Source: Escherichia phage vB_EcoM_KAW3E185. From it: a DNA stretch of 64,000 nt. The position numbers were made by a program, and so were the translations under genes. The notes under the pieces are model-generated. The model made no database searches, had not been told where the DNA came from, and saw only the letters and a list, made by a program, of their open reading frames with translations. Positions 1 through 64,000 of the stretch are shown piece after piece (the stretch's first letter is position 1; each line of letters begins with the position of its first letter). The DNA lies in sequence record MK373782.1; one strand, written 5' to 3'.

Positions 1-1434
1 GAAGTATCCCCTGAATATAAAGACGAGAAAATCGCTCAGGCATTTGGTTCTTTCTTGACCGAAGCTGAAATTGGTGGTGACCACGGTTATAATGCTCAGA
101 ACATCGCAGCAGGTCAAACCTCTGGTGCAGTAACCCAAATTGGGCCGGCAGTTATGGGTATGGTTCGTCGTGCTATTCCTAATCTGATCGCTTTTGATAT
201 TTGTGGTGTTCAGCCTATGAACAGCCCGACCGGTCAGGTATTTGCTCTCCGTGCAGTATATGGTAAAGACCCTATCGCTGCTGGCGCTAAAGAAGCTTTC
301 CATCCGATGTATGCTCCAGATGCGATGTTCTCTGGTCAGGGTGCTGCTAAGAAATTCCCAGCTCTGGCTGCTGACACTACTACTGTTGTAGGTGATATCT
401 ATACTCACTTCTTCCAAGAAACTGGTACCGTATATCTGCAAGCTTCTGCTATCGTAACACTTGATTCTAGTGCAACTGATGCAGCTAAATTAGATGCAGA
501 AGTTAAGAAACAAATGGAAGCTGGTGCACTGGTAGAAATCGCTGAAGGTATGGCTACTTCTATCGCTGAACTCCAGGAAGGTTTCAACGGTTCTACCGAT
601 AACCCATGGAATGAAATGGGCTTCCGTATCGATAAACAAGTTATCGAAGCTAAATCTCGCCAGCTGAAAGCTGCTTACTCTATCGAATTAGCACAAGACC
701 TCCGTGCAGTACACGGTATGGATGCTGATGCTGAACTGAGCGGTATTCTGGCTACAGAAATTATGCTAGAAATCAACCGTGAAGTTGTTGATTGGATTAA
801 CTACTCTGCACAGGTTGGTAAATCTGGTATGACCCTGACTCCGGGTTCTAAAGCTGGTGTATTTGACTTCCAGGACCCGATTGATATCCGTGGTGCTCGT
901 TGGGCCGGTGAAAGCTTTAAATCTCTGTTGTTCCAGATTGATAAAGAAGCAGTTGAAATTGCTCGTCAAACCGGTCGTGGTGAAGGTAACTTCATTATCG
1001 CTTCCCGTAACGTAGTTAACGTACTGGCTTCAGTTGATACTGGTATTTCTTACGCTGCACAGGGTCTGGCTTCTGGTTTTAATACCGACACTACTAAGTC
1101 TGTATTTGCCGGTGTACTTGGTGGTAAATACCGCGTATACATCGACCAGTATGCTAAACAGGATTACTTCACCGTTGGTTACAAAGGCGCTAACGAAATG
1201 GATGCAGGTATTTACTATGCTCCTTACGTTGCACTTACCCCACTGCGTGGTTCCGATCCTAAGAACTTCCAGCCGGTAATGGGCTTTAAAACTCGTTACG
1301 GTATCGGTGTTAACCCGTTTGCTGAAAGTTCCCTGCAGGCTCCAGGCGCTCGCATCCAGTCCGGTATGCCGTCTATCCTGAACAGCCTTGGTAAGAACGC
1401 TTACTTTAGACGCGTCTACGTTAAAGGAATTTAA
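1..1434 (+). CDS. 23: Major capsid protein gp23 (5'-truncated by window edge)
   Basis: Frame is open from nt 1; translation near-identical to T4 gp23 C-terminal region (…AFGSFLTEAEIGGDHGYNA…RRVYVKGI); followed by terminator hairpin. Confidence 0.95.
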   Translation, partial: EVSPEYKDEKIAQAFGSFLTEAEIGGDHGYNAQNIAAGQTSGAVTQIGPAVMGMVRRAIPNLIAFDICGVQPMNSPTGQVFALRAVYGKDPIAAGAKEAFHPMYAPDAMFSGQGAAKKFPALAADTTTVVGDIYTHFFQETGTVYLQASAIVTLDSSATDAAKLDAEVKKQMEAGALVEIAEGMATSIAELQEGFNGSTDNPWNEMGFRIDKQVIEAKSRQLKAAYSIELAQDLRAVHGMDADAELSGILATEIMLEINREVVDWINYSAQVGKSGMTLTPGSKAGVFDFQDPIDIRGARWAGESFKSLLFQIDKEAVEIARQTGRGEGNFIIASRNVVNVLASVDTGISYAAQGLASGFNTDTTKSVFAGVLGGKYRVYIDQYAKQDYFTVGYKGANEMDAGIYYAPYVALTPLRGSDPKNFQPVMGFKTRYGIGVNPFAESSLQAPGARIQSGMPSILNSLGKNAYFRRVYVKGI

Positions 1435-1464
1435 TGCTTTAACGTTAAAAATACATAACCTTAT

Positions 1465-1493
1465 GGGAGACTCCGGTCTCCCATTCTTGTTTC
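1465..1493 (+). terminator. Rho-independent terminator after gene 23
   Basis: Stem gggagac / gtctccc with loop tccg, followed by attcttgtttc. Confidence 0.6.
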
Positions 1494-2152
1494 TATAGCT
1501 TAAAACAATCATCGCGTTCATTAATCCAATTTCTTATAGTTTTTGCGGATACGTTAAAGAATTCGGCAGCGTAATCGTAGTGGTTAAATTCATGACCTTT
1601 AATAGAAATATCCACAAATACAAATTTCTTACCTTTATTAGAATTCTTTCTAATTTTTGCTTTATGCTCTTCTGATAGTTTTCTACCTTTAAGATGAGAA
1701 TCTCTATTTTTATAAAACTTTTTATTTGCTATAGATTTGTTTTCTCGATGTTCTTTAGATTCTTTAGAACCTAATTTCTTTTTAGATATTTTGGCCCGAA
1801 CTTCTTCAGTCATACCAGCTTTTGTCTTTTCGGATAACATCTCACGATACCCAGGTTCCTGTAAAGCTACTATAACAGGATTACCCTTGCCGCCTAAGGC
1901 TGCATTATAAGTATCTGTTCTCATGACAAAAGCCTCGTCAACTAGTTCGGCTTCCTTAGCATACATCTCTTCAGATGTTTCGAAATTGAAAAGGATTTCC
2001 TTTTTAAAATTCTCTAAGCCGTATTTCTTTATGGATTTTACTATGTTAACCCCGGAACCCATATAAGAATCGTTAACATCTGTAGTGGCATGGGCTCCAA
2101 CATAAATCTTGTTATTAATGAGATTGGTTATTTTGTAAATTAAATAATTCAT
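1493..2152 (-). CDS. segD: GIY-YIG homing endonuclease (SegD-like, between genes 23 and 24)
   Basis: N-terminal GIY-YIG module (IYKITN…KIYVGAH…YMGSG), same position as segD in T4. Confidence 0.75.
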   Translation of the reverse strand: MNYLIYKITNLINNKIYVGAHATTDVNDSYMGSGVNIVKSIKKYGLENFKKEILFNFETSEEMYAKEAELVDEAFVMRTDTYNAALGGKGNPVIVALQEPGYREMLSEKTKAGMTEEVRAKISKKKLGSKESKEHRENKSIANKKFYKNRDSHLKGRKLSEEHKAKIRKNSNKGKKFVFVDISIKGHEFNHYDYAAEFFNVSAKTIRNWINERDDCFKL

Positions 2153-2155
2153 ATT

Positions 2156-2422
2156 TTACGCTGCTTTGACACGACGGTTGATGATATCACGGAAGTCAAT
2201 ACGATTTTCTTGGATTTTCAGCCAGTTACCAGATTTGTCTTTGGTATGGGTAGAATATTCACCGTTCCACCAGAAGTCAGTTTCATAAGCCAGGGCTTCG
2301 TATTTCTTAACCAATGCATTAACTGCATTACCGTTAGGATTGGTGCCAAATTTTTCTACCAGAGCTTTGATGTCTTTGTCAAGGTTAGAAAGTGTGGTAC
2401 GGATAAAGTTTAATTTGTTCAT
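2156..2422 (-). CDS. Hypothetical protein (88 aa from ATG preceded by GAGGAG)
   Basis: ORF with strong SD (gaggag) 8 nt upstream of MNKLNF start; the longer 93-aa form lacks an RBS; early promoter immediately upstream. Confidence 0.5.
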   Translation of the reverse strand: MNKLNFIRTTLSNLDKDIKALVEKFGTNPNGNAVNALVKKYEALAYETDFWWNGEYSTHTKDKSGNWLKIQENRIDFRDIINRRVKAA

Positions 2423-2451
2423 TTTTAATCTCCTCATGTTTTGATAGGTCT

Positions 2452-2481
2452 ATATTAACACGACGCTTTTTGCGTGTAAAC
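2452..2481 (-). promoter_or_regulatory. T4-type early promoter (−35 GTTTAC, −10 TAATAT)
   Basis: Reverse complement reads GTTTAC-18 nt-TAATAT; matches T4 early promoter consensus. Confidence 0.55.
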
Positions 2482-2487
2482 CACTTT

Positions 2488-2495
2488 TATAAATA
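2488..2495 (+). promoter_or_regulatory. T4 late promoter TATAAATA for gene 24
   Basis: Exact TATAAATA about 30 nt upstream of gene 24 ATG. Confidence 0.7.
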
Positions 2496-2525
2496 AAATT
2501 ATATTCTCAATAAGGAAAAAATGCA

Positions 2526-3809
2526 ATGAGTAAAATCCAAAAATTATTGCGTGAATCTACAACGTCTACTAGCAACTCAATTGGTCGCCCAAATCTCGTT
2601 GCTTTGACTCGCGCTACGACTAAATTAATATATTCTGACATTGTAGCAACACAAAGAACTAATCAACCTGTTGCTGCTTTTTATGGTATCAAATATCTTA
2701 ACCCAGATAACGAATTCACATTTAAAACTGGTGCTACTTATGCTGGCGAAGTTGGATATGTAGACCGAGAAAAAATTACTGAACTCACAGAAGAATCAAA
2801 AGTCACACTAAATAAAGGCGATTTTTTCAAATATAATAATATCGTCTATAAAGTGTTAGAAGATACACCATTTGCAGATATTCAAGAAAGTGATCTAGAA
2901 TTAGCTCTTCAGATTGCAGTCGTTCATTTAAAGGTACGGTTATTTTCAGATGCAGCGGTAACAAGCAAATTTGAAAGCTCTGATAGCGAAATTTCTGATG
3001 CAAGATTCCAGATTAATAAATGGCAAACTTCAGTCAAATCTCGTAAACTTAAAACTGGCCTCACGGTTGAATTAGCGCAAGATTTGGAAGCGAATGGATT
3101 TGATGCCCCTAACTTCTTAGAAGATTTGCTTGCTACTGAAATGGCTGATGAAATTAATAAAGATATTCTTCAGTCTTTAATTACTGTATCGAAACGTTAT
3201 AAAGTTACTGGAATTACTGACACCGGATTTATTGACTTGAGCTATGCATCCGCTCCAGAAGCAGGTCGTTCATTATATCGAATGGTGTGTGAAATGGTAT
3301 CACACATTCAAAAAGAGACAACTTATACTGCAACGTTTTGTGTAGCCTCAGCTCGTGCAGCTGCTATTCTTGCTGCTTCTGGTTGGTTAAAACATAAGCC
3401 AGAAGATGACAAGTATCTTTCACAAAATGCTTATGGATTCTTGGCAAATGGATTACCTCTTTACTGCGATACCAACAGTCCGTTAGATTATGTTATTGTG
3501 GGTGTTGTAGAAAATATCGGCGAAAAAGAAATTGTAGGGTCCATCTTTTATGCTCCATACACTGAAGGAGTAGATTTAGATGACCCGGAACATGTCGGTG
3601 CTTTTAAAGTTGTAGTTGATCCAGAAAGCTTGCAACCGTCTATCGGATTATTGGTTAGATATGCTTTATCAGCAAATCCTTACACAGTAGCAAAAGACGA
3701 AAAAGAAGCGAGAATAATTGATGGCGGGGACATGGATAAAATGGCAGGACGTTCAGACTTGTCTGTTTTATTAGGTGTTAAGCTACCAAAAATTATCATT
3801 GATGAATAA
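2526..3809 (+). CDS. 24: Capsid vertex protein gp24
   Basis: 427 aa, near-identical to T4 gp24 (MSKIQKLLRESTT…KIIIDE). Confidence 0.95.
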   Translation: MSKIQKLLRESTTSTSNSIGRPNLVALTRATTKLIYSDIVATQRTNQPVAAFYGIKYLNPDNEFTFKTGATYAGEVGYVDREKITELTEESKVTLNKGDFFKYNNIVYKVLEDTPFADIQESDLELALQIAVVHLKVRLFSDAAVTSKFESSDSEISDARFQINKWQTSVKSRKLKTGLTVELAQDLEANGFDAPNFLEDLLATEMADEINKDILQSLITVSKRYKVTGITDTGFIDLSYASAPEAGRSLYRMVCEMVSHIQKETTYTATFCVASARAAAILAASGWLKHKPEDDKYLSQNAYGFLANGLPLYCDTNSPLDYVIVGVVENIGEKEIVGSIFYAPYTEGVDLDDPEHVGAFKVVVDPESLQPSIGLLVRYALSANPYTVAKDEKEARIIDGGDMDKMAGRSDLSVLLGVKLPKIIIDE

Positions 3810-3811
3810 AA

Positions 3812-3838
3812 CAAAGGGACCGTAAGGTCCCTTTTTCA
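3812..3838. terminator. Bidirectional terminator hairpin between gene 24 and rnlB
   Basis: Stem aagggacc / ggtccctt with loop gtaa, flanked by T-runs on both strands. Confidence 0.6.
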
Positions 3839-4837
3839 TTATGATACTAATTCAATCCATGCAGGACGCAGAACATCTTGCACCATTCGGACTAATTCTT
3901 TCTTAACAAGATTCGGATTATCAGATGATGTTAATACAATACCTTCGCGAGAAGTTTCTTCCAGAATATCTTGAACAGTCAATCCCATCACTTTACCAAA
4001 ATCTTTTGGCGTTACAGCACCAATCTTAGAAATAACATTATTAACACGATTTAATGTAACATAACAAGCTAGAACATCAAGCAAGTTTTTGTCAATTTCG
4101 GTTAATGGAACCTGAGTTTTAATAGGCTTATCAGACTTTTTCTTTTCACTGAATTTAGAGTTCTTGCACTTAATAGCTACACGAGTACCGTTTGGCAGCC
4201 ATTTAGGGAAACAAGGCTTCAGAACATAACCTTCTGCCGTATTATCACCAATAACATTAGCATCAAATACACAATTATTTGCTTCGACAAGGTCTTCTGA
4301 CGCAGTAGCATTATAAGCGGCTAAGACGGAATCAAGGTCATTTGGAATCATGATAAGAGAATCAAATGTTCCACGACCAAGCATTGGTGCCATTTTAAAA
4401 CCGAATTCATTACAGAAATCTTGCATTTCGTAATCGGTCAAATACGTATTATCACCACTTTCTGTATTGATAAGGATATCGAACACATAAAAATCTTTTT
4501 CACCGTAGTCAACACCTTTCTGGATTCCACCACCAGCGAATTCACCGAATACTTGATATGATACGGCTCGAGCTGTGTACATGAATTCCTGAGCGGCTTT
4601 AATAGCTTTATCATACTTCTTGAGTACGATTTCATAACCATAAAAATCTTCTGCTGGAAGAATAGGGCCTGTGCGCTTGGCGCATGTGACGTTGTCACGT
4701 TCAATTATTAACGAGAAGTTAGTCCCATGGATTTTCTCACGTGCTACCCAAACACCAGTAGTCAAACCATTAGTGTAGAGTTTTTCAATAAACTTAGAGT
4801 TGTAGTGGTTTTCAAGACTGCTGTATTTCTTAAACAT
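3839..4837 (-). CDS. rnlB: RNA ligase 2 (RnlB, gp24.1)
   Basis: 332 aa; strong match to T4 Rnl2 ([21 protein letters not shown]…[13 protein letters not shown], ligase motif KxHGxN). Confidence 0.9.
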
Positions 4838-4956
4838 AAATCACCATTATAAATAATAATATCAAAATAATTAGCAGAGACTCTGTCTCTGACCGGATGT
4901 TTAATTTGAATAGATAGAACCTAGATTCATTATACCATCAAAAATTGTAAAGCATA

Positions 4957-5208
4957 TTAGAACTTGATTTCTATCCAATGACCATCACGCTGGTCGTGAT
5001 TAATTTTGTACTGAAAGCCGTTATCACGAAGCCATTGACCGACTTGTTCAGTTATAGTTAAATCGTTCTTTGACGGGTAGTACGTGAATTGTGTCTGGCC
5101 TTTGTCAGCGGCTTTCTCTGCCATCACAGAGAAGTTAGTAATAAAATCACTCAACAAATTAGCTTTAGTGGCCAGTGCCCTTTCTCTTAATTCCTGTGCA
5201 AAACTCAT
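4957..5208 (-). CDS. Hypothetical protein (24.2-like)
   Basis: 83-aa ORF in conserved position, overlaps next ORF by 4 nt. Confidence 0.5.
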   Translation of the reverse strand: MSFAQELRERALATKANLLSDFITNFSVMAEKAADKGQTQFTYYPSKNDLTITEQVGQWLRDNGFQYKINHDQRDGHWIEIKF

Positions 5209-5405
5209 TTCTTCACCTTTTTGTTAATCAAACGTTTACGGTATACAACTTTTTCTTTTGCTTTAAACTTTGACCGAGCTGTCTCGGCTTTAGTCCATAG
5301 TAATCCAACTTCTTTAGGTTGTAAACCAATTTTTTGAGCAATTTCTACGAATGAAAATCCCGCCTCATGTAATGTATAAACTTCAACTTCAGCTCTCATA
5401 ATCAA
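5205..5405 (-). CDS. Hypothetical small HTH-like protein (24.3-like)
   Basis: 66-aa ORF; C-terminal basic tail and helix-turn-helix-like segment (FSFVEIAQKIGLQPKEV). Confidence 0.45.
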   Translation of the reverse strand: MIMRAEVEVYTLHEAGFSFVEIAQKIGLQPKEVGLLWTKAETARSKFKAKEKVVYRKRLINKKVKK

Positions 5406-5478
5406 TCCCGTATTATTTGGTTTGTGCCATTATATACATCAATCTCAAGTTGTGTTTTGTATGCTTTAAAAACGAAGA

Positions 5479-5496
5479 AAGGGGCCGAAGCCCCTT
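5479..5496 (-). terminator. Terminator hairpin downstream of hoc
   Basis: aaggggc-cgaa-gcccctt; on the minus transcript it is a CUUCGG-type tetraloop followed by a U-rich tract. Confidence 0.6.
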
Positions 5497-5500
5497 ACGA

Positions 5501-6631
5501 TTATGGATATGTATAGATGATACCAGTTTCCAAAGCAGTTTTATGGATGATGTATCCATTACGTGATTCTTGAACATCAACTTCCGGATAGTCTTTCATC
5601 ATCTTCTGAAGAGTGTAACGATGCAGGTAGTATTTACTATCTGGATCTTCAGTTTTCCAATCTTTACCTTCTTCAGTCATTTTTTGGATTTCATCCATAA
5701 CCCACCATCCGCACCAGATGTAAGCTGAAGTACGATGTGGAAGAGGATGAACATAAGGTAGTTCACCTTCTGGTTCTGGAGCAACTTTATCGGTTACCTG
5801 AACTTGACCTTCTGCTGTAATAGTTTTGCTATCGTAATCAGTTGCAGTAATAGTTGCAGTAACTTCAATAGTTTGACTTCCAATAGATGAGGTATCAACG
5901 GTATATACATTAGTTGACCCTTCTACAGGAGAAGAATCTTTCTTCCATGAATACGCAATTTGCGCTTCTTCTGGAGCATCCGTAACATTAGCCGTAAATA
6001 TAGCTGAAGCATCTTGCTGAACGTTAATAGAAGGAGGAGTCAATGTAACCTGTGGATTCATTGTCTTCTTATTAACCGTTAATGATACTTCATTCGAAGT
6101 AACGCTTAGTGCATCATAATCTGTCGCTGTTACTTGAGCTACACACTTGATTTTTTTAACTCCGCTTGTAGTTGGAGTATAGCTAAATGTAGAGTTAGTT
6201 TCTCCACCAACCTGTGAATCATCTACATACCACTGATACGTAGCAGACGCTCCAGCTGGTTGAGAAGCTAAGGCAGCAGTAAATTGAACTGGGGTTCCAA
6301 TTACTCCAGCTGAAGGACTATTGGGAGTTACTGCCAACGTAGTTGACTGAGTTTTATTTTTAACCGTGATAGTCGTAGTAATTTCTGCTGTTTCAGCATC
6401 AGTATCAGGAATAGTATTTGTTGCAACAACTTTAATTGTTTTTGTTCCAGCAGGTCCTTTTAACACGTAATCAAAAGTTTCTGCCGATCCTACTTGAGGA
6501 GCATCGTCTACACTCCATGCATAGGTAATAGTTCCACCTTCAGTTTGACCACTGGGTGCAGCAGTAAACTGCTTAGTCTCATCTATAACTCCAGTAGGTG
6601 TTTTAGGAGTTATATCAACTGTAAAAGCCAT
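5501..6631 (-). CDS. hoc: Highly immunogenic outer capsid protein Hoc
   Basis: 376 aa, Ig-like repeat architecture, position between 24.x and inh as in T4. Confidence 0.85.
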   Translation of the reverse strand: MAFTVDITPKTPTGVIDETKQFTAAPSGQTEGGTITYAWSVDDAPQVGSAETFDYVLKGPAGTKTIKVVATNTIPDTDAETAEITTTITVKNKTQSTTLAVTPNSPSAGVIGTPVQFTAALASQPAGASATYQWYVDDSQVGGETNSTFSYTPTTSGVKKIKCVAQVTATDYDALSVTSNEVSLTVNKKTMNPQVTLTPPSINVQQDASAIFTANVTDAPEEAQIAYSWKKDSSPVEGSTNVYTVDTSSIGSQTIEVTATITATDYDSKTITAEGQVQVTDKVAPEPEGELPYVHPLPHRTSAYIWCGWWVMDEIQKMTEEGKDWKTEDPDSKYYLHRYTLQKMMKDYPEVDVQESRNGYIIHKTALETGIIYTYP

Positions 6632-6640
6632 AAGCTATCC

Positions 6641-7309
6641 TTATTTTAATGTTACGAAAGAAGAATTACGAGTTTCACGAATTAGAACTGATCCATCGCG
6701 ATTAATATAATAAATTAAGCTAAATAATGTTTGGTGAGCAGAAGCATGCACAAAACTAGTTGGGCGAGATTTCCAATCTGGGGTTTCGGCTATCCATTGA
6801 TAAATCCACCAAGGAACAGTAACATATCCTGGGGCTTTGCCTAATTTAATTAGTGTAGGACTAAAATTTTCAGGCAGAACAAATTTTACTTCTTTATTTA
6901 CCTCTGTCTCAGGCTCTTTTTCAGATTCAACAACCTGAGTAATTGCTTCTTCGAATTTATCATGGTCGAATTCTTTTTCTTGTTCGACAACTTCTAATAC
7001 TTCAACTTGTTCTGTTGGAGAATCAAACAACAGAATAGCTTCTTCTTTAACTTCTTCGTTGGTGAAATTAACACCGTCCACATCATCTGCGGCAGTAATT
7101 AAATCGGTGATAGATAATCCATCGGTTTCAGGTAATGGTTCATCAGCCAGTGCGTTAAGAGCTTCTTCGATATCAATAACAATATTATCGAATGATTTTG
7201 TTTTCTTAACACTAATGCCAAATTGTTTCGCATATTCGAACAGTTTAGCTTTGGCTTCCTTTTTATCAGAAAGAGCACGTAACTCTTCAATATAGTCTTT
7301 ATCGATCAT
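6641..7309 (-). CDS. inh: Inh, inhibitor of prohead protease
   Basis: 222 aa acidic protein in T4 inh position. Confidence 0.75.
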   Translation of the reverse strand: MIDKDYIEELRALSDKKEAKAKLFEYAKQFGISVKKTKSFDNIVIDIEEALNALADEPLPETDGLSITDLITAADDVDGVNFTNEEVKEEAILLFDSPTEQVEVLEVVEQEKEFDHDKFEEAITQVVESEKEPETEVNKEVKFVLPENFSPTLIKLGKAPGYVTVPWWIYQWIAETPDWKSRPTSFVHASAHQTLFSLIYYINRDGSVLIRETRNSSFVTLK

Positions 7310-7322
7310 GGTATTTCCTCAT

Positions 7323-7330
7323 TATAAATA
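7323..7330 (+). promoter_or_regulatory. Late promoter TATAAATA upstream of segE
   Basis: Exact TATAAATA 17-29 nt upstream of the candidate segE ATGs. Confidence 0.5.
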
Positions 7331-7358
7331 TAACTATATTTATTACATGGAAAAGAGT

Positions 7359-8090
7359 ATGTATCACTTTGTTTATGAAACCGTAAATTTAATCAATGGT
7401 AAAAAGTACATTGGCAAACATTCTACAGAAAATTTAAATGATTCGTATCTAGGGTCAGGTGTTGCCTTAAATCGCGCTATCAAAAAATACGGAGAAGAAT
7501 CATTTAAACGTTCAATAATTAAACAATTTGAAACTTCCGCTGAAGCTTTAGAATACGAAGCTCAGTTAGTAACAGATGATTTGGTCAAATCTAACGAGTA
7601 TTATAATATGCGCCAAGGCGGTGAAGGTGGAAGGTATAAGTACACCGAAGCTGATAAGACTAAAATGTCTAATAGTGCTAAAGAACGAATAAAGAGGCTT
7701 GGTCATAATCTTTTAGGAAAACACAGATCGGAAGAAACAAAAAGAAAACTATCTGAAACAAATAAACGTCGATACTCTGAAGACCCAACATGCCACGGGC
7801 GGTATGGTACAGGAAAGCCAAAGATTGATAAAATTAAAGGTCCTAAAAATCCTACAACTCTAAATAAAATTTGTGTTAACAACGGTAAAGAAAACAGATT
7901 TATATCAGCCGAGGACCCGATGCCTGAAGGATTTGTAAAAGGAATGGTCCAACTTAATAGAAAATCTAGAAAGGGCTGTGAAGTAAAACCTACGACCACC
8001 GGCAGAATATGGGTGAATAACGGGGCTATAAATAAATTAGTAAATCCGTTATCCATCCCAGATGGATATGTTAAAGGCCGTTTAAGGTAA
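7359..8090 (+). CDS. segE: GIY-YIG homing endonuclease SegE
   Basis: GIY-YIG module (MYHFVYETVNLINGKKYIGK…YLGSG); start chosen at ATG 7359 (alternatives at 7347 and 7308 in the same frame). Confidence 0.8.
   Translation: MYHFVYETVNLINGKKYIGKHSTENLNDSYLGSGVALNRAIKKYGEESFKRSIIKQFETSAEALEYEAQLVTDDLVKSNEYYNMRQGGEGGRYKYTEADKTKMSNSAKERIKRLGHNLLGKHRSEETKRKLSETNKRRYSEDPTCHGRYGTGKPKIDKIKGPKNPTTLNKICVNNGKENRFISAEDPMPEGFVKGMVQLNRKSRKGCEVKPTTTGRIWVNNGAINKLVNPLSIPDGYVKGRLR
8027..8034 (+). promoter_or_regulatory. Late promoter TATAAATA for uvsW, embedded in the segE 3' end
   Basis: Exact TATAAATA about 62 nt upstream of uvsW start. Confidence 0.5.
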
Positions 8091-8095
8091 TTATT

Positions 8096-9610
8096 ATGAC
8101 AGATATTAAAGTACATTTTCACGATTTTAGCCATGTAAGAATTGAATGCGACGAAAGCGTGTTCTATGAATTACGCGACTTTTTTAGCTTTGAAGCCGAT
8201 GGGTACAAATTCAACCCGCGTTACAAATATGGGAACTGGGATGGTAGAATTAGACTTTTAGATTACAATCGTTTGTTACCATATGGACTTGTAGGTCAAA
8301 TAAAAAAGTTCTGTAACAATATGAGTTATTCTGTATGGATTGACCCTAAAATCTTTGAGACTGAAGACCTTACCAGGGAAGATTTTGACGCATGGCTTTC
8401 TAAACAAGAAATTTATTCAGGCAACTCCAAAATCGAACCACATTGGTATCAAAAAGATGCAGTATATGAAGGACTAGTTAATCGTCGTCGAATTTTAAAC
8501 CTTCCGACATCAGCAGGTAAATCACTAATCCAAGCACTTTTAGCTCGATATTATCTAGAGAACTATGAAGGTAAAATTCTCATTATCGTCCCTACAACAG
8601 CATTGACAACTCAGATGGCTAATGATTTTGTTGATTATCGCTTGTTTAGTCATTCGATGATTAAGAAAATTGGCGGTGGTGCTGATAAAGCAGACAAATC
8701 TAAAAACGACGCTCCAATTATTGTTGGCACATGGCAAACGGTAGTTAAGCAGCCTAAAGAATGGTTCTCTCAGTTCGGTATGATGATGAACGATGAATGC
8801 CACTTAGCAACAGGCAAAAGTATTTCTTCAATCATCTCAGGATTAAATAATTGCATGTTTAAATTCGGTTTATCCGGCTCATTAAGAGACGGAAAAGCCA
8901 ATGTAATGCAGTATGTAGGCATGTTCGGCGAAATCTTCCGTCCTGTTAGCACGTCTAAATTAATGGAAGACGGACAGGTAACTGAGCTTAAGATTAATAG
9001 TATTTTCCTTCGTTATCCAGACGAATTCGCCACCAAATTAAAAGGTAAAACATATCAAGAAGAAGTTAAAATTATTACCGGACTAAAACGTCGTACAAAG
9101 TGGATTGCTCAACTTTCAGTAAAATTGGCTAAGAAAGACGAGAACGCCTTTGTAATGTTTAAACACGTTACACACGGTAAAGAAATATTTGAAGCTATTA
9201 AAGAGCTTGGATACGAAAAAGTTTATTACGTATCAGGTGAAGTTGATACTGAAACACGTAACGCGCTTAAAGTCATGGCAGAAAATGGTAAAGGCATTAT
9301 TATTGTTGCATCATATGGAGTATTCTCTACTGGTATTTCAGTCAAGAATCTTCATCATGTTATTTTTGCCCATGGTGTTAAATCAAAAATTATCGTACTT
9401 CAAACCGTAGGTCGTGTGCTTCGTAAGCACGGTTCTAAAGCTGTTGCTACAGTTTGGGATCTCATAGATGACGCAGGTGTAAAACCTAAATCATTAAATA
9501 CTAAAAAGAAGTATACTCATCTTAATTACTTGTTAAAACACGGTATTGATCGTATCCAACGTTACGCTGATGAGAAATTTAACTATGTAATGAAAACAAT
9601 TAATTTATAA
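8096..9610 (+). CDS. uvsW: UvsW recombination/repair helicase (SF2)
   Basis: 504 aa, helicase motifs (PTSAGKS Walker A, DECH box), T4 position. Confidence 0.95.
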   Translation: MTDIKVHFHDFSHVRIECDESVFYELRDFFSFEADGYKFNPRYKYGNWDGRIRLLDYNRLLPYGLVGQIKKFCNNMSYSVWIDPKIFETEDLTREDFDAWLSKQEIYSGNSKIEPHWYQKDAVYEGLVNRRRILNLPTSAGKSLIQALLARYYLENYEGKILIIVPTTALTTQMANDFVDYRLFSHSMIKKIGGGADKADKSKNDAPIIVGTWQTVVKQPKEWFSQFGMMMNDECHLATGKSISSIISGLNNCMFKFGLSGSLRDGKANVMQYVGMFGEIFRPVSTSKLMEDGQVTELKINSIFLRYPDEFATKLKGKTYQEEVKIITGLKRRTKWIAQLSVKLAKKDENAFVMFKHVTHGKEIFEAIKELGYEKVYYVSGEVDTETRNALKVMAENGKGIIIVASYGVFSTGISVKNLHHVIFAHGVKSKIIVLQTVGRVLRKHGSKAVATVWDLIDDAGVKPKSLNTKKKYTHLNYLLKHGIDRIQRYADEKFNYVMKTINL

Positions 9611-9635
9611 GGGCTTCGGCCCTTAGGAGATAAAA

Positions 9636-9866
9636 ATGGTACTTGAATTTAAACAATTTTTATACGAAGCATCTATTGACGAATTCATGGGTAAAATTGC
9701 TAGTTGTCATACCTTAGAAGGGCTTGAAGAATTGGAAGCTTATTATAAGAAACGTATAAAAGAAACGGAATTAAAAGATACAGATGATATTTCTGTCAGG
9801 GATGCCTTAGCAGGTAAGCGTGCCGAACTTGAAGGCGATGATGAGGATGTGGAAGAAGACTTCTAA
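9636..9866 (+). CDS. uvsW.1: UvsW.1 small acidic protein
   Basis: 76 aa immediately downstream of uvsW, SD aggag 6 nt upstream. Confidence 0.8.
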   Translation: MVLEFKQFLYEASIDEFMGKIASCHTLEGLEELEAYYKKRIKETELKDTDDISVRDALAGKRAELEGDDEDVEEDF

Positions 9867-9868
9867 TT

Positions 9869-9903
9869 AAAAAAAGGCCCGACCTTTTTGGAAGGGCCAA
9901 AAA
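9869..9903 (-). terminator. Terminator at the end of the uvsY operon
   Basis: On minus strand: ggccc…gggcc stem followed by TTTTTTT. Confidence 0.45.
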
Positions 9904-9924
9904 CCATAGGCAAAAAAGGTAACA

Positions 9925-10092
9925 CTATAGTAAAAGTTGGGTTTCGTTCAATTGCTCTTCTGAACTTTCTGAAACCGGCAATTGTTGGACATAATTATAA
10001 CAAGGACCAGGATGTGCTGGACCTTTGTCTGTTTCAACAACCAATGCAGAATCGATTGGAGTTTTACAGACAACACAAATCTTATCTGACAT
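9925..10092 (-). CDS. Hypothetical small Cys-containing protein (uvsY.-2-like), 55 aa
   Basis: Hand-translated minus ORF MSDKICVVCKTPIDSALVVETDKGPAHPGPCYNYVQQ…; below the ORF-track threshold; preferred over the overlapping plus ORF because of operon context. Confidence 0.5.
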   Translation of the reverse strand: MSDKICVVCKTPIDSALVVETDKGPAHPGPCYNYVQQLPVSESSEEQLNETQLLL

Positions 10093-10124
10093 GATTGCCT
10101 CCTAAGTTGAAATTACATATCTAT

Positions 10125-10349
10125 TTATACAACTCTCATATGCATATCAATGCCCATATCTTTAGAATAAAAATATTCATCAAGATATCCGGCAAATTTT
10201 CCTTTAATATAAAGGACGTCTTCACCACACGGGTGGTCTGCCAGGATACGAATATCCTGACGACGTAGACGATACTTTTCCATTAAGAATTTAATTTCAG
10301 TTTCAAATTCTTCGTCATTATTAAAGGCATCTTCAATTGAATAACGCAT
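10125..10349 (-). CDS. Hypothetical protein (uvsY.-1-like)
   Basis: 74-aa ORF with start/stop overlap to uvsY. Confidence 0.6.
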   Translation of the reverse strand: MRYSIEDAFNNDEEFETEIKFLMEKYRLRRQDIRILADHPCGEDVLYIKGKFAGYLDEYFYSKDMGIDMHMRVV

Positions 10350-10762
10350 TATTGCCCCGCTTCAAATTCTCGCATATCCTGGATATGTTTAAGTGCAAAA
10401 CTACGAGACTTAACTGCGTCAAGTGCACCACTACAGAACTCAAGTAAAATTCCCCAGTATTGTAAAGTAGTCTCTATTTTAAGCACATCTTTATCTGCAG
10501 CCAGGACAGTTTTCATTTCAGATTTCTCGTATCGGTCCATACTGAATTCATCACCGTCACCTCGTCCCGAGTAGTAGTCTAATCTTGCTTTTAGAGCAGT
10601 TTTCTTCTGAGTCTCTATACGCAACATTTCTTTACGAATAAATGAGTGCTTACGTAGCCATTTGCTGTATAACTTAACATTATTCGCCGTCTCATATTGC
10701 AACTTTGACATATCAATAGCTAAGTCTGCGTCTAACTCTTCCTGTAAATCTTCCAGCTTCAT
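10349..10762 (-). CDS. uvsY: UvsY recombination mediator
   Basis: 137 aa, T4 UvsY length and sequence. Confidence 0.9.
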   Translation of the reverse strand: MKLEDLQEELDADLAIDMSKLQYETANNVKLYSKWLRKHSFIRKEMLRIETQKKTALKARLDYYSGRGDGDEFSMDRYEKSEMKTVLAADKDVLKIETTLQYWGILLEFCSGALDAVKSRSFALKHIQDMREFEAGQ

Positions 10763-10816
10763 AATATTCTCTCATTAACTAATAATCTCCCGGCTGTATC
10801 GGAAGGACCTAAAACC

Positions 10817-10841
10817 ATTATACATAGGTCGCCTTGAAGCA
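10817..10841 (-). promoter_or_regulatory. Middle (MotA-dependent) promoter of uvsY
   Basis: Minus strand reads TGCTTCA (MotA box) - 12 nt - TATAAT, with TG immediately 5' of the hexamer. Confidence 0.55.
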
Positions 10842-11240
10842 TTACACTCTATTGCTTGACGCTAACTGAAGTTTAATTTGTTCAATATCGTCAGGGTTGT
10901 CTACGACTGAAAATCTAATCTCTACTATAACCGTATAGTCATCATATACTGGCGTTACACTTACAGAAAGTTTGTCGATGCGTGGCTCATAGTTACGAAC
11001 AGCTGCCTGGATATTACGCTCAATCGTATCGGCTGTAAGTGGTGTCATGTTCTCGAAAAGTTCGTCGACCAAATCGCATCCAAATTCAGGGTCGAAGGGG
11101 CGTGAGCCTTTTCTAGTTGTCACTATGCCAAGAAGACTATTTTTAATAGAACGAAGTCCTACAGAACGAGCAACGTCCTTGTTCCAATCCATACGCATTT
11201 CTGGGTCGATATCTGAATAAAGTTTATTGATATTAGACAT
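10842..11240 (-). CDS. 25: Baseplate wedge protein gp25
   Basis: 132 aa, T4 gp25 length and position. Confidence 0.9.
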   Translation of the reverse strand: MSNINKLYSDIDPEMRMDWNKDVARSVGLRSIKNSLLGIVTTRKGSRPFDPEFGCDLVDELFENMTPLTADTIERNIQAAVRNYEPRIDKLSVSVTPVYDDYTVIVEIRFSVVDNPDDIEQIKLQLASSNRV

Positions 11241-11866
11241 TATAATAACTCAAAGAATTCTTTGAGGCCTCGTATTGTGTGAACGTGTGACGCCCCACAT
11301 TTGGGACATTTAATAGGGGTTGCCAGATAAATTGATGGCGACACCAAAAGATTTTTAATATTGATCATGTCATCTTCTGTTATAAGGCCGTAAAGGTCGT
11401 TTATTTCTGCTTCAGTTAAATCTTCAACAGGGATGGACTCTCCATTGACAAAAACGGCCTCAATACATGAAGCAATCATTAATGCGATATTTTTATCGTC
11501 AAATAATTTAGGTTGACGGAACTTAATTTTAATACCACTAAACGAATACCAGGGATCGGCCTGTTCATCTAATTGAGTGTGCAATAAATTCATATAGACT
11601 TGAAATGAATGCCCACAGGAACAATTCCAGGTGTGTTCTTGATTCACTTCACCTAACGAATGTGCCCACAGATTTACCAACAATAGCTCGGCTTCTTGTT
11701 TAGTCAAGTTTTTAGCGTTAGAGCAATTAGTGATAATATTGTTCACTGCTGATTCAATAGTACCGGTAGCCCGTGCACCTATGAGTCCTAAATATTCTTT
11801 TAAAGTAAAGGCTCTACAATTCACTTCTTTATCGCCTAAACGTACGGTAAACGTATATTTGTACAT
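11240..11866 (-). CDS. 26: Baseplate hub protein gp26
   Basis: 208 aa, overlapping stop/start with gp25. Confidence 0.85.
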   Translation of the reverse strand: MYKYTFTVRLGDKEVNCRAFTLKEYLGLIGARATGTIESAVNNIITNCSNAKNLTKQEAELLLVNLWAHSLGEVNQEHTWNCSCGHSFQVYMNLLHTQLDEQADPWYSFSGIKIKFRQPKLFDDKNIALMIASCIEAVFVNGESIPVEDLTEAEINDLYGLITEDDMINIKNLLVSPSIYLATPIKCPKCGASHVHTIRGLKEFFELL

Positions 11867-11884
11867 GTTAACTCCTTTATTGTG

Positions 11885-11892
11885 TATTTATA
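11885..11892 (-). promoter_or_regulatory. Late promoter (TATAAATA on minus strand) for genes 26-25
   Basis: Plus strand tatttata is the reverse complement of TATAAATA. Confidence 0.6.
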
Positions 11893-11896
11893 AATA
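11889..11896 (+). promoter_or_regulatory. Late promoter TATAAATA for gene 51
   Basis: Exact TATAAATA 18 nt upstream of gene 51 ATG; overlaps the divergent late promoter. Confidence 0.65.
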
Positions 11897-11913
11897 ATAG
11901 AAAAGGAGTAATT

Positions 11914-12666
11914 ATGGCTAATATAATTCGTTGTAAATTACCGGATGGTGTTCATCGTTTCAAGCCGTTCACCGTGGCGGATTATAGAGACTTTTTACTA
12001 GTTAGAAATGATATTGAACATCGTTCGCCACAAGAACAAAAAGAAATAATTGCCGATCTGATTGATGATTATTTTGGCGAGTACCCTAAAACATGGCAAC
12101 CATTTATATTCCTGCAAGTTTTTGCAGGCTCTATAGGCAAAACAAAAGTTCCCGTTATTTTCACTTGCCCTAAATGCTCTAAAGAAAAAACTGCACCATT
12201 TGAGATATATCAAAAAGAACTAGTCGAACCTGAACTTGATGTTGCTGGTATAAAAATACGTTTTTCTTTCCCTGAAAAGTTTTATGACAACAAAGCATTA
12301 ATGATAAGTGAAAACATAAAAGAAATATATTATAATGATGAATGGTACCCATGGAATGATTTGACTGAAGAGAACCAAATCCAAGTAATAGAAGCAATAG
12401 ACATTGACTCGCTCGAGAAGGTTATTGCTTCTATGAACCCTATTAATTTGACCCTTAGATTAGGTTGTTGTGAACGTCATGTTAAAACATATACTGATAT
12501 CTTAGAGGTTTTTAAATTGTTAGTTAACCCTGATGAGATTTTTACATTCTATCAGATAAACCATTCACTAGTAAAGAGTCAATACACATTGGATTCTATT
12601 ATGCAAATGATTCCTGTTGAACGTGGTATTGCTTTAACATTAGTAGAAAAGGACCATAAAAAATGA
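11914..12666 (+). CDS. 51: Baseplate hub assembly catalyst gp51
   Basis: 250 aa, T4 gp51. Confidence 0.9.
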
Positions 12667-13835
12667 CAGTATTCCAACGTCCAGGATATCCTAACTTAAG
12701 CGTTAAATTATACCAAGATTATTCGGCTTGGCAAGAAAATAGATACGTTGAACTCGCGGCAACAATAACAACTTTAACCATGCGAGATTCGCTATATGGA
12801 AGAAATGAAGGGATTCTTCAATTTTATGACACTAAAAACATCCACACTAAAATGGACGGTAGACAGATAGTTCAAATCTCTGTTTCAAATTCAAACACAC
12901 CTCTCCAAGTTAGAACTCGAATTTATGGATGTAGACATTATTCTGTGTCTGTGGACTCAAAAGGTGACAATATTATTGCAATTGAGCTTGGAACAATACA
13001 TTCTATAGAGAACCTTAAATTTGGGCGGCCATTCTTCCCAGACGCAGGCGAATCTATACGTGAAATGTTAGGTGTCATATACAAAGACCGCGCGTTAATT
13101 ACTCCGCCAATAAACACTATTAATGCTTATGTTCCTGATATCCCTTGGACAAGCACATTTGATGATTATTTGGCATATGTCAGAGAATTAGGACTTGCTA
13201 CAGCGAGTGATAAGTTCGTATTCGTATGGCAAGATATTTTAGGCGTAAACATGATTGACTACGATACTCTTATTGGTCAGGAAGGCATTAAGATGATTGT
13301 AGGCGAGCCAAATACTGTAGGTCAGTATATTCAAGAGCTTGAGTATCCATTAGTATGGGATTTCACCTGGATGACTAAAGCTAACCAATTTACAAGAGAC
13401 CCTATTAAAAACGCCACGATATTCGCTCATTCATTTTTAGATACATCTATTCCGGTTATTGTTACAGGCGATGGTGATAATGCTATTCTTGTGTCAAGAT
13501 CCGGTGGATATTCCGAAATGACCTATCGTAATGGATTTGAAGAAGCAAGTCGTCTTCAGACAATGGCTCAATATGACGGATATGCTAAATGCACTACTAC
13601 AGGTAATTTTAACATAACGCCTGCTACTAAAATTATATTTGTTGACCAAAAGAACCAATTCAAATCCGAATTTTACGTGGATGAAGTTATTCATGAGTTA
13701 TCAAATAACAACTCACAAACTCATCTGTACATGTTTACCAACTCAATGGTGTTAGAACCTGTTAACCCAGTTAAGGTTAAAAATGAACTTAAATCTGATT
13801 CTACCTCTAAAGAAAATAATTCTACCACAGTCTAA
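12663..13835 (+). CDS. 27: Baseplate hub protein gp27
   Basis: 390 aa, T4 gp27. Confidence 0.9.
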
Positions 13836-14316
13836 TAAAAAGGTAATGATTCCCAAATTAGGGCTCAAACATTATAATCTTTTAAAGGACGTTAAAGGTC
13901 CTGACGAAAACATGAAAATCTTAGCTGATTCTATTTGTAAAAATATGAGTCCCGCAGATTTTGATTTTGCATGTCTACACATATTGGAATTTAATAACAA
14001 ACTTAAGTCTGAAGTTGAAAAAGATGGATTCACTTATAAACTAGATGACGTCTATGTATGCCAACGAACAGAATTCCAATTTCAAGGTAATACTTTTTAT
14101 TTTAGACCACCAGGCAAATTTGAACAATTCGCTACAATCAGTGAAATGCTATCAAATTGCTTAATAAAAGTTAATGACGAAGAGAAAGAAATTTCTTTCC
14201 TTGAGATGCCTGCTTTTGTAATCAAATGGGCAGAAGACCTTTCGACAACTATTGCTATTCCAGGCCCTAATGGTCCTATTAAGGGTATAGCAGAAATTAT
14301 TGGATTGCTTGAATGA
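13783..14316 (+). CDS. 28: Baseplate hub distal subunit gp28
   Basis: 177 aa, overlaps gp27 3' end as in T4. Confidence 0.85.
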
Positions 14317-16085
14317 AACCTGAAGAAATGAAATCCATGCGTAGAAATAAGGTCATTGCCGATAATAAACCACAAAAAGTAGCTGCAACAGCAGCTACCG
14401 ATTCATTAGAAGCATTGAATGACATTTCATCAAAACTAGACGATGTCCAAGCCGCGTCTGAACTCACATCACAAAGTGTAGAAGATAAAGGCAATGGAAT
14501 CATTGAATCAATTGGAGACTTAAAGAATTCGACAGATAATACTGCTGAAGGCACAGAGCTTATCGCAGAAGTTATTGAAAAACAAACTGAAGTCACTAAA
14601 AGTATAAACGAAGTTTCTAGTGCAATAAGCTCTAAGTTAGACCGATTAGCTACATTATTAGAGCAAAAATTACAAACATCTACCGCTATTCAAAATACAG
14701 GAGGCACCTCTCTTGAAGTAATTGAGAACGCAATACCTGTTAAAGTGGTTGAGAATGAAACTTCTGATGAGTTGTTTAAAGCATTACCTACACCTGAAAA
14801 GATTGATAATAAGCCAGACGAAGATTTCTTCCCGGCCCCGGTTCAAGAAAGTGCTAATTCTACTTCCGATTCTAAAGGCGGAATTAGCTTTAAATTGAGC
14901 GATAAAATTGCAATGCTCACCAAAACAGTTCAAACCGGGTTTAATAAATCAATATCAATTTCAGACAGAATTGCTGGAATGCTTTTCAAATACACTATAA
15001 CAGCTGCTATTGAAGCAGCAAAAATGGCCGCACTTATTCTTGGTATTGTTATCGGTATTGATTTATTGATAGTCCATTTCAAATATTGGACAGACAAGTT
15101 CACTTCTGCCTGGGATTTATTTGATGAAAACTTTACTAAATTCTCCGATGAAGCTAAAGAGTGGGGTAAATTCTTAAGTGATATATTCACTTCTATTGAC
15201 TCTATAAAACAATTGTGGGAAGCTGGAGACTGGGGTGGTTTAACCGTTGCTATTGTCAAAGGTGTAGGAACAGCATTAATGAACTTAGGTGAACTAATTC
15301 AATTAGGAATGGCTAAACTCTCTGCGTCTATATTGCGTGCTATAGGTTTTGGCGATACCGCGGACGAAATAGAAGGACGTGCTTTAGAAGGATTCCAAGA
15401 AACTACTGGGAACAAATTAAAGAAAGAAGACCAAGAGAAAGTCGCTAAATATCAAATGAAGCGTGACGATGGGGAATTAGGAACCGTTTCTAAAGGTCTT
15501 GATATGTTACAACGCGGCAAAACATTCGTTACTAACTGGGTTCGTGGTAATGACAATAAAGAAGAGTTTAGTACAAGCGATGAGCGTGCTGCGGAATCAG
15601 CAAAATTAAAAGAGTTACCTGAAGAGGAACGTAAAGAGGCATACATAAAAGCGAATGAAACTCGTGCGGCACTGGTTAGATTTGAGGATTATATCGATAA
15701 AATCGATATGACTAATCCGGAAAATGCTAAAAACGTCGAGAAGTCTTATGCTGATTTAAGTAAACTTATTAAAGACCCTGAACTTAATAAAACTCCTGTT
15801 GTTAAAAAGGAAATAGATGCTAGATTTGAAAAGCTAAATAATAAAATGGCTGAAGCCAAAAAGGCTCAGACAACAGTTAAGCCTGAATCTTCGACTAAAT
15901 CTCCGGAAGCAAAACAAGTTCAGTCAATAGAGAAAGGACGTGCTTCTGAATCTAAACAACAGCAACCGGTAGCGGCGATTAGTAACACAAATAATGTCGT
16001 CAAAAAGAATACCGTAGTCCAGAATATGAACCCTGTAACAAGTACAACGGCTCCTGGAATTTTCCATGCCACCGGTGTTAATTAA
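14313..16085 (+). CDS. 29: Baseplate hub / tail length determinator gp29
   Basis: 590 aa, T4 gp29. Confidence 0.9.
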   Translation: MKPEEMKSMRRNKVIADNKPQKVAATAATDSLEALNDISSKLDDVQAASELTSQSVEDKGNGIIESIGDLKNSTDNTAEGTELIAEVIEKQTEVTKSINEVSSAISSKLDRLATLLEQKLQTSTAIQNTGGTSLEVIENAIPVKVVENETSDELFKALPTPEKIDNKPDEDFFPAPVQESANSTSDSKGGISFKLSDKIAMLTKTVQTGFNKSISISDRIAGMLFKYTITAAIEAAKMAALILGIVIGIDLLIVHFKYWTDKFTSAWDLFDENFTKFSDEAKEWGKFLSDIFTSIDSIKQLWEAGDWGGLTVAIVKGVGTALMNLGELIQLGMAKLSASILRAIGFGDTADEIEGRALEGFQETTGNKLKKEDQEKVAKYQMKRDDGELGTVSKGLDMLQRGKTFVTNWVRGNDNKEEFSTSDERAAESAKLKELPEEERKEAYIKANETRAALVRFEDYIDKIDMTNPENAKNVEKSYADLSKLIKDPELNKTPVVKKEIDARFEKLNNKMAEAKKAQTTVKPESSTKSPEAKQVQSIEKGRASESKQQQPVAAISNTNNVVKKNTVVQNMNPVTSTTAPGIFHATGVN

Positions 16086-16093
16086 GGATTATT

Positions 16094-17203
16094 ATGATTA
16101 GTGTAAAAGAAATAGTAGTAGATGCAAAGGATTTAAATAAAGCAATCCCAGTATCAGAAAGTGCTGGGCAAAGCACTAAAACCGAAACAACTACTAAAAC
16201 TTATGTTGCTCAATTTCCTACAGGAAGAGCAGCCGGAAATGACTCCACAGGAGACTTCCAGGTAACAGACCTTTATAAGAATGGATTATTATTTACCGCG
16301 TACAATATGTCTGCACGCGATTCAGGATCCCTCAGGAATTTACGTCCGGCGTATGCCGGGACTTCATCTAATGGTATCATATCAGATTTAACTGATAATG
16401 TGAAAGATGCAGTGACTAAATTCTCTAATGGGTTGCTTCCTGCCGGAGCTAATAAATCTACTATAAATAAAACTCCTGTTGCTAATATACTTTTGCCACG
16501 TTCCAAATCTGACGTTGATACAACTTCACATCGTTTTAATGATATCGGTGATAGCCTTATTACTAAAGGTGGAGGTACTGCTACAGGTGTTTTAAGTAAC
16601 ATTGCTTCTACTGCAGTCTTTGGTGCATTAGATTCTATTACTCAAGGGCTTATGGCTGATAATAACGAACAGATTTATACGACTTCTCGTAGTATGTATG
16701 GCGGTGCTGAGAACCGTACTAAAGTCTTTACATGGGATTTAACTCCACGTTCAACTGAAGACCTTATGGCTATTATAAACATTTACCAGTATTTTAACTA
16801 TTTCTCATATGGTGAGACCGGTAAATCACAGTACGCCCAAGAGATTAAAAGTTATTTAGACGAATGGTATCGTTCAACGTTTATTGAGCCTATGACGCCA
16901 GATGATGCAGTAAAAAATAAGACATTGTTTGAAAAGATTACTGCGTCATTAACAAACGTATTAGTTGTAAGCAACCCTACAATTTGGATGGTTAAAAACT
17001 TTGGTTATACGTCTAAATTTGATGGATTAACTGACGTATTTGGTCCATGCCAAATTCAAAGCGTACGTTTTGATAAAACTCCAAATGGACAATTTAATGG
17101 TCTTGCTGTTGCTCCTAACTTACCATCAACATTTACGTTAGAGATAACAATGCGAGAAATTATTACATTAAACCGTTCTTCACTTTATGCGGGGACTTTC
17201 TAA
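16094..17203 (+). CDS. 48: Baseplate tail tube cap gp48
   Basis: 369 aa. Confidence 0.9.
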   Translation: MISVKEIVVDAKDLNKAIPVSESAGQSTKTETTTKTYVAQFPTGRAAGNDSTGDFQVTDLYKNGLLFTAYNMSARDSGSLRNLRPAYAGTSSNGIISDLTDNVKDAVTKFSNGLLPAGANKSTINKTPVANILLPRSKSDVDTTSHRFNDIGDSLITKGGGTATGVLSNIASTAVFGALDSITQGLMADNNEQIYTTSRSMYGGAENRTKVFTWDLTPRSTEDLMAIINIYQYFNYFSYGETGKSQYAQEIKSYLDEWYRSTFIEPMTPDDAVKNKTLFEKITASLTNVLVVSNPTIWMVKNFGYTSKFDGLTDVFGPCQIQSVRFDKTPNGQFNGLAVAPNLPSTFTLEITMREIITLNRSSLYAGTF

Positions 17204-18165
17204 TGTACTCTTTAGAAGAATTTAATAACCAAGCTATAAATGCAGATTTCCAACGAAACAATATGTTTAGTTGTGTATTTGCTACTACACCATCAACCAA
17301 ATCGTCTTCACTAATTTCGTCAATTGGTAGTTTTGCTTATAATAACTTAGGGTTGGATTCAGATTGGCTAGGATTGTCTCAAGGTGATATCAATCAGGGC
17401 GTAACAACCCTGATTACAGCAGGAACACAGAAATTAATTCGAAAATCGGGTGCAAGTAAATATCTGATTGGAGCAATGAGTCAACGTACGGTACAAAGCT
17501 TGTTAGGTGAGTTCACAGTAGGAACTTATCTGATAGACTTCTTCAATATGGCATATAATAATACAGGTTTAATGATTTATTCTGTAAAAATGCCTGAGAA
17601 CCGATTATCTTATGAAACGGACTTCAACTATAACTCCCCGAACATCCGAATTACCGGCCGTGAAATGGACCCGTTAGTAATAAGCTTTAGAATGGATTCT
17701 GAAGCATCTAACTTTAGAGCAATGCAAGACTGGGTAAACTCGGTCCAAGACCCTGTAACAGGTCTTCGCGCTTTACCACAAGACGTCGAAGCAGATATTC
17801 AGGTTAATTTACACGCACGAAATGGTTTACCACATACCGCTGTCATGTTCACAGGATGTATTCCTGTTAGTGTCTCTTCTCCTGAGTTAACGTATGATGG
17901 TGATAATCAGATAACAGTTTTTGATGTAACATTTGCTTATCGCGTTATGCAATCAGGTGCTGTAAATAGACAGGCTGCTTTAGAATGGCTGGAATCAGGA
18001 CTTATTAGTAGTGTTTCAGGAATGTTTGGAAATAATCAGAATGATTCTGGACTAGGAAGTGCAGTATCAAGACTTTCTAGATTAGGTGGGACTGCTGGTG
18101 GTGTGTCTAATATAAACACATTGACAGGTGTTGTGAATTCTGCGTCAAGAGTTTTAGGACTATAA
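17203..18165 (+). CDS. 54: Baseplate tail tube initiator gp54
   Basis: 320 aa. Confidence 0.9.
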   Translation: MYSLEEFNNQAINADFQRNNMFSCVFATTPSTKSSSLISSIGSFAYNNLGLDSDWLGLSQGDINQGVTTLITAGTQKLIRKSGASKYLIGAMSQRTVQSLLGEFTVGTYLIDFFNMAYNNTGLMIYSVKMPENRLSYETDFNYNSPNIRITGREMDPLVISFRMDSEASNFRAMQDWVNSVQDPVTGLRALPQDVEADIQVNLHARNGLPHTAVMFTGCIPVSVSSPELTYDGDNQITVFDVTFAYRVMQSGAVNRQAALEWLESGLISSVSGMFGNNQNDSGLGSAVSRLSRLGGTAGGVSNINTLTGVVNSASRVLGL

Positions 18166-18200
18166 GAAAAAGGGAGACGTTGTCTCCCTTTAGTGGTTTA
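18166..18200. terminator. Bidirectional terminator between gene 54 and the alt-downstream ORF
   Basis: Stem gggagac / gtctccc with loop gtt, T-runs on both strands. Confidence 0.6.
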
Positions 18201-18491
18201 TTTACGGAATGAAAGGAATGCTGGTGCTCGGAATGGAGTATCATCTTTAGAGTATTTAACTAATACGACCATTGGTACCTCTGTTTCTAAATGACCTGTC
18301 AGCACACCGATAAAAATTTGATCAGTGTGCTCAGGGTCACGAAAGTTTTTAAGAGGTTCCATAGCAATATGGAATGCACCTGGGAATACTCGATTCAATT
18401 CGTCAATCACAGCTTCGTTAAAAACATCATCCGCTGGGATAGCATCTTCAACTACTAGCTCTTGACCATTAAAGCGAAGCATAGATTTCAT
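18198..18491 (-). CDS. Hypothetical protein downstream of alt (alt.-1-like)
   Basis: Start set at MKSMLRF (GAGG SD upstream); the longer 121-aa form would overlap the promoter and the alt stop. Confidence 0.5.
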   Translation of the reverse strand: MKSMLRFNGQELVVEDAIPADDVFNEAVIDELNRVFPGAFHIAMEPLKNFRDPEHTDQIFIGVLTGHLETEVPMVVLVKYSKDDTPFRAPAFLSFRK

Positions 18492-18520
18492 AACGTTTTC
18501 CTCATGTTGTTGATGGGATG

Positions 18521-18550
18521 ATAGTATCACACATCCGTGTGTTTGTAAAC
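18521..18550 (-). promoter_or_regulatory. Early promoter (GTTTAC / TACTAT)
   Basis: GTTTAC-18 nt-TACTAT on minus strand, immediately after the alt stop. Confidence 0.5.
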
Positions 18551-20637
18551 TATCCTTGGACAAATTTAAATGGAACTGATTCTAAATCCATTAAAGATGC
18601 TAACAATTTCAAACCTTTAGGTGCACTAGTTTTTTCTACAAATGAGGCAAAAGATACCGGCTCATCTGATTCGATTTCACCCGTCATAGCAACTACCTCG
18701 CCTGTTTCCATGAGAACATCACCATCGTAAATGACAGCTTCGTCCAACTGGTCCGAGGACATGACTTCAGCTTGAATAAATTTAAGGTTGGATTCTAAAC
18801 CTGCACCAGTGTCAGATGACGCATCTGTAATTTTATTTATCTGCAAGAGAATGCCTCTAGGCAAAATAATTTCTTGCTCATTAGGGTGATTACTCAACTG
18901 TCCGGGATAAATCACGTTAACTTTATGAGCGCCATCAATAGCCCATCCAACATTAACACGAATTTGTTCTGGCGCATGCATAGCGGTACGTGCCAGGCTA
19001 GGAGAAATAGTAACACCTTCGTCATTATTGTCAATGTTAAGCTCTTTGCGAACTTCTTCAGGAGCAAGTCCAAGGGCAACGTTCTCTTTAAACCCACCAA
19101 AAATAATAGGAGCTAATGAAGTAGAAACATAGTTTCTGAAGTAGAATACCTTATTTTTAACCATTGCTTCGTAAATAGGCATTCTGATAGACTGGGCTCT
19201 ATACAACGTTAGTCCTTCAGGTAAACGGTCTCCATTTAAAAACGCCGAATCAAGACCATCAATAGCGCGTTTAACTTCATCTTCATCTGCAACATCATAA
19301 AAATCCGGTTTATAACGGCCTAACAACATATTATTGATATCGGTATACGCAGAAGAGGCATATTCGCGAATAGCTCGTTTTTCAGCAACAGAGTATTGTT
19401 TAGGGTCCCGATTCATTGTTATATTAAAGGTGCCTCTAGCCGATTCTCGTGCATAAGTATACATCACATTAGACAAGAACGCTGATTTACGTTGTTTCCA
19501 AGTTTTTTCAGATACTTCAGCTAAAACATCGTCGGCCAGTTGGAAATTATCACGTCTAAAATCTTCAAACCATTCGTCTTTAATAGAGTCCGCAATTTCG
19601 TTTGCAGCTTCAACAAAAGCAGCTAATGCTTTAACAGATGTTGTTTTTTCAGTTTTAATTTTCTTAGCAAACTTTTCTAAAGTTGGCTTAATAACACTAC
19701 CATAAGAAACTTCATCAGCAAATCTAAAGGATTCATCAATACGATTATAAATCTTATTTTCGATATCAGCAACTAAAGTGCCTTTTGCTGTGGATGATGC
19801 TTGGGCTAGTACGATTTCATATGCTTCAGGAAGTAATTCGGCTGTAGCCGGGCCACTAACTTCTTTAGCAGAATTTTCGTATTTCTGGAATAACTCACCT
19901 TCTTGGCGGTCAGCTTCTAAAGATTGGCTTGCGGCAATAGCACGACGAGAAATTTTAGTACGAGCAATAACAGGCTTATCTTTACGTTTTTCTTCTACAG
20001 CAGCAATAGAACCAGCGATAGCCGTTTCTTTGGTGACTTTTTCGCCGGTCTTTTTACTCACATAAACTTCGCCAACATCAGAATCTACTTTCGTGTACAA
20101 CTCTGTGTTAATGTTAGGGATGCCTTTAATATCTTCAATGTTGGCATTTTTACGAACCATCATCACATAGGTGTGTTTACCTGTGAATTGATACATTGCC
20201 GACAATACTTTAAAACGACCACCGGTTTTAGTAGAAACTAAACGAGCAAGAAGAGTTTGAAGCTGTTGTCCACGTCCTTTCAATTTCTTGGTAGGGAATC
20301 GGAACAGAACTGCATCCATACGAAGAGCTTTAACTTGTTCATATACTGTATTGAAAATGGTGTTGATTGCATCAATAGGAGCAGGACCAAGGCCATTTTT
20401 CAATTCAGCGAGATTACCCTTTTCAGACAGACTCATAATAACAACATGAGCGTATTTGTCGCCAAGTTTAACTTGTTTTACAGCGTCGCCTTCGGAAAGG
20501 TAAGAGAATAAACGAACTACAATATTTGTATCGATATCACCAATTTTCCAGACTTGTGGAACTTTAGCTTTAGGGTTCAAATTGACGACAGGAAGACTGC
20601 CTTCAGATTCAAACACTTCATTTAATTGTTCAGACAT
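18550..20637 (-). CDS. alt: Alt, virion-packaged ADP-ribosyltransferase
   Basis: 695 aa; long collinear similarity to T4 Alt (…FQKYENSAK…FYFRNYVSTSL…VIYPGQ…). Confidence 0.9.
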   Translation of the reverse strand: MSEQLNEVFESEGSLPVVNLNPKAKVPQVWKIGDIDTNIVVRLFSYLSEGDAVKQVKLGDKYAHVVIMSLSEKGNLAELKNGLGPAPIDAINTIFNTVYEQVKALRMDAVLFRFPTKKLKGRGQQLQTLLARLVSTKTGGRFKVLSAMYQFTGKHTYVMMVRKNANIEDIKGIPNINTELYTKVDSDVGEVYVSKKTGEKVTKETAIAGSIAAVEEKRKDKPVIARTKISRRAIAASQSLEADRQEGELFQKYENSAKEVSGPATAELLPEAYEIVLAQASSTAKGTLVADIENKIYNRIDESFRFADEVSYGSVIKPTLEKFAKKIKTEKTTSVKALAAFVEAANEIADSIKDEWFEDFRRDNFQLADDVLAEVSEKTWKQRKSAFLSNVMYTYARESARGTFNITMNRDPKQYSVAEKRAIREYASSAYTDINNMLLGRYKPDFYDVADEDEVKRAIDGLDSAFLNGDRLPEGLTLYRAQSIRMPIYEAMVKNKVFYFRNYVSTSLAPIIFGGFKENVALGLAPEEVRKELNIDNNDEGVTISPSLARTAMHAPEQIRVNVGWAIDGAHKVNVIYPGQLSNHPNEQEIILPRGILLQINKITDASSDTGAGLESNLKFIQAEVMSSDQLDEAVIYDGDVLMETGEVVAMTGEIESDEPVSFASFVEKTSAPKGLKLLASLMDLESVPFKFVQG

Positions 20638-20669
20638 AGTGTTTTCCTTTTAGTAATAATTTATATTTA

Positions 20670-20693
20670 TGCCAAAAAGAGCCCGAAGGCTCT
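20670..20693 (-). terminator. Terminator hairpin between ligase operon and alt
   Basis: Minus strand: agagcc-UUCG-ggcucu followed by UUUU. Confidence 0.5.
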
Positions 20694-20881
20694 TAATCCA
20701 CAATCGGAAGCAAAGTACGATAAACTTCAAAATTAGAGCCTTTTTCGTACTTATCGAAATTGTCCATAAAAATATGATAGGAATCGTTATTAGGAAAATC
20801 TAATATAATCTGAGAGCAAGAGGTGGAAACATCTCCACCATCCTTCTTAGCTACAATAACTGTTTCTAAATAAGCTTTCAT
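20693..20881 (-). CDS. Hypothetical protein, translationally coupled to ligase (TAATG)
   Basis: 62-aa ORF from ATG overlapping the ligase stop codon. Confidence 0.45.
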   Translation of the reverse strand: MKAYLETVIVAKKDGGDVSTSCSQIILDFPNNDSYHIFMDNFDKYEKGSNFEVYRTLLPIVD

Positions 20882-22374
20882 TATAAACCTGTCTGGGACC
20901 ACGGTCCAAATACGTCTTCAAACGAATCCGCTTCTGTTTTATCAAAACGGAACCCTTTAATAATTGGGAGGAAAATACCTACAGTGCCTTCACGTCCTTT
21001 AGAATGAACCCAACCATTGCATTCACAATCAGCAATACGTCCAATCAATTTACCTTCACGAGCTTCGGTCATTAATCGTTCACGGTCCAAATCATGTCGC
21101 TCATCTAAAGGAATAAGAACCTTTACACCATCAACTGTTTTATGAGTTGTATCTTTAAACCCTGAACCACAATCGGTTGTAATACGACGACAACGTGATA
21201 CGAGTTCGACACCACCTAATTTGTTAGGGTCTTTAGAGTGTTCATAGTATCCTACAACTTCTAAAGCGATATCAATAACTTCTTTAAACTTAATTAGGTT
21301 CTTAGAGCGTTTGTTTTCCCAATATGAATCACGGTTTTTAAGGATAATACCTTCAAGACCTTGGTCAACATATTTTTTATAAACCACTTTAGCTTCGTCA
21401 AGATTACGAACTAACTGATTTTCAATTGGCTCAATTCGTTTAAAGCCTTCAGCCATATTTTCAAGAGCAGCAAAACGAACATCGTATTTCTGACCTTTAA
21501 TTTTGCCATCAGAATAGACTTCATCTAAAGGAACATAGTCCCAGGCTTGAAGAACCATACCTTCAGCTTCTTTAGGAGAAATAGTCCCTTGAAGAGATTT
21601 ATTTGCTAAACCGTTTGAAGTGCTACGGTCCGCAACTTGTACTTCTTCGGATTCTTCATTATCACCAAATAAGAACGACAGGTCATTTCCTGAGCTCACA
21701 GCCTTTTTAATATCAAATGAATGGTAAACTAATTCACCGTCGATTAAAACCCCATTAGGGTGTCTTTCACGAGCTTCTTTAGTCATTTCCATTAGTTCAT
21801 CCGCTAATAGAGTAAGACCATGATATTCGTTGCCGGCACGAGAAAAGAATTGAACACCATCATCGCGAACTTCAGCGAAACAACGAGCACCATCTGCTTT
21901 TAATTGGGCAAATGCGGGCCATTTAATATTTTTAGTAATCAATTTCTCGTCATATGCAGATGCTAACATCTGTGGTTGCAATTGAATAAGTCCAGGCCAC
22001 ACCTTATTCGCGATAGACACTGAAGCACCTACTTCAAGGTCGCGCATCATTACACGACGAAGGACTTCTACATCATCAGGTTTACCATCAGCGATATAAC
22101 CCATGAGCTCTTTAATTGCAGCATTACCAGTGAGTTTACGAGTGGCTAATGTGAACTCAATAAAATCCAACATGTCATCTAATTCAAGAAGACCATACGC
22201 TTGAGACCTTTCACCTGGTCCTGGCCATTTCTTAATATAATACTGGATACCACGTGCATATGTTAAACGATACACACGTTCAAGTAATTTGTTGTCCTTA
22301 TTTTTCTTAAGGATTTCCTGTTTTGTTTTAGTAGAACCGATCGCAGCTATTTGGTTTAAAATATCTAAAATCAT
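20881..22374 (-). CDS. 30: ATP-dependent DNA ligase gp30
   Basis: 497 aa, strong identity to T4 DNA ligase (MILDILNQIAAIGSTKTKQEIL…, KADGAR adenylation motif). Confidence 0.95.
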   Translation of the reverse strand: MILDILNQIAAIGSTKTKQEILKKNKDNKLLERVYRLTYARGIQYYIKKWPGPGERSQAYGLLELDDMLDFIEFTLATRKLTGNAAIKELMGYIADGKPDDVEVLRRVMMRDLEVGASVSIANKVWPGLIQLQPQMLASAYDEKLITKNIKWPAFAQLKADGARCFAEVRDDGVQFFSRAGNEYHGLTLLADELMEMTKEARERHPNGVLIDGELVYHSFDIKKAVSSGNDLSFLFGDNEESEEVQVADRSTSNGLANKSLQGTISPKEAEGMVLQAWDYVPLDEVYSDGKIKGQKYDVRFAALENMAEGFKRIEPIENQLVRNLDEAKVVYKKYVDQGLEGIILKNRDSYWENKRSKNLIKFKEVIDIALEVVGYYEHSKDPNKLGGVELVSRCRRITTDCGSGFKDTTHKTVDGVKVLIPLDERHDLDRERLMTEAREGKLIGRIADCECNGWVHSKGREGTVGIFLPIIKGFRFDKTEADSFEDVFGPWSQTGL

Positions 22375-22640
22375 TTGATGTCCTCGATTTTGGTTACGGT
22401 TCTATTATAAGCCACTTCATCTAGAAGCGATTTCAGCGTTTTCTGATAAGTTGTAATCCATTTACCGAGTCCTTCAACATAGTATTCTGAAATGTAGATG
22501 AACCCTTGTTCAACACACTCTTTAAATATTTCTGCGTCTTTTACTGAACGAAACAATGGCCAGTCTCGAAAGAACATGTTAACGTGACCGTAGTCACGTG
22601 TGGTATTTTTGCCATCTGTAATATCATGAACTACAAACAT
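22371..22640 (-). CDS. Hypothetical protein (30.1-like)
   Basis: 89-aa ORF, 4-nt overlap with ligase start. Confidence 0.5.
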   Translation of the reverse strand: MFVVHDITDGKNTTRDYGHVNMFFRDWPLFRSVKDAEIFKECVEQGFIYISEYYVEGLGKWITTYQKTLKSLLDEVAYNRTVTKIEDIK

Positions 22641-22649
22641 AATTAACCC

Positions 22650-23474
22650 TTAACAATTTATAGACCAAGTCCATTTAGACGAATCTAAAGGAAAGTTTTG
22701 AATCGTCCACCACGGCTGCATATCAGTTGGTCCTGGGGTTCGCCAGGTATATGGAGTACGTGTTGTCGAGGGGCCACCAATTTGATTAGGCCATGCACCT
22801 GGACTTGTTGCACCAGATTCTTTAAGCAAATCCGCCAATCGTTTTAAAAGGTCTTCACGATCTGAATCTGAATTATTCTTAGGCAGAACCAAACGAGATT
22901 CAATATCATCCCACGTGTGTACACGTTGTGCAGTACGAGGAATGGCATCACGTTCACCACGAGCCAACCAATAAATCGGTACATTAAGAATTTCTGCCGC
23001 ATGGTCACAATGATGAGCTAAATCGTCAACGTAACAAATTACGTTATATTTTGTTTTAGCTAGTTCGAATAATTGTTCCTTTGAAGAATCATGACCACAC
23101 ATCATTACTTCAGAGAAAGCGCCTGGGAACAAAGCATTCAAATTAAATTGTCTATTCAATCGAGCATCAATTGAATCACCTAGCGCCGTCACGGCTACAA
23201 AATTATAGTCTTCTTTTAGTTTATTGATAACTCGAAGAGCATCAGAATAAGGCGCTAAGTAACGAATAAAATCAGAGCTATTATATTTTTCTATTAATTG
23301 TTTACCAAGGTTATCGTCGGTATTGAACAGTTTACCAGGAGAAATAAATTTTTCGTCCTGAATCATTTTTAAAATATGTTCTAATGGAAGGTTATATTTT
23401 TGGGCAAAATAAGGAAGTCCAGATTGCCAGCTTAAACATACACCATCAATATCAGTCAAAATAGTAGGCTTCAT
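22650..23474 (-). CDS. HAD-superfamily hydrolase-like protein (30.2-like)
   Basis: N-terminal DxDGV motif (LTDIDGVCL) typical of HAD phosphatases. Confidence 0.6.
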   Translation of the reverse strand: MKPTILTDIDGVCLSWQSGLPYFAQKYNLPLEHILKMIQDEKFISPGKLFNTDDNLGKQLIEKYNSSDFIRYLAPYSDALRVINKLKEDYNFVAVTALGDSIDARLNRQFNLNALFPGAFSEVMMCGHDSSKEQLFELAKTKYNVICYVDDLAHHCDHAAEILNVPIYWLARGERDAIPRTAQRVHTWDDIESRLVLPKNNSDSDREDLLKRLADLLKESGATSPGAWPNQIGGPSTTRTPYTWRTPGPTDMQPWWTIQNFPLDSSKWTWSINC

Positions 23475-23938
23475 AAAGAGTCTCTTAATAGGTTTAACAC
23501 GTCAATAAATTCATCTTCAGTTAGTATTGTATCATCTTTTGTTAGGTGGCTGGCCATGCTGTGCTTCAAAATTTTTCCTTTAGAGGCTTGTAAGGCATCA
23601 CGAAACCCCTTGTTTTGGATCGCGGCTTCAAAATATGCATTTGTGTATAATTCTTTCCACGCTTCAGAGTATCTTGAAAATGGAACTCCTAACCAGAAGA
23701 GAGTCCCACGGTCCTGAGCTCTTGCATAAGACCTTCCAGCTTGCTGTGCAGCCAATCCAGACAACCCAAATATACGTCTTTGTTGTTCAACATTTTTCAC
23801 CTTACATCCTTGGAGAAATCCTTCAAGACCTCCGAATTGAATACCATCCATAACAAAAGGCCATTGAGCAAAGTTACTTAATGCACATGACGGCCATTTG
23901 AAATTACTTCTTATTTCTAATTCAGACATCTTTAACAC
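23471..23938 (-). CDS. NADAR / YbiA-family (DUF1768) protein (30.3-like)
   Basis: LSNFAQWPFVMDGIQF…EGFLQGCK resembles E. coli YbiA FSNFAAWPIKVDGKTW…EHYFQAQK. Confidence 0.65.
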   Translation of the reverse strand: MLKMSELEIRSNFKWPSCALSNFAQWPFVMDGIQFGGLEGFLQGCKVKNVEQQRRIFGLSGLAAQQAGRSYARAQDRGTLFWLGVPFSRYSEAWKELYTNAYFEAAIQNKGFRDALQASKGKILKHSMASHLTKDDTILTEDEFIDVLNLLRDSL

Positions 23939-24140
23939 TTATAATTTCAACATCAGCCCAATGTCCGTATCCAGGTATACGGTCTTCGATAGATAAATTT
24001 CTGTCATTTTTAGGCATTTTAATTGACGTAACGTATGGTTCTAAACGGTTTTCCGCGTAATATGGAAAAACGTCAGTTACACGATAAGTAACTTCAATCA
24101 TTTCCGTACCAAACAATTTCTGGATTAATTTATTCAACAT
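23922..24140 (-). CDS. Hypothetical small protein
   Basis: 72-aa ORF in a tightly packed minus-strand operon. Confidence 0.4.
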   Translation of the reverse strand: MLNKLIQKLFGTEMIEVTYRVTDVFPYYAENRLEPYVTSIKMPKNDRNLSIEDRIPGYGHWADVEIISVKDV

Positions 24141-24327
24141 GTTTCAACCCTTTAATAGGAGATAACTCTTTACCCATACGTATGTCAGAAGTCCCATCAA
24201 CCCATTGAACAGCATACGCTTCATTGATAATTCCAGCGGCAGTTTTAAATTCTTTGAGAACTTTAAAAATCATCCCAGGGATTCCAACACCTTTTAATTG
24301 GACTGTTTGTGCTATTAAAAATTTCAT
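24130..24327 (-). CDS. Hypothetical small protein
   Basis: 65-aa ORF in operon context. Confidence 0.4.
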   Translation of the reverse strand: MKFLIAQTVQLKGVGIPGMIFKVLKEFKTAAGIINEAYAVQWVDGTSDIRMGKELSPIKGLKHVE

Positions 24328-24381
24328 ATTTTTCCACTTACTAAAGAAATCATTATACTCTAATCCGTCCTTGGATGTACA

Positions 24382-24996
24382 CTACTTAATGAAATTAATT
24401 TCTACCGGATGAACAACAGGTTGAGCAGTGATATATTGAGTAATTGCTTTCATGACTAGAGCTTCAGAACCAGGATTTTTCTCAACGAATTCACGTGCTA
24501 GGTTATGAGCTTCGAGTTCACTCAATAAACCGGAACGCTGGCATCCACGGTCTTGAGTACCCTGTTCAGATAAAAGGACTACTACATATTTTTCATCGTC
24601 GTAGGGCTTAGCCAGTTGAGCAAATGTTCCTTTACTTCCAAAAGGAGAGTTATGTCGCCACATCACGCCGTGAGGAGTTTCAACCTTCGTATATTCGTGC
24701 GGTCCATTTTTCTTAGTTTCTTGATGTGGAACTTCATAGACCTTAGGGTTAGGACATTCAATAAAATGCTCATCTAAATCGGTCGAGAATATTAAAGTAA
24801 AACAATTACTGAATTTACCAACACCGGCCTGATAAATTTTACCTTCAGAAGTTCTAATTTCACAAACTGAGCCGGCATCAGTAACTTCTAAAACTTCAAA
24901 AGGCTCAATAAGGTCATATGAGAACATGTTTTTAAGGCGTGGAGTAATATCCCCATTTTTAAAATTCATTTTATAAAAAGTATTAACTTTAAACAT
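24382..24996 (-). CDS. Hypothetical protein (30.x cluster)
   Basis: Start placed at ATG (MFKVNTFYK) preceded by GAGG; the ORF-track start at 25026 is a TTG inside a hairpin. Confidence 0.55.
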   Translation of the reverse strand: MFKVNTFYKMNFKNGDITPRLKNMFSYDLIEPFEVLEVTDAGSVCEIRTSEGKIYQAGVGKFSNCFTLIFSTDLDEHFIECPNPKVYEVPHQETKKNGPHEYTKVETPHGVMWRHNSPFGSKGTFAQLAKPYDDEKYVVVLLSEQGTQDRGCQRSGLLSELEAHNLAREFVEKNPGSEALVMKAITQYITAQPVVHPVEINFIK

Positions 24997-25031
24997 AATT
25001 TCCTCAGTGGGAGCCGAAGCTCCCAATTAAT

Positions 25032-25397
25032 TTAGATATCAAATTCGTTAAGAACTACATCAAAGATTGCTTCGAGATGTTCAGGTTTAGCTCGGTTACT
25101 CAGGATATGACGAATCCAAGTTTTAACCAGAAGTTTACGATTAACACCATTCCAGCAAGGATGAGTACCTAAATCACGCTGACGGAAATCATCATCTAAT
25201 GCAATTTTAAAATTTGAACCTTCCATCGTGATTGAAACCGTGATACCATTTTCAAATCGCATATAAACGTAATTAGGAGTCATGCACTGTTCGATTTCAC
25301 AAACTGTACCGTTTTCGTGTTTCCATAAGCAAATAACTTCAGAAGAACCAGCAATACCGTTAGAAACATATTTACGTTCGAAGTTGGTGTAGTTCAT
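25032..25397 (-). CDS. Hypothetical protein (30.x cluster)
   Basis: 121-aa ORF with its own early promoter. Confidence 0.5.
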   Translation of the reverse strand: MNYTNFERKYVSNGIAGSSEVICLWKHENGTVCEIEQCMTPNYVYMRFENGITVSITMEGSNFKIALDDDFRQRDLGTHPCWNGVNRKLLVKTWIRHILSNRAKPEHLEAIFDVVLNEFDI

Positions 25398-25438
25398 TTT
25401 ATTCTCCAGATGTTTAAGTTGTTTGTTGGTACAGGTCT

Positions 25439-25467
25439 ATAATAACATAACCTGTACCAAAGTAAAC
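25439..25467 (-). promoter_or_regulatory. Early promoter (GTTTAC-17-TATTAT)
   Basis: Consensus early promoter; −10 embedded in an 11-bp inverted repeat. Confidence 0.55.
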
Positions 25468-25471
25468 TGTT

Positions 25472-25840
25472 TTATGCAACTTTAATCCAATTGTCTAAAT
25501 TTAAAACACCTTTGGCTTTCATTTTTTCGATCAGGTTATCTGCTGTAATGCGTCCATTTTGATACCATGTAACATCTTCAGAGTAACCAGTTTCTTCGTC
25601 AACATATGTTTCTGAACGAATTTTACCGGTAATAATAGTTTTTAATTCATATGTGTCACCTGTGAAAAAGTTTGCTAACACAATTTTCCAAGAGAAATCA
25701 TCTGAAGGACCTTCAGGGGTCATACAACCTACGAACTCAAATTGCTCTTTGTATAACATCCACTGGAATTCTTTAATTTCGATAGCTTTATAACCGTCGT
25801 GGTCTTTACATTTGATGTATGAGTTCAGATTGATTTTCAT
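25472..25840 (-). CDS. Hypothetical protein (30.x cluster)
   Basis: 122-aa ORF. Confidence 0.5.
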   Translation of the reverse strand: MKINLNSYIKCKDHDGYKAIEIKEFQWMLYKEQFEFVGCMTPEGPSDDFSWKIVLANFFTGDTYELKTIITGKIRSETYVDEETGYSEDVTWYQNGRITADNLIEKMKAKGVLNLDNWIKVA

Positions 25841-25882
25841 TTTGTTCTCCGGTTTGTTTTATCGATTAGGTGGTACAAGTCT

Positions 25883-25911
25883 ATAGTAACACATCCTACA
25901 GGAGAGTAAAC
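25883..25911 (-). promoter_or_regulatory. Early promoter (GTTTAC-17-TACTAT)
   Basis: Consensus match upstream of ORF 25472-25840. Confidence 0.55.
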
Positions 25912-25935
25912 ATCTTTTTTAAACTTTTTCTGCCC

Positions 25936-25966
25936 TAAACGCACAAAAGGGAGACCGAAGTCTCCC
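25936..25966 (-). terminator. CUUCGG tetraloop terminator hairpin
   Basis: gggagac-cgaa-gtctccc; minus transcript has a UUCG loop followed by UUUUGUGCGUUU. Confidence 0.55.
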
Positions 25967-25971
25967 TAAAA

Positions 25972-26151
25972 TTATGCAACAACCTTTCCAAAACGAGAAG
26001 CATCATCTCGAAGAACTGCACGTGCTCTGCGCATGATCTTCTCAACTGTTTGATTAATACGAGAGTTCGACCCACGCTTGTATCCAGCGCGTTTAGAGGT
26101 ACCATCAACTTTCTTTTCAACTGCTTTCTTTGCTTTAGCTTGTTTTGCCAT
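25972..26151 (-). CDS. Small basic hypothetical protein (59 aa)
   Basis: Hand-translated MAKQAKAKKAVEKKVDGTSKRAGYKRGSNSRINQTVEKIMRRARAVLRDDASRFGKVVA; SD AAAGAG upstream; not on the ORF track (a different frame was listed). Confidence 0.4.
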   Translation of the reverse strand: MAKQAKAKKAVEKKVDGTSKRAGYKRGSNSRINQTVEKIMRRARAVLRDDASRFGKVVA

Positions 26152-26307
26152 TATAAATTCTCTTTAAATGAAAATGCAGGACTTATTGACATTGCCTGCG
26201 CAAGCCCTCAAGGGGAACATAGGTTTTGGATATTTAACGACAGGATAACCATAAACCCGTCATCATACCAACCACGACTTAGACAGATAACCTTTTTCTG
26301 ACGCGTG

Positions 26308-26336
26308 ATAGTACAAAATACATTCAAGAGGTAAAC
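26308..26336 (-). promoter_or_regulatory. Early promoter (GTTTAC-17-TACTAT) about 150 nt upstream of the small basic ORF
   Basis: Consensus match within the 263-nt intergenic region downstream of rIII. Confidence 0.45.
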
Positions 26337-26414
26337 CGTAAAACTGCCGGGGACTTAAAACTATAATGATTCGCAAATCATTAATCAGACAGTTCGACGG
26401 CTCCTCGATTTAAC

Positions 26415-26663
26415 TTACTTTAGGGTAATAACAAAATGACGTACTGCTTTACGAGCTGCAGAAGCCAAAGGCTTAGCATATTTCAGTTCATCTTTTGCTT
26501 CCAGTTCAGAGGCCAAAGCTGCCTGGACCGGGTTCAGATGTTTGAAATATCGCAGGATTTCAAGAGCTTCGGCTTCAACATCGATAGATGCGCCATAGTT
26601 TTCGTGACCATTATTCCATGCGTTACGTTGCAGTTCAAGAGCGTGTTGTAATTGTTTAATCAT
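26415..26663 (-). CDS. rIII: rIII lysis-inhibition accessory protein
   Basis: 82 aa, T4 rIII size and position next to gene 31. Confidence 0.8.
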   Translation of the reverse strand: MIKQLQHALELQRNAWNNGHENYGASIDVEAEALEILRYFKHLNPVQAALASELEAKDELKYAKPLASAARKAVRHFVITLK

Positions 26664-26779
26664 TTTAAATTCTCAATTCGAGATAATATTTAGTAGCCAC
26701 GTTCGACTGAATTTCACCTTCTTTCGACAGGTCTCTCAGTTGTAGGCTACCGCTTAGAAGAGTGTTCTCTTCATATAGT

Positions 26780-26787
26780 TATTTATA
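26780..26787 (-). promoter_or_regulatory. Late promoter (TATAAATA on minus strand) upstream of rIII
   Basis: Plus strand tatttata immediately 3' of the gene 31 stop. Confidence 0.45.
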
Positions 26788-27120
26788 TCACTTATAAAGA
26801 CACGGAATAGCTTTATAATGGCATGTTACGAATTTCTGTTTAATTTCTTTAGGTTGTTTAAGTCCCAAAGCCACAAATGGATGTGGAACATTTCGAATTT
26901 GTCCAACTGGTAGTGGAGTCAAATCACCGACTTCAACAAAACCTTCAGGAACATCAGGACCTACAGAATGAACTACACATAGTTCAGGAACTTCACCTTG
27001 AACACGTTTACCAATCACAAGTCCTGATTCGGTAACTTCTTCATCACCTGCTTGAGCGGGTTCAGAAACCAGAATGACATATTCACCAACAGCACGAATT
27101 GGGAGTTGTACTTCAGACAT
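26788..27120 (-). CDS. 31: Co-chaperonin gp31 (GroES-like)
   Basis: 110 aa, T4 gp31. Confidence 0.9.
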
Positions 27121-27150
27121 CTTATTTCCTTGTTGTTTGACGATAGATTA

Positions 27151-27176
27151 ATAATACCATACTATTCGTAAAGCAT
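27151..27176 (-). promoter_or_regulatory. Putative middle promoter for gene 31
   Basis: Minus strand TGCTTTA (MotA box) - 13 nt - TATTAT. Confidence 0.4.
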
Positions 27177-27177
27177 A

Positions 27178-27486
27178 TTACATAAGAAGCAAACGTTCTA
27201 CCGGAGTACCATCAACCGAAATTACTTTATCAAGGCGGAAAGAACGCCACTGACCTAACTTGGTATCGAATGCTCGAACTGATTCACGAGGTTCAGAACG
27301 AACTTCTGATGCCGGATTGTTATTTTCATATTTGACTTCAAGTTCATCGCGAGAAGCAAACATAGTGCGTACCTCACCGTTAGCCTTTTCAAATACAATA
27401 CAATGAACGCCTACAGACAGAATAGTTTTAATACGTTCACGAAGAACCATAGTTTCTTTTTCAGTTAAAATCATATTATTCACCAC
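27178..27486 (-). CDS. Hypothetical protein (31.1-like)
   Basis: 102-aa ORF between cd and 31. Confidence 0.5.
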   Translation of the reverse strand: MVNNMILTEKETMVLRERIKTILSVGVHCIVFEKANGEVRTMFASRDELEVKYENNNPASEVRSEPRESVRAFDTKLGQWRSFRLDKVISVDGTPVERLLLM

Positions 27487-28057
27487 AAAAGTTTCGGATT
27501 TGTTCCCAATTCAGAGAACGAAGATTATTACGAGAGTACTGAATTACTTCAATACCGGCTTGTTTTAGAATGTCTGCCCAATTTTCAGGAGATCTGTCAT
27601 ATAATTCTGCGTATACAACCTTTTTAATACCTGACTGTGTAATAGCTTTAGTGCAATCAGGACATGGAGAAAGCGTCGTATATAATGTAGCACCTTCAAT
27701 AGAATTACCTTTACGAGCTGCAAACAAAATTGCATTCAATTCAGCATGGATTTCGTTATTAGCAGACCATGCACTATGAGCGGCCCGATGTTCTTTAGCC
27801 AAAACAAAATTATCTGCCCGTCCAAATGCTGTAGTGCCTTCTTTATGCCCAGCAACGATGACCGGGCTTGGTTTATTCTTCAACCAACCGTTTTCGGATG
27901 CATGTTCGCAACAGTTTGTACCACCTGAAGGAGAGCCATTATAACCTGTAGAAATAATGCGTCCATCTTTTTCAATGACGGCGCCAACTTTCCATGAACA
28001 ACATTTTGATTCTTGAGAAATCAGATATGCAATCTGAAGGTATGTGCTAGCTTTCAT
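27476..28057 (-). CDS. cd: dCMP deaminase
   Basis: 193 aa; zinc-binding deaminase motifs HAELNAI and SPCPDC. Confidence 0.95.
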   Translation of the reverse strand: MKASTYLQIAYLISQESKCCSWKVGAVIEKDGRIISTGYNGSPSGGTNCCEHASENGWLKNKPSPVIVAGHKEGTTAFGRADNFVLAKEHRAAHSAWSANNEIHAELNAILFAARKGNSIEGATLYTTLSPCPDCTKAITQSGIKKVVYAELYDRSPENWADILKQAGIEVIQYSRNNLRSLNWEQIRNFCGE

Positions 28058-29049
28058 TATTGAACCTTATTAATATAAGTTAACAGCTCTTTAGTTTGTT
28101 CCCAACTGATGCACGCATCGGTAACGGAAACGCCATAGGACATATTATCAGAAATTTTTTGATTTCCTTCATGTAGGAACGATTCTATCATAATTCCTTT
28201 GACCAAATCATTAGCTGCTAAATTTTTACCAATACCAATTTGATTGCTATAATGCCCATCAGCGTTTGCATGGCTACAGTCAACCATTACATAATGATTC
28301 AGACCTACTGCCCTTGCTTTGTTAGAAGCTTCTTGAATATCAGAAGAATGATAGTTCGGGCCGTTGGTCCCGCCACGCAATACGATATGCGTATTCTGAT
28401 TACCTTCAGCTTCAACAATGCCTACAGTACCATCGACGTCCATACCCATATACCGATGAGGCCAGGCGGCACTATACATCGCGTCTGTAGCTACTTTAAT
28501 AGAACCATTGGTTGCGTTCTTGAAGCCTACGCACATCGGTAGACCTGAAGCAATTTCACGATGTGTCTGACTTTCAGTCGTACGGGCGCCAATAGCAACC
28601 CATGAGAAAATACCAGAAAGATACTTAATCGTGAATGGGTCTAATACTTCAGTTGCTAATGGAAGTCCCATACGTAGAAGTTTACGACACAATGTTCGTG
28701 CAACTATAAGACCGTGGTTCATATCAAAACTTCCGTCAAGATATGGATCATTTACAAGACCTTTCCAACCTACGGTAGTTCGAGGCTTTTCAAAATAAAC
28801 GCGCATCACTAACAGAACATTAGGAAGACGAGTTTGAAGTTCAGCCAGACGTTTGCCGTATTCAACAGCAGCAATAGGGTCATGAATTGAACAAGGACCT
28901 ACAACAATAAGTTTGCGTGGGTCTTCACCATTCATAATCGAATTAACTTGTTCGCGATGAGAAGCCACTTGTGATGCGTAAGCTTCCGACAAAGGAATAA
29001 TCTCAGCCAGTTCTTTTGGAGAAATAAGTTTTCCGACGACAGGTAACAT
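28057..29049 (-). CDS. 3-deoxy-D-arabino-heptulosonate-7-phosphate (DAHP) synthase, class I (AroG/F/H-like)
   Basis: 330 aa; conserved AroG blocks GPCSIHD, KPRTTVGWKGLVNDP, IGARTTESQTHRE, DCSHANA, ESFLHEGNQ, VTDACISWE. Confidence 0.9.
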   Translation of the reverse strand: MLPVVGKLISPKELAEIIPLSEAYASQVASHREQVNSIMNGEDPRKLIVVGPCSIHDPIAAVEYGKRLAELQTRLPNVLLVMRVYFEKPRTTVGWKGLVNDPYLDGSFDMNHGLIVARTLCRKLLRMGLPLATEVLDPFTIKYLSGIFSWVAIGARTTESQTHREIASGLPMCVGFKNATNGSIKVATDAMYSAAWPHRYMGMDVDGTVGIVEAEGNQNTHIVLRGGTNGPNYHSSDIQEASNKARAVGLNHYVMVDCSHANADGHYSNQIGIGKNLAANDLVKGIMIESFLHEGNQKISDNMSYGVSVTDACISWEQTKELLTYINKVQ

Positions 29050-29169
29050 AACAATCCTTAGGAGATATAAACAGATTCTGATTCAACAATACCTTTAACC
29101 GGATTAGACAGGCTAAGTTGGTAGTGCTCAGATTTATGACCATTCTCGATAGTAATGAGATAGCTCTCA

Positions 29170-29406
29170 TTATAGTGTTCCATATACTCGAGTTGCTTCA
29201 ACAAGACCATCACTGCATAATTTAAGATTAGTAATTTGGTCACCATCTTTAGGATTAACGATTATGAGAAAAGAACGTGGAGATTCTTGAATAACTCGTA
29301 ATGTTGCATCTTGGAAACGTTCAGACACTTTATTGATGAGTGCTTGAGCAAATTCTTTTACTTTAATCTGAAATTCGTGTACTGTAATTGGGTTTTCACT
29401 TAGCAT
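29170..29406 (-). CDS. Hypothetical protein (cd.x-like)
   Basis: 78-aa ORF with early promoter upstream. Confidence 0.4.
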   Translation of the reverse strand: MLSENPITVHEFQIKVKEFAQALINKVSERFQDATLRVIQESPRSFLIIVNPKDGDQITNLKLCSDGLVEATRVYGTL

Positions 29407-29434
29407 TTCTATTTCCTCATTTGTTGGTAGAGTT

Positions 29435-29464
29435 ATAGTATCACAACTCCACCATGTTGTAAAC
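29435..29464 (-). promoter_or_regulatory. Early promoter (GTTTAC-18-TACTAT)
   Basis: Consensus match. Confidence 0.5.
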
Positions 29465-29466
29465 CA

Positions 29467-29742
29467 TTAAATTGCTTTGCATTCAATTTTTTGTGTACCG
29501 AAATTGATATCACATTGGATAACTAAATCGCCGTCAAGATCAAATACCACGATGACGTGTGCAGACCCAGGGAGAAGAGTAATAGCAATAGAATCTACTT
29601 GGTCTGGGAGCAAAGCATTGAGTACATGAGTTACTTGAGCATGAACTCTGAGTTCGGCTGCGTTATCAAGCACTTCAAACATATTATTAGCAATAATCTG
29701 ACTGAAGACTACCTTTACAATTTCAGAATAAGTTGGGAACAT
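29467..29742 (-). CDS. Hypothetical protein (cd.x-like)
   Basis: 91-aa ORF. Confidence 0.4.
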   Translation of the reverse strand: MFPTYSEIVKVVFSQIIANNMFEVLDNAAELRVHAQVTHVLNALLPDQVDSIAITLLPGSAHVIVVFDLDGDLVIQCDINFGTQKIECKAI

Positions 29743-29749
29743 AATTACC

Positions 29750-29974
29750 TCAGTGCACAGTATTTACTTTAACTCGAACAACAAATCGCTCGGTTGGTTC
29801 ACCTACAGGAACAAACTCTACATGATATTCACCTTTGTAACGAGTATTCAGATCATTACGAATTCCTGCGAGTTTGTTGATTAATGTAGGACTCATATTA
29901 AGTCCCACTAGTTTACGAAGCATTTTGTATGCTTCATCTTCGATTTCATGATGTTTATCGTACATAGTTTTCAT
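29750..29974 (-). CDS. Hypothetical protein (cd.x-like)
   Basis: 74-aa ORF. Confidence 0.4.
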   Translation of the reverse strand: MKTMYDKHHEIEDEAYKMLRKLVGLNMSPTLINKLAGIRNDLNTRYKGEYHVEFVPVGEPTERFVVRVKVNTVH

Positions 29975-30145
29975 TTAACCATTCAATTGCCTGGTCGACG
30001 TTATCAAATACACCGCCATCCAAACGTTCTTCATGCTCATAGTCCAGCACATCAATACCGAACTGTCCATTTACTAAAGGCCATGCTACAAACAAATATT
30101 CTTTATGATGTTCGATGGCCTCAATCACTTCATATAATCGTTTCA

Positions 30146-30146
<1 letters not shown>
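29955..30146 (-). CDS. Hypothetical protein (cd.x-like)
   Basis: 63-aa ORF, ATGA overlap with pseT start. Confidence 0.4.
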
Positions 30147-31232
<1,086 letters not shown>

Positions 31233-31233
<1 letters not shown>

Positions 31234-31532
31234 TATTTGATTCCTAAGAAAGCTTCAAGAATACGAATGTTGAGTTCGCGCCGGTCTTTATTAATTTCAG
31301 CAACGTTTTTATTAATTGACGTACTTCTAACGTTTGAAGAAATAAATTTAATCATATGACTTTTGAGTTGTTGCAAATCCAACCCTTTTTCTTTAGCAGC
31401 TTTACGAAGAGCTTTACCTGCTTCATCTAGTGCCTTTGCTGCATCTTTGTCATAATCTACAAGTGTCATTCCACGGCAGATATCAATATACTCATCAGAC
31501 CGTTTGATGTAATTCTCTAGTAATGTTTTCAT
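31233..31532 (-). CDS. Hypothetical protein
   Basis: 99-aa ORF. Confidence 0.45.
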
Positions 31533-31560
31533 TTAGATTTCCTCAATTATCCATAGGAGC

Positions 31561-31590
31561 ATTATACTCTGCTCCCGAGAGTTTGTAAAC
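31561..31590 (-). promoter_or_regulatory. Early promoter (GTTTAC-18-TATAAT)
   Basis: Perfect −10 TATAAT embedded in palindrome ggagca…tgctcc; near-duplicate of the promoter at 61403-61432. Confidence 0.55.
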
Positions 31591-31814
31591 TATTTTACTA
31601 AAGATTCAATATACTCATGAAGAGCTTTAGTCGCTACTGCCCACTTATTCTGATATTCATTTTTCAGATTAGCACGAGACTGAACTAACAAGCGGTCATT
31701 AGTCGGAGGCAAAGATTCTAATCGTTGAATCTGGCGTCCATAAATCATAGCCGCCATTTCAGATTCATAGATAAGCCCTTTAATGTATTCATGCTGTTCT
31801 TTAGTCATTGGCAT
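31590..31814 (-). CDS. Hypothetical protein
   Basis: 74-aa ORF. Confidence 0.45.
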   Translation of the reverse strand: MPMTKEQHEYIKGLIYESEMAAMIYGRQIQRLESLPPTNDRLLVQSRANLKNEYQNKWAVATKALHEYIESLVK

Positions 31815-32095
31815 TTTTCCTCTTTTAAACCACTACGATAATAACATAACATAGTCTTCTGGTCATGTATATATCTTTTTACGTCGTTTAACCAGATACG
31901 AAATTCTTGAGAGTCTTCAAATGGCATTCCAACCCACGGATTACCATCAATAACCTTTACTTGCCATTTCTGGTTGTATTCGGAAATAGGCGTAGGCCAT
32001 GAAGGATGTAAAGTTTCTTTAGGGCTTACTGGCACATCCTGAGTACATCCAACTAGGAGACCAATAGATAATACAGCCACAGTTAATTTAATCAT
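31805..32095 (-). CDS. Outer-membrane spanin lipoprotein (Rz1 equivalent, PseT.2-type)
   Basis: Signal peptide with lipobox LLVGC; directly downstream of a TMD plus coiled-coil protein. Confidence 0.6.
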   Translation of the reverse strand: MIKLTVAVLSIGLLVGCTQDVPVSPKETLHPSWPTPISEYNQKWQVKVIDGNPWVGMPFEDSQEFRIWLNDVKRYIHDQKTMLCYYRSGLKEEKCQ

Positions 32096-32448
32096 TCTGA
32101 GAGCTTCCTGAGGTCTTCTGCAAAGGAATCGAAGGACCTGTTGATTTGTTTTTCGACCAATCCTGGCTTACTTGCCACCACGTTCTTCTTCTTCGAATCC
32201 TTACGGAGCTTTTCATTTTCAGCCTTAAGTTGGTCAACTAAAACACGGTTCTTATAAGTCATTTCTTCGATTGACTGATATTGAATCTTGAAGTCGTCTA
32301 ATACTTTAGCATTGTTTTTAGCAGTCTCTTTAACAGAAGCCAATTCAGTATTCAGCGAATCGACTTTATGGTTCAGAAATGCTATTGTTACAGTAGCAAC
32401 AACTGCAAAAGCTGCTACTATAGCGTAAATAGGATTTACTTTAAGCAT
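32092..32448 (-). CDS. Inner-membrane spanin (Rz equivalent, PseT.3-type)
   Basis: N-terminal TMD (IYAIVAAFAVVATVTIAF) followed by a charged coiled-coil region. Confidence 0.6.
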   Translation of the reverse strand: MLKVNPIYAIVAAFAVVATVTIAFLNHKVDSLNTELASVKETAKNNAKVLDDFKIQYQSIEEMTYKNRVLVDQLKAENEKLRKDSKKKNVVASKPGLVEKQINRSFDSFAEDLRKLSE

Positions 32449-32936
32449 GTTTTAATAATCTCAATGATTTCATCTCGGGATAATCCATTGATAAGAACGG
32501 TTTTCGGACCATCACACTGGATTTTGTATGATTCAAACAATACACACAACTCTTCTGCTGTATGATATGGACTTGAGATTCCGAGACGGTTGAATTTGTC
32601 GGTAAGAGGGTCGCAAATAATGTAAAATTTTATACCTGCGATATGTACGTTTGGTTGACTAATATTAATGAACACATTAGCGTCATATTTAGTCAAATTG
32701 TTTTGAAGAAATTCTACCATAGAATTAACTGCTTCTGGCATCGCTTCGCGTTTCTCTTCAGCGTATCGGGTTGAATACTCTTTTTGTTTTACTTTCTTTT
32801 TAAGATTTTTGGCCAGTGTAACACGTAGGTCAGTAAGATAACCAACTGGACGTCCTTTCTTAAAGACTCGGATTCCGTCAGTTGTGTCTCCAAAAGCGGT
32901 TACGACCATATCGTTAGTAATCAATTGCATATTCAT
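32436..32936 (-). CDS. alc: Alc, inhibitor of host transcription
   Basis: 166 aa from ATG (MNMQLITN) preceded by GAGGAG; T4 Alc is about 167 aa; the ORF-track N-terminal extension lacks an RBS. Confidence 0.7.
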   Translation of the reverse strand: MNMQLITNDMVVTAFGDTTDGIRVFKKGRPVGYLTDLRVTLAKNLKKKVKQKEYSTRYAEEKREAMPEAVNSMVEFLQNNLTKYDANVFINISQPNVHIAGIKFYIICDPLTDKFNRLGISSPYHTAEELCVLFESYKIQCDGPKTVLINGLSRDEIIEIIKTCLK

Positions 32937-32966
32937 AATTTTCTCCTCGTGTTGTTGATAAAAGCC

Positions 32967-32996
32967 ATAGTAACACCTTCCTTGGTGTTTGTAAAC
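32967..32996 (-). promoter_or_regulatory. Early promoter (GTTTAC-18-TACTAT) for alc
   Basis: Consensus match overlapping the rnlA stop. Confidence 0.5.
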
Positions 32997-32998
32997 CA

Positions 32999-34132
<1,134 letters not shown>

Positions 34133-34149
34133 TCAGTTAGTTTTTTTAA

Positions 34150-34178
34150 ATTGTACCACAATCCTTGTGGTGTGTAAA
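34150..34178 (-). promoter_or_regulatory. Early promoter (GTTTAC-17-TACAAT) for rnlA
   Basis: Consensus match. Confidence 0.5.
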
Positions 34179-34589
34179 CTACTTTTTCTTATGTTGGATA
34201 TTCCAAGGCGGGTTGAACTTTTTGATAAAAAGCGGTTCTTCAAGGTCCATTGTTGCGATGGTCATTGAACCAAGTTCGTTGGTGACTGAAAGGTCAAAAC
34301 ATTGGCGGGCCCAGAATTCAACCTTTTTGCCTTGCATTAAGGCATCCAAAATCATAAGTGATTTTCTTGAATCTGAAGTCTGGTCTTTTCGATTTATGGC
34401 TGTTCGATAATAGTTAATGCGTTTCTTTAAATTCTTGGTTTTACCAATATACACAAGTTCGTCATCTATAGCAATAGCATATATGACATTTTTCTTATTA
34501 GGGACATCAACTGTTTTAATTGTTGCATCTTCTAATAGCTCCAATTCTGTATATTTAATAAAGGAATATTCGGCGGCGATATCTTTCAT
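34179..34589 (-). CDS. denA: Endonuclease II
   Basis: 136 aa, near-identical to T4 EndoII (…VIYAIAIDDELVYIGKTKNLKKRINYYRTAINRKD…). Confidence 0.9.
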   Translation of the reverse strand: MKDIAAEYSFIKYTELELLEDATIKTVDVPNKKNVIYAIAIDDELVYIGKTKNLKKRINYYRTAINRKDQTSDSRKSLMILDALMQGKKVEFWARQCFDLSVTNELGSMTIATMDLEEPLFIKKFNPPWNIQHKKK

Positions 34590-34615
34590 AATAAAGTGGG
34601 ACCGAAGTCCCGTCC

Positions 34616-35110
34616 TTAGAAATATTTTTTGTATGAATTGATTACATTTTGGTCTACATCATTATCAATTTGTGCAACAAGATAAGAACTGATTTCAACT
34701 TCTTGTGGGGCTGCTTGAACCAAATCAGAGTTCAAATACTCACGAATCCATGGAATAGGATGACGAGTTGATACGTCTTTAAGAGGACATGGCAGACCAC
34801 AACTACGCATACGAGACACGGTAAGATAATCCACAAATTCACTTAGGATTTTAACATTTAGACCTGGAAGAGCACCATCTTTAAACAAGTGTTCAGCCCA
34901 TTCTTTTTCTTGAGCGTTAACTTCCATGAAAATATCAACTGCTTCTTGTTCACACTCTTGAGCAATTTTGACCCATTCATCGCCGTCTTCGCCATCTTGT
35001 AAAGCACGAATAATATATTGAGTGCCCTTGAGGTGGAGCTGTTCATCACGAGCAATGAACTTCATAATCTTGGCATTACCTTCCATGATTTCCATATTCT
35101 TATGGAAGTT
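34616..35110 (-). CDS. nrdB: Ribonucleotide reductase beta subunit NrdB, exon 2 (upstream boundary approximate)
   Basis: R2 motif MEGNAKIMKFIARDEQLHLKGTQ; frame stays open upstream of the first ATG to about 35146, so the 5' end is a splice junction rather than a start codon. Confidence 0.7.
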   Translation of the reverse strand, partial: NFHKNMEIMEGNAKIMKFIARDEQLHLKGTQYIIRALQDGEDGDEWVKIAQECEQEAVDIFMEVNAQEKEWAEHLFKDGALPGLNVKILSEFVDYLTVSRMRSCGLPCPLKDVSTRHPIPWIREYLNSDLVQAAPQEVEISSYLVAQIDNDVDQNVINSYKKYF

Positions 35111-36214
35111 AAAGGTACCGTTATGTTCGATTGAGCTCGCTAATTCTCAACCCGTTCTCTTATGAACTGCTACATATTACTATGCAGACCAGACTATATC
35201 ACAATCCCAGAGGGATTCTCCCCATTTCGAGTCGCTTGACCCTACGTCCGAAGACTAGTCGTTGAACCTTGCTTTGCAATTGTCGCCGTGCCATCGTTTA
35301 TATGTTGATGGTGATAAATCTTTCTTATCACAATATGGACAATTCAATTGAATTCTATTTGGATTTAATTTACATCTGTCATTATGTTTTAGATAAAATC
35401 CAGGACCTTTACCAATGTGACCGCAGAAATCACATGTGATTTCTTTTTGTGCAGGATGGGTCCCGTTCTTAACCATTTCTAATGTTTTTGCTGATGTTCT
35501 TTTCTTATGGTCTTCTGACAAGAAATGATGTGAACCGTCATTTACCCGTTTTGATTGAGTTTCTGACTGCATTTTACCACCGCAAAATACATGAGTACCT
35601 TCTTTTATAGCTGCAATATTGCGTTCTTTAACTTTTGCAATATGCTCAGCTTGTTGAAAATTATGTATACCTAATGCAACTCTATTTAAATTAGATTTAC
35701 GCTGTATTTCACCGTCTAAAAGATGAAATGTACCATTTTCTATCTTAGATTTAATAGAGGCAATATTTTTAGCTCGTACTTCAGGGATATTAAAAATCTG
35801 GATTTCTCTAGATTTTGCGGCTTTAGAAGCTAATTCAGAAATTTCTTCAGGAGAATATTTCATTCTAAGCTTTATAGCATGACAAGCCTGGTAATCTTTT
35901 TGAGCTAAATGTATATCATAATGTTCCTGTATAGAAAGGCACATCAAATTATCTAAATCATTATTTTCACGGTTACCGTCTTTATGATGGATTTCGTATG
36001 TTCTTCCATCAGAATCTTTAGGTATAGGTCCGTTAGCATCTATCCAAATTTTTCTATAGTTCAATTGTGCATCCTCTTAAAAGTATAATCATATTTATAT
36101 TATACTAATTAAAGGTGCAAGCAAAACCTTGGCTGCTAGTTTTCCTATAAAGGACTTTCCAGCAATTAAAGGAGTTTTCGATAAACGTTACCGTTTAAAG
36201 GCGCATTTTACGCA
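35111..36214 (-). mobile_element. Group I self-splicing intron in nrdB with embedded HNH endonuclease ORF (boundaries ±30 nt)
   Basis: About 1.1 kb interrupts the NrdB reading frame between …RFYVSFA and …MEGNAK; contains a free-standing HNH ORF. Confidence 0.6.
35255..36064 (-). CDS. Intron-encoded HNH homing endonuclease (I-TevIII-like, intact)
   Basis: 269 aa with HNH motif YEIHHKDGNRENN and C-terminal Cys-rich zinc finger. Confidence 0.8.
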   Translation of the reverse strand: MNYRKIWIDANGPIPKDSDGRTYEIHHKDGNRENNDLDNLMCLSIQEHYDIHLAQKDYQACHAIKLRMKYSPEEISELASKAAKSREIQIFNIPEVRAKNIASIKSKIENGTFHLLDGEIQRKSNLNRVALGIHNFQQAEHIAKVKERNIAAIKEGTHVFCGGKMQSETQSKRVNDGSHHFLSEDHKKRTSAKTLEMVKNGTHPAQKEITCDFCGHIGKGPGFYLKHNDRCKLNPNRIQLNCPYCDKKDLSPSTYKRWHGDNCKARFND

Positions 36215-36885
36215 AAAGATACATAAAAACGAATAGCTTCTAAGGCATTAATAACGTGTAAACAGAGGTAAAGAGACTTCATTAAAGCACGTTTAGCTTC
36301 GGCTTCTTGTTTAATAGCTCGGTTTAAACGAAAGTCGGCATCAGGAGATTCTTTAGCTAGTTCTACAAATTCTTTAGCGTTTTCCCAATAACGAGCTTTA
36401 ACCAGAACATCATCATAATATCGTCCGATAGATTCGGCACGCTTCATAATAGCTTCATCTAATACAATCTCATCAAACACCTTCGATGGATCTGTATAAA
36501 GATTTCGCATAATATGAGTATATGAACGAGAGTGAATAGTTTCACTGAAAGTCCATGTAGCAACCCATGTATCTAATGAAGGGTCTGAAAGCAATGACAT
36601 AAGTACCGCAGATGGTGCTCTACCTTGGATAGAATCTAATAATGATTGATACTTAAGGTTGTTGGTAAAGATGTCCTGTTGGAACTGTGGAAGCTTATTA
36701 AACTGGGCCGAATCCAACATCAAGTTTACCTCTTCGGGGCGCCAGAAAAAACTGATCTGCCGCTCAATGAGTTCTTCAAATACTCGATGTCGTTGAATAT
36801 CATATCGAGCTAAACCTAATCCAGAACCAAAGAACATCGGTTCATTCAAAACATCGACTTGTTGTGTGTTAAAAACTGTACTCAT
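36215..36885 (-). CDS. nrdB: Ribonucleotide reductase beta subunit NrdB, exon 1 (3' boundary approximate)
   Basis: N-terminal R2 sequence ending …EAIRFYVSFA, then in-frame stop inside the intron. Confidence 0.7.
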
Positions 36886-37580
36886 TTAGAATCCTTAAAT
36901 TTACATTTATCATAATGCCATCTTAAAGCATTGCCTTTATTAACTTTCTTACCACAGTGCGGGCAAGGTGGATACTCAGTCCTTTGTTTAGTCTTCAAAG
37001 AAATTAAATCACGCGTTTCTTTGCTATGAGGAACATCTCTTGTAGGAGAAATTGTACCATACATAGGGTTAAGCACACCAACTTTAGCAGAAGATATGTT
37101 CTTTTTAGCTTCCTCTGATTTGGGCTTTCTCATCTTTTTCTTAGTTTCTTCGCTTTTAGCCCTTCCTTTGGTTGCCGCCGATATTTTGTGTTTGGTTTCT
37201 TCTGTTAAACGCAGACCTGTTTTCGCTTTTGATATTTTCAGTCTCGTTTCTTCAGAAATGACCGTACCTTTGCGAAATTGTGAATTTAACTTCTTTGCAT
37301 GGGCATATATTTTAGAATGAACTTTATAATGACGTTTCTTAGTTCCTTTCATATTGCACATCATGAAAAATGCGAATATAACAGATTTTACCGGATAAAT
37401 CTTTGATAAAATAGCATGCGCTATAAAATGTTCTCTAGCTGTTAATTCAACTAAATTTTCCTTATCATCAGTACCTCCCATACATCTAGGTAAGATATGA
37501 TGATTCTCTTTATACCCTGATAAAGGTTCCCGAGCCTGAGCTCGGGAAATTAGGTCGTTATAGATTTTTTGATAATTCAT
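36882..37580 (-). CDS. mobE: HNH homing endonuclease (MobE-like) between nrdA and nrdB
   Basis: HNH motif ENHHILPRCMGGTDDKENLV; C-terminal CPHC zinc finger; T4 mobE position. Confidence 0.75.
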   Translation of the reverse strand: MNYQKIYNDLISRAQAREPLSGYKENHHILPRCMGGTDDKENLVELTAREHFIAHAILSKIYPVKSVIFAFFMMCNMKGTKKRHYKVHSKIYAHAKKLNSQFRKGTVISEETRLKISKAKTGLRLTEETKHKISAATKGRAKSEETKKKMRKPKSEEAKKNISSAKVGVLNPMYGTISPTRDVPHSKETRDLISLKTKQRTEYPPCPHCGKKVNKGNALRWHYDKCKFKDSK

Positions 37581-39835
37581 TACAATTTACAAGCAGAACA
37601 ATCTTCAGCTTTAGGTGTTTCTAATTCATAGTCATCAGTACCAGAACCATCACGAGTGTTATGATAGTAGAGGTTTTTTCCGCCAAAGTACCAGAAGTAA
37701 AGCAGATCGTCAAGCATTACTGACATTGGCACTTTACCTTTCTCAAATACTGCAGGGTCATAGTAAGTATTAGCAGAAGCAGATTGGCACACCCATTTCA
37801 ACATGATAGCAACTTGGGTCAAATAAGGTTTATTACCTTTCTTAGCAAGTTTCCACGCGTAGTCGTAAAGACCCATGTTATGTTCGATATTAGGAACAAC
37901 CTGACGGAAGTTGCCTTCTTTAGATTCTTTAATACTTACTGGACCGCGCGGGGGCTCAATCCCGTTTGTAGAGTTTGATACTTGACTGCTTGACTCACAA
38001 GGCATGAGTGCAGACAACGTTGAGTTACGAATTCCATGTTCTTTGAGTTCAGCTCGAAGTTCTTCCCAATCACATACGTAGTTCGGGGCTGCGATTTGGT
38101 CAATCTTTTTATTGTACCAGTCAATAGGTAATTCGCCTCTAGACCATTTAGTGTCTGAATAATACTCGCAACATCCTTTTTCTTTGGCGAGTTTGATTGA
38201 AGCTTTGATAAGGCCATATTGCAATCTCTCAAACAATTCATGAGTCAAATCGTTAGCGTCTTCATATGAAGCGAAGTTAGAAGCTAACCATGCAGCATAG
38301 TTCGTAACACCAACACCAAGATTTCGACGCTTTTTAGCTTTTAAAGCTTCCGGAACCGGATAATCTTGATAGTCTAGCAGGTTATCAAGTGCACGTACTT
38401 GTACTTCAGCAAGTTCATTAATTTTATCTTGGTCTTGCCAATCAAATTTATCTAATACAAAGGCAGATAACGTGCATAAACCAATTTCAGCATCAGGACC
38501 ATTCACATCATTAGTTGGAATAGCGATTTCACAACATAAGTTACTCTGACGAATTGGAGCTTTTTCACGAATAAACGGAGTGTAGTTATTCGTGTTATCA
38601 ACAAACTGTGGATAAATTCGAGCAGTACCAGAGCGTTCAGTCATGAACAATTCAAAGAGTTCTAGTGCTTTGATTCTTTTCTTTCTGATTGTTGGGTCTT
38701 TTTCAGCTTTCTCATAAAGCTCACGGAATTTATCTTGATCTTCAAAGAACGAGTAGTATAGTTCGCCTGACATTTCGTGAGGGCTAAATAAAGTAATATA
38801 ATCATTTTTACCAAGGCGTTCCATCATAAGGTCATTAATCTGAATTCCGTAGTCCATATGTCGAATACGGTTTTCATCCACGCCTTTGTTATTTTTCAGA
38901 ACTAATAGGTTCTCTACTTCTAAGTGCCACATCGGATAATACGCTGTAGCAGCACCACCACGAATACCACCTTGAGAACAAGATTTTACTGCAGTTTGGA
39001 AATGTTTCCAGAATGGAATAACACCCGTATGTCGAACTTCACCCATACCGATCTTAGAACCTTCTGCACGAAGCATACCAACGTTGATACCTATACCAGC
39101 TCGTTTAGAAATATATTCAATAATTGATGCTGAAGTTTTGTTAATAGATTTTAATGAATCACCGGCTTCAATAACTACACAACTAGAGAACTGGCGAGTT
39201 GGAGTACGAGCACCTGCCATAATTGGAGTAGGCAATGAAACTTGATGAGTAGAAACGGCGTCATAAAAACGAATAATATGTTTCAAACGGTCATGAGTTT
39301 CGTCTTGATGTAAGGCCATACCAATAGCCATGATAGCAAACTGGGGAGTTTCATAAATCTTCCCAGTTGTTTTATCTTTAACTAGATATTTTTCTTTAAG
39401 CTGCATAGCACCAGCATAAGTCAGGTCAAAGTCTCGTTCATGTTTAATCTGTGAATCGAGATAAATGATTTCTTCTGCTGAATATTGAGACAACAGCTCA
39501 GGGTCATATTTGCCTTCATTAACACAATAAGAAATATGGTCGATAAAAGCAGGCGGCTCAAACTGCCCATATACATCTTTACGAAGTGCAAACATTAGCC
39601 CTTTGGCGGCGACATACTGATAATCAGGTTCTTCGACAGAAATCGAGTTAGCTGCAACTTTAATACAAATCTTCTGAATATCTTTGGTGCTCATCCCATC
39701 GACAAGATGGGTCTTAATTTCTTCGTACAATTCATATGGGTCGATTTGTGTTCCTTCACATTGCCAAGTTAATACTTGAATAATTTTCTGTGCATCAAAA
39801 TTTTGGGATACCCCACTGCTCTTAGTTACTTGCAT
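37580..39835 (-). CDS. nrdA: Ribonucleotide reductase alpha subunit NrdA
   Basis: 751 aa class I RNR large subunit. Confidence 0.95.
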   Translation of the reverse strand: MQVTKSSGVSQNFDAQKIIQVLTWQCEGTQIDPYELYEEIKTHLVDGMSTKDIQKICIKVAANSISVEEPDYQYVAAKGLMFALRKDVYGQFEPPAFIDHISYCVNEGKYDPELLSQYSAEEIIYLDSQIKHERDFDLTYAGAMQLKEKYLVKDKTTGKIYETPQFAIMAIGMALHQDETHDRLKHIIRFYDAVSTHQVSLPTPIMAGARTPTRQFSSCVVIEAGDSLKSINKTSASIIEYISKRAGIGINVGMLRAEGSKIGMGEVRHTGVIPFWKHFQTAVKSCSQGGIRGGAATAYYPMWHLEVENLLVLKNNKGVDENRIRHMDYGIQINDLMMERLGKNDYITLFSPHEMSGELYYSFFEDQDKFRELYEKAEKDPTIRKKRIKALELFELFMTERSGTARIYPQFVDNTNNYTPFIREKAPIRQSNLCCEIAIPTNDVNGPDAEIGLCTLSAFVLDKFDWQDQDKINELAEVQVRALDNLLDYQDYPVPEALKAKKRRNLGVGVTNYAAWLASNFASYEDANDLTHELFERLQYGLIKASIKLAKEKGCCEYYSDTKWSRGELPIDWYNKKIDQIAAPNYVCDWEELRAELKEHGIRNSTLSALMPCESSSQVSNSTNGIEPPRGPVSIKESKEGNFRQVVPNIEHNMGLYDYAWKLAKKGNKPYLTQVAIMLKWVCQSASANTYYDPAVFEKGKVPMSVMLDDLLYFWYFGGKNLYYHNTRDGSGTDDYELETPKAEDCSACKL

Positions 39836-40131
39836 ATGTCCTCTATATTAAATTCGTCTTTAAAAAGTTTATTAACCACTAGAGCTATTATATCACCATG
39901 ACAGGCTTTTGGTTTACATGTGCATCCCAGACGCATACCACGTAAAGGTTCTAGATGAGCTTTTGTGATTTCTCCACACTTAATTCTCTTAATAAAATCC
40001 TTTTTGAAAAGCTCAATAGCTTCTTCTCGGGAAGAGGCATCCTTGCCTACATAATTTCCCCAGAATGTGCCACGATGAATATTAACATCAAAATCGGATT
40101 TATATTTATTCACAACGCGGCACATTTTCAT
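39826..40131 (-). CDS. Hypothetical protein (nrdA.1-like)
   Basis: 101-aa ORF. Confidence 0.5.
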   Translation of the reverse strand: MKMCRVVNKYKSDFDVNIHRGTFWGNYVGKDASSREEAIELFKKDFIKRIKCGEITKAHLEPLRGMRLGCTCKPKACHGDIIALVVNKLFKDEFNIEDICK

Positions 40132-40385
40132 TACATGTCCTCTGCAATAATTTCTTCATATTCTTTAGGTGTCAAGACTGTGATATTGAAATAAACCAAC
40201 GGTTCTTTTTCTATACCGAATCCACCACAGAATTCACGATATTCATAAATTCGTTCATGTGAATAACAAATGAATCGTTCACCTTTAACTGTGATTTCAC
40301 TATTCGGTGAAGGGATATCTAGTTCGGTAGGATTTTTCATTTCAAAAATTGTGGTGCCATATGAATTAATAAAACGTAAAATCAT
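40131..40385 (-). CDS. Hypothetical protein (nrdA.2-like)
   Basis: 84-aa ORF. Confidence 0.5.
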   Translation of the reverse strand: MILRFINSYGTTIFEMKNPTELDIPSPNSEITVKGERFICYSHERIYEYREFCGGFGIEKEPLVYFNITVLTPKEYEEIIAEDM

Positions 40386-41246
40386 TTATACCGCCATTTT
40401 AGCTTTGATAGTTGGATGAGATTCGTAATTTTTAAGAACGAAATCAGAATGTGTCATCGTTCCAGTAACCCAGTCCACTTGGATTTTTGTAGGCCAATTC
40501 TCAAAATTACTAGGCCAATTAATTTCAAGAGAACACAACTCTTTAGGTTCACGACGAAGAACTTCTTTGCATTGTTCTACATGATTGCTGTAGATATGCG
40601 TATTGCCGCCTGAGAACACTAAATCACCTGGGATAAGGTTACACATCTTCGCTACAATATGCGTCAAGGCAGCGTACGAGGCAATGTTGAACGGCAGGCC
40701 CAAGAAAACATCTACACTGCGTTGATACCATTGTAAATCAAGATGCCCATTACGCACATTAAATTGATAGAACATATGACAAGGAGGAAGAGCCATTTGG
40801 TCAATTTCGGCTGGGTTCCATGCAGAAACTATTTGACGACGATCATTAGGAAGAGCTTTAATACGGTCGATAGTTTTGACCAATTGGTCTACACCACCAA
40901 AATCACGCCATTGCTTACCATAAATAGGACCAAGTTCGCCGCTATGATATCCAAGGTCTTTTGCCTGATTTTCATAGTTGTCGTCCCAAATAGTTTTACC
41001 TTGAATAAGACTACCATGAGTACGAATACGCAAATCATTAACATTGGTAGAACCAGACATGAACCACAGTAACTCGGCAATACAAGCTTTCCATGCTAAT
41101 TTCTTAGTTGTTACTGCAGGGAATCCTTTAGTCAGATCCCAACGTAATTTAGTTCCGAACAGGGCAATAGTGCCGGTACCTGTACGGTCGTCTGTTTCGT
41201 AGCCATTTTCTAGGATATCATTAATCAGGTATTGGTATTGTTTCAT
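40386..41246 (-). CDS. td: Thymidylate synthase (uninterrupted, no intron)
   Basis: 286-aa continuous ORF with catalytic PPCH motif (MALPPCHMFYQF); T4 td is split by an intron, this one is not. Confidence 0.95.
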   Translation of the reverse strand: MKQYQYLINDILENGYETDDRTGTGTIALFGTKLRWDLTKGFPAVTTKKLAWKACIAELLWFMSGSTNVNDLRIRTHGSLIQGKTIWDDNYENQAKDLGYHSGELGPIYGKQWRDFGGVDQLVKTIDRIKALPNDRRQIVSAWNPAEIDQMALPPCHMFYQFNVRNGHLDLQWYQRSVDVFLGLPFNIASYAALTHIVAKMCNLIPGDLVFSGGNTHIYSNHVEQCKEVLRREPKELCSLEINWPSNFENWPTKIQVDWVTGTMTHSDFVLKNYESHPTIKAKMAV

Positions 41247-41830
41247 TTATATACGCTCTCAGTAATTTCGGTGAGTTCATCGATTCTGTAGTAATGAGAT
41301 TCTACCATAGAACGTTGAAGCATAATATCTTGGACGAAATCTTTATCAAGTTGAACATCGGAATTAACACGACATTTCTTAATGATTTTAGTCATCACGA
41401 TTTCATCGGCATAAGGCAGTGCTTGTTTAAGTAGAGCAGGACCGCCGATAACAGATACATTAACATGTTCAGTAGAAAGTTTAAACGGTACATCAGTTGC
41501 AGGGCTAAACAGGTTAATTTCACCACCTGTTACCAAGGTAATAAATTCAGATTGGGTGATATAGAACCGTGCAAGTTCATCAGTTTTAGTCCTAGGCAGT
41601 TTTCTGGCCATATCAGTGACAACCACATGAGTACGATCTGGGAGTAGACGAGGTAATGATGCAAAAGTCTTAGCACCCATAACCATTACAGTGTTTTTAG
41701 TGCGAGCAACAAAGTTACTCATATCTTGTTTGATATGCTTCCATGGAAGTCTATCACCTAATCCAAAAGCATATTCCAGTTTATCATCAACTGTTTTAGA
41801 TGGTGCGCATGCGAATACTAATTTAAGCAT
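41243..41830 (-). CDS. frd: Dihydrofolate reductase
   Basis: 195 aa, T4 Frd-like. Confidence 0.9.
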   Translation of the reverse strand: MLKLVFACAPSKTVDDKLEYAFGLGDRLPWKHIKQDMSNFVARTKNTVMVMGAKTFASLPRLLPDRTHVVVTDMARKLPRTKTDELARFYITQSEFITLVTGGEINLFSPATDVPFKLSTEHVNVSVIGGPALLKQALPYADEIVMTKIIKKCRVNSDVQLDKDFVQDIMLQRSMVESHYYRIDELTEITESVYK

Positions 41831-42071
41831 TTTTAAGTCCTTTAATAACTTTTTGGATTTGTGATTTAGACGAAACTAGTTCTGTCTGAATTTCCAAACC
41901 ATCGGTTTGGTCAAATGTTGTAACACAAACACGAGGTTTTGTTGTGTATCGTCCAGACAAATCAAATGCATCACCAATGAATTCGGCCAAATCCGGATGG
42001 TCTAAATTAACTGAAGTATAAACTTCATATCCGACATCAGCGCCTTGAGAGTATTCAACAACAACATTCAT
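41823..42071 (-). CDS. Hypothetical protein (frd.1-like)
   Basis: 82-aa ORF. Confidence 0.45.
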   Translation of the reverse strand: MNVVVEYSQGADVGYEVYTSVNLDHPDLAEFIGDAFDLSGRYTTKPRVCVTTFDQTDGLEIQTELVSSKSQIQKVIKGLKNA

Positions 42072-42073
42072 AA

Positions 42074-42322
42074 TTATTTCCTCAGATTTTTCTTAACAAC
42101 TTTCCAATCGGCTTTGAACATTTCAACATCAGAGTGGCAAATCCAGAATCCTGCACTTTCACCATCTTCGTAGAGTGGACATCCATCACATTCTTCGTTC
42201 CAACCCATTTCGCGTAAAGCTTCTTCAGCTTGTTCAAGGAGTTCAGCATCTTTACCAACGATGTTGAAGTACCATTTACCTCTAACTTCCAAATCTTTGA
42301 TGCTCTGGCGTTGCAATCTCAT
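42074..42322 (-). CDS. Hypothetical protein (frd.2-like)
   Basis: 82-aa ORF. Confidence 0.45.
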   Translation of the reverse strand: MRLQRQSIKDLEVRGKWYFNIVGKDAELLEQAEEALREMGWNEECDGCPLYEDGESAGFWICHSDVEMFKADWKVVKKNLRK

Positions 42323-42385
42323 TTTATTCTCCTCTTCACTTTTATTTTATAGGGCTATGTTATAGTAGCCCTATCTTGTTATAAA

Positions 42386-42778
42386 CTACTTTTTAAAAGT
42401 TTTTTGCAAAAGTTTGATGATTTCGTCGACGTTAGTTTCATCTACGATACAATGGATTTTTGTTACACCTAAAGCTATACCTTCGTTAGTAGGTTGAGGC
42501 TTTACTATATCTACCTCAGTAAAGTATTTGAACTCGTCAGGATAAATCTCAAAATAAGTTTCAATTTCACCACCGGCAGAACATACAGTACCATCTTCCA
42601 TAGTTACACTTACTACGTTTGACGTATCGCTATCATAATCAGGTTCCATTCCGTTTACAACAAAACTAGGCCCGTGGAGTTCAATCAATTTTAACATCTT
42701 AGCGTTATTGTGTGGTGCTTCTTGAACAAAGTCATCTTTAAATAAAGGGTTAATGATATAAGATTTTCCGATTTCCAT
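42386..42778 (-). CDS. Hypothetical protein (frd.3-like)
   Basis: 130-aa ORF with early promoter upstream. Confidence 0.45.
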   Translation of the reverse strand: MEIGKSYIINPLFKDDFVQEAPHNNAKMLKLIELHGPSFVVNGMEPDYDSDTSNVVSVTMEDGTVCSAGGEIETYFEIYPDEFKYFTEVDIVKPQPTNEGIALGVTKIHCIVDETNVDEIIKLLQKTFKK

Positions 42779-42807
42779 TTTGATTTCCTCATGTTGTTGA
42801 TAGGTCT

Positions 42808-42836
42808 ATACTAACACATCCAGGGAAGAAGTAAAC
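42808..42836 (-). promoter_or_regulatory. Early promoter (GTTTAC-17-TAGTAT)
   Basis: Consensus match. Confidence 0.5.
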
Positions 42837-42855
42837 AACTTTTTCGGCAATTTAC

Positions 42856-42885
42856 AGATACTCAAAAGGGAGACCGAAGTCTCCC
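42856..42885 (-). terminator. CUUCGG tetraloop terminator downstream of gene 32
   Basis: gggagac-cgaa-gtctccc; minus transcript has a UUCG loop followed by UUUU. Confidence 0.6.
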
Positions 42886-42891
42886 AATTTA

Positions 42892-43794
42892 TTATAAACC
42901 AGCTAACAGGTCATCGAGGTCGCCATCATCAGAGGATGAGGTAGAGCTCATGAAGTCATCTTCAGTTTTTGCAGAACTAAAGGCTTCCATGTCTTTATCA
43001 AAATCGTCAAGGTCAGAAGCAACTTTATCTGCAACAGAAGCTGCTGCGGCTGCTGCACCACCAAGAGCGGCAGTACCAAGAACCTTAGCGAAAGATTCAT
43101 TTAATTTTTCAAAGGATTTGAACTGGTCTTTAGCCGTCAAAGTAGTAAGGTCTACCATCTGGTCATATAGTTCTTTCTGGAATGCTTCATCATTAATACG
43201 AGGAATTTCAGATTGACCCAAGAATTTAGATTCGTCATAGTTGCTAAAACCGGAAACCTGCTTAGCTTTCAGAACGAAGTTGGCACCTTCAAACGGACAA
43301 GTAACATCAACTGGAGTTTCACCCATTTCGGTATCAACAGCAATCATTGCATTGATTTTGTCCCAAATCTTTTTACCGAAACGATATTTAAATACTTTAC
43401 CTTCGTTATCTGGAGCTTGAGGGTCTTTAACAACCAGAATATTAGCCCAATAAGAAGTTTTACGTTTCAGTTGAGAATATTCATTTTTGTTGGTATTGTA
43501 CAGGTCATTTTTACTAATGTACTGACATACAGGACAAGAGTCATAATCACCGTGTGTAGAAGAGCAATTTTCAATATACCATTTACCATTTTTCTTGAAA
43601 CCGTGGTTAACAAGAATTGCAAATGGTAGTGCATCATCAGTTTTTGCTGGCAAGAAACGAATTACCGCTTGACCATTACCGGATGCATCTAGCTTCAGCT
43701 TCCATTCGCCTTTATCTTCTGAAGAGAAACCTTTGTTACCATTCAGTTTAGCCATTTGAGCAGCGAGGTCAGCAGTAGATTTACGTTTAAACAT
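42892..43794 (-). CDS. 32: Single-stranded DNA-binding protein gp32
   Basis: 300 aa, near-identical to T4 gp32 including acidic C-terminus. Confidence 0.95.
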
Positions 43795-43873
43795 TATATT
43801 TACCTTTATTTAGATTATTTAATTTATTTACAGTTGGTTGCTACGACACTTATACCTCGTAGCTGGTATGTTT
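43795..43873 (-). promoter_or_regulatory. Gene 32 translational operator / 5' leader
   Basis: Leader reads …UAAAUAAAUUAAAUAAUCUAAAUAAAGGUAAAUAUA-AUG, the A/U-rich repeated UUAAA-type tract known as the gp32 autoregulatory site. Confidence 0.55.
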
Positions 43874-43881
43874 TATTTATA
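43874..43881 (-). promoter_or_regulatory. Late promoter (TATAAATA on minus strand) for gene 32
   Basis: Plus strand tatttata. Confidence 0.5.
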
Positions 43882-43910
43882 TGGTAATTCTAACACAGAT
43901 AAAATAAAGC

Positions 43911-44564
43911 TTAATACTTACATGATTTGATTGTTTCTATGAACAATTTCTTAGCAGCATTTCCATCGATTTGAAGTATTTTTCGATATGCCTTTAATTT
44001 GGTAGAATAATTTTGCCAAACTAAGTTATCGGTGAGTTCGTCGTGCTTATCTATAATATTCAAAAATGAGTCCAACAATAAGAAAGTCTCAAATGAAATT
44101 ATATTGCTTTGTAGCAATTTGAATATGTAGCTCGACTGAACGTTGTTATTATAATCAAATATCTCTTGAAGCGCACTAACTTCAACTTTCTTACTGAAAT
44201 AGTAGATGTTACGTACGTCTTCAGCAAACGACTCTTTAGCTTGTTTGAGACGTCCAATATATTCCCTATAGAAAACTAATGCATCAGCGTCCGATATCTC
44301 ACCAATCCATGCGTCTTGGTTAGCAACTAAGTTGCTTATGAATATCAAGGTGAGTTCCTTCAATTTATATTTCTCTGCTAGTTTTTCAAAGAAATATTTA
44401 TCTCGGCGTTTTTGATACGCATTATCAGAAACACGCATGCACCAGTTATATTTGATTACGTCATACCGACCACCAAAGTGGTTTTTGCACATCAAGTATA
44501 GTTTATATACTGATTTACCATTAATATAACGTTCTCCGTCAGGAGGCATACGTATTTTAATCAT
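43911..44564 (-). CDS. 59: Helicase loader gp59
   Basis: 217 aa. Confidence 0.9.
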   Translation of the reverse strand: MIKIRMPPDGERYINGKSVYKLYLMCKNHFGGRYDVIKYNWCMRVSDNAYQKRRDKYFFEKLAEKYKLKELTLIFISNLVANQDAWIGEISDADALVFYREYIGRLKQAKESFAEDVRNIYYFSKKVEVSALQEIFDYNNNVQSSYIFKLLQSNIISFETFLLLDSFLNIIDKHDELTDNLVWQNYSTKLKAYRKILQIDGNAAKKLFIETIKSCKY

Positions 44565-44899
44565 AATAAGAAATCTAACGTATTAGTTTTTTCACCACGA
44601 GCAACTGATGGGCGAAGCATGTTTTCGTCAATTGCTTCGCTTGTAATTTTTTCAACAATTCCTGTAGGAATAAATTTAGCAAATTGTGTTTCTGGAATAG
44701 AATTTTCTTCCAAGAAAGCAGTTGTTGCTTCTAAATAAGACATACCAAATTGTTCAACCATGGATTCGATAATGAATCCGTTTTCTTGTCGGTCAAGCAA
44801 TTTAGCGATATCATCTTTATCATGTTTTACTGCTAATTCTTGTTCAGATAAACCGGCCTCATCAACCGGTTTAATATCACTTAGTGAAAACTGTGTCAT
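44561..44899 (-). CDS. 33: Late transcription co-activator gp33
   Basis: 112 aa. Confidence 0.85.
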   Translation of the reverse strand: MTQFSLSDIKPVDEAGLSEQELAVKHDKDDIAKLLDRQENGFIIESMVEQFGMSYLEATTAFLEENSIPETQFAKFIPTGIVEKITSEAIDENMLRPSVARGEKTNTLDFLL

Positions 44900-45146
44900 A
44901 AAGCTCGACTACCTCTTCATTTTCAGCTTCAAATTGGTCACGAGCGTCTTTATGATAAAGAGCTAACAAACGATTAAACATTTTTCCATCGACACCAAGC
45001 TCTTCTTTAGCACGAGTACGAATGTCTTTAATCAGTTCATTATAACCAGAAATTTTAAGTTTGTTATCGGAAGCTTCCTTGACTAGTTTAGCCAGTTCTT
45101 CACCATGCACATCTTGATTAAATTCAACTGCTTCTTTCTTAGCCAT
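44877..45146 (-). CDS. dsbA: Double-stranded DNA-binding protein DsbA
   Basis: 89 aa from MAKKEAVEF (T4 DsbA start); the ORF-track version is extended by 6 aa. Confidence 0.75.
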   Translation of the reverse strand: MAKKEAVEFNQDVHGEELAKLVKEASDNKLKISGYNELIKDIRTRAKEELGVDGKMFNRLLALYHKDARDQFEAENEEVVELYDTVFTK

Positions 45147-45153
45147 GTTTACC

Positions 45154-46071
45154 TCAGAATTCATTAATTACACTTGTTAATTTAGAAAGACCAGATTTTA
45201 CAAAATATGAATAAATCTTGCCTTTAGGTTGTTGTTTATATGAGTTATAATACTCTATAATGGTTGAAGCAATATTATCAGGGATATAATCGAAATCAAT
45301 GAGAACCAAATTTTCTTGATACCGTTTATATTCTTCTGCACTTAATAATACTTCAGCTTGAGAACGGTCATTAGCAATTGCTTCAATAATCGTTGTTTTC
45401 ATGCTCGGAGTTCGTTCACCATCAACTCTGGTAAACCAGAAGTCGCCACGAACTCGAACAGATGCAACACCATCCTTACGGTCACCTTTAAGAATTTTAG
45501 TCATGCAATCAATTTCAGCAGAACCGTTCTTAATTTTAACCCATTTTTTCTGTGGTGGCGACCACTGTTTGACATTAGGGTATTTGTGTAATTGTGTAAA
45601 GTCACCATCTGATGCAACAATACATACTTTATGTCCAGCTAATGACAAATATTTAGTTAATACACCGATATGGTCATCCGCTTCATACTTGTCAATATCC
45701 ATTACAACGTATGGCATGTATTTCTTAATCTCATCAACAACTTGATGGAGTGCAGTAAAATATCCTTCCCAATCCCACTTTGAAGCTTCACGATCTGTTT
45801 TACGATTTTTCTTGTAATAGTAAGCAAAATCACGTCGCCAATAACCTGAAGTAGCATTATCCATACACAATACAAATTTTGTATAGCCTTGCTTACGGAA
45901 CATCACTACGTTTTTACGAATTGAGTTCAAGATTACATGTCGAACCATTGGAACAGTAATTTTATCGCCGTCTTCAAAGTTGTTTAATGCGGCTGCCAAT
46001 GCAATGTTACTAAAGTCGGCAAGTGCAATACCTTCTTTGTAATCTTCATCCAACATCATTTCTAAATCCAT
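45154..46071 (-). CDS. rnh: RNase H / 5'-3' exonuclease
   Basis: 305 aa, near-identical to T4 RNase H. Confidence 0.9.
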   Translation of the reverse strand: MDLEMMLDEDYKEGIALADFSNIALAAALNNFEDGDKITVPMVRHVILNSIRKNVVMFRKQGYTKFVLCMDNATSGYWRRDFAYYYKKNRKTDREASKWDWEGYFTALHQVVDEIKKYMPYVVMDIDKYEADDHIGVLTKYLSLAGHKVCIVASDGDFTQLHKYPNVKQWSPPQKKWVKIKNGSAEIDCMTKILKGDRKDGVASVRVRGDFWFTRVDGERTPSMKTTIIEAIANDRSQAEVLLSAEEYKRYQENLVLIDFDYIPDNIASTIIEYYNSYKQQPKGKIYSYFVKSGLSKLTSVINEF

Positions 46072-46103
46072 ATGAACCTCTTGTTCAGTTAGTCAACTTG
46101 TCT

Positions 46104-46133
46104 ATAGTAACACACTCATTTGAAAGCGTAAAC
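46104..46133 (-). promoter_or_regulatory. Early promoter (GTTTAC-18-TACTAT) for rnh
   Basis: Consensus match. Confidence 0.5.
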
Positions 46134-46136
46134 TGG

Positions 46137-46144
46137 TATAAATA
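46137..46144 (+). promoter_or_regulatory. Late promoter TATAAATA for gene 34
   Basis: Exact TATAAATA about 30 nt upstream of gene 34 ATG. Confidence 0.65.
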
Positions 46145-46174
46145 AGTATTATTGAAACAATAAAGGAAAAACGA

Positions 46175-49100
46175 ATGGCCGACATCAAACGTAAGTTCAG
46201 AGCCGAAGACGGTCTGGACGCCGGTGGCGACAAGATTGTTAACGTAGCATTAGCCGACCGTACAGTAGGTACTGATGGCGTAAACGTTGACTTCCTGGTA
46301 CAAGAAAACACCGTTCAAGTATATGATTCTACGCGTGGATATAACAAAGGATTTGTTGTTCTTTATGACAACCGTTTATATCAAGCAATAAATGATATCG
46401 TGTCTCCTTCCGGGGCATTTAACCTTTTACAATGGCGTGCAGTTCGTACCGATGCACAATGGATAACTGTCGCTTCTGGGACTTATCAACTTTCTTCAGG
46501 TGAATCTATTTCGGTTAACACTGGTGCCGGCAATGATATGGTTTTCACGTTGCCGAATACGCCGGTTGATGGCGATACTGTTGTTTTGGCTGATATTGGC
46601 GGAAGAACCGGAACAGTTAAAGTACAGATTAACGCGTCTGTGCAGAGTATTTTAAACTTTAGAGGTGAACAAGTTCGTACAGTTTTAATGACGCGTCCGC
46701 GTTCACAACTATTGTTTGTGTTTAGTAATCGTTTGTGGCAGATGTATATTATCGATTATGGTAAAGAATCAATCACTGTTACACCTGCGACACCATATCA
46801 AGCACAAGCAAATGATTTTATCGTTCGTCGTTTTACTAGTGCAGCACCAATCAACATTACACTTCCACGTAATGCCAACAATGGTGATATAATCCACCTA
46901 GTTGATTTAGATAAATTAAACCCACTGTATCATACAATTGTTAAAACATTTGATGATACAACGTCTATTGGTGAAGTCGGGACTCATATTGCCGAAGGCA
47001 GAAATGACTCTGACGCGTTTTTTGTTTTTGATGCTGCGAATAGTTTATGGCGTATATGGGAAGGCGACCAGAAATCGCGTCTTCGTATTATCCGTGCGGA
47101 TTCAAACATTCGTCCAAATGAAGAAGTTCTTATTTTTGGCACAAATAACGCTACAGCCGGAACTATTAATCTTACGCTGCCTACCGGAATTTTGAGTGGT
47201 GACACTGTTAAAATTTCAATGAACTACATGCGTAAAGGCCAAACAGTAAAAATTAAAGCTGCCGAAGGTGATACAATTGCTTCTTCTGTTGCATTGCTTC
47301 AGTTCCCTAAACGTTCTGAATATCCACCTGATGCTCAATGGGTCTCTGTTACTGAACTAGAATTCAATGGCACTACTTCATATGTTCCTGTATTAGAATT
47401 AGCGTATATCGAAGACACCGTTGCTGGTACACGTTATTGGGTTGTGCAACAGAATGTCCCTACGGTAGAACGTGTTGATGCTGGATCTGATGCTACACGA
47501 GCTCGTTTAGGTGTTATTGCTCTTGCTACTCAAGCGCAAGCAAATGTTGATTTAGAGAATACTCCAGCTAAAGAAGTGGCTATTACTCCTGAAACGTTGG
47601 CAAATCGTACAGCAACTGAAGCTCGACGTGGTATCGCTAAAATTGCTACAACAGCACAAGTTAATCAGAATTCCACAGCATCATTTGTGGACGATACTAT
47701 TGTTACGCCTAAAAAACTAAATGAGCGTACAGCAACTGAAACTCGTCGCGGTCTTGCTGAAATTGCTACTCAGGCCGAAACCGATGCTGGTCTTGATGAC
47801 ACAACGATTATTACACCTAAGAAATTGCAGGCACGTCAGGGTTCTGAAACACTATCTGGTATAGTTAAATATGTATCAACTACTTCTGCTACTCCTGCTG
47901 AAACTCGTGGGGCCGCAGGCACTAACATTTATAATAAAACCGTAAATAATTTAACTATTTCTCCTAAAGCCCTTGACCAATATAAAGCAACTTATGCTCA
48001 ACAAGGTGCAGTAATTTTAGCTGTTGATAGTGAAGTAATTGCTGGTCAATCCCAAGCAGGTTATTCTCACGCTGTAGTAACTCCTGAAACACTACATAAG
48101 AAAACTTCTACTGATGGACGTATTGGTTTAATTGAAATTGCTACGCAAGCAGAAACTAATGCTGGGACTGATTATACACGTGCAGTAACGCCTAAGACGT
48201 TAAATGATAGGAGAGCGACGGAAGGATTATCCGGCATAGCCGAACTTGCTACGCAAGTCGAATTTGATACTGGAACTGATGATACTCGTATCTCGACTCC
48301 ACTGAAAATTAAAACTCATTTTGATTCTTCTGACCGTACCAGTGTTAATTCTGATTCCGGACTTATTGAAGAAGGAACCTTGTGGAACCATTATACTCTT
48401 GATATTTCTAAAGCAAATGAAACACAACGTGGTACACTTCGCGTAGCGACCCAGGCAGAATCTAATGCAGGAACTTTAGATGATGTTCTTATTACTCCTA
48501 AAAAGCTTTTAGGGACTAAGTCCACTGAAACGTCTGAAGGCGTAATTAAGGTTGCTACTCAGGCTGAAACTGTAACAGGAACTTCTGCTAATACTGCTGT
48601 ATCTCCTAAGAATTTAAAATGGATTGTCCAGAACGAACCAACATGGGCTGCTACTACAGCAATTCGCGGATTCGTTAAAACTTCATCCGGTTCTATTACA
48701 TTCGTTGGTAATGATACAGTTGGTTCAACACAACCTTTAGAATCATATGAAAAAAATAGCTATGCTATATCTCCATATGAATTAAACCGTGTACTTGCTA
48801 ACTATTTGCCATTGAAAGCTAAAGCCGTAGATAGTAATTTATTAGATGGCCTAGATTCATCTCAGTTCATTCGTAGGGATATTGCACAGACGGTTAATGG
48901 TTCACTAACCTTAACCCAACAAACGAATCTGAGTGCCCCTCTTGTATCATCTAGTACTGCTACGTTTGGTGGTTCAGTTTCGGCAAATAGTACATTAAGT
49001 ATTTCTAATACTGGAACGGCAACTCGTCTGATTTTTGAGAAAGGACCTCAAACTGGAACTAACCCAGCACAGACGATGACTATCAGAGTTTGGGGAAATC

Positions 49101-50050
49101 AGTTTGGTGGCGGATCAGATACAACACGTTCTACTGTATTTGAAGTTGGTGATGAAACGTCTAATCATTTTTATTCTCAACGTAATAAAGATGGGAATAT
49201 AGCGTTTAGCATTAATGGTACTGTAATGCCAATAAACATTAATGCTTCCGGTTTGATGAATGTTAATGGCGTTGCAACATTTGGTCGTTCAGTCACAGCC
49301 AATGGTGAATTCATTAGCAAGTCTGCAAATGCTTTCAGAGCAATTAGCGGTGATTACGGATTCTTTATTCGTAATGATGCTGTTAATACCTATTTTATGC
49401 TTACTGCATCAGGTGATCAGACCGGTGGATTTAATGGATTACGTCCTTTGGCTATTAATAATGCATCTGGCCGAGTAACGATTGGTGAAGGCTTAATCAT
49501 TGCCAAAGGTGCTACTATAAATTCAGGTGGTTTAACTGTTAACTCGAGAATTCGTTCTCAGGGTTCTAAAACATCTGATTTATATACCCGGGCGCCAACA
49601 TCTGATACCGTAGGATTCTGGTCAATCGATATTAACGATTCAGCCACTTATAACCAGTTCCCGGGTTATTTTAAAATGGTTGAAAAAACTAATGAAGTGA
49701 CTGGGCTTCCATACTTAGAACGTGGCGAAGAAGTTAAATCTCCTGGTACATTGACTCAGTTTGGTAATACACTTGATTCGCTTTACCAAGATTGGATTAC
49801 TTATCCAACAACTCCAGAGGCACGTACAACCCGTTGGACACGTACATGGCAGAAAACTAAAAATTCTTGGTCAAGTTTTGTTCAGGTATTTGATGGTGGA
49901 AACCCTCCTCAACCTTCTGATATTGGTGCTTTACCTTCTGATAATGCAACAATCGGAAACTTGACAATAAGGGATTTCTTAAGGATTGGTAATGTCCGCA
50001 TTATTCCAGACCCTGTGAATAAATCTGTTAAATTTGAGTGGATTGAATAA
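46175..50050 (+). CDS. 34: Long tail fibre proximal subunit gp34
   Basis: 1291 aa (T4 gp34 is about 1289 aa). Confidence 0.95.
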   Translation: MADIKRKFRAEDGLDAGGDKIVNVALADRTVGTDGVNVDFLVQENTVQVYDSTRGYNKGFVVLYDNRLYQAINDIVSPSGAFNLLQWRAVRTDAQWITVASGTYQLSSGESISVNTGAGNDMVFTLPNTPVDGDTVVLADIGGRTGTVKVQINASVQSILNFRGEQVRTVLMTRPRSQLLFVFSNRLWQMYIIDYGKESITVTPATPYQAQANDFIVRRFTSAAPINITLPRNANNGDIIHLVDLDKLNPLYHTIVKTFDDTTSIGEVGTHIAEGRNDSDAFFVFDAANSLWRIWEGDQKSRLRIIRADSNIRPNEEVLIFGTNNATAGTINLTLPTGILSGDTVKISMNYMRKGQTVKIKAAEGDTIASSVALLQFPKRSEYPPDAQWVSVTELEFNGTTSYVPVLELAYIEDTVAGTRYWVVQQNVPTVERVDAGSDATRARLGVIALATQAQANVDLENTPAKEVAITPETLANRTATEARRGIAKIATTAQVNQNSTASFVDDTIVTPKKLNERTATETRRGLAEIATQAETDAGLDDTTIITPKKLQARQGSETLSGIVKYVSTTSATPAETRGAAGTNIYNKTVNNLTISPKALDQYKATYAQQGAVILAVDSEVIAGQSQAGYSHAVVTPETLHKKTSTDGRIGLIEIATQAETNAGTDYTRAVTPKTLNDRRATEGLSGIAELATQVEFDTGTDDTRISTPLKIKTHFDSSDRTSVNSDSGLIEEGTLWNHYTLDISKANETQRGTLRVATQAESNAGTLDDVLITPKKLLGTKSTETSEGVIKVATQAETVTGTSANTAVSPKNLKWIVQNEPTWAATTAIRGFVKTSSGSITFVGNDTVGSTQPLESYEKNSYAISPYELNRVLANYLPLKAKAVDSNLLDGLDSSQFIRRDIAQTVNGSLTLTQQTNLSAPLVSSSTATFGGSVSANSTLSISNTGTATRLIFEKGPQTGTNPAQTMTIRVWGNQFGGGSDTTRSTVFEVGDETSNHFYSQRNKDGNIAFSINGTVMPININASGLMNVNGVATFGRSVTANGEFISKSANAFRAISGDYGFFIRNDAVNTYFMLTASGDQTGGFNGLRPLAINNASGRVTIGEGLIIAKGATINSGGLTVNSRIRSQGSKTSDLYTRAPTSDTVGFWSIDINDSATYNQFPGYFKMVEKTNEVTGLPYLERGEEVKSPGTLTQFGNTLDSLYQDWITYPTTPEARTTRWTRTWQKTKNSWSSFVQVFDGGNPPQPSDIGALPSDNATIGNLTIRDFLRIGNVRIIPDPVNKSVKFEWIE

Positions 50051-50058
50051 GAGGTATT

Positions 50059-51186
50059 ATGGAAAAATTTATGGCTAAGTTTGGACAAGGATACGTCCAA
50101 ACGCCATTTTTATCGGAAAGCAATTCAGTACGATTTAAATTAAGCATAGCGGGCTCTTGTCCGCTATCAACATCTCCTACTTATATTAAGTTCCAAGATA
50201 ATCCACTTGGGTCCCAGGTTTTTTCCGTTGGATTAAACGTTCGTGTAATAAATCCTACAACAGGTGCAGTAGTTGAATCTAAGACATATAATTTCTCTAC
50301 TGAAAACGACGCCACGTCAAGTGCATTTGTTACTTTCATGGACACGTATGCTTCAAATTTTATATTTGCTCTTGTTACTAATGCTAAAACAAACTTTCCA
50401 CCCGAAGTTCTTGCATGGTTTACTAAAGCTGGGAGTTCTGCTATTCCATTAGCTCAACAAGTTTTAAATATAGTTGACATTTCTTATTCGGCATTTTATA
50501 TTTCTGGTAAGAACGCTATAGCACTAGAACATATTAAGTATAGTAATAAGAAAACTTCAACCGACTATAGTACACCACTTGATGTTGTGTACGACACTAT
50601 CGATGATATTGGTGCTACCGGCTTCCCTAGTCGTACGTATGAATCGTCAGACACATTTTTATCTGCCGTTGGAGGTACTAATAATGAAATTAAAAGGATG
50701 CCTACAACGTCCATTATTACACCTCTCGCTGGGTATAAATTGAAGCCTGGAGATTTCCTTTATACGAAATTCCAACTAATGGCCGATGCCGATTTGTTAG
50801 CACAAGGGACGACACGACTTTCTATTCGTTTCTTTAAATCTCCTTCTACTTCACCTATTTCATTTAAGGATACAAACTTTGATGGGGCTGCAGGTGAATG
50901 GAAGATATATGAAGACTACATAGAAATTCCTGCTGGTGCTGACGGGTTCACGATTTATTGTTATCGTACAGCTCCAGTCGGGCAAGGTGGATTAAGAAAC
51001 GTTATATTCACTGAAGTATCATGTAATGGAAGCGTTTCAAAACCTGCTGAGTTTGGTATAAATGGTATTCGTGTAAATTATGTTTCAGAATCTTTAAGTG
51101 CTCCAGACATAATGACATTACCTACTCAATCTTCAACTTATACCGGTAAGGTATTTGGACAAGAATTTAAAGAAGCATCAGAATAA
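50059..51186 (+). CDS. 35: Long tail fibre hinge connector gp35
   Basis: 375 aa. Confidence 0.9.
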   Translation: MEKFMAKFGQGYVQTPFLSESNSVRFKLSIAGSCPLSTSPTYIKFQDNPLGSQVFSVGLNVRVINPTTGAVVESKTYNFSTENDATSSAFVTFMDTYASNFIFALVTNAKTNFPPEVLAWFTKAGSSAIPLAQQVLNIVDISYSAFYISGKNAIALEHIKYSNKKTSTDYSTPLDVVYDTIDDIGATGFPSRTYESSDTFLSAVGGTNNEIKRMPTTSIITPLAGYKLKPGDFLYTKFQLMADADLLAQGTTRLSIRFFKSPSTSPISFKDTNFDGAAGEWKIYEDYIEIPAGADGFTIYCYRTAPVGQGGLRNVIFTEVSCNGSVSKPAEFGINGIRVNYVSESLSAPDIMTLPTQSSTYTGKVFGQEFKEASE

Positions 51187-51191
51187 ATTTA

Positions 51192-51216
51192 GGGAGACTT
51201 CGGTCTCCCATTTTTG
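51192..51216 (+). terminator. Terminator hairpin after gene 35
   Basis: gggagac-ttcg-gtctccc followed by atttttg. Confidence 0.55.
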
Positions 51217-51224
51217 TATAAATA
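51217..51224 (+). promoter_or_regulatory. Late promoter TATAAATA for gene 36
   Basis: Exact TATAAATA 25 nt upstream of gene 36 ATG. Confidence 0.65.
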
Positions 51225-51248
51225 TGGTATACATATAAGGAGACAACT

Positions 51249-51914
51249 ATGGCCGATTTAAAAGCTGGTAGTACAACTGGCGGTGCCGTTATATGGCATC
51301 AAGGTAATTTCCCTTTAATGCCAGCAGGTGATGACGTCCTGTATAAAACGTTTAAACTCTATTCAGAATATAATAAACCACAAGCTGCCGATAACGATTT
51401 CGTTTCTAAAGCTAATGGTGGTACTTATGCATCAAAGGTAACATTTAACAGCGGTGTTCAAATACCATATGCTATAAACAATACAAATCAATCTGGTATT
51501 TATCCTGGTAATGGAGATGCAGCTACTTTTGTTACAGCAAATATTGATATTGTTTCGTGGTATGGTATTGGTTTTAAATCATCACAAGGAACAGCGGGTA
51601 GAACTGTAGTAATCAATACACGTAATGGCGATATTAATACAAAGGGCGTTGTATCTGCTTCAGGACAAGTAAGAAGCGATATGACTGCTCCGGTTGCAGC
51701 AAATGATCTCACAAGAAAAGATTATGTTGATGGAAGAATAAATATTGTTACGGATAACGCAAATTCCCGTGTATTGCGTAAAGGCGATACCATGACTGGT
51801 ACTTTAACAGCACCAAACTTTTTCTCACAGAATCCGGCGTCTGAGGCTAATCATGTTCCTCGTTTCGACCAGATTGTAATTAAAGATTCTGTTCAAGATT
51901 TCGGCTATTATTAA
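51249..51914 (+). CDS. 36: Long tail fibre distal connector gp36
   Basis: 221 aa. Confidence 0.9.
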
Positions 51915-51922
51915 GAGGACTT

Positions 51923-54900
51923 ATGGCTACATTAAAACAGATACAATTTAAAAGAAGCAAAGTGGCAGGAGTTAATCCTACTGCAGCACAATTAGCCGAA
52001 GGCGAATTAGCGATAAACTTAAAAGACCGAACTCTTTTTACTAAAGATGACCTCGGTAATATTATTAGCCTAGGCTTTGCTAAGGGCGGGGATATTAACG
52101 GTAATGTAACTCAAACTGGTGATTATTTACAAAACGGCGCGTATAATCTCAATGGAAATCAGTTTGTTTATGCAGGAAAATACATTGAATTTTTACCTAA
52201 AACCACTGGAAATGGCGCTTGGGCTAACCAACATTCGAATAAAGCCCCTATCTTTACAGATTTAAGTTCAACTACTTCTGTTTCAGAATACCATCCACTG
52301 ATTAAACAACGCTATAAAGATGGAACTTTTTCTGCCGGTACATTAGTAAACGAAGGTAGTTTTAAATTCCATTATATTGATGAAACCCGGACTTCAAAAT
52401 ACTGGACTTTTAATCGAAACGGTAATTTTCAAGTTGATTCCGGAAGTTTATTAGTATCTAATGGATATTTAGTTACTCAAAGTAATATTGAAACTAAAGC
52501 TGGTTCTTTAATTGGTCCTAAAGTTATTACCAAAAATATCAATGTGAGCACTAAATCTTGGGACACTAATATTGATACTGCATATGATTTAGTTTCATTA
52601 CCGACTTGGCAGTATACTCCAACCGAAACGGATTTGGATACTAATGGTATAAACTACCTTCGTAAATTCCGCGGACATGTTTCTTCTGCTATTTTCCATG
52701 AAGTTGCTGATGCTCGTTCAGGTAAACCACAGAATATTTCGTATTGGACGGGACGTAATGCCGAAGTTTATCAATGGTCTTATACCACAGATGGGCGTAT
52801 GTCTGTTGCTAATTCGATAGGTATAGGTCTTGCTGATGTTGGTGACCAAGGACGTTATCCATTGGTTTCGTTTGGTAAAGGTATTGCAATTGGTGACAAT
52901 GATACTGGTATTAAATGGGTTCGTGACGGCGTTATTGATTTGATTGCTAACGGGGTTTCGACCGGTACAATAAACAGTACTGGTATTAACAGCACTAAGA
53001 AATTGATGGTCGGTTATAGCCGCGATTCTGGTACTACTTGGGATTACCCAAATAACAACCAAGCAATGTTTACTGCGCGCACCGATGTTGATGGTAATAA
53101 TAACGGCGATGGACAGACTCATATCGGTTATAGCAGCAATGCCAAGATGTATCACTATTTCCGTGGTACAGGTCGTATGTCCGTTAGTATGGGCGATGGA
53201 CTTCTTGTTGAGCCCGGCATTTTAGATATTAAAACCGGTTCAAATTCGCTAAATTTGCGTGCTGATGGTACCATCGCTTCTGTTCAAACGTTAAAACTTA
53301 ATAACGGATTATATTTTAATGGTGATGGAACTAATGCTTCTCTAGTTTTTAAAGCAGCTTCAGGTATTGATGGCACTAAGCAAATAATGTGGGAAGGCGG
53401 TACTCGTGCAGGTCAGAACAAAAGTTATGTGACCGTGAAAGCATGGGGTAACTCATTTAATGCTACTGGTGATAAAGCTCGAGAAACCGTATTTGAGGTT
53501 TCTGATGGCCAAGGTTATTATTTCTATTCTCAACGCGTAGCTCCGACCGGTTCTGAAACTACAGGCCCTGTTGTAACCCAGTTCAATGGACAAGTTAATG
53601 CTAGAGGAAGTATTATTACTGACGGAAGTTTTAAAGTTAATGGATTAAGCACTTTAGTCGGTAATGTTACTATGTCTAATGGTTTGTTTGTCCAAGGTGG
53701 TTCTTCTATTACTGGACAGGTAAAAATTGGTGGAACGGCTGATGCATTAAGAATTTGGAATGCTGAATACGGTGCTATTTTCCGTCGTTCTGAAGATAAG
53801 CTTTATATTATTCCAACTCCAAAGAATGTTGGTGAATCAGGTGGTATTTCTAATTTACGTCCGTTCTATATTGCATTAAGTAACGGTAAAGTTTCTATGG
53901 ATCATGACGTAGATATAGGCGGCGGTAGATTTAAAGTAGAAGCGGCTGGAACTACGGCTGGTCAACGCATAACAGTAAATATGGCATCAGATGCTATTAG
54001 AATAAATGCCCCAACACAAGAATCTTCTAACTTCATCCAAGGACGTAAAGAAGATGTTCCGAAATGGTATTTAGGTATTGGCGATGGCGGCAACGTCGTT
54101 CGTATGCACAGTTACACCTACTCCCATGGTATTGCATTAAACTCTGATACGGTTGATATAGCTAAACCTCTTAGAATAGGTTCAACCCAGATTGGTACTG
54201 ATGGTAATATTACCGGTGGTTCTGGTAATTTTGCTAACTTGAATACAACAATAAATAACCTTAAGACAGATATTGTCTCAAGTTATCCTATTGGTGCTCC
54301 GATTCCTTGGCCTACTGATACACCTCCTGAAGGTTATGCCATAATGGAAGGTCAAACATTTGATGCTGACTTGTATCCTAAGTTAGCTGCAGTGTATCCT
54401 TCCGGCGCTCTGCCTGATATGCGTGGTCAAACTATCAAGGGTAAACCATCTGGGCGTGCTGTATTGAGTACAGAAGCAGACGGTGTTAAGTCACATAGCC
54501 ATAGTGCAAGTGCATCAAGCACAGATTTGGGTACTAAGACCACTTCTAGTTTTGATTACGGTAGCAAAACGACTTCAAGCTTTGATTATGGTACTAAGAC
54601 CAGTAATACCACCGGCAACCATAACCATACGGTAAGTGGAACTACCAGTTCAGCCGGTGCTCACCAACACGCGCGTTCAGGTCCTCAGGTCACTGCTGCA
54701 TGGGCAAACGATTTGTTTAGAGACGGGGTTACTACGATAGGTGCAAACTCATATGCTAAAATTAACTCAGGTATCACTGGTTCGACTTTAGCAACTAAGG
54801 TCGGTAAAACATCAAATGACGGTGCCCACACCCATAGTTGGTCAGGAACTACTAGCTCTACGGGTAACCATGCTCATACGGTAGGTATTGGTGCTCATAC

Positions 54901-55039
54901 CCATTCGGTAGGTATTGGTGCTCATTCTCATACTGTTGCAATTGGTTCCCATGGACATACAATAACTGTAAATGCCACAGGAAATACAGAAAACACAGTT
55001 AAAAACGTTGCTTTTAACTATATCGTTCGTTTAGCATAA
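51923..55039 (+). CDS. 37: Long tail fibre distal subunit gp37 (receptor-binding), T4-type
   Basis: 1038 aa; C-terminal His-box repeats (GNHNHT, GAHQHA, GAHTHS, GNHAHT, GAHSHT, GSHGHT) and T4-like C-terminus [11 protein letters not shown]. Confidence 0.95.
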
Positions 55040-55043
55040 GGAG

Positions 55044-55061
55044 AAGGGGCTTCGGTCCCTT
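55044..55061 (+). promoter_or_regulatory. Hairpin in the gene 38 translation initiation region (between SD and AUG)
   Basis: GGAG at 55040-55043, hairpin aaggggc-uucg-gucccuu, AUG at 55070; hairpin shortens the effective SD-AUG distance. Confidence 0.5.
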
Positions 55062-55069
55062 TTTATAAT

Positions 55070-55621
55070 ATGAAACTCTATCACTATTATTTTGACACTA
55101 AAGAATTTTACAAAGAAGAAAATTATAAACCATTAAAAGGCGTAGGATTTCCGGCTCATTCGACACCAAAAAAACCTTTAGACCCTAAAGAAGGCTATGC
55201 TGTTATATTTGACGAACGCGAGCAAGAATGGGTATATGTTGAAGACCATCGAGGAAAAACAGTATGGACTTATGATAAGCAAAAAATTGTTATTGACACT
55301 CCAGGTGCTCTTCAAAATGTTACTACAGAAGAACCTGGCGAATTTGACATTTGGACTGACGACGGGTGGAAGGAAGATGAAGCGTATAAGCGGGTAGTTC
55401 AACGTGATAAGAAAATTCATGAACTCTATAAATTATTCAGTGTTTTAAGTTCTCTTATTGATGCAGAGGTTGCTAATAGAGAAGAAAAACGAAAATTTAA
55501 AGAGCTCAAAAAATTCTTTGCCCTTTTAGAAAAACATGAACATCTTGGTGGCGAATTCCCTAAATTCCCTGACCTTGAAAGCAAATCACTTGTTAAACGA
55601 ATTATAAATATCTTTAAGTAA
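55070..55621 (+). CDS. 38: Tail fibre assembly chaperone gp38 (T4-type)
   Basis: 183 aa; MKLYHYYFDTKEFYKEENYKP… matches T4 gp38. Confidence 0.9.
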   Translation: MKLYHYYFDTKEFYKEENYKPLKGVGFPAHSTPKKPLDPKEGYAVIFDEREQEWVYVEDHRGKTVWTYDKQKIVIDTPGALQNVTTEEPGEFDIWTDDGWKEDEAYKRVVQRDKKIHELYKLFSVLSSLIDAEVANREEKRKFKELKKFFALLEKHEHLGGEFPKFPDLESKSLVKRIINIFK

Positions 55622-55630
55622 GGAGGTATT

Positions 55631-56290
55631 ATGGCAACACCAAAAGTGTCATTTTCGCCTAGTGATATTCTATTTGGGTTGCTAGATCGTATTTTCAAAG
55701 ATAACGCTACTGGAAAGGTTTTAATGTCCCGAGTAGCGGTAATTATTCTTTTGTTCCTAATGGCACTAATATGGTACAAAGGAAGTATTTTGCTGGATTA
55801 TTATGTAAGATCTAAGTATGATACTTATACTGAAATAATCCAAAAAGAACGAGCTTTACGTTTTGAATCTGCGGCTCTAGAACAACTGCAAATAGTTCAT
55901 ATCTCATCTGGTGCAGATTTTAGTGCTGTGTATTCTTTCAGACCTAAAAACTTAAATTATTTCGTCGACCTTATAGCTTATGAAGGCAAACTGCCTAGCA
56001 CAATTTCTGAAAAGTCCCTTGGGGGATTCCCGGTGGATAAAACGGCCAATGAATATATAATTCATTTAAGTGGCCGTCATTTCTCGTCTAAATCAGAATT
56101 TGCATTTTTGCCTACAAAATCTAAAACTGCCGAACTTTCTTATATGTATAGTTGTCCATACTTTAATTTGGATAACATCTATGCTGGAACTGTGACGATG
56201 TATTGGTATAAGGGGAATAATATACTTGAGGAAGATCGCTTAGCGGCTATATGCAACCAAGCGGTCCGAATACTAGGAAGGGCTAAATAA
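55631..56290 (+). CDS. t: Holin T
   Basis: 219 aa; near-identical to T4 holin (…FSPSDILFG…KDNATGKVL…). Confidence 0.9.
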   Translation: MATPKVSFSPSDILFGLLDRIFKDNATGKVLMSRVAVIILLFLMALIWYKGSILLDYYVRSKYDTYTEIIQKERALRFESAALEQLQIVHISSGADFSAVYSFRPKNLNYFVDLIAYEGKLPSTISEKSLGGFPVDKTANEYIIHLSGRHFSSKSEFAFLPTKSKTAELSYMYSCPYFNLDNIYAGTVTMYWYKGNNILEEDRLAAICNQAVRILGRAK

Positions 56291-56563
56291 TTAGTTGTTA
56301 GAATACATCGCTAAATGACGATAAATATTTTCAAAACCTTCATTGAATTCACTAATCAGTGTTTTCTTTTCTTCGGCAGTTAAATTTGTAATTAGTTTTC
56401 TGAACGAATTCTGATTTAGCTGCCGACCATCTTTTTTAATTCCAATCTCATTCAAGAATCCGATGAAACTTGCTCGGTCTTCAACAATATCTTCCCTAGA
56501 GAATTTAATCAAAATAGAAGCAATAGTAATAATTTCACGTACGATTTCAATGTCTTTATTCAT
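56291..56563 (-). CDS. asiA: Anti-sigma70 factor AsiA
   Basis: 90 aa; strong match to T4 AsiA. Confidence 0.9.
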   Translation of the reverse strand: MNKDIEIVREIITIASILIKFSREDIVEDRASFIGFLNEIGIKKDGRQLNQNSFRKLITNLTAEEKKTLISEFNEGFENIYRHLAMYSNN

Positions 56564-56760
56564 AACGTTTTATTCATTCCACTTAGTTGATATGGATATA
56601 GTACCATTATCAGTGTTGATTGTAAACGGCTTTTTCTACGCTTTTAACGTAATCAATGTAGTCTTCCTGTTCATATGAGTGTAAGGCCAAGAATGGAACT
56701 AATAGTTCATTATAGACTAAAGCCTCACGCTCACGTTCGGCCTCTACTACGTTCTGAAGA

Positions 56761-57060
56761 TTATGACTCATATTGTTCCTTATAACTATAAATGTAGTCC
56801 TGTATGTCGAAGAATGACATTTCATATTCTAGGACATTAAGAGCCCGTTCTTCAGTATAGTCAGAACCAAAGACGATAGTGATTTCACCGGGCTTCATGT
56901 GATTGAAATCGACACTAAAAGGAATACGAGAACATACTTCGTCTGCCATATCTACGATAACACTACGACACACTTCTCGGTTAACCTGATAAAGCTCTGC
57001 AAGTTCTTCACAACGAATAACAAGTTCAGTTGCAGGATTTTCTTTGATTTTAGTAAACAT
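56761..57060 (-). CDS. Acidic hypothetical protein, possibly Arn (anti-restriction, DNA mimic)
   Basis: 99-aa acidic ORF adjacent to asiA as arn is in T4. Confidence 0.45.
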   Translation of the reverse strand: MFTKIKENPATELVIRCEELAELYQVNREVCRSVIVDMADEVCSRIPFSVDFNHMKPGEITIVFGSDYTEERALNVLEYEMSFFDIQDYIYSYKEQYES

Positions 57061-57134
57061 AGTCTTTACCCTTATGTTTTTGTTTGCGTTTAGATTGAAG
57101 TTCTGATTTCTTCTTGTCCTTATGGACAGAAGCC

Positions 57135-57362
57135 TTATTGAAATCGTGTTTTGCTACAAGATTGTTCATAATGATTTATAACCTCGTTTAAACATTTGTC
57201 TGTGAAAGAAAACTTTTTAGCCACAGAACATTCGATAATGTGCTCTTTCAAATCTTTAGAGTCGGTATATCCCATCTCAGTAATAAAGTGGCGAATTAAA
57301 GCTTTATTCTTATCATTAACAGAATTAAAATAATCTGCTTTAGAATCAATTATTCTCATCAT
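57135..57362 (-). CDS. Hypothetical protein (arn.x-like)
   Basis: 75-aa ORF. Confidence 0.4.
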   Translation of the reverse strand: MMRIIDSKADYFNSVNDKNKALIRHFITEMGYTDSKDLKEHIIECSVAKKFSFTDKCLNEVINHYEQSCSKTRFQ

Positions 57363-57627
57363 CTAATTTCCTTAATTGATATTGCAACGAGCTAATAATT
57401 TCTTCGTTCATTTTAATATACATGTCACGCAAGAAAGGTTTTAACCCATCACGAATAATTGCTAACGTACCACCTTTACATAAATTAACCAAATAAGGAT
57501 GGTCTAAAGCATCCCAACCAGGCTGATTAGCATACATACCATAGTTTTCTTCCATCATATGATTAAGACGTTTGATATCTTGGATACGTGATTCAATAGC
57601 ATCTTTCTGGAGTTGTTTAATATTCAT
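57346..57627 (-). CDS. Hypothetical protein (arn.x-like)
   Basis: 93-aa ORF. Confidence 0.4.
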   Translation of the reverse strand: MNIKQLQKDAIESRIQDIKRLNHMMEENYGMYANQPGWDALDHPYLVNLCKGGTLAIIRDGLKPFLRDMYIKMNEEIISSLQYQLRKLDDENN

Positions 57628-58088
57628 TAATACAGGTCCTCTGAATAAAGTTCTTTCTCACTTCCGTCACGTTCAATACGTACCTGTCCAGCATACGTTG
57701 CAATAATCATTGCTTCTTCACGAGTCCAGTAATTAGAGTATTGGTCGATAAAGCCTTGGTCGTCACCACAAACTTGTTGCGAGACTAATTGAGGACCAAC
57801 TATATCAAGTACTTCAGCCATATCTTTAGAGTAATGACGAACTCCAGGAATAACCAGAGTTCCACCGCTCTTCAATTTAAACCTATTAGCTGCACATACT
57901 ATAACACGTTGAACTTTTTGGTCATTATTCCAATAACACGTTTGCCAACAGATTTCAGGAACTTCATTCATTATATCATCAGCAGAATAATTATAACCGT
58001 AGGACTGGAATTTTTCTGCTAGACTTTCAGGAGTCTCACGAGACAAGGCCAAATCTAATAGCTCTAAACGTTCTTTAAATGATTTCAT
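57627..58088 (-). CDS. Hypothetical protein (arn.x-like)
   Basis: 153-aa ORF. Confidence 0.45.
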
Positions 58089-58414
58089 TTAAACCATTCC
58101 TTAATACGTTGCCAAATAGATTTTTGTGCTTGTTTATTTACACCAATCGAACGAATAACCGGTTGTGACTGCTGATATTCTTTATAATCTTCTTTATAGA
58201 TTTCGTAAGCTGCATCAACAAACGAACTGATCGCTGCCATGTAGTTTTTACGAAGACCAAATGGCGCGTCATTATTTTCACGAATAACCGTATATTGGCC
58301 TGCTTTAATCTTTACAATTGTCCCTAAATAAGCACCGTGGTACCAAATATCCCATCCTTCCTGAGTAGGTTCTGCACATTTACGAAGTTCGTTAATAATA
58401 TTCAGCTTATTCAT
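58085..58414 (-). CDS. Hypothetical protein (arn.x-like)
   Basis: 109-aa ORF. Confidence 0.45.
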
Positions 58415-58424
58415 TATGTATTCC

Positions 58425-59057
58425 TCACAGTACGTTAGTTACAAGGGTAATGATTTCTTTGGACACATTAGGGAAGTCAATGTAAGTATATTTACCACCG
58501 ATCTTAATCTTAACATCATTTTCAAGAGAAGTAAACAGCTTTGATTCAGTTTCTGACATGTTGTATGCAAAGATTCTAAGAGCGCCATCTCGTCGAATTT
58601 CAATTTGGCGAATGCCTAGAACTCGTTTTGCAAATCGAACTTCTAAGTTACTACGGTTTTCACCAATTTCTTTAACTTCAACTTTATCTTTAATATTTTC
58701 AAAAACAAAGTTTGCTAATTCATGCATTTCAGGAGTAACTCCACGTGCTTTTCTGGTGTTACGTTTCTGAAGAAGTTCTGGAGCATTTTCTTGAGCAAAT
58801 AGGTCTGCAGCTTTTTGGATAATATCCATTGCTTCGCCGGTTGCCACAAGACCATCACCAGATTTTTCGACTAAACCTTTCTTAATCAATACACCAATGT
58901 TAGAGTTAACAACTGATGCGTTGTATTCTGCTTCCAGAGCTTCACGGACATTGGCAGCAGTGGTGAAGTTGTTCTTAATGATATAAACCATTATTGCAGC
59001 AGTTTTTTCATTCAGAGCGTTTTCAGAAGCTTTGATGATGTAAGTAACTTTAGACAT
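58425..59057 (-). CDS. motA: Middle-transcription activator MotA
   Basis: 210 aa; N-terminal similarity to T4 MotA (MSKVTYIIKAS…NSNIGVLIKKGLVEKSGDGL). Confidence 0.85.
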   Translation of the reverse strand: MSKVTYIIKASENALNEKTAAIMVYIIKNNFTTAANVREALEAEYNASVVNSNIGVLIKKGLVEKSGDGLVATGEAMDIIQKAADLFAQENAPELLQKRNTRKARGVTPEMHELANFVFENIKDKVEVKEIGENRSNLEVRFAKRVLGIRQIEIRRDGALRIFAYNMSETESKLFTSLENDVKIKIGGKYTYIDFPNVSKEIITLVTNVL

Positions 59058-59096
59058 TTTATTTCTCCAATTCGGTTGTTTTGTTTTGATAGGTTT

Positions 59097-59125
59097 ATAA
59101 TATCATGTTTGACGCACGTGTAAAC
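59097..59125 (-). promoter_or_regulatory. Early promoter (GTTTAC-17-TATTAT) for motA
   Basis: Consensus match. Confidence 0.55.
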
Positions 59126-59242
59126 TGTTTTGTGAGAAAAATGCACAAAAAGGAGCCGAAGCTCCCTAATCATGTTTGTCCAACCAATACAGCCAAATCA
59201 CTAGTGCAGCTATTGCACCGAGAAATCCTAAGGCTAGGGCAC

Positions 59243-60568
59243 TCAAAGTGCCTCCAAGTCTTTAGTGTACTCTGTCACAACATCAGTAGACTTCCAATAC
59301 TCATTTTCTTCTTTCTTAGCTTTAGCTTCTTCTGCTAGTTTACGTGCTTCATCGGAAGTGATATGGAAGATGTTAAGACCTACCAGTTTATCGACATGTT
59401 CTTTATACATTTCGATTTGTGCTAGCTCTTCAGTCAAAGCTTTACGAGTCTTGCCTTGAATCACAATTTCGCCACTGATAACTTTTTTGATGAAGTGTGC
59501 CTTAGCAAAAGCAAGTTTAAATGCTTTTTCAGATTCAATGATTTTGTTGTCAATACGTTTCTGAACGTAAGTCTTACGGACTTCAACAAAATCTTTGATT
59601 AAGTCCACTACGTTATCGTAGACCGCTAATTTACCCTTTTCATTAATCACTGTGATGTTTTGTGAACGACGTTCGATGAGACTAAAATCTTTCATGATTT
59701 TTTCATGACGTAGCTCTTCATCATCAGGAAGCGAGTACTCTTTACGGAACTTCACCTTAAACCCAAAGCCGTGTTCACCACAATCATCTTCCCATGAGAT
59801 TAGACCTTTGTCTTCCAACGGGTCAAGAACCTTACTCACGTACGTTTCACGGTCGAATTTATATGGGATTTCAGTTATCTGCATTTGAGTGCGAGATGTG
59901 AACTTATATGTTCCGTGAATCTCATAACGCCCATCAACTTCATGCACTTCACCGCGGAATTCCGGGAATTCAACTTTTGGCTTAGTGACATTTTTACCTT
60001 GAAGAGCTTGTAATACAGCCTTTTTGACTGATTTGAAACTATGAGGCAGAATATTTGTTGCGTAACCGGTTGCAATACCGGAGACGCCGTTCAAAAGAAC
60101 TGTCGGAATAATAGGAAGATAGAATTTTGGTGGAACGTGTTCTTTATCTTCATGAGCTGGAGCATATTCGGTATCTTTATAGACATTATAGAAATTTTTG
60201 CTTACACGAGCAAAAATATAACGAGATGCTGCAGCTTTTTGGACTGTTCGAGAACCAAAGTTGCCTTGGCCATCTAACAGTGGATAGTTGTTGTTCCATG
60301 TGTTAGCCATCAATGCACCTGCATCTTGTGCAGAAGATTCACCATGGTGATAACCTAAATCTGCAACACCGCCTGCAATTGACGCAAGTTTATGAAATTT
60401 TTCTTTATTACCACGAGCCAAATCTAACGCACGATGAACCACAAAACGTTGAACCGGCTTAAATCCATCAATCATGTTTGGGATTGCACGGTTTTCAACG
60501 GTGTACATCGCATATGCTAAGGCTTCGTTATCAATAATACTTTTTAGATTACGAGAATTCAATTGCAT
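59243..60568 (-). CDS. 52: DNA topoisomerase II medium subunit gp52
   Basis: 441 aa. Confidence 0.95.
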   Translation of the reverse strand: MQLNSRNLKSIIDNEALAYAMYTVENRAIPNMIDGFKPVQRFVVHRALDLARGNKEKFHKLASIAGGVADLGYHHGESSAQDAGALMANTWNNNYPLLDGQGNFGSRTVQKAAASRYIFARVSKNFYNVYKDTEYAPAHEDKEHVPPKFYLPIIPTVLLNGVSGIATGYATNILPHSFKSVKKAVLQALQGKNVTKPKVEFPEFRGEVHEVDGRYEIHGTYKFTSRTQMQITEIPYKFDRETYVSKVLDPLEDKGLISWEDDCGEHGFGFKVKFRKEYSLPDDEELRHEKIMKDFSLIERRSQNITVINEKGKLAVYDNVVDLIKDFVEVRKTYVQKRIDNKIIESEKAFKLAFAKAHFIKKVISGEIVIQGKTRKALTEELAQIEMYKEHVDKLVGLNIFHITSDEARKLAEEAKAKKEENEYWKSTDVVTEYTKDLEAL

Positions 60569-60572
60569 ATTT

Positions 60573-60713
60573 TCACCATATTAATGAACGAATATCCATT
60601 ATAACATCTGAAATGAAAAGCACTACTTGGATTAGTCCAAACATCACACCGTAGTACAGAACCGTAAGCAACAACAAGAGCCCGAAGGCTCCTGCTAAGA
60701 TTTTCTTAATCAT
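60573..60713 (-). CDS. Small hydrophobic membrane peptide (46 aa)
   Basis: Hand-translated MIKKILAGAFGLLLLLTVLYYGVMFGLIQVVLFISDVIMDIRSLIW; ATG overlaps the stop of the upstream micro-ORF (TAATG). Confidence 0.35.
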   Translation of the reverse strand: MIKKILAGAFGLLLLLTVLYYGVMFGLIQVVLFISDVIMDIRSLIW

Positions 60714-60859
60714 TACTCGCCTTTTAACACGTTAAAAAGAGCTAAGACCGCTAAGGTGCCTTGTGATACGGCCTGTTGAAATACTGTTGTTTCGCCTGTA
60801 ACTAAAGTGTTAACGAATAAAAACGACCAACACAGCAATGCAATAATCCATGCTACCAT
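60713..60859 (-). CDS. Small membrane protein (48 aa), possibly ac-like
   Basis: Hand-translated MVAWIIALLCWSFLFVNTLVTGETTVFQQAVSQGTLAVLALFNVLKGE; sits where the small ac membrane protein is expected. Confidence 0.4.
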   Translation of the reverse strand: MVAWIIALLCWSFLFVNTLVTGETTVFQQAVSQGTLAVLALFNVLKGE

Positions 60860-60911
60860 TTTAATTACCTCAAAAATAAATTAAAGGCCCAACTTAATAG
60901 GCCCGTATAAA

Positions 60912-61358
60912 TTAGTAACTCTGCAGAATGAATTTGAAATTATCAGCCAGAAGACGGTTCATTTCAGTGAGTGTTTGATATTCTGATGTATGATTGCGAG
61001 TGAATGCCAGAGCCAATTGTCCTTTACCATAACCAGTGGTCAGTGGTTTCATGTTCTTAGCTGCAACAAAGATTACATCATATTCAATATTGTTAGTGCC
61101 CATGGTACGGGCTAGTTGTGAACGGCCTTGACGAATGTGAGAAAGAATTGCATCCAACCCTTGTTTAGAACGTTGACGTCCTACAAAGAATCGTGCTGCT
61201 ACTTGTCGCCAATCAGATGAACCTTTAACAAAGAAGTAAAAACCTTCACGAGAACGAAACTCTTTAGAAACTTCAGAACCGTATTCACCATTACGAACTA
61301 CTGCAACAACTTCACCGCCAACTGCCAGAAGGTCTTTACGAGTTAAATATTTGGACAT
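60912..61358 (-). CDS. ndd: Nucleoid disruption protein Ndd
   Basis: 148 aa; strong C-terminal identity to T4 Ndd (…[20 protein letters not shown]…[11 protein letters not shown]). Confidence 0.85.
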
Positions 61359-61402
61359 GCTAATTTCCTCAATTGATTAATGTTTTTGTAATCCATGAGA
61401 GC

Positions 61403-61432
61403 ATTATACTCTGCTCTCAAGAGTTTGTACAA
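61403..61432 (-). promoter_or_regulatory. Early promoter (TTGTAC-18-TATAAT) for ndd
   Basis: Near-duplicate of the promoter at 31561-31590, with palindrome gagagca…tgctctc around the −10. Confidence 0.5.
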
Positions 61433-61434
61433 TT

Positions 61435-61635
61435 TTATTCGGCCATATCAGAACGTTCAAAAAGCTCTTCAACAGTTAAACATTCAGTGTCATCTTCAAT
61501 AAAGAATCGAGTCCAACACGTTGGGGCGATACAGTTATGAGTTTGTCCGGCGATAGAAGCTACACGAATAAGCTGCTGACCGTTATTCAGAACAAATTTT
61601 TCACCAATTTCAACATCTTTAAAAAGCTTAGCCAT
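61435..61635 (-). CDS. Hypothetical protein (ndd.x-like)
   Basis: 66-aa ORF. Confidence 0.4.
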   Translation of the reverse strand: MAKLFKDVEIGEKFVLNNGQQLIRVASIAGQTHNCIAPTCWTRFFIEDDTECLTVEELFERSDMAE

Positions 61636-61663
61636 TTTGTGTTCCTCATATTTTGATAGGACT

Positions 61664-61693
61664 ACTATACCATAATCCTACCTTGATGTAAAC
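61664..61693 (-). promoter_or_regulatory. Early promoter (GTTTAC-18-TATAGT)
   Basis: Consensus match; near-duplicate of 62180-62209. Confidence 0.5.
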
Positions 61694-61889
61694 AATTAAA
61701 TTAAATTACATTAAAGTATGTTAAAGCCAACCATGTTCCAGTGAACGAACATGCGATGTAAAAACCGTATCACAAATTGTTCTTAGTACAATAAGAAGTG
61801 CATTTTTCATAAGTACCTCAATGCAATTGAAAATATTATACAAATCATAGGGATACTAAGCAACCATATTCCGATCCACATTTTAGAGC

Positions 61890-62153
61890 TCATAGCTCAA
61901 CTTCCGCGAGTTCCATATATCCTTTGTTGATAACCTCTTTAAGGTCTTTAGAAAGAATAACACTAAAATGGTCGTTCATATGTCCATTAACTAAACGAGT
62001 TATTTCGGCTTCAGATGACATATAAGGCACGTCTGAGTCCCAATGAGATAGACCCAAATGAGTATAAATCATCCCTTCGTCATCTGCAGTGTTGTACATT
62101 GAAACAAATTCGCCTGTTACTTTATGTTTTGCGTAGAAAAATTTAAATTTCAT
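61890..62153 (-). CDS. Hypothetical protein (ndd.x-like)
   Basis: 87-aa ORF. Confidence 0.45.
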   Translation of the reverse strand: MKFKFFYAKHKVTGEFVSMYNTADDEGMIYTHLGLSHWDSDVPYMSSEAEITRLVNGHMNDHFSVILSKDLKEVINKGYMELAEVEL

Positions 62154-62179
62154 GATGTTATCCTCTTTTAGATAGGACT

Positions 62180-62209
62180 ACTATATCATAGTCCTACTTA
62201 GTTGTAAAC
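62180..62209 (-). promoter_or_regulatory. Early promoter (GTTTAC-18-TATAGT)
   Basis: Consensus match; −10 inside the 8-bp palindrome taggacta…tagtccta. Confidence 0.5.
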
Positions 62210-62221
62210 ACTTTTATGAAA

Positions 62222-62779
62222 TTAAAGATGAAGATACCACCCGTTGTAGTTGCTCTTGCGGACGATTTTCTTTAGGTCTTCATGGTCTCCCACGAACTTT
62301 ATAGAATAAGAGAAGACGTCGGGTGAGGTTTCTTTGACATCTAATATAATAATGCAATCTGCGACTCGATGGTTCAAGAAGGGCCCTATATTGATTCCAT
62401 TACCACCCGGATAATCACCACCGTATCCTGTGGTAACCGAAATCCATTTCGAATCCATCTGATGGGTCTTGACTTCGACACGCAACCCGCAGTATTTAGG
62501 ATGAGCTAACACGTCCCATGCATACGTGTACGGGTCTTCTACGTCTTCATTACCTTTATTAACATATCCGTCTAGCCAATTTGCTACTACATACTCTGCA
62601 AAGACTGCAACCTTACAACGTCGAACAACGTCTTCTTTTATTTGACCTGGATCTTGTTTCAACGAGTACCGAGCAGTGTCAGCAATCTTCACCTTCATTT
62701 CACTAGTCAAAAACTCATTCGACAGGATAAATGTCGGAAGACTCTTCAGCCTCAACAGCCCCAAGTTCGTCTTTACCAT
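62222..62779 (-). CDS. denB: Endonuclease IV
   Basis: 185 aa from MVKTNLG (SD GAGG upstream), matching T4 DenB length; the ORF-track start is 21 codons further upstream. Confidence 0.7.
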   Translation of the reverse strand: MVKTNLGLLRLKSLPTFILSNEFLTSEMKVKIADTARYSLKQDPGQIKEDVVRRCKVAVFAEYVVANWLDGYVNKGNEDVEDPYTYAWDVLAHPKYCGLRVEVKTHQMDSKWISVTTGYGGDYPGGNGINIGPFLNHRVADCIIILDVKETSPDVFSYSIKFVGDHEDLKKIVRKSNYNGWYLHL

Positions 62780-63002
62780 AGATACCTCTGATGTGTAGTT
62801 CGCCAAAATAAATGCGGTCACCTTCTTCAAGATATTCAGCATCTACAGGTGGGATTTCAATAACAACTTCGTCGCATTCTAACCAGCCGTAGTGTGCATC
62901 GCCAGGATGTTTTACCAATTTAGCACAATAAACTGATTTACACTTATGATGACCACGAAGATTAGCAATTTTGGATTCTGATACGTCAAATGGATGAATC
63001 AT
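62715..63002 (-). CDS. Hypothetical protein (denB.1-like), overlapping denB start
   Basis: 95-aa ORF with plausible composition; overlaps denB by about 65 nt in another frame. Confidence 0.4.
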   Translation of the reverse strand: MIHPFDVSESKIANLRGHHKCKSVYCAKLVKHPGDAHYGWLECDEVVIEIPPVDAEYLEEGDRIYFGELHIRGIYGKDELGAVEAEESSDIYPVE

Positions 63003-63011
63003 AATTACCCC

Positions 63012-63038
63012 TAAAGAAAAAAGGGGACCGAAGTCCCC
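63012..63038 (-). terminator. CUUCGG tetraloop terminator after rIIB
   Basis: ggggac-cgaa-gtcccc; minus transcript has a UUCG loop followed by UUUUUUCUUU. Confidence 0.6.
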
Positions 63039-63043
63039 AATTA

Positions 63044-63991
63044 TTATTCTGCAAATAATTCAGTAACGTCTGAAATTACTTCATAACGACAAGTACGCAT
63101 CTTAGCATCACCATAGTCGACTGGGATGGATACAACATCACGTGGATGAACTTTAACCTTAACAACTTTATCTGAGCTTGAACCAAAGTGGCGAATATAA
63201 GATTTAGCACAAACATGGAGACCGCGAGAACAGGTTTGAGTATCATCGTCGTTAACTCGAGTACGAGGCATTGAAACAACTTTACCTGGGGAGTTATCAA
63301 ATGTACCACTATAGCAGTCTAAATAGTCCTTACGAACTACTTTCCACGCATAGAAATGACCATCTTCAGTGATTTCAATATCGTTTGCAACCAAGAAGTC
63401 GAATAAACGTTGTACAGCTTTTTCGCTTGGGTTTTCTAACAGGTTTTCAAGGAATGGCAGATAGAATTTAAAGTCTTCACCTTTTTCCATAGAATCAATA
63501 ATACGATTAACCAGGCCAGAACGAATCTCTATACCTTGATAAAATAAACTACCACCTTCAATAACAACATTACCGTCAACAAACTTACTAATAGCTTTCT
63601 TGATGTTAATAAGTTCGACAGCTTTACTAAGGTTTCCTGCGACCAGATTAGCTTTAATTTCTTCAAAATTTGCATGACTTGATGGAGTCGCATTGTATGC
63701 TACGCGTCCTTCAATAATTGAAATAAATTTAGATGACGCGTTCCATACGATTTCAGGACGATGGCCGCCGATAATAGGTTCATCATTTTCTGGAACTTCT
63801 TCGATTACATAAGAGGCATCGTTTGCTTCAGGGACAACGCCTTCTGCTTTAAAATTCTTAACAATCTTACGAAGAGTATCTGTTGAAATGTCGAAGTAAT
63901 CGGCAATTTCTTTACGAGTCCATTTGCCTGATTCAACCAGGCCGTAAGCTTCTAACTGTTCTTCTTGGGACAAGCATTTGATATTGTACAT
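63044..63991 (-). CDS. rIIB: rIIB
   Basis: 315 aa; extensive identity to T4 rIIB (MYNIKCL…DDDTQTCSRGLHVC…). Confidence 0.9.
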   Translation of the reverse strand: MYNIKCLSQEEQLEAYGLVESGKWTRKEIADYFDISTDTLRKIVKNFKAEGVVPEANDASYVIEEVPENDEPIIGGHRPEIVWNASSKFISIIEGRVAYNATPSSHANFEEIKANLVAGNLSKAVELINIKKAISKFVDGNVVIEGGSLFYQGIEIRSGLVNRIIDSMEKGEDFKFYLPFLENLLENPSEKAVQRLFDFLVANDIEITEDGHFYAWKVVRKDYLDCYSGTFDNSPGKVVSMPRTRVNDDDTQTCSRGLHVCAKSYIRHFGSSSDKVVKVKVHPRDVVSIPVDYGDAKMRTCRYEVISDVTELFAE

Positions 63992-64000
63992 AATGTTTCC

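Follow-up and report, generated by a model that had tools for sequence, protein, structure and literature searches.

We analysed a 64,000-nt stretch of the genome of Escherichia phage vB_EcoM_KAW3E185 (sequence record MK373782.1), hereafter the window, and computed sequence identity, exact boundaries, the core match and the intactness of motifs for its nrdB locus. In this phage nrdB lies on the minus strand and consists of two exons split by one 1091-nt insert. The features of the region are as follows:

34616..35118, minus strand: nrdB exon 2, 503 nt including the stop codon
35119..36209, minus strand: nrdB intron (group I), 1091 nt, last nucleotide G at 35119
35255..36064, minus strand: I-TevIII homing endonuclease gene, 269 codons, TTG start, in the P6a loop
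36069..36118, minus strand: 50-nt hairpin upstream of I-TevIII, fold of -14.9 kcal/mol, z=-3.2
36210..36885, minus strand: nrdB exon 1, 676 nt, from the open reading frame list and the alignment with the intron-less nrdB of phage JK1
36882..37580, minus strand: mobE-type free-standing HNH endonuclease gene, 232 aa, between nrdA and nrdB
40386..41246, minus strand: td (thymidylate synthase), uninterrupted 286-aa ORF

The upstream NrdB ORF (36885..36208, minus strand) encodes the N-terminal 225 residues of the class Ia ribonucleotide reductase beta subunit and ends in ...EAIRFYVSFA, followed by TAA (36210-36208). The downstream ORF (35095..34616, minus strand) encodes the C-terminal part, carrying ...MEIMEGNAKIMKF.... 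An earlier note on this DNA had described a frame break after ...EAIRFYVSFA and a resumption about 1.1 kb further on, which agrees with the position of the TAA and the length of the insert; its intron coordinates, 35111-36214, gave the right location, but the ends were off by 8 and 5 nt from the true 35119..36209. Both boundaries were fixed with zero positional ambiguity by alignment with the intron-less nrdB of JK1. In the multiple alignment JK1 reads ...GCGT/GTACC..., while the window reads ...GCGT/AAAATGCG......ACATAACG/GTACC... (slashes mark the boundaries), and because the flanking bases differ, the boundaries cannot slide. At the junction, the exons joined in silico read ...TTTGCGT/GTACCTTT....

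A junction query in which the last 200 nt of exon 1 (up to 36210) were joined to the first 200 nt of exon 2 (from 35118) gave one ungapped 400-nt match to nrdB of many phages, including JK1, NBG2, ECML-134 and HP3. Removal of the intron (36209..35119) produces an in-frame NrdB of 392 aa (Pfam Ribonuc_red_sm, 123.8 bits), collinear with intron-less homologues, with the protein junction ...FYVSFA-C-TFNFHKNMEIMEGN and a Cys codon split as T/GT. Exon 2 starts 10 codons upstream of EIMEGN, and the ten conserved codons at the junction (C-TFNFHKNME) are absent from both separate NrdB ORFs.

In many deposited Tequatrovirus genomes this locus is given as two NrdB CDSs and a 'hypothetical protein' or 'homing endonuclease', with neither an intron nor a joined CDS. 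Automatic gene calling would give the same two-fragment error in this window.

On its predicted core, the nrdB insert is a group I intron of subgroup IA type with P7.1/P7.2. At the Rfam gathering threshold, the whole 64-kb window gave zero matches, and so did the T4 locus, in which the td and nrdB introns are both ORF-bearing. The intron of the window was missed because the 810-nt ORF sits inside P6a; as the ORF-bearing introns of T4 were missed as well, this represents a known blind spot and not evidence against the core. When the window was scanned locally by E-value, the Rfam family Intron_gpI (RF00028) scored 33.9 bits (E=2.6e-6) versus a cut-off of 50. In this match the 3' half was correctly aligned (R element, P7, the P7.1/P7.2 insertion, P3', P8, S element, P9), and the 5' half was misplaced, inside the ORF. 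The ORF-less nrdB intron of phage vB_vPM_PD112, located at 1703-2006 of its record and identical to the window at 304/304 shared positions, reached 68.6 bits (E=7e-16), above the same cut-off of 50.

After removal of positions 142-926, which hold all of the ORF but its last 29 nt, the minimum free energy (MFE) fold of the window intron recovered P1 with its U.G pair, P3, P4, P5, P6, P6a, P7.1, P7.2, P8, P9, P9.1 and P9.2. P7 (GACUA/UAGUC), both strands of which lie within the conserved R and S elements, is absent from the nested fold because it crosses P3. The earlier note had taken the insert for a group I intron and had suggested an Rfam scan, P1-P9 folding and comparison with the T4 and RB3 introns; the core was indeed recovered in the ORF-less derivative as well as in the ORF-deleted fold. 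Its elements were placed as follows:

36121..36205, minus strand: 5' core half, from the Rfam alignment of the identical PD112 sequence and the MFE fold
36205-36201, minus strand: P1 3' strand/IGS UGCGC
36196-36183, minus strand: P2 (GUAA loop)
36174-36169, minus strand: P3 5'
36164-36159, minus strand: P4 5'
36154-36143, minus strand: P5
36139-36134, minus strand: P4 3'
36133-36131, minus strand: P6 5' GCC
36127-36121, minus strand: P6a 5'
35119..35277, minus strand: 3' core half, from Rfam alignments and the MFE fold
35277-35271, minus strand: P6a 3'
35268-35266, minus strand: P6 3' GGU
35260-35256, minus strand: P7 5' GACUA
35255-35246, minus strand: P7.1
35242-35229, minus strand: P7.2
35223-35218, minus strand: P3 3'
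35216-35204, minus strand: P8
35196-35192, minus strand: P7 3' UAGUC
35187-35170, minus strand: P9 (GUAA loop)
35167-35154, minus strand: P9.1
35150-35131, minus strand: P9.2
35119, minus strand: terminal G

In the MFE fold, exon GCGU together with A1 (GCGUA) pairs with intron UGCGC to form P1, which places U(-1) opposite G6. Exon 1 thus ends in ...GCGU with the U of the P1 U.G pair, and the intron ends in ...AUAACG. P1 is short (4-5 bp), and P10 amounts by eye to at most 2 bp. The same fold pairs P3 as CUCCUU/GGGGAG, P4 as UGCUGG/CUAGCA, P6 as GCC/GGU and P6a, which encloses the ORF, as GUUUUGC/GCAAAGC. P7.1 (GUC-UUCG-GAC) and P7.2 (GGGUC-AAGC-GACUC) are situated between P7 and P3' (the 3' strand of P3), where the Rfam alignments show them as an insertion. 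P2 (AAACG-GUAA-CGUUU) is our own assignment, backed by the Rfam alignment.

All intron copies in the family are at least 98.8% identical, and the only variation informative for the structure came from the comparison with T4. The 598-nt nrdB intron of T4 has the same insertion site and ribozyme core as that of the window, with 591 of 598 aligned bases identical. It lacks 491 nt of the proximal half of the ORF and two further single bases; the 3' part of the ORF is common to both introns. Two substitutions fall inside the ORF and five in the 3' core. Among the latter, one is located in the P8 loop, one is unpaired just 5' of P9 and three are in P9, where an A-U pair became G-C by a change on both sides (compensatory) and a G.U became G-C. 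All five are compatible with the predicted structure, being either unpaired or with pairing kept. For the T4 nrdB intron, Gott et al. 1986 and Sjoberg et al. 1986 reportedly showed that it splices itself in vitro in a GTP-dependent manner or that the exons are found ligated in vivo. From the sequence identity, we infer that the nrdB intron copy studied here is self-splicing too.

The ORF within P6a (36064..35255) corresponds to full-length I-TevIII. It holds YEIHHKDGNRENN and the Cys-rich C-terminus, in line with the earlier note, which had reported an intact HNH endonuclease of 269 aa; the word 'free-standing' used there does not apply, as I-TevIII is intron-encoded and not free-standing in the sense of the field. 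Its last codons and UAG stop overlap P6a 3', P6 3' and P7 5'. Residues 4-48 matched Pfam HNH_3 with 48.7 bits (cut-off 24.8), and two zinc fingers of the form CX2CX12-13HX3C, found by a regular expression, begin at residues 211 and 242.

The nrdB intron of RB3 (Eddy & Gold 1991, GenBank X59078; PMC1865063) has the same insertion site and the same length of 1091 nt. Its I-TevIII likewise comprises 269 codons, with the HNH residues and the two zinc fingers alike; the window protein is 268/269 identical to it in both X59078 and KM606994, and the TTG start is common to the window and both RB3 records. Mutagenesis has shown the HNH residues and both zinc fingers to be essential (PMC1865063), and H26A, H27A, N39A and H48A each abolish cleavage by the RB3 enzyme (Robbins et al. 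2007, PMC1865063). H26, H27, N39, H48, C211, C214, C242 and C245 are all kept in the window. RB3 I-TevIII acts as a dimer, cleaves and promotes homing, and homing of the RB3 intron amounts to 4.3% per recipient, >40-fold over that of the T4 intron (PMC1865063). The suggestion of the earlier note that the endonuclease may be active is therefore well founded, given the identity to an active enzyme and the retention of its essential residues. As for T4, the note had spoken of a truncated nrdB intron endonuclease, and T4 I-TevIII is in fact annotated as a defective deletion derivative, whereas that of the window is full-length.

Between the HNH domain and the zinc fingers, residues 96-208 of I-TevIII (window 35441-35779) consist of five repeats in tandem, which are about 22 residues long and all end in G-[TSI]-[HF] (NGTFHLL, LGIHNFQ, EGTHVFC, DGSHHFL and NGTHPAQ). 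The minimal DNA-binding fragment 166C of Robbins et al. includes some of this region. A match of residues 74-114 to Pfam FlgM (26.2 bits, cut-off 25) was probably a chance resemblance to the first G-[TSI]-[HF] repeat, and a FlgM/anti-sigma function was rejected.

Upstream of I-TevIII, the 50-nt hairpin pairs the Shine-Dalgarno sequence AAGAGGA (36078-36072) with CCUUU, and its loop holds the T4 late-promoter-like TATAAATA (36099-36092), which we take to be the T4 late-promoter consensus. In the published scheme, intron middle and late promoters drive expression of the endonuclease, while an RNA hairpin blocks translation of read-through transcripts (PMC2988022). Hairpin and late-promoter control of I-TevIII in the present phage would fit this scheme. 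The first 13 nt of exon 2 (GTACCTTTAACTT, 35106-35118) belong to the homing site and agree by eye at 10/13 positions with a segment just upstream of the late promoter, intron positions 92-104 (GCACCTTTAATTA, 36118-36106). This likeness fits the putative I-TevIII operator proposed in PMC2988022.

By megablast, the insert matched 128 phage records, 84 of which covered at least 80% of it. It is 99.9-100% identical to the introns of RB3, RB5-10, JK45, vb_GEC_SH_GT, phiD1, fPS-2 and others, and where the ORF is named in the matching records, it is called I-TevIII or 'intron-associated endonuclease 3'. Compared with RB3, the intron is identical at 1090/1091 positions, as opposed to 85.4% in exon 1 and 77.1% in exon 2. 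Conservation is thus much higher in the intron than in nrdB, the gene that hosts it, which is the mark of an element that has recently spread horizontally. Shigella phage JK45 (1091/1091) and Shigella phage vb_GEC_SH_GT have a 100% identical intron. JK45, with exons 96-99% identical to those of the window, is the closest overall relative of the nrdB region and has the same combination of a present nrdB intron and an absent td intron; unlike the window, it lacks mobE between nrdA and nrdB.

Close to the intron, over about 150 nt on its upstream side and 50 nt on its downstream side, exon identity to RB3 rises to 98%. Co-conversion tracts beside the intron were nevertheless not demonstrable, since the intron-less JK1 is equally conserved there (94-100%). 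The conservation of the flanks is therefore put down to constraint on this part of NrdB, as is usual for homing sites, and not to co-conversion.

The ORF has been lost altogether in the 304-nt nrdB intron of phages vB_vPM_PD112 and CE1, which occupies the same insertion site. Positions 142-926 are missing from it, that is, the whole ORF except its last 29 nt, as well as 2 nt in the promoter region. In PD112 the deletion is bounded by two copies of a 7-nt direct repeat, ACAATTG, of which the first is at the start of I-TevIII and the second 29 nt before its stop. The ORF deletion of PD112 is independent of that in T4.

The sole intron difference from RB3, at intron position 212 (window 35998; T here, G in RB3), is also the sole protein difference: residue 23, three residues from the catalytic H26, is Tyr in the window and Asp in RB3. 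A 61-nt probe around codon 23 was covered over at least 80% of its length in 77 phage records. The Y23 allele of the window was found in 67 records at 99% identity or more, a few of these being only partial matches, and was matched exactly in most of the 77. Exact full-length matches to D23 were restricted to the near-identical records of RB3, RB5, RB6, RB7, RB9 and RB10, and the T4 remnant also has T at position 212. D23 thus looks like a substitution of the RB3 lineage. Among the sequences of solved structures, I-TevIII had nothing better than a chance match (E=0.29), which gave no guidance on residue 23. One could go further and speculate, although we find it rather doubtful, that Tyr23 is ancestral and Asp23 a lineage-specific hypomorphic change, so that the common Y23 allele would be a considerably better homing endonuclease.

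The gene immediately upstream of nrdB overlaps the nrdA stop and the nrdB start and encodes a zinc-finger ORF with a Pfam NUMOD3 match and a weak HNH match. Its residues 1-121 align with T4 MobE (93% identity) and its residues 150-232 with T4 NrdB.1 (92%), so that it is, judging by these alignments, an intact T4-type MobE. In the T4 reference, which also carries mobE between nrdA and nrdB, two extra single bases (in an A-run and at GAAAC/CTAAG) break the gene up into two, mobE with 141 aa and nrdB.1 with 83 aa. The window mobE is of the T4 and not of the RB3 type; only the first ~105 residues of RB3 MobE are common with it (60%). A mobE endonuclease of phage Aeh1 is mentioned in PMC2988022.

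The C-terminal zinc finger of the window MobE (residues 206-230, 36891-36965, CPHCGKKVNKGNALRWHYDKC) resembles the second finger of I-TevIII (residues 242-269, 35258-35341, CPYCDKKDLSPSTYKRWHGDNC), with 46% identity over 28 residues (E=0.001). Two different nrdB-targeting HNH endonucleases thus have a DNA-binding module in common.

The td product matched Pfam Thymidylat_synt over the full-length profile with 325.5 bits. In a tblastn comparison with T4, its residues 1-183 and 184-286 align 1017 nt apart, and in the T4 annotation td is joined from two pieces around I-TevI. As the td ORF is continuous here and split by 1017 nt in T4, the td intron is absent from this phage. The earlier note had given td (40386-41246) as one continuous 286-aa ORF, had named an I-TevI intron in T4 td, and had concluded that the intron complement differs from that of T4; all of this stands. 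The third T4 intron host gene, nrdD, should lie outside the window, judging from T4 synteny. Reports that intron complements vary among T-even phages go back to 1987-1989 (Pedersen-Lane & Belfort 1987; Quirk et al. 1989; both cited in PMC2988022).

Taken together, the element is almost certainly the full-length form, that of RB3 type, of the group I intron that T-even phages have in nrdB, with an intact I-TevIII in its P6a loop. For splicing, expression control, cleavage and homing, the following model draws on the experiments with T4 and RB3. According to the model, the intron RNA would fold into the P1-P9 ribozyme and excise itself from the nrdB pre-mRNA, with the 5' splice site after the exon U paired to intron G6 and the 3' splice site after the terminal G at 35119. 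Ligation of the exons would restore the Cys codon (T/GT) and the 392-aa class Ia ribonucleotide reductase beta subunit. In read-through pre-mRNA, the hairpin would sequester the ribosome-binding site of I-TevIII; initiation at the late promoter in the hairpin loop would give transcripts devoid of the 5' arm, in which the ribosome-binding site is freed. Finally, double-strand-break repair would copy the intron into the recipient.

Alternatively, the intron copy might be functionally decayed, impaired in splicing or with an inactive endonuclease, and hitch-hiking, for example on MobE-driven gene conversion. A mobE-type gene indeed lies immediately upstream of nrdB, and MobE mobilises the defunct T4 nrdB intron in trans (PMC2790892); moreover, residue 23 of I-TevIII differs from the RB3 enzyme that was tested. 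However, the ribozyme parts are 100% identical to those of RB3 and of the ORF-less PD112 intron, and also to copies in many viable phages, the ORF is of full length with every mutationally defined essential residue kept, and Y23 itself is the exact match in most of the probe-covering records, all of which makes decay very improbable.

As for a gene split by a free-standing endonuclease cassette, with two NrdB fragments translated separately and then assembled in place of RNA splicing, it would agree with the two NrdB CDSs and endonuclease given by automatic annotations of related phages and with an in-frame ATG at 35095 in the downstream ORF, but it is excluded for practical purposes by the complete group I core, boundaries that have the canonical nucleotides (U preceding the 5' splice site, G preceding the 3' splice site) and split a conserved Cys codon, and the ten conserved codons that both fragments would lose; the T4 and RB3 records, too, annotate nrdB as a joined CDS. 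Such a split gene, with fragments translated separately and assembling, is reportedly found in nrdA of Aeromonas phage Aeh1.

We thus regard the locus as an RB3-type intron with an intact I-TevIII. The intron, I-TevIII, the mechanism of homing and the uneven occurrence of introns in T-even phages are already known from work of 1987-2007, and the configuration of the window is a textbook case (Eddy & Gold 1991; Robbins et al. 2007) with little new biology. On the practical side, the correct joined nrdB CDS was obtained, in place of the two NrdB fragments given erroneously in many related GenBank records, and a default Rfam scan overlooks ORF-bearing group I introns. A minor new point is that the biochemically characterised I-TevIII, that of RB3, represents the minority D23 allele. 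In the published picture, I-TevIII is a weak and labile enzyme with a Kd of about 0.8 uM and a specific activity 3-4 orders of magnitude below that of I-TevI, and no homing was detected in 1991. If Tyr23 were ancestral, as considered above, this picture would be that of a crippled allele.

Follow-up and report, generated by a model that had tools for sequence, protein, structure and literature searches.

In T4-type gp37, the distal subunit of the long tail fibre, each chain runs from a knob through a thin stem to the tip and back again, and in the trimer the stem is six-stranded (PMC6957217; 2022 review). Along the core of the stem, the three chains bind iron through their HxH motifs, at seven sites in T4 (PMC6957217; 2022 review; PMC12609058). 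In T4 gp37, the knob is formed by residues 811–881 and 1010–1026, the stem by residues 882–931 and 960–1009, and the tip by residues 932–959; every residue that has been mapped to LPS or OmpC binding or to host range lies within 929–959 (Islam 2019, PMC6957217; 2022 review). The tips of the LTF and STF of the Felixounavirus Bas63 likewise consist of a collar, needle and head resembling those of T4 gp37, in which di-histidines vary in number, and it has been remarked that this number may scale with needle length; however, Bas63 belongs to a distant phage group, and the account of it contains no description of pairing between the repeats of the two limbs (PMC12609058).

We analysed a 64,000-nt stretch of Escherichia phage vB_EcoM_KAW3E185 (MK373782.1; the window), the first 20 kb of which is approximately 98% identical to T4-like coliphages. 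In the window, gene 37 is found at positions 51,923–55,039 on the plus strand and encodes a protein of 1038 aa (ORF list and translation), and the ORF is 95% identical at the nucleotide level over 3117 of 3117 nt to the annotated gp37 of SHSML-52-1 and FP43. When we compared the last 279 residues of the protein to the T4 gp37 fragment in PDB 2XGF using phmmer, we found a match with E=1.5e-89 in which query residues 2–161 and 213–279 align to T4 gp37 785–1026, a span that takes in the collar and both limbs of the stem. Pfam identifies a Collar domain (PF07484; E=1.6e-11, residues 791–838), which directly precedes the stem, and a gp37_trimer domain (PF20744). HxH motifs are arrayed on both limbs with a variable tip insert between them, which is the layout of a T4-type needle. 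Gene 38 follows at 55,070–55,621 on the plus strand and is predicted to encode a T4-type tail-fibre assembly chaperone of 183 aa (Pfam Caudo_TAP, PF02413) whose length and position are as in T4 gp38; the neighbouring ORFs have the order and sizes of T4 genes 34, 35, 36, 37, 38 and t. All of the features of a T4-type gp37 needle that we examined by sequence are present in this predicted protein. Because of the homology to 2XGF, the Pfam domains and the adjoining Caudo_TAP gp38, we assign KAW3E185 gp37 to the T4 type, in which the adhesin is predicted to be built into the C-terminus of gp37 itself. In T2/T6-type fibres, which are capped by gp38, the gp38 adhesin is approximately 260 aa and has glycine-rich motifs, and gp37 is without a His-box needle. 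We rejected this type for KAW3E185, where the needle is part of gp37 and gp38 is a Caudo_TAP protein of 183 aa.

The stem begins with His box 1 (H858-S-H860, within KS-HSH-S; 54,494–54,502, plus strand), which aligns to T4 H883/H885. His box 2 (H900/H902) and His box 3 (H914/H916), recognized by their spacing, are separated by a 14-residue step (54,620–54,670, plus strand), and the third box numbers as T4 H929/H931, which are iron ligands named in Islam 2019 (PMC6957217). The segment between His boxes 3 and 4 (54,671–54,826, plus strand; residues 917–968) includes the tip insert. On the returning limb, His box 4 (H969/H971) and His box 5 (H983/H985) are again separated by a 14-residue step (54,827–54,877, plus strand), and His boxes 5–8 make up a returning-limb array (54,869–54,958, plus strand) in which three 27-nt (9-residue) repeats of HxHxVGIGA (54,869–54,949) are followed by a final HGH (54,950–54,958). 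Tandem Repeats Finder reports this array with period 27 and 2.4 copies, a separate search recovers it as repeat family D2, and it is the sole period-27 repeat in the window. An earlier note on this DNA had listed a run of seven H-x-H boxes of the kind that coordinates metal ions in the gp37 needle. We found all seven, but His box 1, the HSH upstream of them, had been missed; the assignment to the metal-coordinating kind holds, as the needle binds its iron through HxH motifs (Islam 2019, PMC6957217).

The spacing between successive HxH motifs is 42, 14, 55, 14, 9, 9, 9 in KAW3E185 (eight HxH) as compared to 32, 14, 37, 14, 9, 9 in T4 (seven HxH). The two proteins are alike in the collar, the kinds of His box, the C-terminal 17 residues, the gp38 neighbour and the gene order. 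In contrast, KAW3E185 has one additional 10-residue unit on the outgoing limb and one additional 9-residue HxH unit on the returning limb, and its tip insert is unrelated to that of T4 and larger (His box 3 to His box 4 spacing of 55 rather than 37 residues), which places it in the size class of TuIb.

The additional outgoing unit is part of a short tandem repeat that lies approximately 340 nt 5′ of the returning array. Unit 1 is at 54,530–54,559 (plus strand; residues 870–879), unit 2 is at 54,560–54,589 (plus strand; residues 880–889), and a degenerate unit 3, the third copy of the repeat family, is at 54,590–54,619 (plus strand) and leads into His box 2. Units 1 and 2 are identical at 23 of 30 nucleotides and 9 of 10 amino acids, and the seven nucleotide differences between them comprise five synonymous third-position changes and ACT→AGC (Thr→Ser); unit 3 is identical to unit 1 at 19 of 30 nucleotides. 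The repeat boundaries are set by GTK/FDY and not by the His boxes, and a 12-nt sequence, GGTACTAAGACC, opens unit 1 and recurs immediately after unit 2. At a score of at least 30, Tandem Repeats Finder did not report the 30-nt repeat; it was recovered by the separate repeat search (three-copy family D1) and by direct counting of identities. This is the sole site in the window with a period-30 identity of at least 23/30, and no such site arose in 200 shuffles, which rules out chance similarity of units 1 and 2. The description of this segment as a tandem 30-nt duplication with synonymous divergence is thus borne out, with the start of the frame at 54,530 and not one base earlier at 54,529, and so is the statement that T4 gp37 has a single copy: in the phmmer alignment with 2XGF, unit 2 is matched by a clean 10-residue gap in T4. 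The 2XGF fragment, which contains the repeat, is loosely called the "receptor-binding tip".

To place the duplicated unit, we numbered it as in T4 (2XGF chain position + 784). It corresponds to T4 residues 895–904, approximately 30 residues before the tip; the earlier note had put the duplicated segment in the distal receptor-binding tip, whereas it maps to the knob-proximal stem (882–931). In 1996, Tetart et al. reportedly described duplications in the adhesin domain of gp37 that alter host range and have their endpoints in the His boxes. The 2022 review credits Tetart 1996 with tip mutations only (G938V and R954S/A955T). If the repeat in KAW3E185 were of the Tetart type, its copy number would remodel the receptor-binding tip and switch host range, a reading that draws on the loose name of the fragment in which the repeat lies, on the fact that relatives carry anywhere from 1 to at least 4 FDY units and on the consideration that a longer stem could in principle alter reach through surface polysaccharide. 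We think this very improbable: the unit stops well short of the mapped receptor residues at 929–959, the two-unit stem is found with many unrelated tips in varied hosts and families (lambda Stf, a P2-like phage, VR7 and TuIb), and in JQD51 identical units are combined with another tip cassette. We rejected a Tetart-type host-range duplication as such, as the unit at T4 895–904 lacks the tip residues (932–959), and also a Tetart-type recent event separating a variant from its parent, as the copies are 23% diverged and are common to many phages. The proposal that copy number in this segment is a classic route to host-range change is therefore not sustained; the two-unit form is common and lies outside the tip subdomain.

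To determine how widespread the two-unit form is, we searched phage records. The best seven full-length gp37 matches are gapless over 3117 of 3117 nt. The region 54,480–54,970 has a gapless match in 58 phage records, and 54,470–54,650, which spans both units, is gapless in 155 of 278 records. In contrast, just 35 records match the one-unit version of T4 gaplessly, and in 21 of these the identity is at least 99%. Two units are also present in TuIb (X55191), lambda Stf, VR7, NRG-P0074, JQD51 and a P2-like phage. By these counts, most sequenced T4-like phages have the two-unit stem, and T4 represents the short variant. The duplication had been singled out as noteworthy, but it is an ordinary state among close relatives, and the two-unit arrangement was already known in that it is present in the GenBank record of TuIb.

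In JQD51, both units are base-for-base identical to those of KAW3E185, and in NRG-P0074 there is one nucleotide difference in the 60 nt of both units. Because the units are identical in JQD51 and yet the two copies are 23% diverged from each other, while related phages differ by just 2–5% across the region, the sequences indicate that the duplication is old and inherited and that it long predates KAW3E185. The placement of GGTACTAAGACC on either side of the pair is the arrangement that replication slippage would use, and the identity of the pair in VR7 is consistent with recent duplication or gene conversion in the family, so one could propose that slippage between these flanking repeats produced a recent duplication private to the KAW3E185 lineage. 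However, 7 of 30 positions distinguish the copies, in a region where related phages are far more similar, the same diverged pair recurs in JQD51 and, with its single difference, in NRG-P0074, the region is gapless in more than 150 records, and a matching extra repeat is found 340 nt downstream. Slippage of this kind is extremely improbable, and a private recent duplication is ruled out by the shared, diverged copies. In VR7 the two units are 100% identical, and recent duplication or gene conversion does happen in the gp37 family.

We conclude that the duplicated unit is, very probably, a length polymorphism in the stem of the needle that is old and inherited and leaves the receptor-binding tip unchanged. 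To relate the two limbs of the stem to one another, we used a register in which the outgoing position is the residue number minus 882 and the returning position is 1009 minus the residue number. This register reproduces the published contacts G921–F970 (39 and 39) and G964–H929 (45 and 47), contacts that lie near the tip and not in the proximal stem (PMC6957217). On this register, T4 residues 895–904 would be level with the returning H989/H991 site. In the knob-proximal half of the stem, the HxH motifs are on the returning limb, in 9-residue repeats of V-G-I-G-A-H-x-H-T, and the 10-residue repeats of the outgoing limb are free of His. The metal ligands of the proximal stem would be supplied by the returning-limb 9-residue repeats, and the outgoing limb would pass each metal layer with one His-free 10-residue unit. 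Because each layer would be passed in this way, one added layer would need one outgoing unit and one returning unit.

For KAW3E185, we predict limbs of 60 and 59 residues as compared to 50 and 50 in T4, one extra metal layer (an eighth predicted HxH site where T4 has seven) and a stem that would be approximately 2–3 nm longer than that of T4, or roughly one layer, an estimate scaled from a needle dimension of approximately 150 Å. Receptor specificity would reside in the tip insert, and any effect of the extra layer would at most be indirect, by way of reach or stiffness. When we modelled residues 790–1038 as a monomer in AF2 with a 46-sequence alignment, the mean pLDDT was 52.9 and the pTM was 0.22, values as low as expected for a single chain of what is an obligate interwoven metal-binding trimer, with iron octahedrally coordinated at each HxH layer in the T4-type needle. 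Because confidence in the monomer model is poor, we infer the register and the extra metal site and do not observe them.

To look for the same pairing in other fibres, we described each stem by the spacing between successive HxH motifs and tabulated 196 distinct homologous stems. These were collected by a word-indexed protein search, by searching 50%-identity representatives exhaustively, and from IMG/VR loci and phage records. Automatic parsing left 52 proteins unparsed, and apparent exceptions were inspected by eye. Across the 196 stems, we found that the number of outgoing 10-residue units tracks the number of returning 9-residue VGIGAHxHx units. An H1-to-H2 spacing of 22 is found with one returning 9-residue step (1 stem), a spacing of 32 with two steps (91 stems), a spacing of 41 or 42 with three steps (93 stems), a spacing of 52 with four steps (6 stems, plus P0211 after manual parsing) and a spacing of 62 with five steps (1 stem). 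The other four stems are P0211, P0267, P0217 and L002. The first three were misparsed, through an internal HxH, a lost H2 or a 12-residue step, and all three obey the rule; P0234, with a spacing of 73 and six steps, also fits by eye. The sole natural exception is L002, a metagenomic contig (IMGVR_UViG_3300030021_000020) with two FDY units and two returning steps, which may mean that strict pairing is not essential for folding or that the contig is wrong. The pairing rule is thus obeyed by 195 of 196 distinct stems, which between them show five copy-number states and approximately 58 tip contexts. In T4, one FDY unit and one degenerate unit on the outgoing limb go with two returning 9-residue steps, and KAW3E185, with three outgoing units and three returning steps, has one more of each. 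The 14-residue steps of the two limbs also occur together in 194 of the 196 stems: neither limb has one in 98 stems, each limb has one in 95, and each limb has two in 1. The pairing of outgoing and returning repeats is an incremental point.

TuIb gp37 (X55191, a record of the Montag/Henning era) has the same spacing as KAW3E185, 42, 14, 55, 14, 9, 9, 9, with two FDY units, three returning 9-residue steps and a tip of the same size class; however, its tip sequence is different, and across the repeat region the two are approximately 79% identical at the DNA level. Lambda Stf has a homologous collar, stem and tip with two FDY units and eight HxH (42, 14, 48, 14, 9, 9, 9), and in the P2-like phage 4A7b, two units occur with three 9-residue steps. 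In contrast to KAW3E185 gp37, the lambdoid and P2-like fibres have unrelated N-terminal shafts and other tips, and some are without the paired 14-residue modules. Each copy-number state occurs with 24–26 different tip contexts, and the copy-number state changes at least 36 times when it is traced on a tree of the flanking sequences, the collar and the C-terminus. These 36 changes are not equivalent to 36 independent duplications; a double-crossover cassette exchange could move both extra repeats together.

Such co-inheritance could in itself account for the coupling, if the two repeats travelled as one recombination cassette with no structural constraint and stems with unmatched numbers would fold equally well. 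Between T4 and TuIb, the flanks are near-identical and the internal block that differs includes both extra repeats, and L002 is a natural sequence with unmatched numbers. However, the two arrays are separated by the tip, the most frequently exchanged segment, where a single crossover between parents of different lengths would uncouple them, and the rule nevertheless holds across nearly all of the distinct stems, their tip contexts and copy-number states; the limbs are also nearly equal in length in both T4 and KAW3E185. We therefore consider inheritance as a cassette with no constraint to be quite improbable, and a structural pairing of the limbs in a stem of variable length remains our preferred reading.

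A further step from an inherited stem-length polymorphism would be that the stem is a modular ruler whose length changes only by paired outgoing and returning units, with selection tuning reach or stiffness for each host. We regard this as rather unlikely, although somewhat less so than the alternatives above. If it were true, copy number would affect host range indirectly, through reach across LPS, O-antigen or capsule, and inserting repeats in matched pairs could be a means to set stem length by design. Among the roughly 200 stems, layer numbers run from 1 to at least 6, and a single stem breaks the pairing.

For KAW3E185 itself, the duplication is ordinary and of little consequence. Because the two-unit stem is the majority form and T4 is the short variant, comparison of a new gp37 with T4 alone is misleading and makes normal features look novel. 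The rule that relates the repeat numbers of the two limbs can aid in checking tail-fibre annotations and assemblies, and it can guide the design of chimeric or length-engineered fibres. Host-range prediction should focus on the tip insert and not on the 10-residue repeat. The tip insert comprises residues 917–962 by analogy with T4 numbering, is hypervariable among homologues and is the predicted receptor-binding head, which is likely to be the determinant of specificity; in KAW3E185, its DNA is 97–98% identical to that of several known phages.

In addition to the repeats that obey the pairing rule (the number of outgoing 10-residue units tracks the number of returning 9-residue HxH steps), the gp37 stem carries a 14-residue step on each limb; the outgoing step (54629-54661) joins His boxes 2 and 3 and the returning step (54836-54868) joins His boxes 4 and 5. 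These steps share the consensus S-x-S-G-T-x-x-S-A-G-x and are either both present or both missing in 194 of the 196 distinct stems compared. The 14-residue steps of the two limbs are a second paired module.

Homologues from the representative search include extreme stems. In P0157, we found four FDY units (the outgoing 10-residue repeats), five 9-residue steps and ten HxH motifs, and P0234 has approximately six 9-residue steps. In P0263, the proximal stem is minimal (spacing of 22 residues between the first two HxH motifs and one 9-residue step); despite this, each limb carries two 14-residue modules.

The pairing rule is broken by a single natural sequence, the gp37-like ORF of locus L002 (IMGVR_UViG_3300030021_000020), which ends at locus nt 2310. 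Its outgoing limb carries two FDY units, but its returning limb has just two 9-residue steps (HxH spacing 42,14,55,14,9,9). The DNA of this ORF is mosaic, with T4/TuIb-like sequence first and window-like sequence after it. Such a mismatch may be tolerated, or it may reflect a dead allele or an error in the assembly.

In phage VR7 (NC_014792), the two outgoing-limb 30-nt units of gp37 are 100% identical, as compared to 33-83% in other phages, and this identity indicates that a re-duplication or gene conversion took place recently within the family. In phage JQD51, identity to the window is 98.6% up to approximately 54608, immediately upstream of His box 2; past this position, JQD51 carries a different cassette with a shorter tip (spacing 37) that is unrelated to the tip in the window. 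The position of this switch is consistent with a putative cassette exchange at or near the His boxes.

The tip insert of the window gp37 (54671-54826) is 18 residues longer than that of T4 and unrelated to it in sequence; its size places it in a TuIb-like class (TuIb is a phage with the same gp37 architecture), and it is near-identical to the tip inserts of phages Mizar, Aplg8, SHSML-52-1 and ATK47/48. For receptor specificity, this insert is the segment to look at.

The short stretch that separates the stop codon of gp37 (55037-55039) from the start of gp38 (55070) also holds a stable C(UUCG)G-tetraloop hairpin (55041-55064; –15.1 kcal/mol, z = –4.0 relative to shuffled sequences), whose first bases are the GGAG shortly after the stop codon. 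The hairpin is similar to one that we take to be present in the initiation region of T4 gene 38.

Follow-up and report, generated by a model that had tools for sequence, protein, structure and literature searches.

The SD and AUG of bacteriophage T4 gene 38 lie 22 nt apart, which is too far, and a hairpin restores a functional distance (PMC3014915, PMC7297116). Such sites have been termed noncontiguous or split (PMC7297116), and it has been reported for T4 that destabilization of the hairpin lowers translation and that compensatory changes restore it (PMC3014915). The relevant passage of PMC7297116 credits the gene 38 case to Gold 1988 and states that a positive effect "was suggested"; the direct mutational and probing work that can be traced concerned gene 25 (PMC7297116). 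For the gene 25 site, the pertinent section of PMC3014915 describes direct reporter and DMS evidence and cites Nivinskas et al. 1999 and Malys & Nivinskas 2009. The T4 junction itself reads TAAGGAG-A-GGGGC-UUCG-GCCCC-UUCUAAAU-AUG. The T4 RefSeq entry annotates no regulatory features in the gene 37-38 region, and our literature searches returned nothing relevant on transcript mapping of genes 37-38.

We analyzed the corresponding junction in a 64,000-nt stretch of phage DNA (the window), which belongs to a T4-like Mosigvirus. By sequence, the element found there is orthologous to the split initiation region of T4 gene 38 and is therefore already known. We consider it likely that it is the Mosigvirus-lineage version of that region, in which the ribosome initiates across a looped-out hairpin. 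A comparison of T4-type and T2-type junctions, however, provides good reason to think that the hairpin exists independently of this role.

Anatomy of the gene 37-38 junction

The ORF list around the junction comprises gp34 (1291 aa), gp35, gp36, gp37, gp38, and holin t, the last being the ORF after gp38, which matches Pfam Phage_holin_T. The junction is ~99.9% identical to that of Mosigvirus vB_EcoM_G53, and the gp37 C-terminal codons that flank it are identical to those of T4. Aligned by tblastn from residue 1, gp38 shares 100% identity with G53 gp38 and 67.6% with T4 gp38. The features on which the analysis relies are as follows.

51217..51224, plus strand: late promoter consensus TATAAATA, 5' of gene 36 (pattern search)
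51923..55039, plus strand: gene 37, distal long tail fiber subunit, 1038 aa (ORF list; matches annotated gp37 in 200+ T4-like phages)
55037-55039, plus strand: TAA, the gene 37 stop, whose three bases also open the gene 38 SD (sequence)
55037..55043, plus strand: SD UAAGGAG, overlapping the gene 37 stop (sequence; anti-SD pairing)
55040-55043, plus strand: GGAG (sequence)
55044..55061, plus strand: core hairpin AAGGGGC-UUCG-GUCCCUU, 7 bp, with a C(UUCG)G tetraloop (folding, covariation)
55044-55050, 55051-55054, and 55055-55061, plus strand: 5' arm AAGGGGC, loop UUCG, and 3' arm GUCCCUU of the hairpin (sequence)
55041..55064, plus strand: extended hairpin predicted for the free RNA (MFE, base-pair probabilities)
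55062..55069, plus strand: spacer UUUAUAAU, 8 nt, A/U-rich (sequence)
55070..55621, plus strand: gene 38, T4-type tail fiber assembly chaperone, 183 aa, with its AUG at 55070-55072 (ORF; Pfam PF02413 Caudo_TAP)

An earlier note on this DNA had placed the GGAG, the hairpin arms, the loop, the spacer, and the ATG at 55070, and direct reading of the sequence finds every one of these coordinates exact to the base. The two spacings that it gave also agree with ours: GGAG and AUG are separated by 26 linear nt, of which 8 nt are left once the 18-nt hairpin is looped out. Its likening of the site to T4 gene 38 is upheld, the junction being orthologous to that between T4 genes 37 and 38 in position as well as in sequence. 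The note had called the gene product a chaperone/adhesin; the first term is correct, as Pfam Caudo_TAP and the T4-type gp38 assignment indicate, and the second is not, since this gp38 is not of the T2 type.

The UAAGGAG motif forms 7 contiguous pairs with the 3' end of 16S rRNA, with a duplex energy of −7.8 kcal/mol. An alternative in-frame start with a conventional SD, which the earlier note had raised as evidence that would count against it, was looked for and is absent. The gene 37 stop lies in frame with the gene 38 ATG, 30 nt upstream, and the ten intervening codons include no ATG, GTG, or TTG, so AUG 55070 is the first possible start of gene 38. A scan of the 13 nt before this ATG (positions −4 to −17) found no SD-like trimer (GGA, GAG, or AGG). 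A permissive-threshold Rfam search of 54800-55300 returned only snoR29, mir-287, and bxd_5, at chance level and all far below their gathering scores.

Predicted structure and accessibility of the SD

The 56-nt region folds with an MFE of −15.1 kcal/mol (z = −2.5), a value matched by 1 of 200 shuffles. The core stem has 7 pairs, one of which is the wobble G55049·U55056, and its UUCG loop is closed by the pair C55050-G55055. In isolation, the core hairpin has an energy of −9.4 kcal/mol and the extended hairpin −12.6 kcal/mol; constrained folding retains the core hairpin when UAAGGAG is forced to be single stranded. In the MFE structure, the stem extends by G55043·U55062, A55042-U55063, and G55041·U55064, all of them weak. 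The RNA folding that the earlier note had proposed as a check thus recovers its hairpin, but not as the whole MFE stem, which gains three pairs and runs into the SD. The note had further described a structural RNA element controlling expression: stem covariation, described below, supports the structural element, whereas nothing resembling a switch was seen and the hairpin looks constitutive. An outer 4-bp helix, CAUA/UAUG, pairs the start codon and is invariant; because it is constrained by coding, it counts neither for nor against a structural role.

In the predicted free RNA, the GAG of the SD is mostly paired, in the MFE structure and in the ensemble alike, with a probability of being unpaired of 0.01 to 0.07 here versus 0.20 to 0.57 in T4. 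Freeing UAAGGAG costs ~5.0 kcal/mol (from −15.1 to −10.1) against the −7.8 kcal/mol of SD:anti-SD pairing, so the structure may both impede and assist initiation. These values could be taken to mean that the extended stem masks the SD and that gene 38 is translated mainly after a ribosome terminating at the gene 37 UAA has melted the stem, with reinitiation 30 nt farther on. The RNAalifold consensus of 11 sequences contains the hairpin together with the two innermost extension pairs, and both pairs (one A-U, the other G·U or G-C) are present in 11/11 relatives; moreover, judging from the ribosome footprint, a terminating ribosome would necessarily cover the 5' arm, as the SD incorporates the stop. 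The pairs of the extension are weak, however, and have never changed on both sides, and the masking is much weaker in T4. The core hairpin would also refold immediately and obstruct scanning, and SD:anti-SD pairing outweighs the 3.2 kcal/mol that the extension contributes. We regard masking with translational coupling as possible but rather unlikely.

Conservation across T4-type junctions

Junctions were retrieved with anchors outside the hairpin, namely, the codons for the gp37 C terminus and for the gp38 N terminus. We read 27 T4-type loci, mainly from GenBank phage records, and these resolve into ten distinct variants. The IMG/VR search with gp38 yielded only 2 T4-type loci; the gp37 C-terminal-codon anchor added 4 contigs with a different downstream gene and a conventional SD, which are uninformative. 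The exact variant of the window occurs in 9 of 189 database records.

UAAGGAG is invariant in all 27 T4-type junctions, while the stem has changed by paired substitutions. At the position equivalent to 55049/55056, T4 and most Tequatrovirus, Gaprivervirus, and Dhakavirus phages have G-C; the window, G53, and ATK48 have G·U; and EP32a, phiD1, NBG1, HX01, phi25-307, ST0, and SP18 have A-U. The covariation data also list C-G at this position, the states within T4-type phages being G-C, G·U, and A-U. As the G·U pairs are valid only in plus-strand RNA, they point to an RNA rather than a DNA element. The loop differs among relatives with the stem kept: UUCG is replaced by UUCU in L001, ST0, and phi25-307 and by GUUA in TH58, and the C(UUCG)G loop is consequently not obligatory. 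When pairs are counted over 12 tetraloop variants, 96.4% of all cells hold a pair and 3 of the 7 pairs have changed on both sides, a count to be read with the caveat that the T2-type register was picked by a hairpin finder, which favors pairing. None of 500 shuffles did as well, and slid registers reached at most 70%.

The distance that would be left after looping out is also conserved. Residual spacing is 6 to 9 nt across the 10 variants, with linear spacings of 22 to 26 nt. In the lineage of the window, an extra A 5' of the stem is accompanied by an extra U 3' of it, which adds a base pair and does not lengthen the spacer. Apart from the small size of the element, nothing speaks for a chance juxtaposition without function; conservation, covariation, constrained spacing, and the strong intergenic excess of such hairpins documented below all contradict it, and we judge it vanishingly improbable.

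The hairpin beyond the T4-type cassette

Intercistronic C(UUCG)G hairpins in T4 mRNA go back to Tuerk et al. 1988, according to the summary in PMC4371310. The window contains 12 CUUCGG hairpins of at least 5 bp, compared to 0.31 expected and a maximum of 3 in 200 simulations. All 12 are intergenic and on the coding strand, and most are followed by U-runs. The hairpin sequence of the gene 38 junction, AAGGGGCUUCGGCCCCUU, recurs at an unrelated intergenic site, 5496-5479.

T2/T6-type phages, whose gene 38 is unrelated, offer a further comparison. We assembled 14 such junctions, from RB32 and 13 IMG/VR contigs, that include two different gp37 C-termini. In all 14, a G-C hairpin directly follows the gene 37 stop with no adjacent U-tract, and an SD (GGAG, GGAGG, or AAGGA) lies 3' of the hairpin, 5 to 8 nt from the AUG. 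The stems covary between T4-type and T2-type junctions. A hairpin in this position is thus conserved after gene 37 in every T-even phage examined, regardless of the type of gene 38 that follows, and only the T4-type cassette places the SD upstream of the hairpin and so must initiate across it. Since T2-type junctions keep the hairpin with a conventional SD after it, bridging cannot be the reason that the hairpin exists. The hairpin probably predates its use as a bridge, or it is at least not tied to that use.

The same data bear on the reading of the hairpin as a generic intercistronic element for mRNA stability or processing, either a barrier to 3' exonucleases that protects the gene 36-37 mRNA or a folding insulator, with its position between SD and AUG simply tolerated. 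The exclusively intergenic, coding-strand distribution of the 12 hairpins, the retention of the hairpin in 14/14 T2-type junctions, the covariation between the two junction types, and the copy at 5496-5479 are all as this reading would have it. What it leaves unexplained is that the SD lies upstream in every T4-type junction and that the residual spacing is so tightly held. We rate it as possible, if on the doubtful side, and note that it is compatible with bridging, in which case stability or processing would be the primary role of the hairpin.

Hairpin identity between T4 and T2-type phages was also weighed as a sign of a recombination joint for swaps of the gene 38 cassette, but it was rejected as evidence, because the same 18-mer is present at the unrelated site 5496-5479.

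Transcription through the hairpin

Consensus late promoters in this neighborhood occur only at 46137 (gene 34), 51217 (gene 36), and 55603 (gene t), and between 51900 and 55070 there are only two sites with one mismatch, at 52313 and 54250. Given that the nearest upstream consensus late promoter is at 51217, the gene 38 mRNA must be transcribed through the hairpin. This bears on the alternative that the hairpin is a leaky intrinsic terminator, or attenuator, that stops some late transcripts after gene 37 and lowers gene 38 mRNA relative to the abundant gene 37 message.

In the window, U55060-61 and the spacer together provide a U5 run 3' of the G-C portion of the stem, such that GGGGC-UUCG-GUCCC is followed by UUUUUAUAAU. 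Tails were scored separately, with a tail-score formula; on this scale, the junction scores 4.16, inside the 3.3 to 5.0 range of the window's terminator-like CUUCGG hairpins. GenBank records of G53, NBG1, and WFbE185 annotate a terminator here, as computational predictions, and the interval from the gene 35 stop to the gene 36 late promoter holds a similar hairpin (51192-51209). A consensus terminator scan of the window did not list the gene 38 hairpin, and the omission is probably an artifact, the stem having been extended into the U-run so that too few tail U residues were left.

Set against these points, the G-C core of the hairpin is weak (−6.9 kcal/mol), the AUG follows the hairpin by only 8 nt, and no consensus TATAAATA occurs between 51217 and 55070. 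The U-tract is not conserved either: the T4 spacer UUCUAAAU scores 2.28, and T2-type junctions score 1.1 to 2.5. The junction has the G-C hairpin and the U-tract of an intrinsic terminator, but it is not the end of a transcription unit followed by a gene with its own promoter. gp38 is needed for fiber assembly in T4, and for this reason termination cannot be efficient. The hairpin would then be at most a leaky, nonconserved attenuator. We think this reading unlikely, though not negligible; it, too, is compatible with bridging.

The spacer was also considered as a late promoter and rejected. In T4, CTAAATA is a 7/8 match to TATAAATA, but the transcript would begin inside gene 38; in the window, TTATAATA is a poorer match than that of T4.

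Other junctions with the same design

The gene 25 site is present in the window at 11271-11238, on the minus strand, where it reads GAGG-C-CUCAAAG-AAUU-CUUUGAG-UUAUUAUA-AUG, with a linear spacing of 27 nt and a residual spacing of 9 nt. The SD-hairpin-AUG architecture of gene 38 recurs at the nrdB-denA junction (34618-34587, minus strand), where it is conserved with covariation across T4-like phages. The denA start annotated in T4 RefSeq is a GUG that lies within the stem and gives a protein of 144 aa, compared to 136 aa from the AUG. Our literature searches found no description of a denA split site. As far as sequence architecture can tell, nrdB-denA is a third conserved site of the gene 38/25 split design.

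Six junctions in the window have a TAAGGA(G) that overlaps the stop. Four of them have spacings of 5 to 6 nt; in the other two, those of gene 38 and denA, a hairpin has been inserted. The split site looks like an ordinary stop-overlapping junction of the form UAAGGAG, 5 to 8 nt, AUG, that accommodates a generic intercistronic hairpin.

A model for initiation at gene 38

Under the bridging model, genes 36, 37, and 38 would be transcribed together from the late promoter at 51217. The sole gene 38 SD, UAAGGAG, would be presented to the ribosome 26 nt from the AUG, a distance excessive for normal initiation. The intervening 18 nt should fold immediately to the 7-bp hairpin capped by C(UUCG)G, so that 0 + 8 nt of spacer would stay single stranded. 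With its anchor at the SD, a 30S subunit could then hold AUG 55070 in its P site, with the hairpin protruding.

The sequence data show the anatomy of the junction, the lack of any other start or SD, the orthology to T4, the covariation of the stem, and the constrained residual spacing; that the ribosome uses the looped-out geometry is suggested by analogy with the T4 literature and the gene 25 experiments. The features expected of a split region can be found here: the SD lies beyond the cut-off (>~13 to 15 nt), there is no conventional SD or start, the hairpin is maintained, the residual spacing is canonical, and the locus is orthologous to T4 gene 38. The hairpin lies wholly between SD and AUG, with the qualification that the MFE stem extends into 3 nt of the SD. 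Bridging is compatible with termination, masking, and mRNA stability alike, and none of these excludes it.

We tentatively offer a broader reading, as possible rather than probable. Split sites, of which denA would be the third, may not be specific to gene 38 but may be generic tetraloop hairpins inside stop-overlapping junctions, with the primary job of the hairpin lying elsewhere, in mRNA protection or leaky termination, where it would set the ratio of upstream to downstream expression. The gene 38 hairpin of the window, with its U5 tail and SD-masking extension, would have drifted toward an attenuator by which less chaperone than fiber protein is made.

Significance and comparison with known systems

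The main value of these observations lies in annotation. Pipelines mislabel the element as a "terminator" or put a 3-nt "RBS" inside the hairpin, and recognition of split initiation sites would yield correct starts and correct expectations of expression. Their wider value is modest: by analogy, the ribosomes serving this phage group may routinely initiate across looped-out hairpins at several junctions. To the known T4 case, our analysis adds the independence of the hairpin from its bridging role, the third conserved site at nrdB-denA, and a natural series of variants. In that series, one stem position takes the states G-C, G·U, and A-U, the loop is UUCG, UUCU, GUUA, or GCAA, and the linear spacing runs from 22 to 27 nt. 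It provides material with which to test how much structure is tolerated between the SD and the start codon in the bacterial initiation complex.

Among described systems, T4 gene 38 is the closest. In both junctions, UAAGGAG merges with the gene 37 stop and is followed at once by a C(UUCG)G hairpin and then by a spacer rich in A and U; the N-terminus of gp38 is shared as well. They differ in linear spacing, which is 26 nt here versus 23 nt in T4 as we count it (22 nt in the literature), and in the stem, which has 7 bp with one G·U here and 6 Watson-Crick pairs in T4. The lineage of the window also has the U5 tail and a stronger predicted masking of the SD. The T4 gene 26-25 site shares the order of SD, stable hairpin, ~8 nt, and AUG, and likewise has no conventional SD, but its SD, GAGG, lies inside the gene 26 coding sequence, its stem is A/U-rich, and its loop is AAUU.

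Intercistronic C(UUCG)G hairpins and intrinsic terminators resemble the element in tetraloop class, closing pair, size, and intergenic place and, in the window lineage, in the U-run. Unlike them, the gene 38 hairpin precedes a gene that has no promoter of its own and whose sole SD is 5' of the hairpin; transcription must therefore read through it, and translation must cross it. The T2/T6-type junction, as in RB32, has the same G-C hairpin after gene 37, often with CUUCGG, and some contigs carry a hairpin identical to that of T4, GAGGGGCUUCGGCCCCUU. Its order, however, is stop, hairpin, SD, AUG, so that bridging is unneeded, and its adhesin gp38 is not homologous to the T4-type chaperone.

The nrdB-denA junction

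The junction between nrdB and denA (window 34618-34587, minus strand) is a third site with an architecture like that of gene 38, and it is laid out as follows.

34618-34616, minus strand: nrdB stop UAA, which begins the UAA-GGA SD of denA
34611-34598, minus strand: denA hairpin, GGGAC-UUCG-GUCCC, which follows GGA-C and is itself followed by ACUUUAUU-AUG
34589, minus strand: denA start AUG, which opens the 136-aa GIY-YIG endonuclease DenA

A conventional SD is absent from this junction in the window. The junction in T4 (L046, the T4 denA region, 3957-3926, minus strand) reads UAAGGAG-UGGGCC-GCAA-GGCCCA-UUUUAUU-AUG. Comparing the window and T4 with loci L047-L075 from other phages, we recovered 12 variants, across which the stem covaries (GGGAC, GGGCC, GGGGC, and GGGAG), the loop is UUCG, GCAA, GUAA, or CUUGA, and the SD and AUG are separated by 22 to 25 nt linearly and by a residual 6 to 10 nt with the hairpin looped out. 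Stem pairing, as a pair count over the 11 tetraloop variants, holds in 95.5% of cells, a value matched by 0 of 500 shuffles. Our literature search, limited to a searchable library, found no published description of the denA junction.

The T4 RefSeq annotation begins denA at a GUG within the hairpin, yielding a 144-aa product (L046 3952, minus strand; NC_000866.4 position 137951). This GUG shares the last G of GGAG, and its equivalent in the window is ACG; the AUG 8 codons 3' of it (136 aa) is kept in all of the relatives that we read. The RefSeq start is probably wrong.

One further open reading frame (ORF) of the nrdB region is pertinent here.

35255-36064, minus strand: 269-aa ORF with many His and Cys motifs

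This ORF, probably an HNH-type homing endonuclease, lies directly upstream of an ORF (34616-35095) whose match to the ribonucleotide reductase small chain is confined to the C-terminal portion of that chain, an adjacency which suggests that nrdB is intron-interrupted in the window and carries a full-length intron endonuclease. The T4 copy of the nrdB intron endonuclease, in contrast to this putative full-length one, is annotated as defective.

Other hairpins in the window

The split initiation site between genes 26 and 25, already documented, is likewise present in the window (11271-11238, minus strand), with a spacing of 27 nt linear and 9 nt residual.

11271-11268, minus strand: gene 25 SD GAGG, then C
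11266-11249, minus strand: gene 25 hairpin CUCAAAG-AAUU-CUUUGAG, then UUAUUAUA
11240, minus strand: gene 25 AUG, start of the 132-aa gp25

In the window we counted 12 CUUCGG-looped hairpins with stems of 5 bp or longer, where 0.31 would be expected, and all 12 are intergenic and on the coding strand.

5496-5479, minus strand: CUUCGG hairpin
9608-9625, plus strand: CUUCGG hairpin
20694-20677, minus strand: CUUCGG hairpin
25025-25008, minus strand: CUUCGG hairpin
25967-25948, minus strand: CUUCGG hairpin with GGGAGACUUCGGUCUCCC as its core
34611-34598, minus strand: CUUCGG hairpin of the denA junction
42885-42868, minus strand: CUUCGG hairpin containing GGGAGACUUCGGUCUCCC, identical to that at 51192
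51192-51209, plus strand: CUUCGG hairpin containing GGGAGACUUCGGUCUCCC
55041-55064, plus strand: CUUCGG hairpin of the gene 37-38 junction
59167-59150, minus strand: CUUCGG hairpin
60697-60672, minus strand: CUUCGG hairpin
63038-63023, minus strand: CUUCGG hairpin

The majority carry U-rich tails and resemble terminators.

The gene 37-38 junction

Public annotations of the gene 38 element disagree. Three records, including those of phages G53 (L003 1847-1860) and NBG1 (L016 418-454), label it a "terminator," and that of phage 55 (L077 99-101) places a 3-nt "ribosome_binding_site" within the hairpin, equivalent to window 55054-55056. Folding predicts a weak outer helix, CAUA/UAUG, between 55035-55038 and 55069-55072, which would pair the gene 38 start codon with the final codon of gene 37 and the stop after it, leaving the AUG with a predicted probability of being unpaired of about 0.2 to 0.27. 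Its presence in 10 to 11 of 11 relatives is uninformative because these bases are fixed by coding.

Phage TH58 (L023 350-384, an unverified record) supplies an additional variant of the junction, TAAGGAG-AGGGGC-GUUA-GCCCCU-UUAAUU-AUG, with a GUUA loop where UUCG is found elsewhere and a spacing of 22 nt linear and 6 nt residual. Phages with the T2/T6-type adhesin gp38 (RB32, L031 2729-2766, and loci L033-L045, about 355-403), like T4-type phages, carry a G-C hairpin directly 3' of the gene 37 stop, which in some contigs is exactly the GAGGGGCUUCGGCCCCUU of T4; these junctions have a conventional SD 3' of the hairpin, 5 to 8 nt before the AUG.

Follow-up and report, generated by a model that had tools for sequence, protein, structure and literature searches.

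The genes around gene 52 of phage T4 are arranged in the order ndd - stp - ac - 52.1 - 52 - motA.1 - motA. The ac gene was mapped some 60 years ago; for 52.1 we know of no reported function. Mutations in T4 ac confer resistance to acridines, E. coli cells expressing T4 Ac are sensitised to acriflavine and ampicillin, and the substitution G38R in T4 Ac leads to acriflavine resistance (bioRxiv 10.1101/2025.06.30.662393). Blocking of AcrAB-TolC by Ac is a hypothesis of the same preprint (bioRxiv 10.1101/2025.06.30.662393; cited in PMC13250531). The T4 Stp peptide, 26 aa long, inhibits type Ic restriction and triggers the PrrC anticodon nuclease (PMC3014915). In a multi-omics analysis of T4, the transcripts of ac, 52.1 and stp were early and mass spectrometry detected none of the three proteins (PMC9697503, supplementary file 4), a non-detection that is unsurprising because the peptides are so small and hydrophobic.

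The window, which is the whole 64,000-nt stretch of Escherichia phage vB_EcoM_KAW3E185 DNA that was analysed, carries the corresponding locus on the minus strand in the order ndd, a 52-nt spacer, ac (48 aa), 52.1 (46 aa), 4 nt and gene 52. The region shares 99.4% identity with Shigella phage JK36 and 95% or more with some 150 further records, of which those examined belong to Mosigvirus, the RB69-like genus. A 701-nt query from the locus was covered to at least 80% in 151 of the 165 matching records. The features of the locus, in the order of transcription, are listed below.

60912..61358, minus strand: ndd, nucleoid disruption protein, 148 aa (Pfam Phage_T4_Ndd, E = 4.3e-89; ndd in the annotations of JK36 and RB69)
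60885..60904, minus strand: terminator-like hairpin in the ndd-ac spacer, GGGCCU..GGGCCU with a U-rich tail (terminator scan; -11.1 kcal/mol)
60713..60859, minus strand: ac homologue, a small membrane protein of 48 aa with two predicted helices (phrog_2501, E = 3.2e-22)
60573..60713, minus strand: 52.1 homologue, 46 aa, very hydrophobic, with one long predicted helix (Pfam DUF7396)
60672..60697, minus strand: RNA hairpin within 52.1 at about codons 6-14, with an 11-bp stem and a UUCG loop (-16.5 to -16.9 kcal/mol)
60598..60622, minus strand: MotA-type middle-promoter motif TGCTT-N14-TATAAT at about codons 31-39 of 52.1 (pattern search; annotation of phage SA79RD)
59243..60568, minus strand: gene 52, topoisomerase II medium subunit, 441 aa (ORF list; annotation of relatives)
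about 59146..59166, minus strand: GGAGC-UUCG-GCUCC hairpin followed by U5, the canonical terminator closing the gene 52 unit (read from the sequence)

The two small ORFs are very probably (about 90%) the Mosigvirus orthologues of the T4 early genes ac and 52.1, in a lineage from which stp is absent. The sequence-only reading had placed them correctly on the minus strand, at 60713-60859 (48 aa) and 60573-60713 (46 aa) with a TAATG junction, and the hydrophobicity that it had noticed is borne out by GRAVY values of 1.19 and 1.70, respectively. Both ORFs are also more than chance occurrences, with matches to phrog_2501 (E = 3.2e-22) for ac and to DUF7396 (E = 4.5e-23) for 52.1. They are not unrecognised genes, being annotated as ac and 52.1 in RB69, T4 and dozens of Mosigvirus records. 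The T4 interval had been given as 52-ac-stp-ndd; the T4 map has 52 - 52.1 - ac - stp - ndd, and the interval as given therefore left out 52.1. Thus, the genes themselves and the absence of stp are already known, and what is mildly new is the selection for a hairpin within an ORF under purifying selection and the probable gene 52 promoter in the same ORF. The locus is also a case in which small-ORF cut-offs conceal real, conserved phage genes that are already present in curated annotations.

The stop codon of ndd occupies 60912-60914, leaving 52 nt between it and the ac ATG. Both small genes start with ATG; ac ends with TAA and 52.1 with TGA, and the two share base 60713 in GAG-TAATG-ATT. The 52.1 stop is followed by AAAT (4 nt) and then by the gene 52 ATG at 60568. 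A GAGG Shine-Dalgarno sequence lies 8 nt upstream of the ac start. The only Shine-Dalgarno candidate for 52.1 is a weak AAGG, which together with the overlapping junction makes the previously suggested translational coupling of the two genes plausible. In T4 the two genes overlap by 8 nt in ATGATTAA rather than by the 1 nt of TAATG. One ac variant has the stop TAA changed to CAA and encodes a 49-aa protein with a CAATGA overlap, keeping the coupling geometry.

The ac gene is annotated in RB69 (NP_861957, acridine resistance protein), T4 (NP_049877), JK36 and phage 55, and an intact copy is present in at least 217 phage records. Six of the nine variable ac sites within Mosigvirus fall at third codon positions, and the differences are mostly synonymous. 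The window Ac is 98% identical to RB69 Ac. Its identity to T4 Ac is 32% (BLASTP E = 2e-7), and it has 48 aa compared with the 51 aa of T4 Ac. The two nevertheless match the same profile, phrog_2501 (E = 3.2e-22 for the window Ac and 2.2e-25 for T4 Ac), and both are small two-helix membrane proteins encoded after ndd with a gene end overlapping the 52.1 start. The immediate upstream neighbour differs, being a non-coding hairpin spacer here and stp in T4. The AF2 model of the window Ac is a hairpin of two helices, residues 2-21 and 25-45 (pLDDT 78.7). The motif VFxQAxxQG is common to both proteins, and the critical T4 G38 within it aligns with the invariant G34. No model of the Pfam copy searched matched Ac, for which one database homologue carries a precomputed PF26944 match, and NCBIfam gave no match for Ac or 52.1. 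A deep protein search recovered four clusters for Ac and 12 for 52.1, indicating that neither family extends beyond the T4-type phages.

An acridine phenotype may be expected of Ac in this phage, but at 32% identity to T4 Ac it may not carry over. The gene could belong to the Ac sequence family and act on another membrane target without sensitising the cell to acridines, a reading that is rather unlikely. The low identity to T4 Ac speaks for it, as does the tendency of this position to swap small membrane-protein genes: in Dhaka-like and Gaprivervirus loci, the slot upstream of 52.1 is taken by phrog_9347, an unrelated small membrane protein, and both families are present in some loci. Against it stand the profile family common with T4 Ac, the conserved VFxQAxxQG including the Gly whose substitution inactivates the T4 protein, and the same predicted two-helix architecture (AF2; preprint bioRxiv 10.1101/2025.06.30.662393).

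The alternation of Ac and phrog_9347 indicates that 52.1 is the constant partner and that the gene upstream of it is exchangeable. This exchange could guide work on the function of Ac and 52.1. In two IMG/VR Dhakavirus-like genomes (L014 and L015, at 964-1508 in both) the module is duplicated in tandem, in the order stp, a Mosigvirus-type Ac (49 aa, phrog_2501), a second stp, a 53-aa phrog_9347 protein and 52.1. The other Dhaka-like and Gaprivervirus loci have phrog_9347 alone in the slot.

The 52.1 gene is annotated in RB69 (NP_861956), T4 (NP_049876), JK36, phage 55 and many Mosigvirus genomes. Its product matches Pfam DUF7396 over the whole profile (residues 1-46 to profile positions 1-46) with 81.6 bits against a cut-off of 27, and also matches phrog_3595. 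A PDB sequence search with 52.1 gave no match. The AF2 model of gp52.1 is one continuous helix of residues 2-45 (pLDDT 96.7). The family is limited to Tequatrovirus, Mosigvirus, Dhakavirus-like and Gaprivervirus phages. Every full-length homologue recovered has 46 aa (724 phage records), so that the frame, which the sequence-only reading had proposed to check in close relatives, is intact across all four genera. The window protein is 72% identical to T4 gp52.1, and the two share the length of 46 aa, a 4-nt distance to the gene 52 ATG, a hairpin in the corresponding position and an embedded TGCTT...TATNAT motif. The differences lie in the -10 element, TATAAT in the window and TATTAT in T4, and in the sequence and register of the hairpins: one 11-bp UUCG hairpin here corresponds to two tandem hairpins in T4, with residues 7-18 differing accordingly.

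Among 15 distinct DNA sequences, the variable sites of 52.1 are distributed over the three codon positions as 16/12/35, and dN/dS between genera is 0.07-0.10 (Nei-Gojobori). The least conserved part is residues 7-18, which are encoded by the hairpin and have a dN of 0.51 compared with 0.07 for the rest. That 52.1 is untranslated and serves as a mere leader carrying a terminator and the gene 52 promoter is hardly credible in view of this pattern. Such a leader would agree with the strong hairpin and the promoter motif filling about one third of the 141-nt ORF, with the weak Shine-Dalgarno sequence and with the failure of mass spectrometry to find T4 gp52.1. It does not agree with the low dN/dS, with a variation at third positions two to three times that at first or second positions, or with a frame of exactly 46 aa across four genera, in which 695 of the 724 records cover at least 80%. 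Furthermore, in all lineages the 52.1 start and the upstream stop overlap despite changed junctions (TAATG, ATGATTAA and CAATGA), and conserved residues, e.g. YYGVMFGL, lie outside both nucleic-acid signals. By these measures of coding constraint, 52.1 is a real gene and not merely a leader, although part of the conservation of its 3' half could stem from the promoter and not from the protein.

The absence of stp is seen in the 52-nt spacer between ndd and ac, which contains no ORF, as had been noticed from the sequence. Next to ndd there is no ORF of ~26 aa that carries the 18 conserved N-terminal residues of Stp (phrog_6763; MSNFHNEHVMQ...). The spacer resembles T4 stp in location only, both having a hairpin between ndd and ac; it is 52 nt long compared with the 81-nt gene of T4. 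The hairpin of the spacer, at 60885..60904, is a predicted terminator in the SA79RD annotation. The spacer was also considered as a decayed stp, a candidate that was rejected because no sequence similarity to T4 stp is visible.

The proposal to look for a Stp homologue elsewhere was followed in the window and in the remaining ~108 kb of JK36, which is the closest complete genome, and no homologue was found: the best tblastn match had E = 0.37, and the best small ORF had a local score of 41 compared with a self-score of 143. In this search JK36 stands in for ~105 kb of the genome of this phage beyond the window, and a query of 26 aa has low power. Both of these features leave some room for a Stp-like function that is encoded elsewhere or is too diverged for recognition, and so does the retention of polynucleotide kinase (Pnk) and RNA ligase 1 (Rnl1), which in T4 repair PrrC damage. 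A hidden Stp is nevertheless very improbable, given the poor best matches and the strong conservation of Stp elsewhere, with identities between genera of 80% or more and a gene that always neighbours ndd. Without exception, stp of Tequatrovirus, Dhaka-like and Gaprivervirus phages follows ndd and precedes the membrane-protein slot, usually abutting ndd. This consistent position indicates that its absence here is lineage-specific, in agreement with the RB69 annotation, from which stp is missing. RB69-type genomes are known to lack stp, and this lack is a lineage trait of the RB69-like phages.

Several observations on Stp and its partners stand apart from this question. Stp is, to our knowledge, the sole known trigger of the PrrC nuclease. 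The Pnk and Rnl1 kept in the window (30149-31045 and 33002-34123, minus strand) are 74% and 67% identical to their T4 counterparts, respectively. The last eight codons of T4 stp form a C(UUCG)G hairpin, GGCGUC-UUCG-GACGCC (z = -3.0; L004, 5000-5045), just upstream of the ac ribosome-binding site, and thereby provide another example, within this region, of a micro-ORF that contains a hairpin. The C-terminal part of Stp is reportedly polymorphic and not required (PMC3014915). Siphoviruses unrelated to T4 encode near-identical versions of Stp (96% over 25 aa): Raoultella phage RP180 (Kagunavirus, NC_048181) carries one in an unannotated gap after the endolysin gene (L025, 1801-1875), and others are found in Escherichia phage Ro145clw and in Salmonella siphoviruses of 40-52 kb. 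As judged from these sequences, their distribution suggests horizontal spread of the anti-type-Ic-restriction peptide.

Within 52.1, a perfect palindrome is present as had been described, although it lies at 60678-60691 and not at 60680-60693, a displacement of 2 nt. The core GAGCC-CGAA-GGCTC (14 nt) extends on the mRNA to an 11-bp stem with a UUCG loop, a GC-rich stem-loop that folds with -16.5 to -16.9 kcal/mol (z = -2.6). The corresponding loop in RB69 is UUAG. The T4-type sequence at the same place forms GGGCUA-UUCAU-UAGCCC and a second hairpin (-18.7 kcal/mol, z = -3.4). Between Mosigvirus and the T4 type, the register of the hairpins is shifted by ~3.5 nt; a covariation test between the two types was therefore dropped in favour of synonymous resampling, in which the amino acids are fixed and the codons are redrawn from the phage's own codon usage, and pairs were counted within the T4 type only. 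A structure of equal stability was reached in 0 of 2000 resamples for the window, in 1 of 2000 for T4 and in at most 3 of 1000 for each of seven other lineages. Other 48-nt segments of ac and 52.1 showed no strong departure from their resamples, with a lowest fraction of 0.033.

In ten related T4-type sequences, helix 2 pairs in 100% of the cells and four of its seven pairs vary, including one C-G to U-A double change that also brings about A14I and V17I in some Tequatrovirus phages. The observed covariation score was reached in 15 of 500 shuffles, which with ten related sequences is modest support. These comparisons of codon choice and pairing indicate that the hairpin structure is selected alongside the protein. 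The earlier suggestion that the 46-aa ORF might instead be a terminator-bearing leader thus fails as an either/or, since selection on the coding sequence and selection on the hairpin hold together.

Whether the 52.1 hairpin acts as a terminator is evenly balanced on its sequence features. C(UUCG)G tetraloop hairpins and the intrinsic terminators of T-even phages were reportedly treated by Tuerk et al. in 1988. The 52.1 hairpin resembles these terminators in its GC-rich stem and UUCG loop and in having an identical copy in the genome that is a canonical terminator; it differs in lying inside a translated ORF and in its interrupted U-tract, UUGUUGUUGCUU. The 8 nt after the 5-bp core contain six Ts, and those after the full 11-bp stem only four. 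A simple terminator scan did not call the site, which together with the interrupted U-tract makes efficient termination doubtful. TransTermHP/WebGeSTer annotation in relatives (SA79RD) has the hairpin as a predicted terminator. An Rfam scan of 60300-61100 at E <= 1 gave no match, and a literature search for transcript 5'/3'-end maps of T4-type phages found none. The identical copy of the 14-mer is located at 20679-20692, where it directly follows the stop codon TAA that ends a 69-aa ORF (20693-20902, minus strand) and precedes TTTTT; by this context it is a canonical intergenic terminator. The terminator of the gene 52 unit, with its CTTCGG match at 59156-59161, is likewise annotated as a terminator in SA79RD. 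Two identical 14-mers (GAGCC-TTCG-GGCTC) in 64 kb are beyond chance expectation.

The hairpin could also have a role other than termination, either as a barrier to 3' exonuclease or RNase processing that stabilises the ndd-ac mRNA or as a tuner of the coupled initiation of 52.1. This is possible, if somewhat improbable. The broken U-tract and the missing scan call would be explained, as would the two tandem hairpins that T4-type phages have in place of one hairpin with a U-run, and the position of the hairpin ~17 nt downstream of the 52.1 AUG, which is fixed in all lineages. However, the identical copy with a U5 tail is a canonical intergenic terminator of the same genome, the programs used on relatives label the 52.1 hairpin as a terminator, and a promoter just downstream makes sense if upstream transcription is attenuated there.

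The promoter motif TGCTT-N14-TATAAT at 60598-60622 has the T4 middle-promoter pattern and lies ~30 nt upstream of the gene 52 ATG. The pattern TGCTT-N13-15-TATAAT has five matches in the window, all on the minus strand, which is the strand of the early and middle genes, compared with 0.34 expected. The synonymous sites of the GTG-CTT codons, which contain the MotA box, are invariant in the 15 distinct sequences, and SA79RD has an annotated middle promoter at the same site. It is thus probable, as far as pattern and conservation can tell, that 52.1 houses the middle promoter of gene 52. The four further matches, at 4929-4954, 10817-10841, 36099-36123 and 48390-48415 on the minus strand, are additional candidates for MotA-dependent promoters.

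In the preferred reading, in which the ORFs are ac and 52.1, the layout of the locus would be P(ndd)...ndd, hairpin, ac and the 5' part of 52.1, hairpin, P(middle), gene 52 and terminator. The ac and 52.1 genes would be transcribed by read-through from the ndd promoter, and their translation would be coupled through the TAATG junction, in which the ac stop codon and the 52.1 start overlap. Ac would form a two-helix membrane hairpin and gp52.1 a single long hydrophobic helix. As 52.1 is always co-encoded and coupled with an upstream small membrane protein, we infer that the two proteins act jointly in the inner membrane. The hairpin at about codons 6-14 would be a partial, translation-sensitive intrinsic terminator or a 3'-end stabiliser that ends the early ndd-ac transcript, and the MotA/AsiA-type middle promoter at about codons 31-39, with a presumed dependence on MotA, would give gene 52 its own transcription start. 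With these elements, 52.1 is a clean example of overlapping constraints from protein, RNA structure and promoter.

A more ambitious reading gives the 141-nt 52.1 a triple role as a conserved membrane peptide, a hairpin preserved through codon choice and the site of the gene 52 promoter, with the hairpin working as a translation-sensitive attenuator. Ribosomes on ac-52.1 that follow closely behind the RNA polymerase would prevent the hairpin from forming, and early transcription would enter gene 52; otherwise gene 52 would rely on the MotA promoter. Besides codon choice, the hairpin would be maintained by compensatory changes that affect the protein sequence, such as A14I/V17I in some Tequatrovirus phages. 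This reading is speculative and on the whole unlikely, but, if true, the attenuator would be a previously undescribed control point for the expression of the T4-type topoisomerase.

Two further observations concern the surroundings of the locus and the other end of the window. A 26-aa hydrophobic ORF, MSALALGFLGAIAALVIWLYWLDKHD, lies on the minus strand at 59166-59246, with a TTG start that overlaps the gene 52 stop. It sits at the position of motA.1 in T4 and has no annotation in JK36 or RB69. It is open in five relatives, with about four synonymous and three non-synonymous differences that do not settle its coding status. At positions 1-1500, the window begins within the major capsid protein gene. 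Several close relatives have a homing endonuclease annotated beside or within the capsid gene, and the capsid gene of JK36 is annotated as two overlapping CDSs.

Follow-up and report, generated by a model that had tools for sequence, protein, structure and literature searches.

The sequences under study belong to the window, i.e. the 64,000-nucleotide stretch of Escherichia phage vB_EcoM_KAW3E185 (MK373782.1) that was analyzed here. Between 60.9 and 63.0 kb this DNA shares 97-98% identity with coliphages of the RB69-like type (Mosigvirus), and all genes lie on the minus strand in the order gp52, ndd, ndd.1, two micro-ORFs, an 87-aa ORF, denB and rIIB (Table 1). The first-pass annotation had located two related promoter sequences in what it called the ndd-denB interval; both are present where it placed them, and the gene order shows that the interval was rightly named. 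A Pfam search gave no match for the two small ORFs (ndd.1 and the 87-aa ORF). The Rfam covariance models returned a single chance match (SNORD69, E = 0.41) inside ndd.1 and no known structured RNA family.

Table 1 Features of the ndd-denB interval and related early promoters elsewhere in the window.
Feature	Position	Strand	Remarks
Early promoter	25431..25467	minus	embedded 11-bp hairpin TTGGTACAGGT/ACCTGTACCAA; -17.9 kcal/mol
Early promoter	29422..29479	minus	hairpin of 13 pairs including G.U; -16.9 kcal/mol sense, -8.1 antisense
ndd-promoter paralogue	31549..31594	minus	stem GGAGCA/TGCTCC; differences from 61432 keep or improve pairing
frd.1 cassette	42344..42401	minus	in front of frd.1; same family as A/B; stem TAGGGCTA/TAGCCCTA
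ndd	60912-61358	minus	Pfam Phage_T4_Ndd, E = 4e-89
ndd promoter	61396..61432	minus	third cassette of the interval; TTGTAC-18 nt-TATAAT; embedded 8-bp hairpin TGAGAGCA/TGCTCTCA
ndd.1, 66 aa	61435..61635	minus	phrog_2183; 43% identity to T4 Ndd.1; predicted to be driven by cassette A
Cassette A hairpin	61655..61682	minus	11 pairs in sense RNA including G.U
Cassette A -10 hexamer	61664..61669	minus	TATAGT; TGg precedes
Three-ORF module, 516 bp	61664..62179		one cassette repeat unit; absent from JM10
Cassette A -35 hexamer	61688..61693	minus	GTTTAC
Micro-ORF, 29 aa	61721..61810	minus	phrog_18561; ATGA overlap with 28-aa ORF; stop 27 nt upstream of cassette A -35
Hydrophobic micro-ORF, 28 aa	61807..61893	minus	phrog_8851; start overlaps stop of 87-aa ORF (ATGA)
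87-aa ORF, RB69ORF270c-like	61890..62153	minus	phrog_2390; first gene of cassette B module
Cassette B hairpin	62172..62197	minus	10 pairs in RNA; perfect 8-bp core TAGGACTA/TAGTCCTA; loop 6-8 nt
Cassette B -10 hexamer	62180..62185	minus	TATAGT; extended -10, TGa precedes
Cassette B -35 hexamer	62204..62209	minus	GTTTAC; 17 nt downstream of denB stop codon
A/T-rich UP-like stretch	62210-62221		contains denB stop
denB	62222-62842	minus	

On the minus strand, cassette B reads GTTTACaactaagTAGGACTAtgaTATAGTAGTCCTAtctaaaagaggataacatcATG (62209..62151) and cassette A reads GTTTACatcaaggTAGGATTAtggTATAGTAGTCCTAtcaaaatatgaggaacacaaaATG (61693..61633). The two are 83% identical over 58 nt and 84% identical from -35 to +14, and both have an 18-nt spacer between the hexamers. 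Transcription of cassette B would start at an A at ~62173, as set by the consensus distance and the description of Nolan et al. 2006, and that of cassette A at ~61657. A sigma-70 scan of 60800-63100, scored by matches to TTGACA/TATAAT, ranked cassettes A and B together with the ndd promoter as its top three sites, each with 10 of 12 matches. The 22 nt upstream of the -35 hexamer are 82% A+T in cassette B and 95% in cassette A, and the upstream gene, i.e. denB and the 29-aa ORF, respectively, has its stop codon in this AT-rich stretch. Downstream, a Shine-Dalgarno sequence (GAGG) and the ATG of a small conserved ORF follow ~26-28 nt after the -10 in both cases. Identity, anatomy and scan ranking thus agree with the earlier description of A and B as paralogous early promoter cassettes. 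Each had also been said to drive one small ORF. This holds for ndd.1 behind cassette A and for the 87-aa ORF behind cassette B, and the predicted module of cassette B extends to three ORFs by inclusion of the 28-aa and 29-aa micro-ORFs.

Both cassettes contain a hairpin of the same layout: the spacer supplies the 5' arm, the loop takes in the start of the -10 hexamer, and the 3' arm reaches the first transcribed bases. The -10 of cassette B had been described as situated within a perfect inverted repeat; we indeed found an 8-bp repeat with an 8-nt loop that takes up the first -10 bases. Compared to B, the stem of cassette A carries one C-to-T change, which yields a G.U pair in RNA. Folding of the sense RNA gave -13.7 kcal/mol for cassette A (z -3.5) and about -13.2 to -13.5 kcal/mol for cassette B (z -2.8). 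The cassette A hairpin is weak in the antisense RNA (-5.8 kcal/mol) and in DNA, where the two hairpins reached -2.2 and -5.1 kcal/mol (z -0.2 and -1.6 for A and B, respectively). For both hairpins, the antisense RNA and DNA forms were indistinguishable from shuffles. Neither cassette has a U-tract after the hairpin, and a terminator scan flagged neither of them on the minus strand.

We then assessed the dyads over 15 early promoters of the window, which were picked blind to dyads by at most two mismatches to GTTTAC/TATAAT, an A/T-rich upstream region, and a Shine-Dalgarno sequence with an ORF of at least 35 codons. The segment folded for each promoter comprised the spacer, the -10 and the following 14 nt. 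The mean MFE was -8.57 kcal/mol, compared to -3.16 (sd 0.51) for mononucleotide shuffles, -4.18 (sd 0.54) for column-preserving shuffles and -5.02 (sd 0.49) for a cross-pairing control in which spacers and downstream parts of different promoters were combined. The observed mean was reached in 0/500 column-preserving shuffles and in 0/7354 cross-pairings, and lies 7-8 sd beyond these two controls. Values of -12 kcal/mol or below were obtained for 6 of the 15 promoters and for 1% of random genomic 38-mers. Moreover, the sense RNA of the 15 promoters folded more stably than the antisense RNA (-8.57 vs -6.59 kcal/mol; Wilcoxon p = 0.04). Dyad symmetry thus exceeded all shuffled controls and is above chance, in line with the proposal of the first-pass annotation that -10-embedded dyads are a recurrent design of these early promoters. 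Two further promoters had been cited for this design: the one at 25467 shares it (11-bp stem, -17.9 kcal/mol), while the one at 18550 has weak 5-bp stems only (-5.6 kcal/mol). The stem of the ndd promoter belongs to a different family from that of cassettes A and B, and the frd.1 cassette has its central 14 nt, the loop, inverted relative to orthologous promoters.

Cassettes A and B had been regarded as a duplicated pair of their own. Each of them, however, is 86-89% identical to an RB69 cassette (L009:7675; -35 to +14), which is above their mutual 84%, and the upstream flanks of A and B are unrelated. The same promoter finder, applied to RB69 positions 1-100,000, detected six further sites with the cassette ..TAGGACTAtgtTATAGTAGTCCTATCAAAAC, and a decayed copy in addition. 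At least nine copies of the A/B-type (TAGGACTA) family thereby occur in RB69-type genomes (the window and RB69 1-100 kb), all located in early-gene arrays. Judging from these identities, A and B are neighbouring members of a dispersed family. Exact-cassette scans retrieved 6 stretches in IMG/VR and 13 in metagenomes, and protein-anchored IMG/VR scans retrieved close relatives only.

RB69 1-100,000 also contains other stem families, i.e. GAGAGCA/TGCTCTC, GGTCTAT/ATAGACC, GGATGAT/ATCATCC and GGTACAGGT/ACCTGTACC. Changes that preserve pairing are found among paralogues and orthologues: TAGGACTA/TAGTCCTA corresponds to TAGGGCTA/TAGCCCTA, and GAGAGCA/TGCTCTC corresponds to GGAGCA/TGCTCC, to GAGAGA/TCTCTC and to CGAGAAtC/GgTTCTCG, the last from the ndd promoter of a JS98-like phage. 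Paralogue differences between 31590 and 61432 and at RB69 42501 preserve pairs as well, and the orthologous ndd promoters of this phage and of the JS98-like phage keep the stem with different bases. The same interval of T4 has short spacer stems (CCAC..GTGG) or none, which may be why the feature is missing from compilations of T4 promoters.

For a wider view, the dyad-neutral pattern GTTTAC-N18-TANNNT-NNNN-CTATCAA was used and retrieved 120 IMG/VR stretches of diverse T4-like phage DNA. The promoter finder identified 188 unique promoters therein; together with RB69 and the window, the set comprised 230 unique promoters, which fell into 167 clusters at 80% identity. Among the 167 cluster representatives, 30 folded at -10 kcal/mol or below (2.5 expected by cross-pairing) and 25 at -12 kcal/mol or below (1.1 expected). 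Their arms can be entirely dissimilar, e.g. GATAGGGTA/TACCCTATC, GGGCTCAT/ATGAGCCC, GGTGTAAGAT/ATCTTACACC and GATAGTGCTA/TAGCACTATC. Despite this, the geometry is constant, with the 5' arm at ~-29 to -15, the loop at ~-14 to -9 and the 3' arm at ~-8 to +7, and the axis of symmetry stays between -12 and -11. Unrelated arm sequences in one shared geometry amount to covariation.

Column by column the signal is smaller. In the unselected alignment, pairing in the dyad register was 48.0% compared to 45.7% in shuffles (1/500 as high) and 35-44% in slid controls, and the covariation score was 0.193 compared to 0.173 (7/500 as high). Over all promoters in one register, 910 Watson-Crick cells were counted and 854 expected. 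The excess is modest because the stem is present in only ~15-20% of the promoters, and also because the three innermost pairs (-15/-8, -16/-7 and -17/-6) are self-complementary promoter consensus, for which observed and expected pairing are equal. MFE tail counts are the sensitive measure. As to the strand in which the hairpin acts, the evidence is mixed. A strand-symmetric count over all stem families gave 15 G.U and 14 A.C, i.e. no bias. Within the TAGGACTA family, 5'-arm transitions were of the G.U type in 18 cases and of the A.C type in one, although these represent only 4 and 1 distinct, non-independent kinds.

The occurrence of the hairpins depends on the distance to the upstream gene. 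With fewer than 35 nt between the end of the upstream ORF and the -35, 28 of ~99 promoters (28%) have an embedded hairpin, compared to ~1 of 53 (2%) at longer gaps (Fisher p ~2e-5 on cluster representatives). About half of the long-gap promoters have a stable stem-loop upstream instead, the strongest of which are classical terminators with a GC stem, a UUCG-type loop and a U-run. Such a complementary pattern fits a function on the 3' flank of the upstream cistron, where the stem could attenuate transcription or block exonucleases or RNase E. A canonical intrinsic terminator is ruled out by the A/U-rich stems and the missing U-tract. A T-run, defined as five or more T within the 8 nt that follow the stem, was present behind only 2 of 57 embedded hairpins, the sequence beyond the stem being A-rich, and termination is thus not predicted from sequence.

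One of 161 related records, phage JM10, differs in this interval, which spans 585 bp instead of 1101 bp. The missing 516 bp equal the spacing from cassette to cassette. JM10 has a single chimeric cassette that is B-like up to TATAGTAGTCCTAT and continues with the ndd.1 leader of the cassette A type. The crossover lies inside this shared TATAGTAGTCCTAT segment, which corresponds to 62185..62172 in cassette B and to 61669..61656 in cassette A. In T4, T2 and RB27, DNA homology to the window ends at 62203, at the -35 of cassette B.

A cassette of this kind is already known as a PeSL (promoter-early stem-loop). PeSLs combine a strong early promoter, preceded by an upstream stop within AT-rich sequence, with a stem-loop and with a Shine-Dalgarno sequence and start codon; there are subclasses in which the stem-loop overlaps the -10 or is placed in the spacer between the two hexamers (Arbiol et al. 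2010, PMC2839356). In phi1, one stem-loop lowered lacZ expression as strongly as rrnB T1, one PeSL promoter gave ~13,000 Miller units, and neighbouring PeSLs recombine, whereby ORFs are deleted, chimeric PeSLs are left and mini-circles are produced (Arbiol et al. 2010, PMC2839356). PeSLs were later extended to T4/PST and nt-1/KVP40, and the exchange of ndd.4/.5 between T4 and PST was described as PeSL-mediated (Comeau et al. 2014, PMC4122927). The sequence hallmarks are all found at our locus: a strong promoter, an AT-rich stretch with a stop, a stem-loop, a Shine-Dalgarno sequence and start codon, repetition, and an indel bounded by cassettes. We therefore assign the PeSL identity with high confidence. 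Judging from the junction, JM10 lost the three-ORF module by recombination between two PeSLs, which left a chimeric B/A cassette. New are the RB69-type example and its quantitative description.

Taken together, the hyperplastic region between ndd and denB of this RB69-like phage probably holds two tandem PeSL cassettes, for which we propose the following mode of action. Each cassette would be a unit of ~75 bp, composed of the upstream stop in its UP-like stretch, the early promoter, a hairpin of 10-11 bp, the Shine-Dalgarno sequence and the next start codon. Host sigma-70 polymerase would start at an A ~7 nt past the -10, so that, judging from the consensus, the small ORFs would be expressed immediately after infection; promoter activity has been demonstrated experimentally for phi1 PeSLs and T4 early promoters only. 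The 5' arm of the hairpin (~-29 to -15) would occupy the spacer and its 3' arm the positions from ~-8 to +7, with the TGn and the front half of the -10 in the loop between them. Since the cassette's own transcript starts within the 3' arm and retains just the final ~7 nt of it, the hairpin is confined to read-through RNA from upstream promoters, or to DNA. In read-through RNA it would stand directly behind the upstream gene and may act there as an attenuator or a 3'-end barrier, in place of a classical terminator, for which tight junctions lack room. The stem appears to be squeezed into the only two stretches of the promoter that are unconstrained, which would explain the fixed axis. Finally, the near-identical cassettes of ~45 bp offer portable homology to the very active recombination system of T4-type phages, so that cassette-flanked modules can be excised or inserted with one chimeric cassette left behind; the natural deletion in JM10 demonstrates this step. 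Of the possible roles of the stem, one at the RNA level is the more likely option.

We considered whether the palindrome is selected, or persists, only as a recombination hotspot or recognition structure in DNA, without any role in the transcript. The JM10 crossover within the shared segment of -10 and 3' arm agrees with this, as does the inverted loop of the frd.1 cassette, an event that requires the arms to interact in DNA. The phage also encodes gp46/47 and endonuclease VII, and the authors of the PeSL work speculated on a DNA-binding recombination helper. However, T4-type recombination needs short homology only (Singer 1982, as cited in the PeSL work), and hence no hairpin would be required. 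RB49/phi1 crossovers were mapped to several different positions within the cassettes (PMC2839356), and neither the compensatory upkeep of many different stems nor the absence of stems wherever a terminator is present would be explained. We thus regard a role in recombination alone as unlikely. Even less credit is due to a dyad without function, which would result from recent duplication and as a by-product of the partly self-complementary promoter consensus. It is true that column composition alone accounts for the inner pairs, that many copies are paralogous and that the pairing excess on the full unselected alignment is small. Yet the column-preserving and cross-pairing controls were beaten by 7-8 sd in the window and the tail excess in the large promoter set is more than 10-fold. 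Furthermore, at least six unrelated arm sequences keep their complementarity, and orthologous promoters of different genera keep the stem with different bases. This explanation is strongly disfavoured and hardly credible.

A control of the promoter itself would place the function of the dyad in double-stranded or melted DNA, either as an operator for a dimeric shut-off protein or as a cruciform or hairpin that affects opening. Its axis lies between -12 and -11, precisely where sigma-70 nucleates melting, and the hairpin overlaps the -10 and +1, a classic operator position. The mechanism by which early promoters are shut off is still unknown and involves neither AsiA nor ModA (reviews PMC2988021, PMC3014915), which leaves a process for such an element to serve, and the overall symmetry of G.U and A.C counts is what selection on DNA would be expected to produce. 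On the other hand, the arms differ completely between stem families of one genome (TAGGACTA, GAGAGCA, GGTACAGGT, GGATGAT and others), so that one sequence-specific protein would not suit them all. A hairpin is absent from most early promoters, and the dependence on upstream gene spacing (28% vs 2%) is not predicted by a purely promoter-intrinsic function. The hairpins are weak as DNA, and the fixed axis would equally be expected if the stem uses the only two unconstrained stretches. Control of the promoter through its DNA is therefore quite improbable in our view. The narrower idea that the hairpin, besides replacing a terminator and providing homology for recombination, marks by its -12/-11 axis a DNA-level switch in a subset of early promoters, e.g. 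through a phage or host factor specific to structure instead of sequence that acts on the extruded or melted dyad and aids shut-off, is very unlikely. An operator of a sequence-specific dimeric repressor was also tried as a candidate and rejected, as its half-sites are not common to the promoters and most early promoters are without arms.

T4-type phages are widely used in phage therapy, and the shuffling of genes in their variable regions has been proposed to be driven by PeSLs. With the tandem PeSL reading, the locus provides a clean natural example from the RB69 group: two cassettes, a 516-bp module of three ORFs, and a relative that is without the module and has a chimeric cassette. Three points are added to the published description of PeSLs, namely the axis at -12/-11, the occurrence of stems almost only where no terminator fits, and the missing U-tract. 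They sharpen the question whether the stem serves as an RNA 3'-end barrier, as an attenuator or as a DNA structure. For annotation, such repeats should be treated as regulatory and recombinogenic cassettes and not as assembly artefacts. A literature search found no paper that names both PeSLs and RB69, and none that reports a map of transcript 3' ends for T4 or RB69 infection.

Compared to known systems, the cassettes resemble T4 early promoters (Hinton 2010, PMC2988021; Nolan et al. 2006, PMC1524935) in their hexamers, the spacing of 17-18 nt, the TGn, the A-rich upstream region, the C-rich positions -3 to -1 and the CTATCAA leader; 57 early promoters of this type were predicted in RB69 (Nolan et al. 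2006, PMC1524935). In both sources the spacer counts as free of constraint save for 'additional regions of consensus', and there is no mention of dyads or hairpins (PMC2988021, PMC1524935). With intrinsic terminators the cassettes share a stable RNA hairpin directly behind a gene, and upstream of early promoters embedded hairpins and true terminators are mutually exclusive in their distribution. They differ in the missing U-tract and in that the stems of cassettes A and B are A/U-rich and ~10-11 bp long with loops of 6-8 nt, stems of up to ~15 bp occurring elsewhere in the set.

The closest likeness is to the published PeSLs, which show the same order of elements, are repeated genome-wide, flank small ORFs in hyperplastic regions and yield chimeric cassettes when neighbours recombine; the ndd interval itself is among the published PST/T4 examples. 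The PeSL papers took in phi1/RB49, PST/T4 and nt-1/KVP40, and Mosigvirus (RB69-like) phages stand outside this group. Terminator activity and mini-circles were shown for phi1 and are putative for the cassettes described here. Their stems are A/T-rich (TAGGACTA), in contrast to the published Gn...Cn stems and the G/C-rich phi1 stem-loop that was tested. Moreover, the published PST legend puts the stems just upstream of the promoter, whereas in the RB69-like cassettes they lie inside it.

The frd.1 promoter carries a cassette of the promoter-early stem-loop (PeSL) type whose central 14 nt read CTACTATAACATAG; the orthologues in PhAPEC2, SCS57 and LF82-3 have precisely its reverse complement, CTATGTTATAGTAG, at this place. 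Its loop has been turned round between the inverted arms. The cassette retains a 9-bp stem, TAGGGCTA(C)/..TAGCCCTA, while the canonical TATAGT now stands on the wrong strand and TATAAC is all that remains. The promoter with the flipped loop is probably crippled. Reading the relatives by their BLAST identity bands, the flip may be common to some of them (27 records, 95-99% identity) and absent from others (101 records, 90-95%).

A second family of cassettes is built around TATAAT and occurs both in the window and in RB69, with the stems GAGAGCA/TGCTCTC, GGAGCA/TGCTCC and GAGAGA/TCTCTC. Within this family, the differences between copies keep or even improve the pairing. On a JS98-like contig, the orthologue of the ndd promoter carries the stem CGAGAAtC/GgTTCTCG. 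A separate PeSL subclass has short stems that lie wholly within the spacer (CCACAA..TTGTGG, ACACC..GGTGT and CCAC..GTGG). The promoter 3' of denB retains such a spacer stem in T4, in the JS98-like phage and in another phage, with its bases swapped between phages (CCAC/GTGG versus CACC/GGTG). Direct-repeat families of 27-48 nt are also found within long ORFs, presumably tail-fibre genes as judged by position, at 47453-48450 and 54869-54949; they have no relation to the promoter cassettes.

Across the window, the leader immediately 3' of the -10 element is strongly conserved in early promoters (agaCCTATCAAaAc), being C-rich at -3 to -1 and then A/C-rich and G-poor, and most 3' arms take their outer half from it. 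The three-cassette array (cassettes A and B of the ndd-denB interval and the ndd promoter) is flanked by classical intrinsic terminators. In a simple scan, the antisense strand of the cassette B hairpin (62173-62196, plus strand), which is followed by a T-rich stretch, appeared terminator-like. As the same scan raised no such flag for cassette A, this signal is probably incidental.

Coordinates of cassettes, leaders, terminators and micro-ORFs
Feature	Position	Strand	Remark
frd.1 promoter cassette	42344-42401	minus	3' of frd.2
TATAAT family, window	61391-61436; 31549-31594		
TATAAT family, RB69	L009:22055; L008:42501		
Spacer-stem subclass, window	34150-34179; 32967-32996; 18521-18550; 2452-2481		
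Spacer-stem subclass, outside window	L007:1819-1850 (T4); L091; L121		
Leader examples	2452-2440; 42808-42795; 25439-25425		
Terminator after rIIB	63023-63038	minus	GGGGACTTCGGTCCCC, then T-run
Terminator after ndd	60885-60904	minus	
Micro-ORF, 28 aa	61807-61893	minus	match to phrog_8851 ('outer membrane protein')
Micro-ORF, 29 aa	61721-61810	minus	match to phrog_18561

Downstream of ORF87, the first gene driven by cassette B, two micro-ORFs are linked via ATGA stop/start overlaps. In phage JM10 (PP400777.1, 57814-58998) the 516-bp ORF87 module has been lost by natural deletion, leaving a chimeric cassette; a viable isolate can therefore do without ORF87 and both micro-ORFs. In the same interval, T4 encodes a similar hydrophobic peptide of 28 aa, MSSLWWCFVWLISIPVICLTFTFVMRLL.
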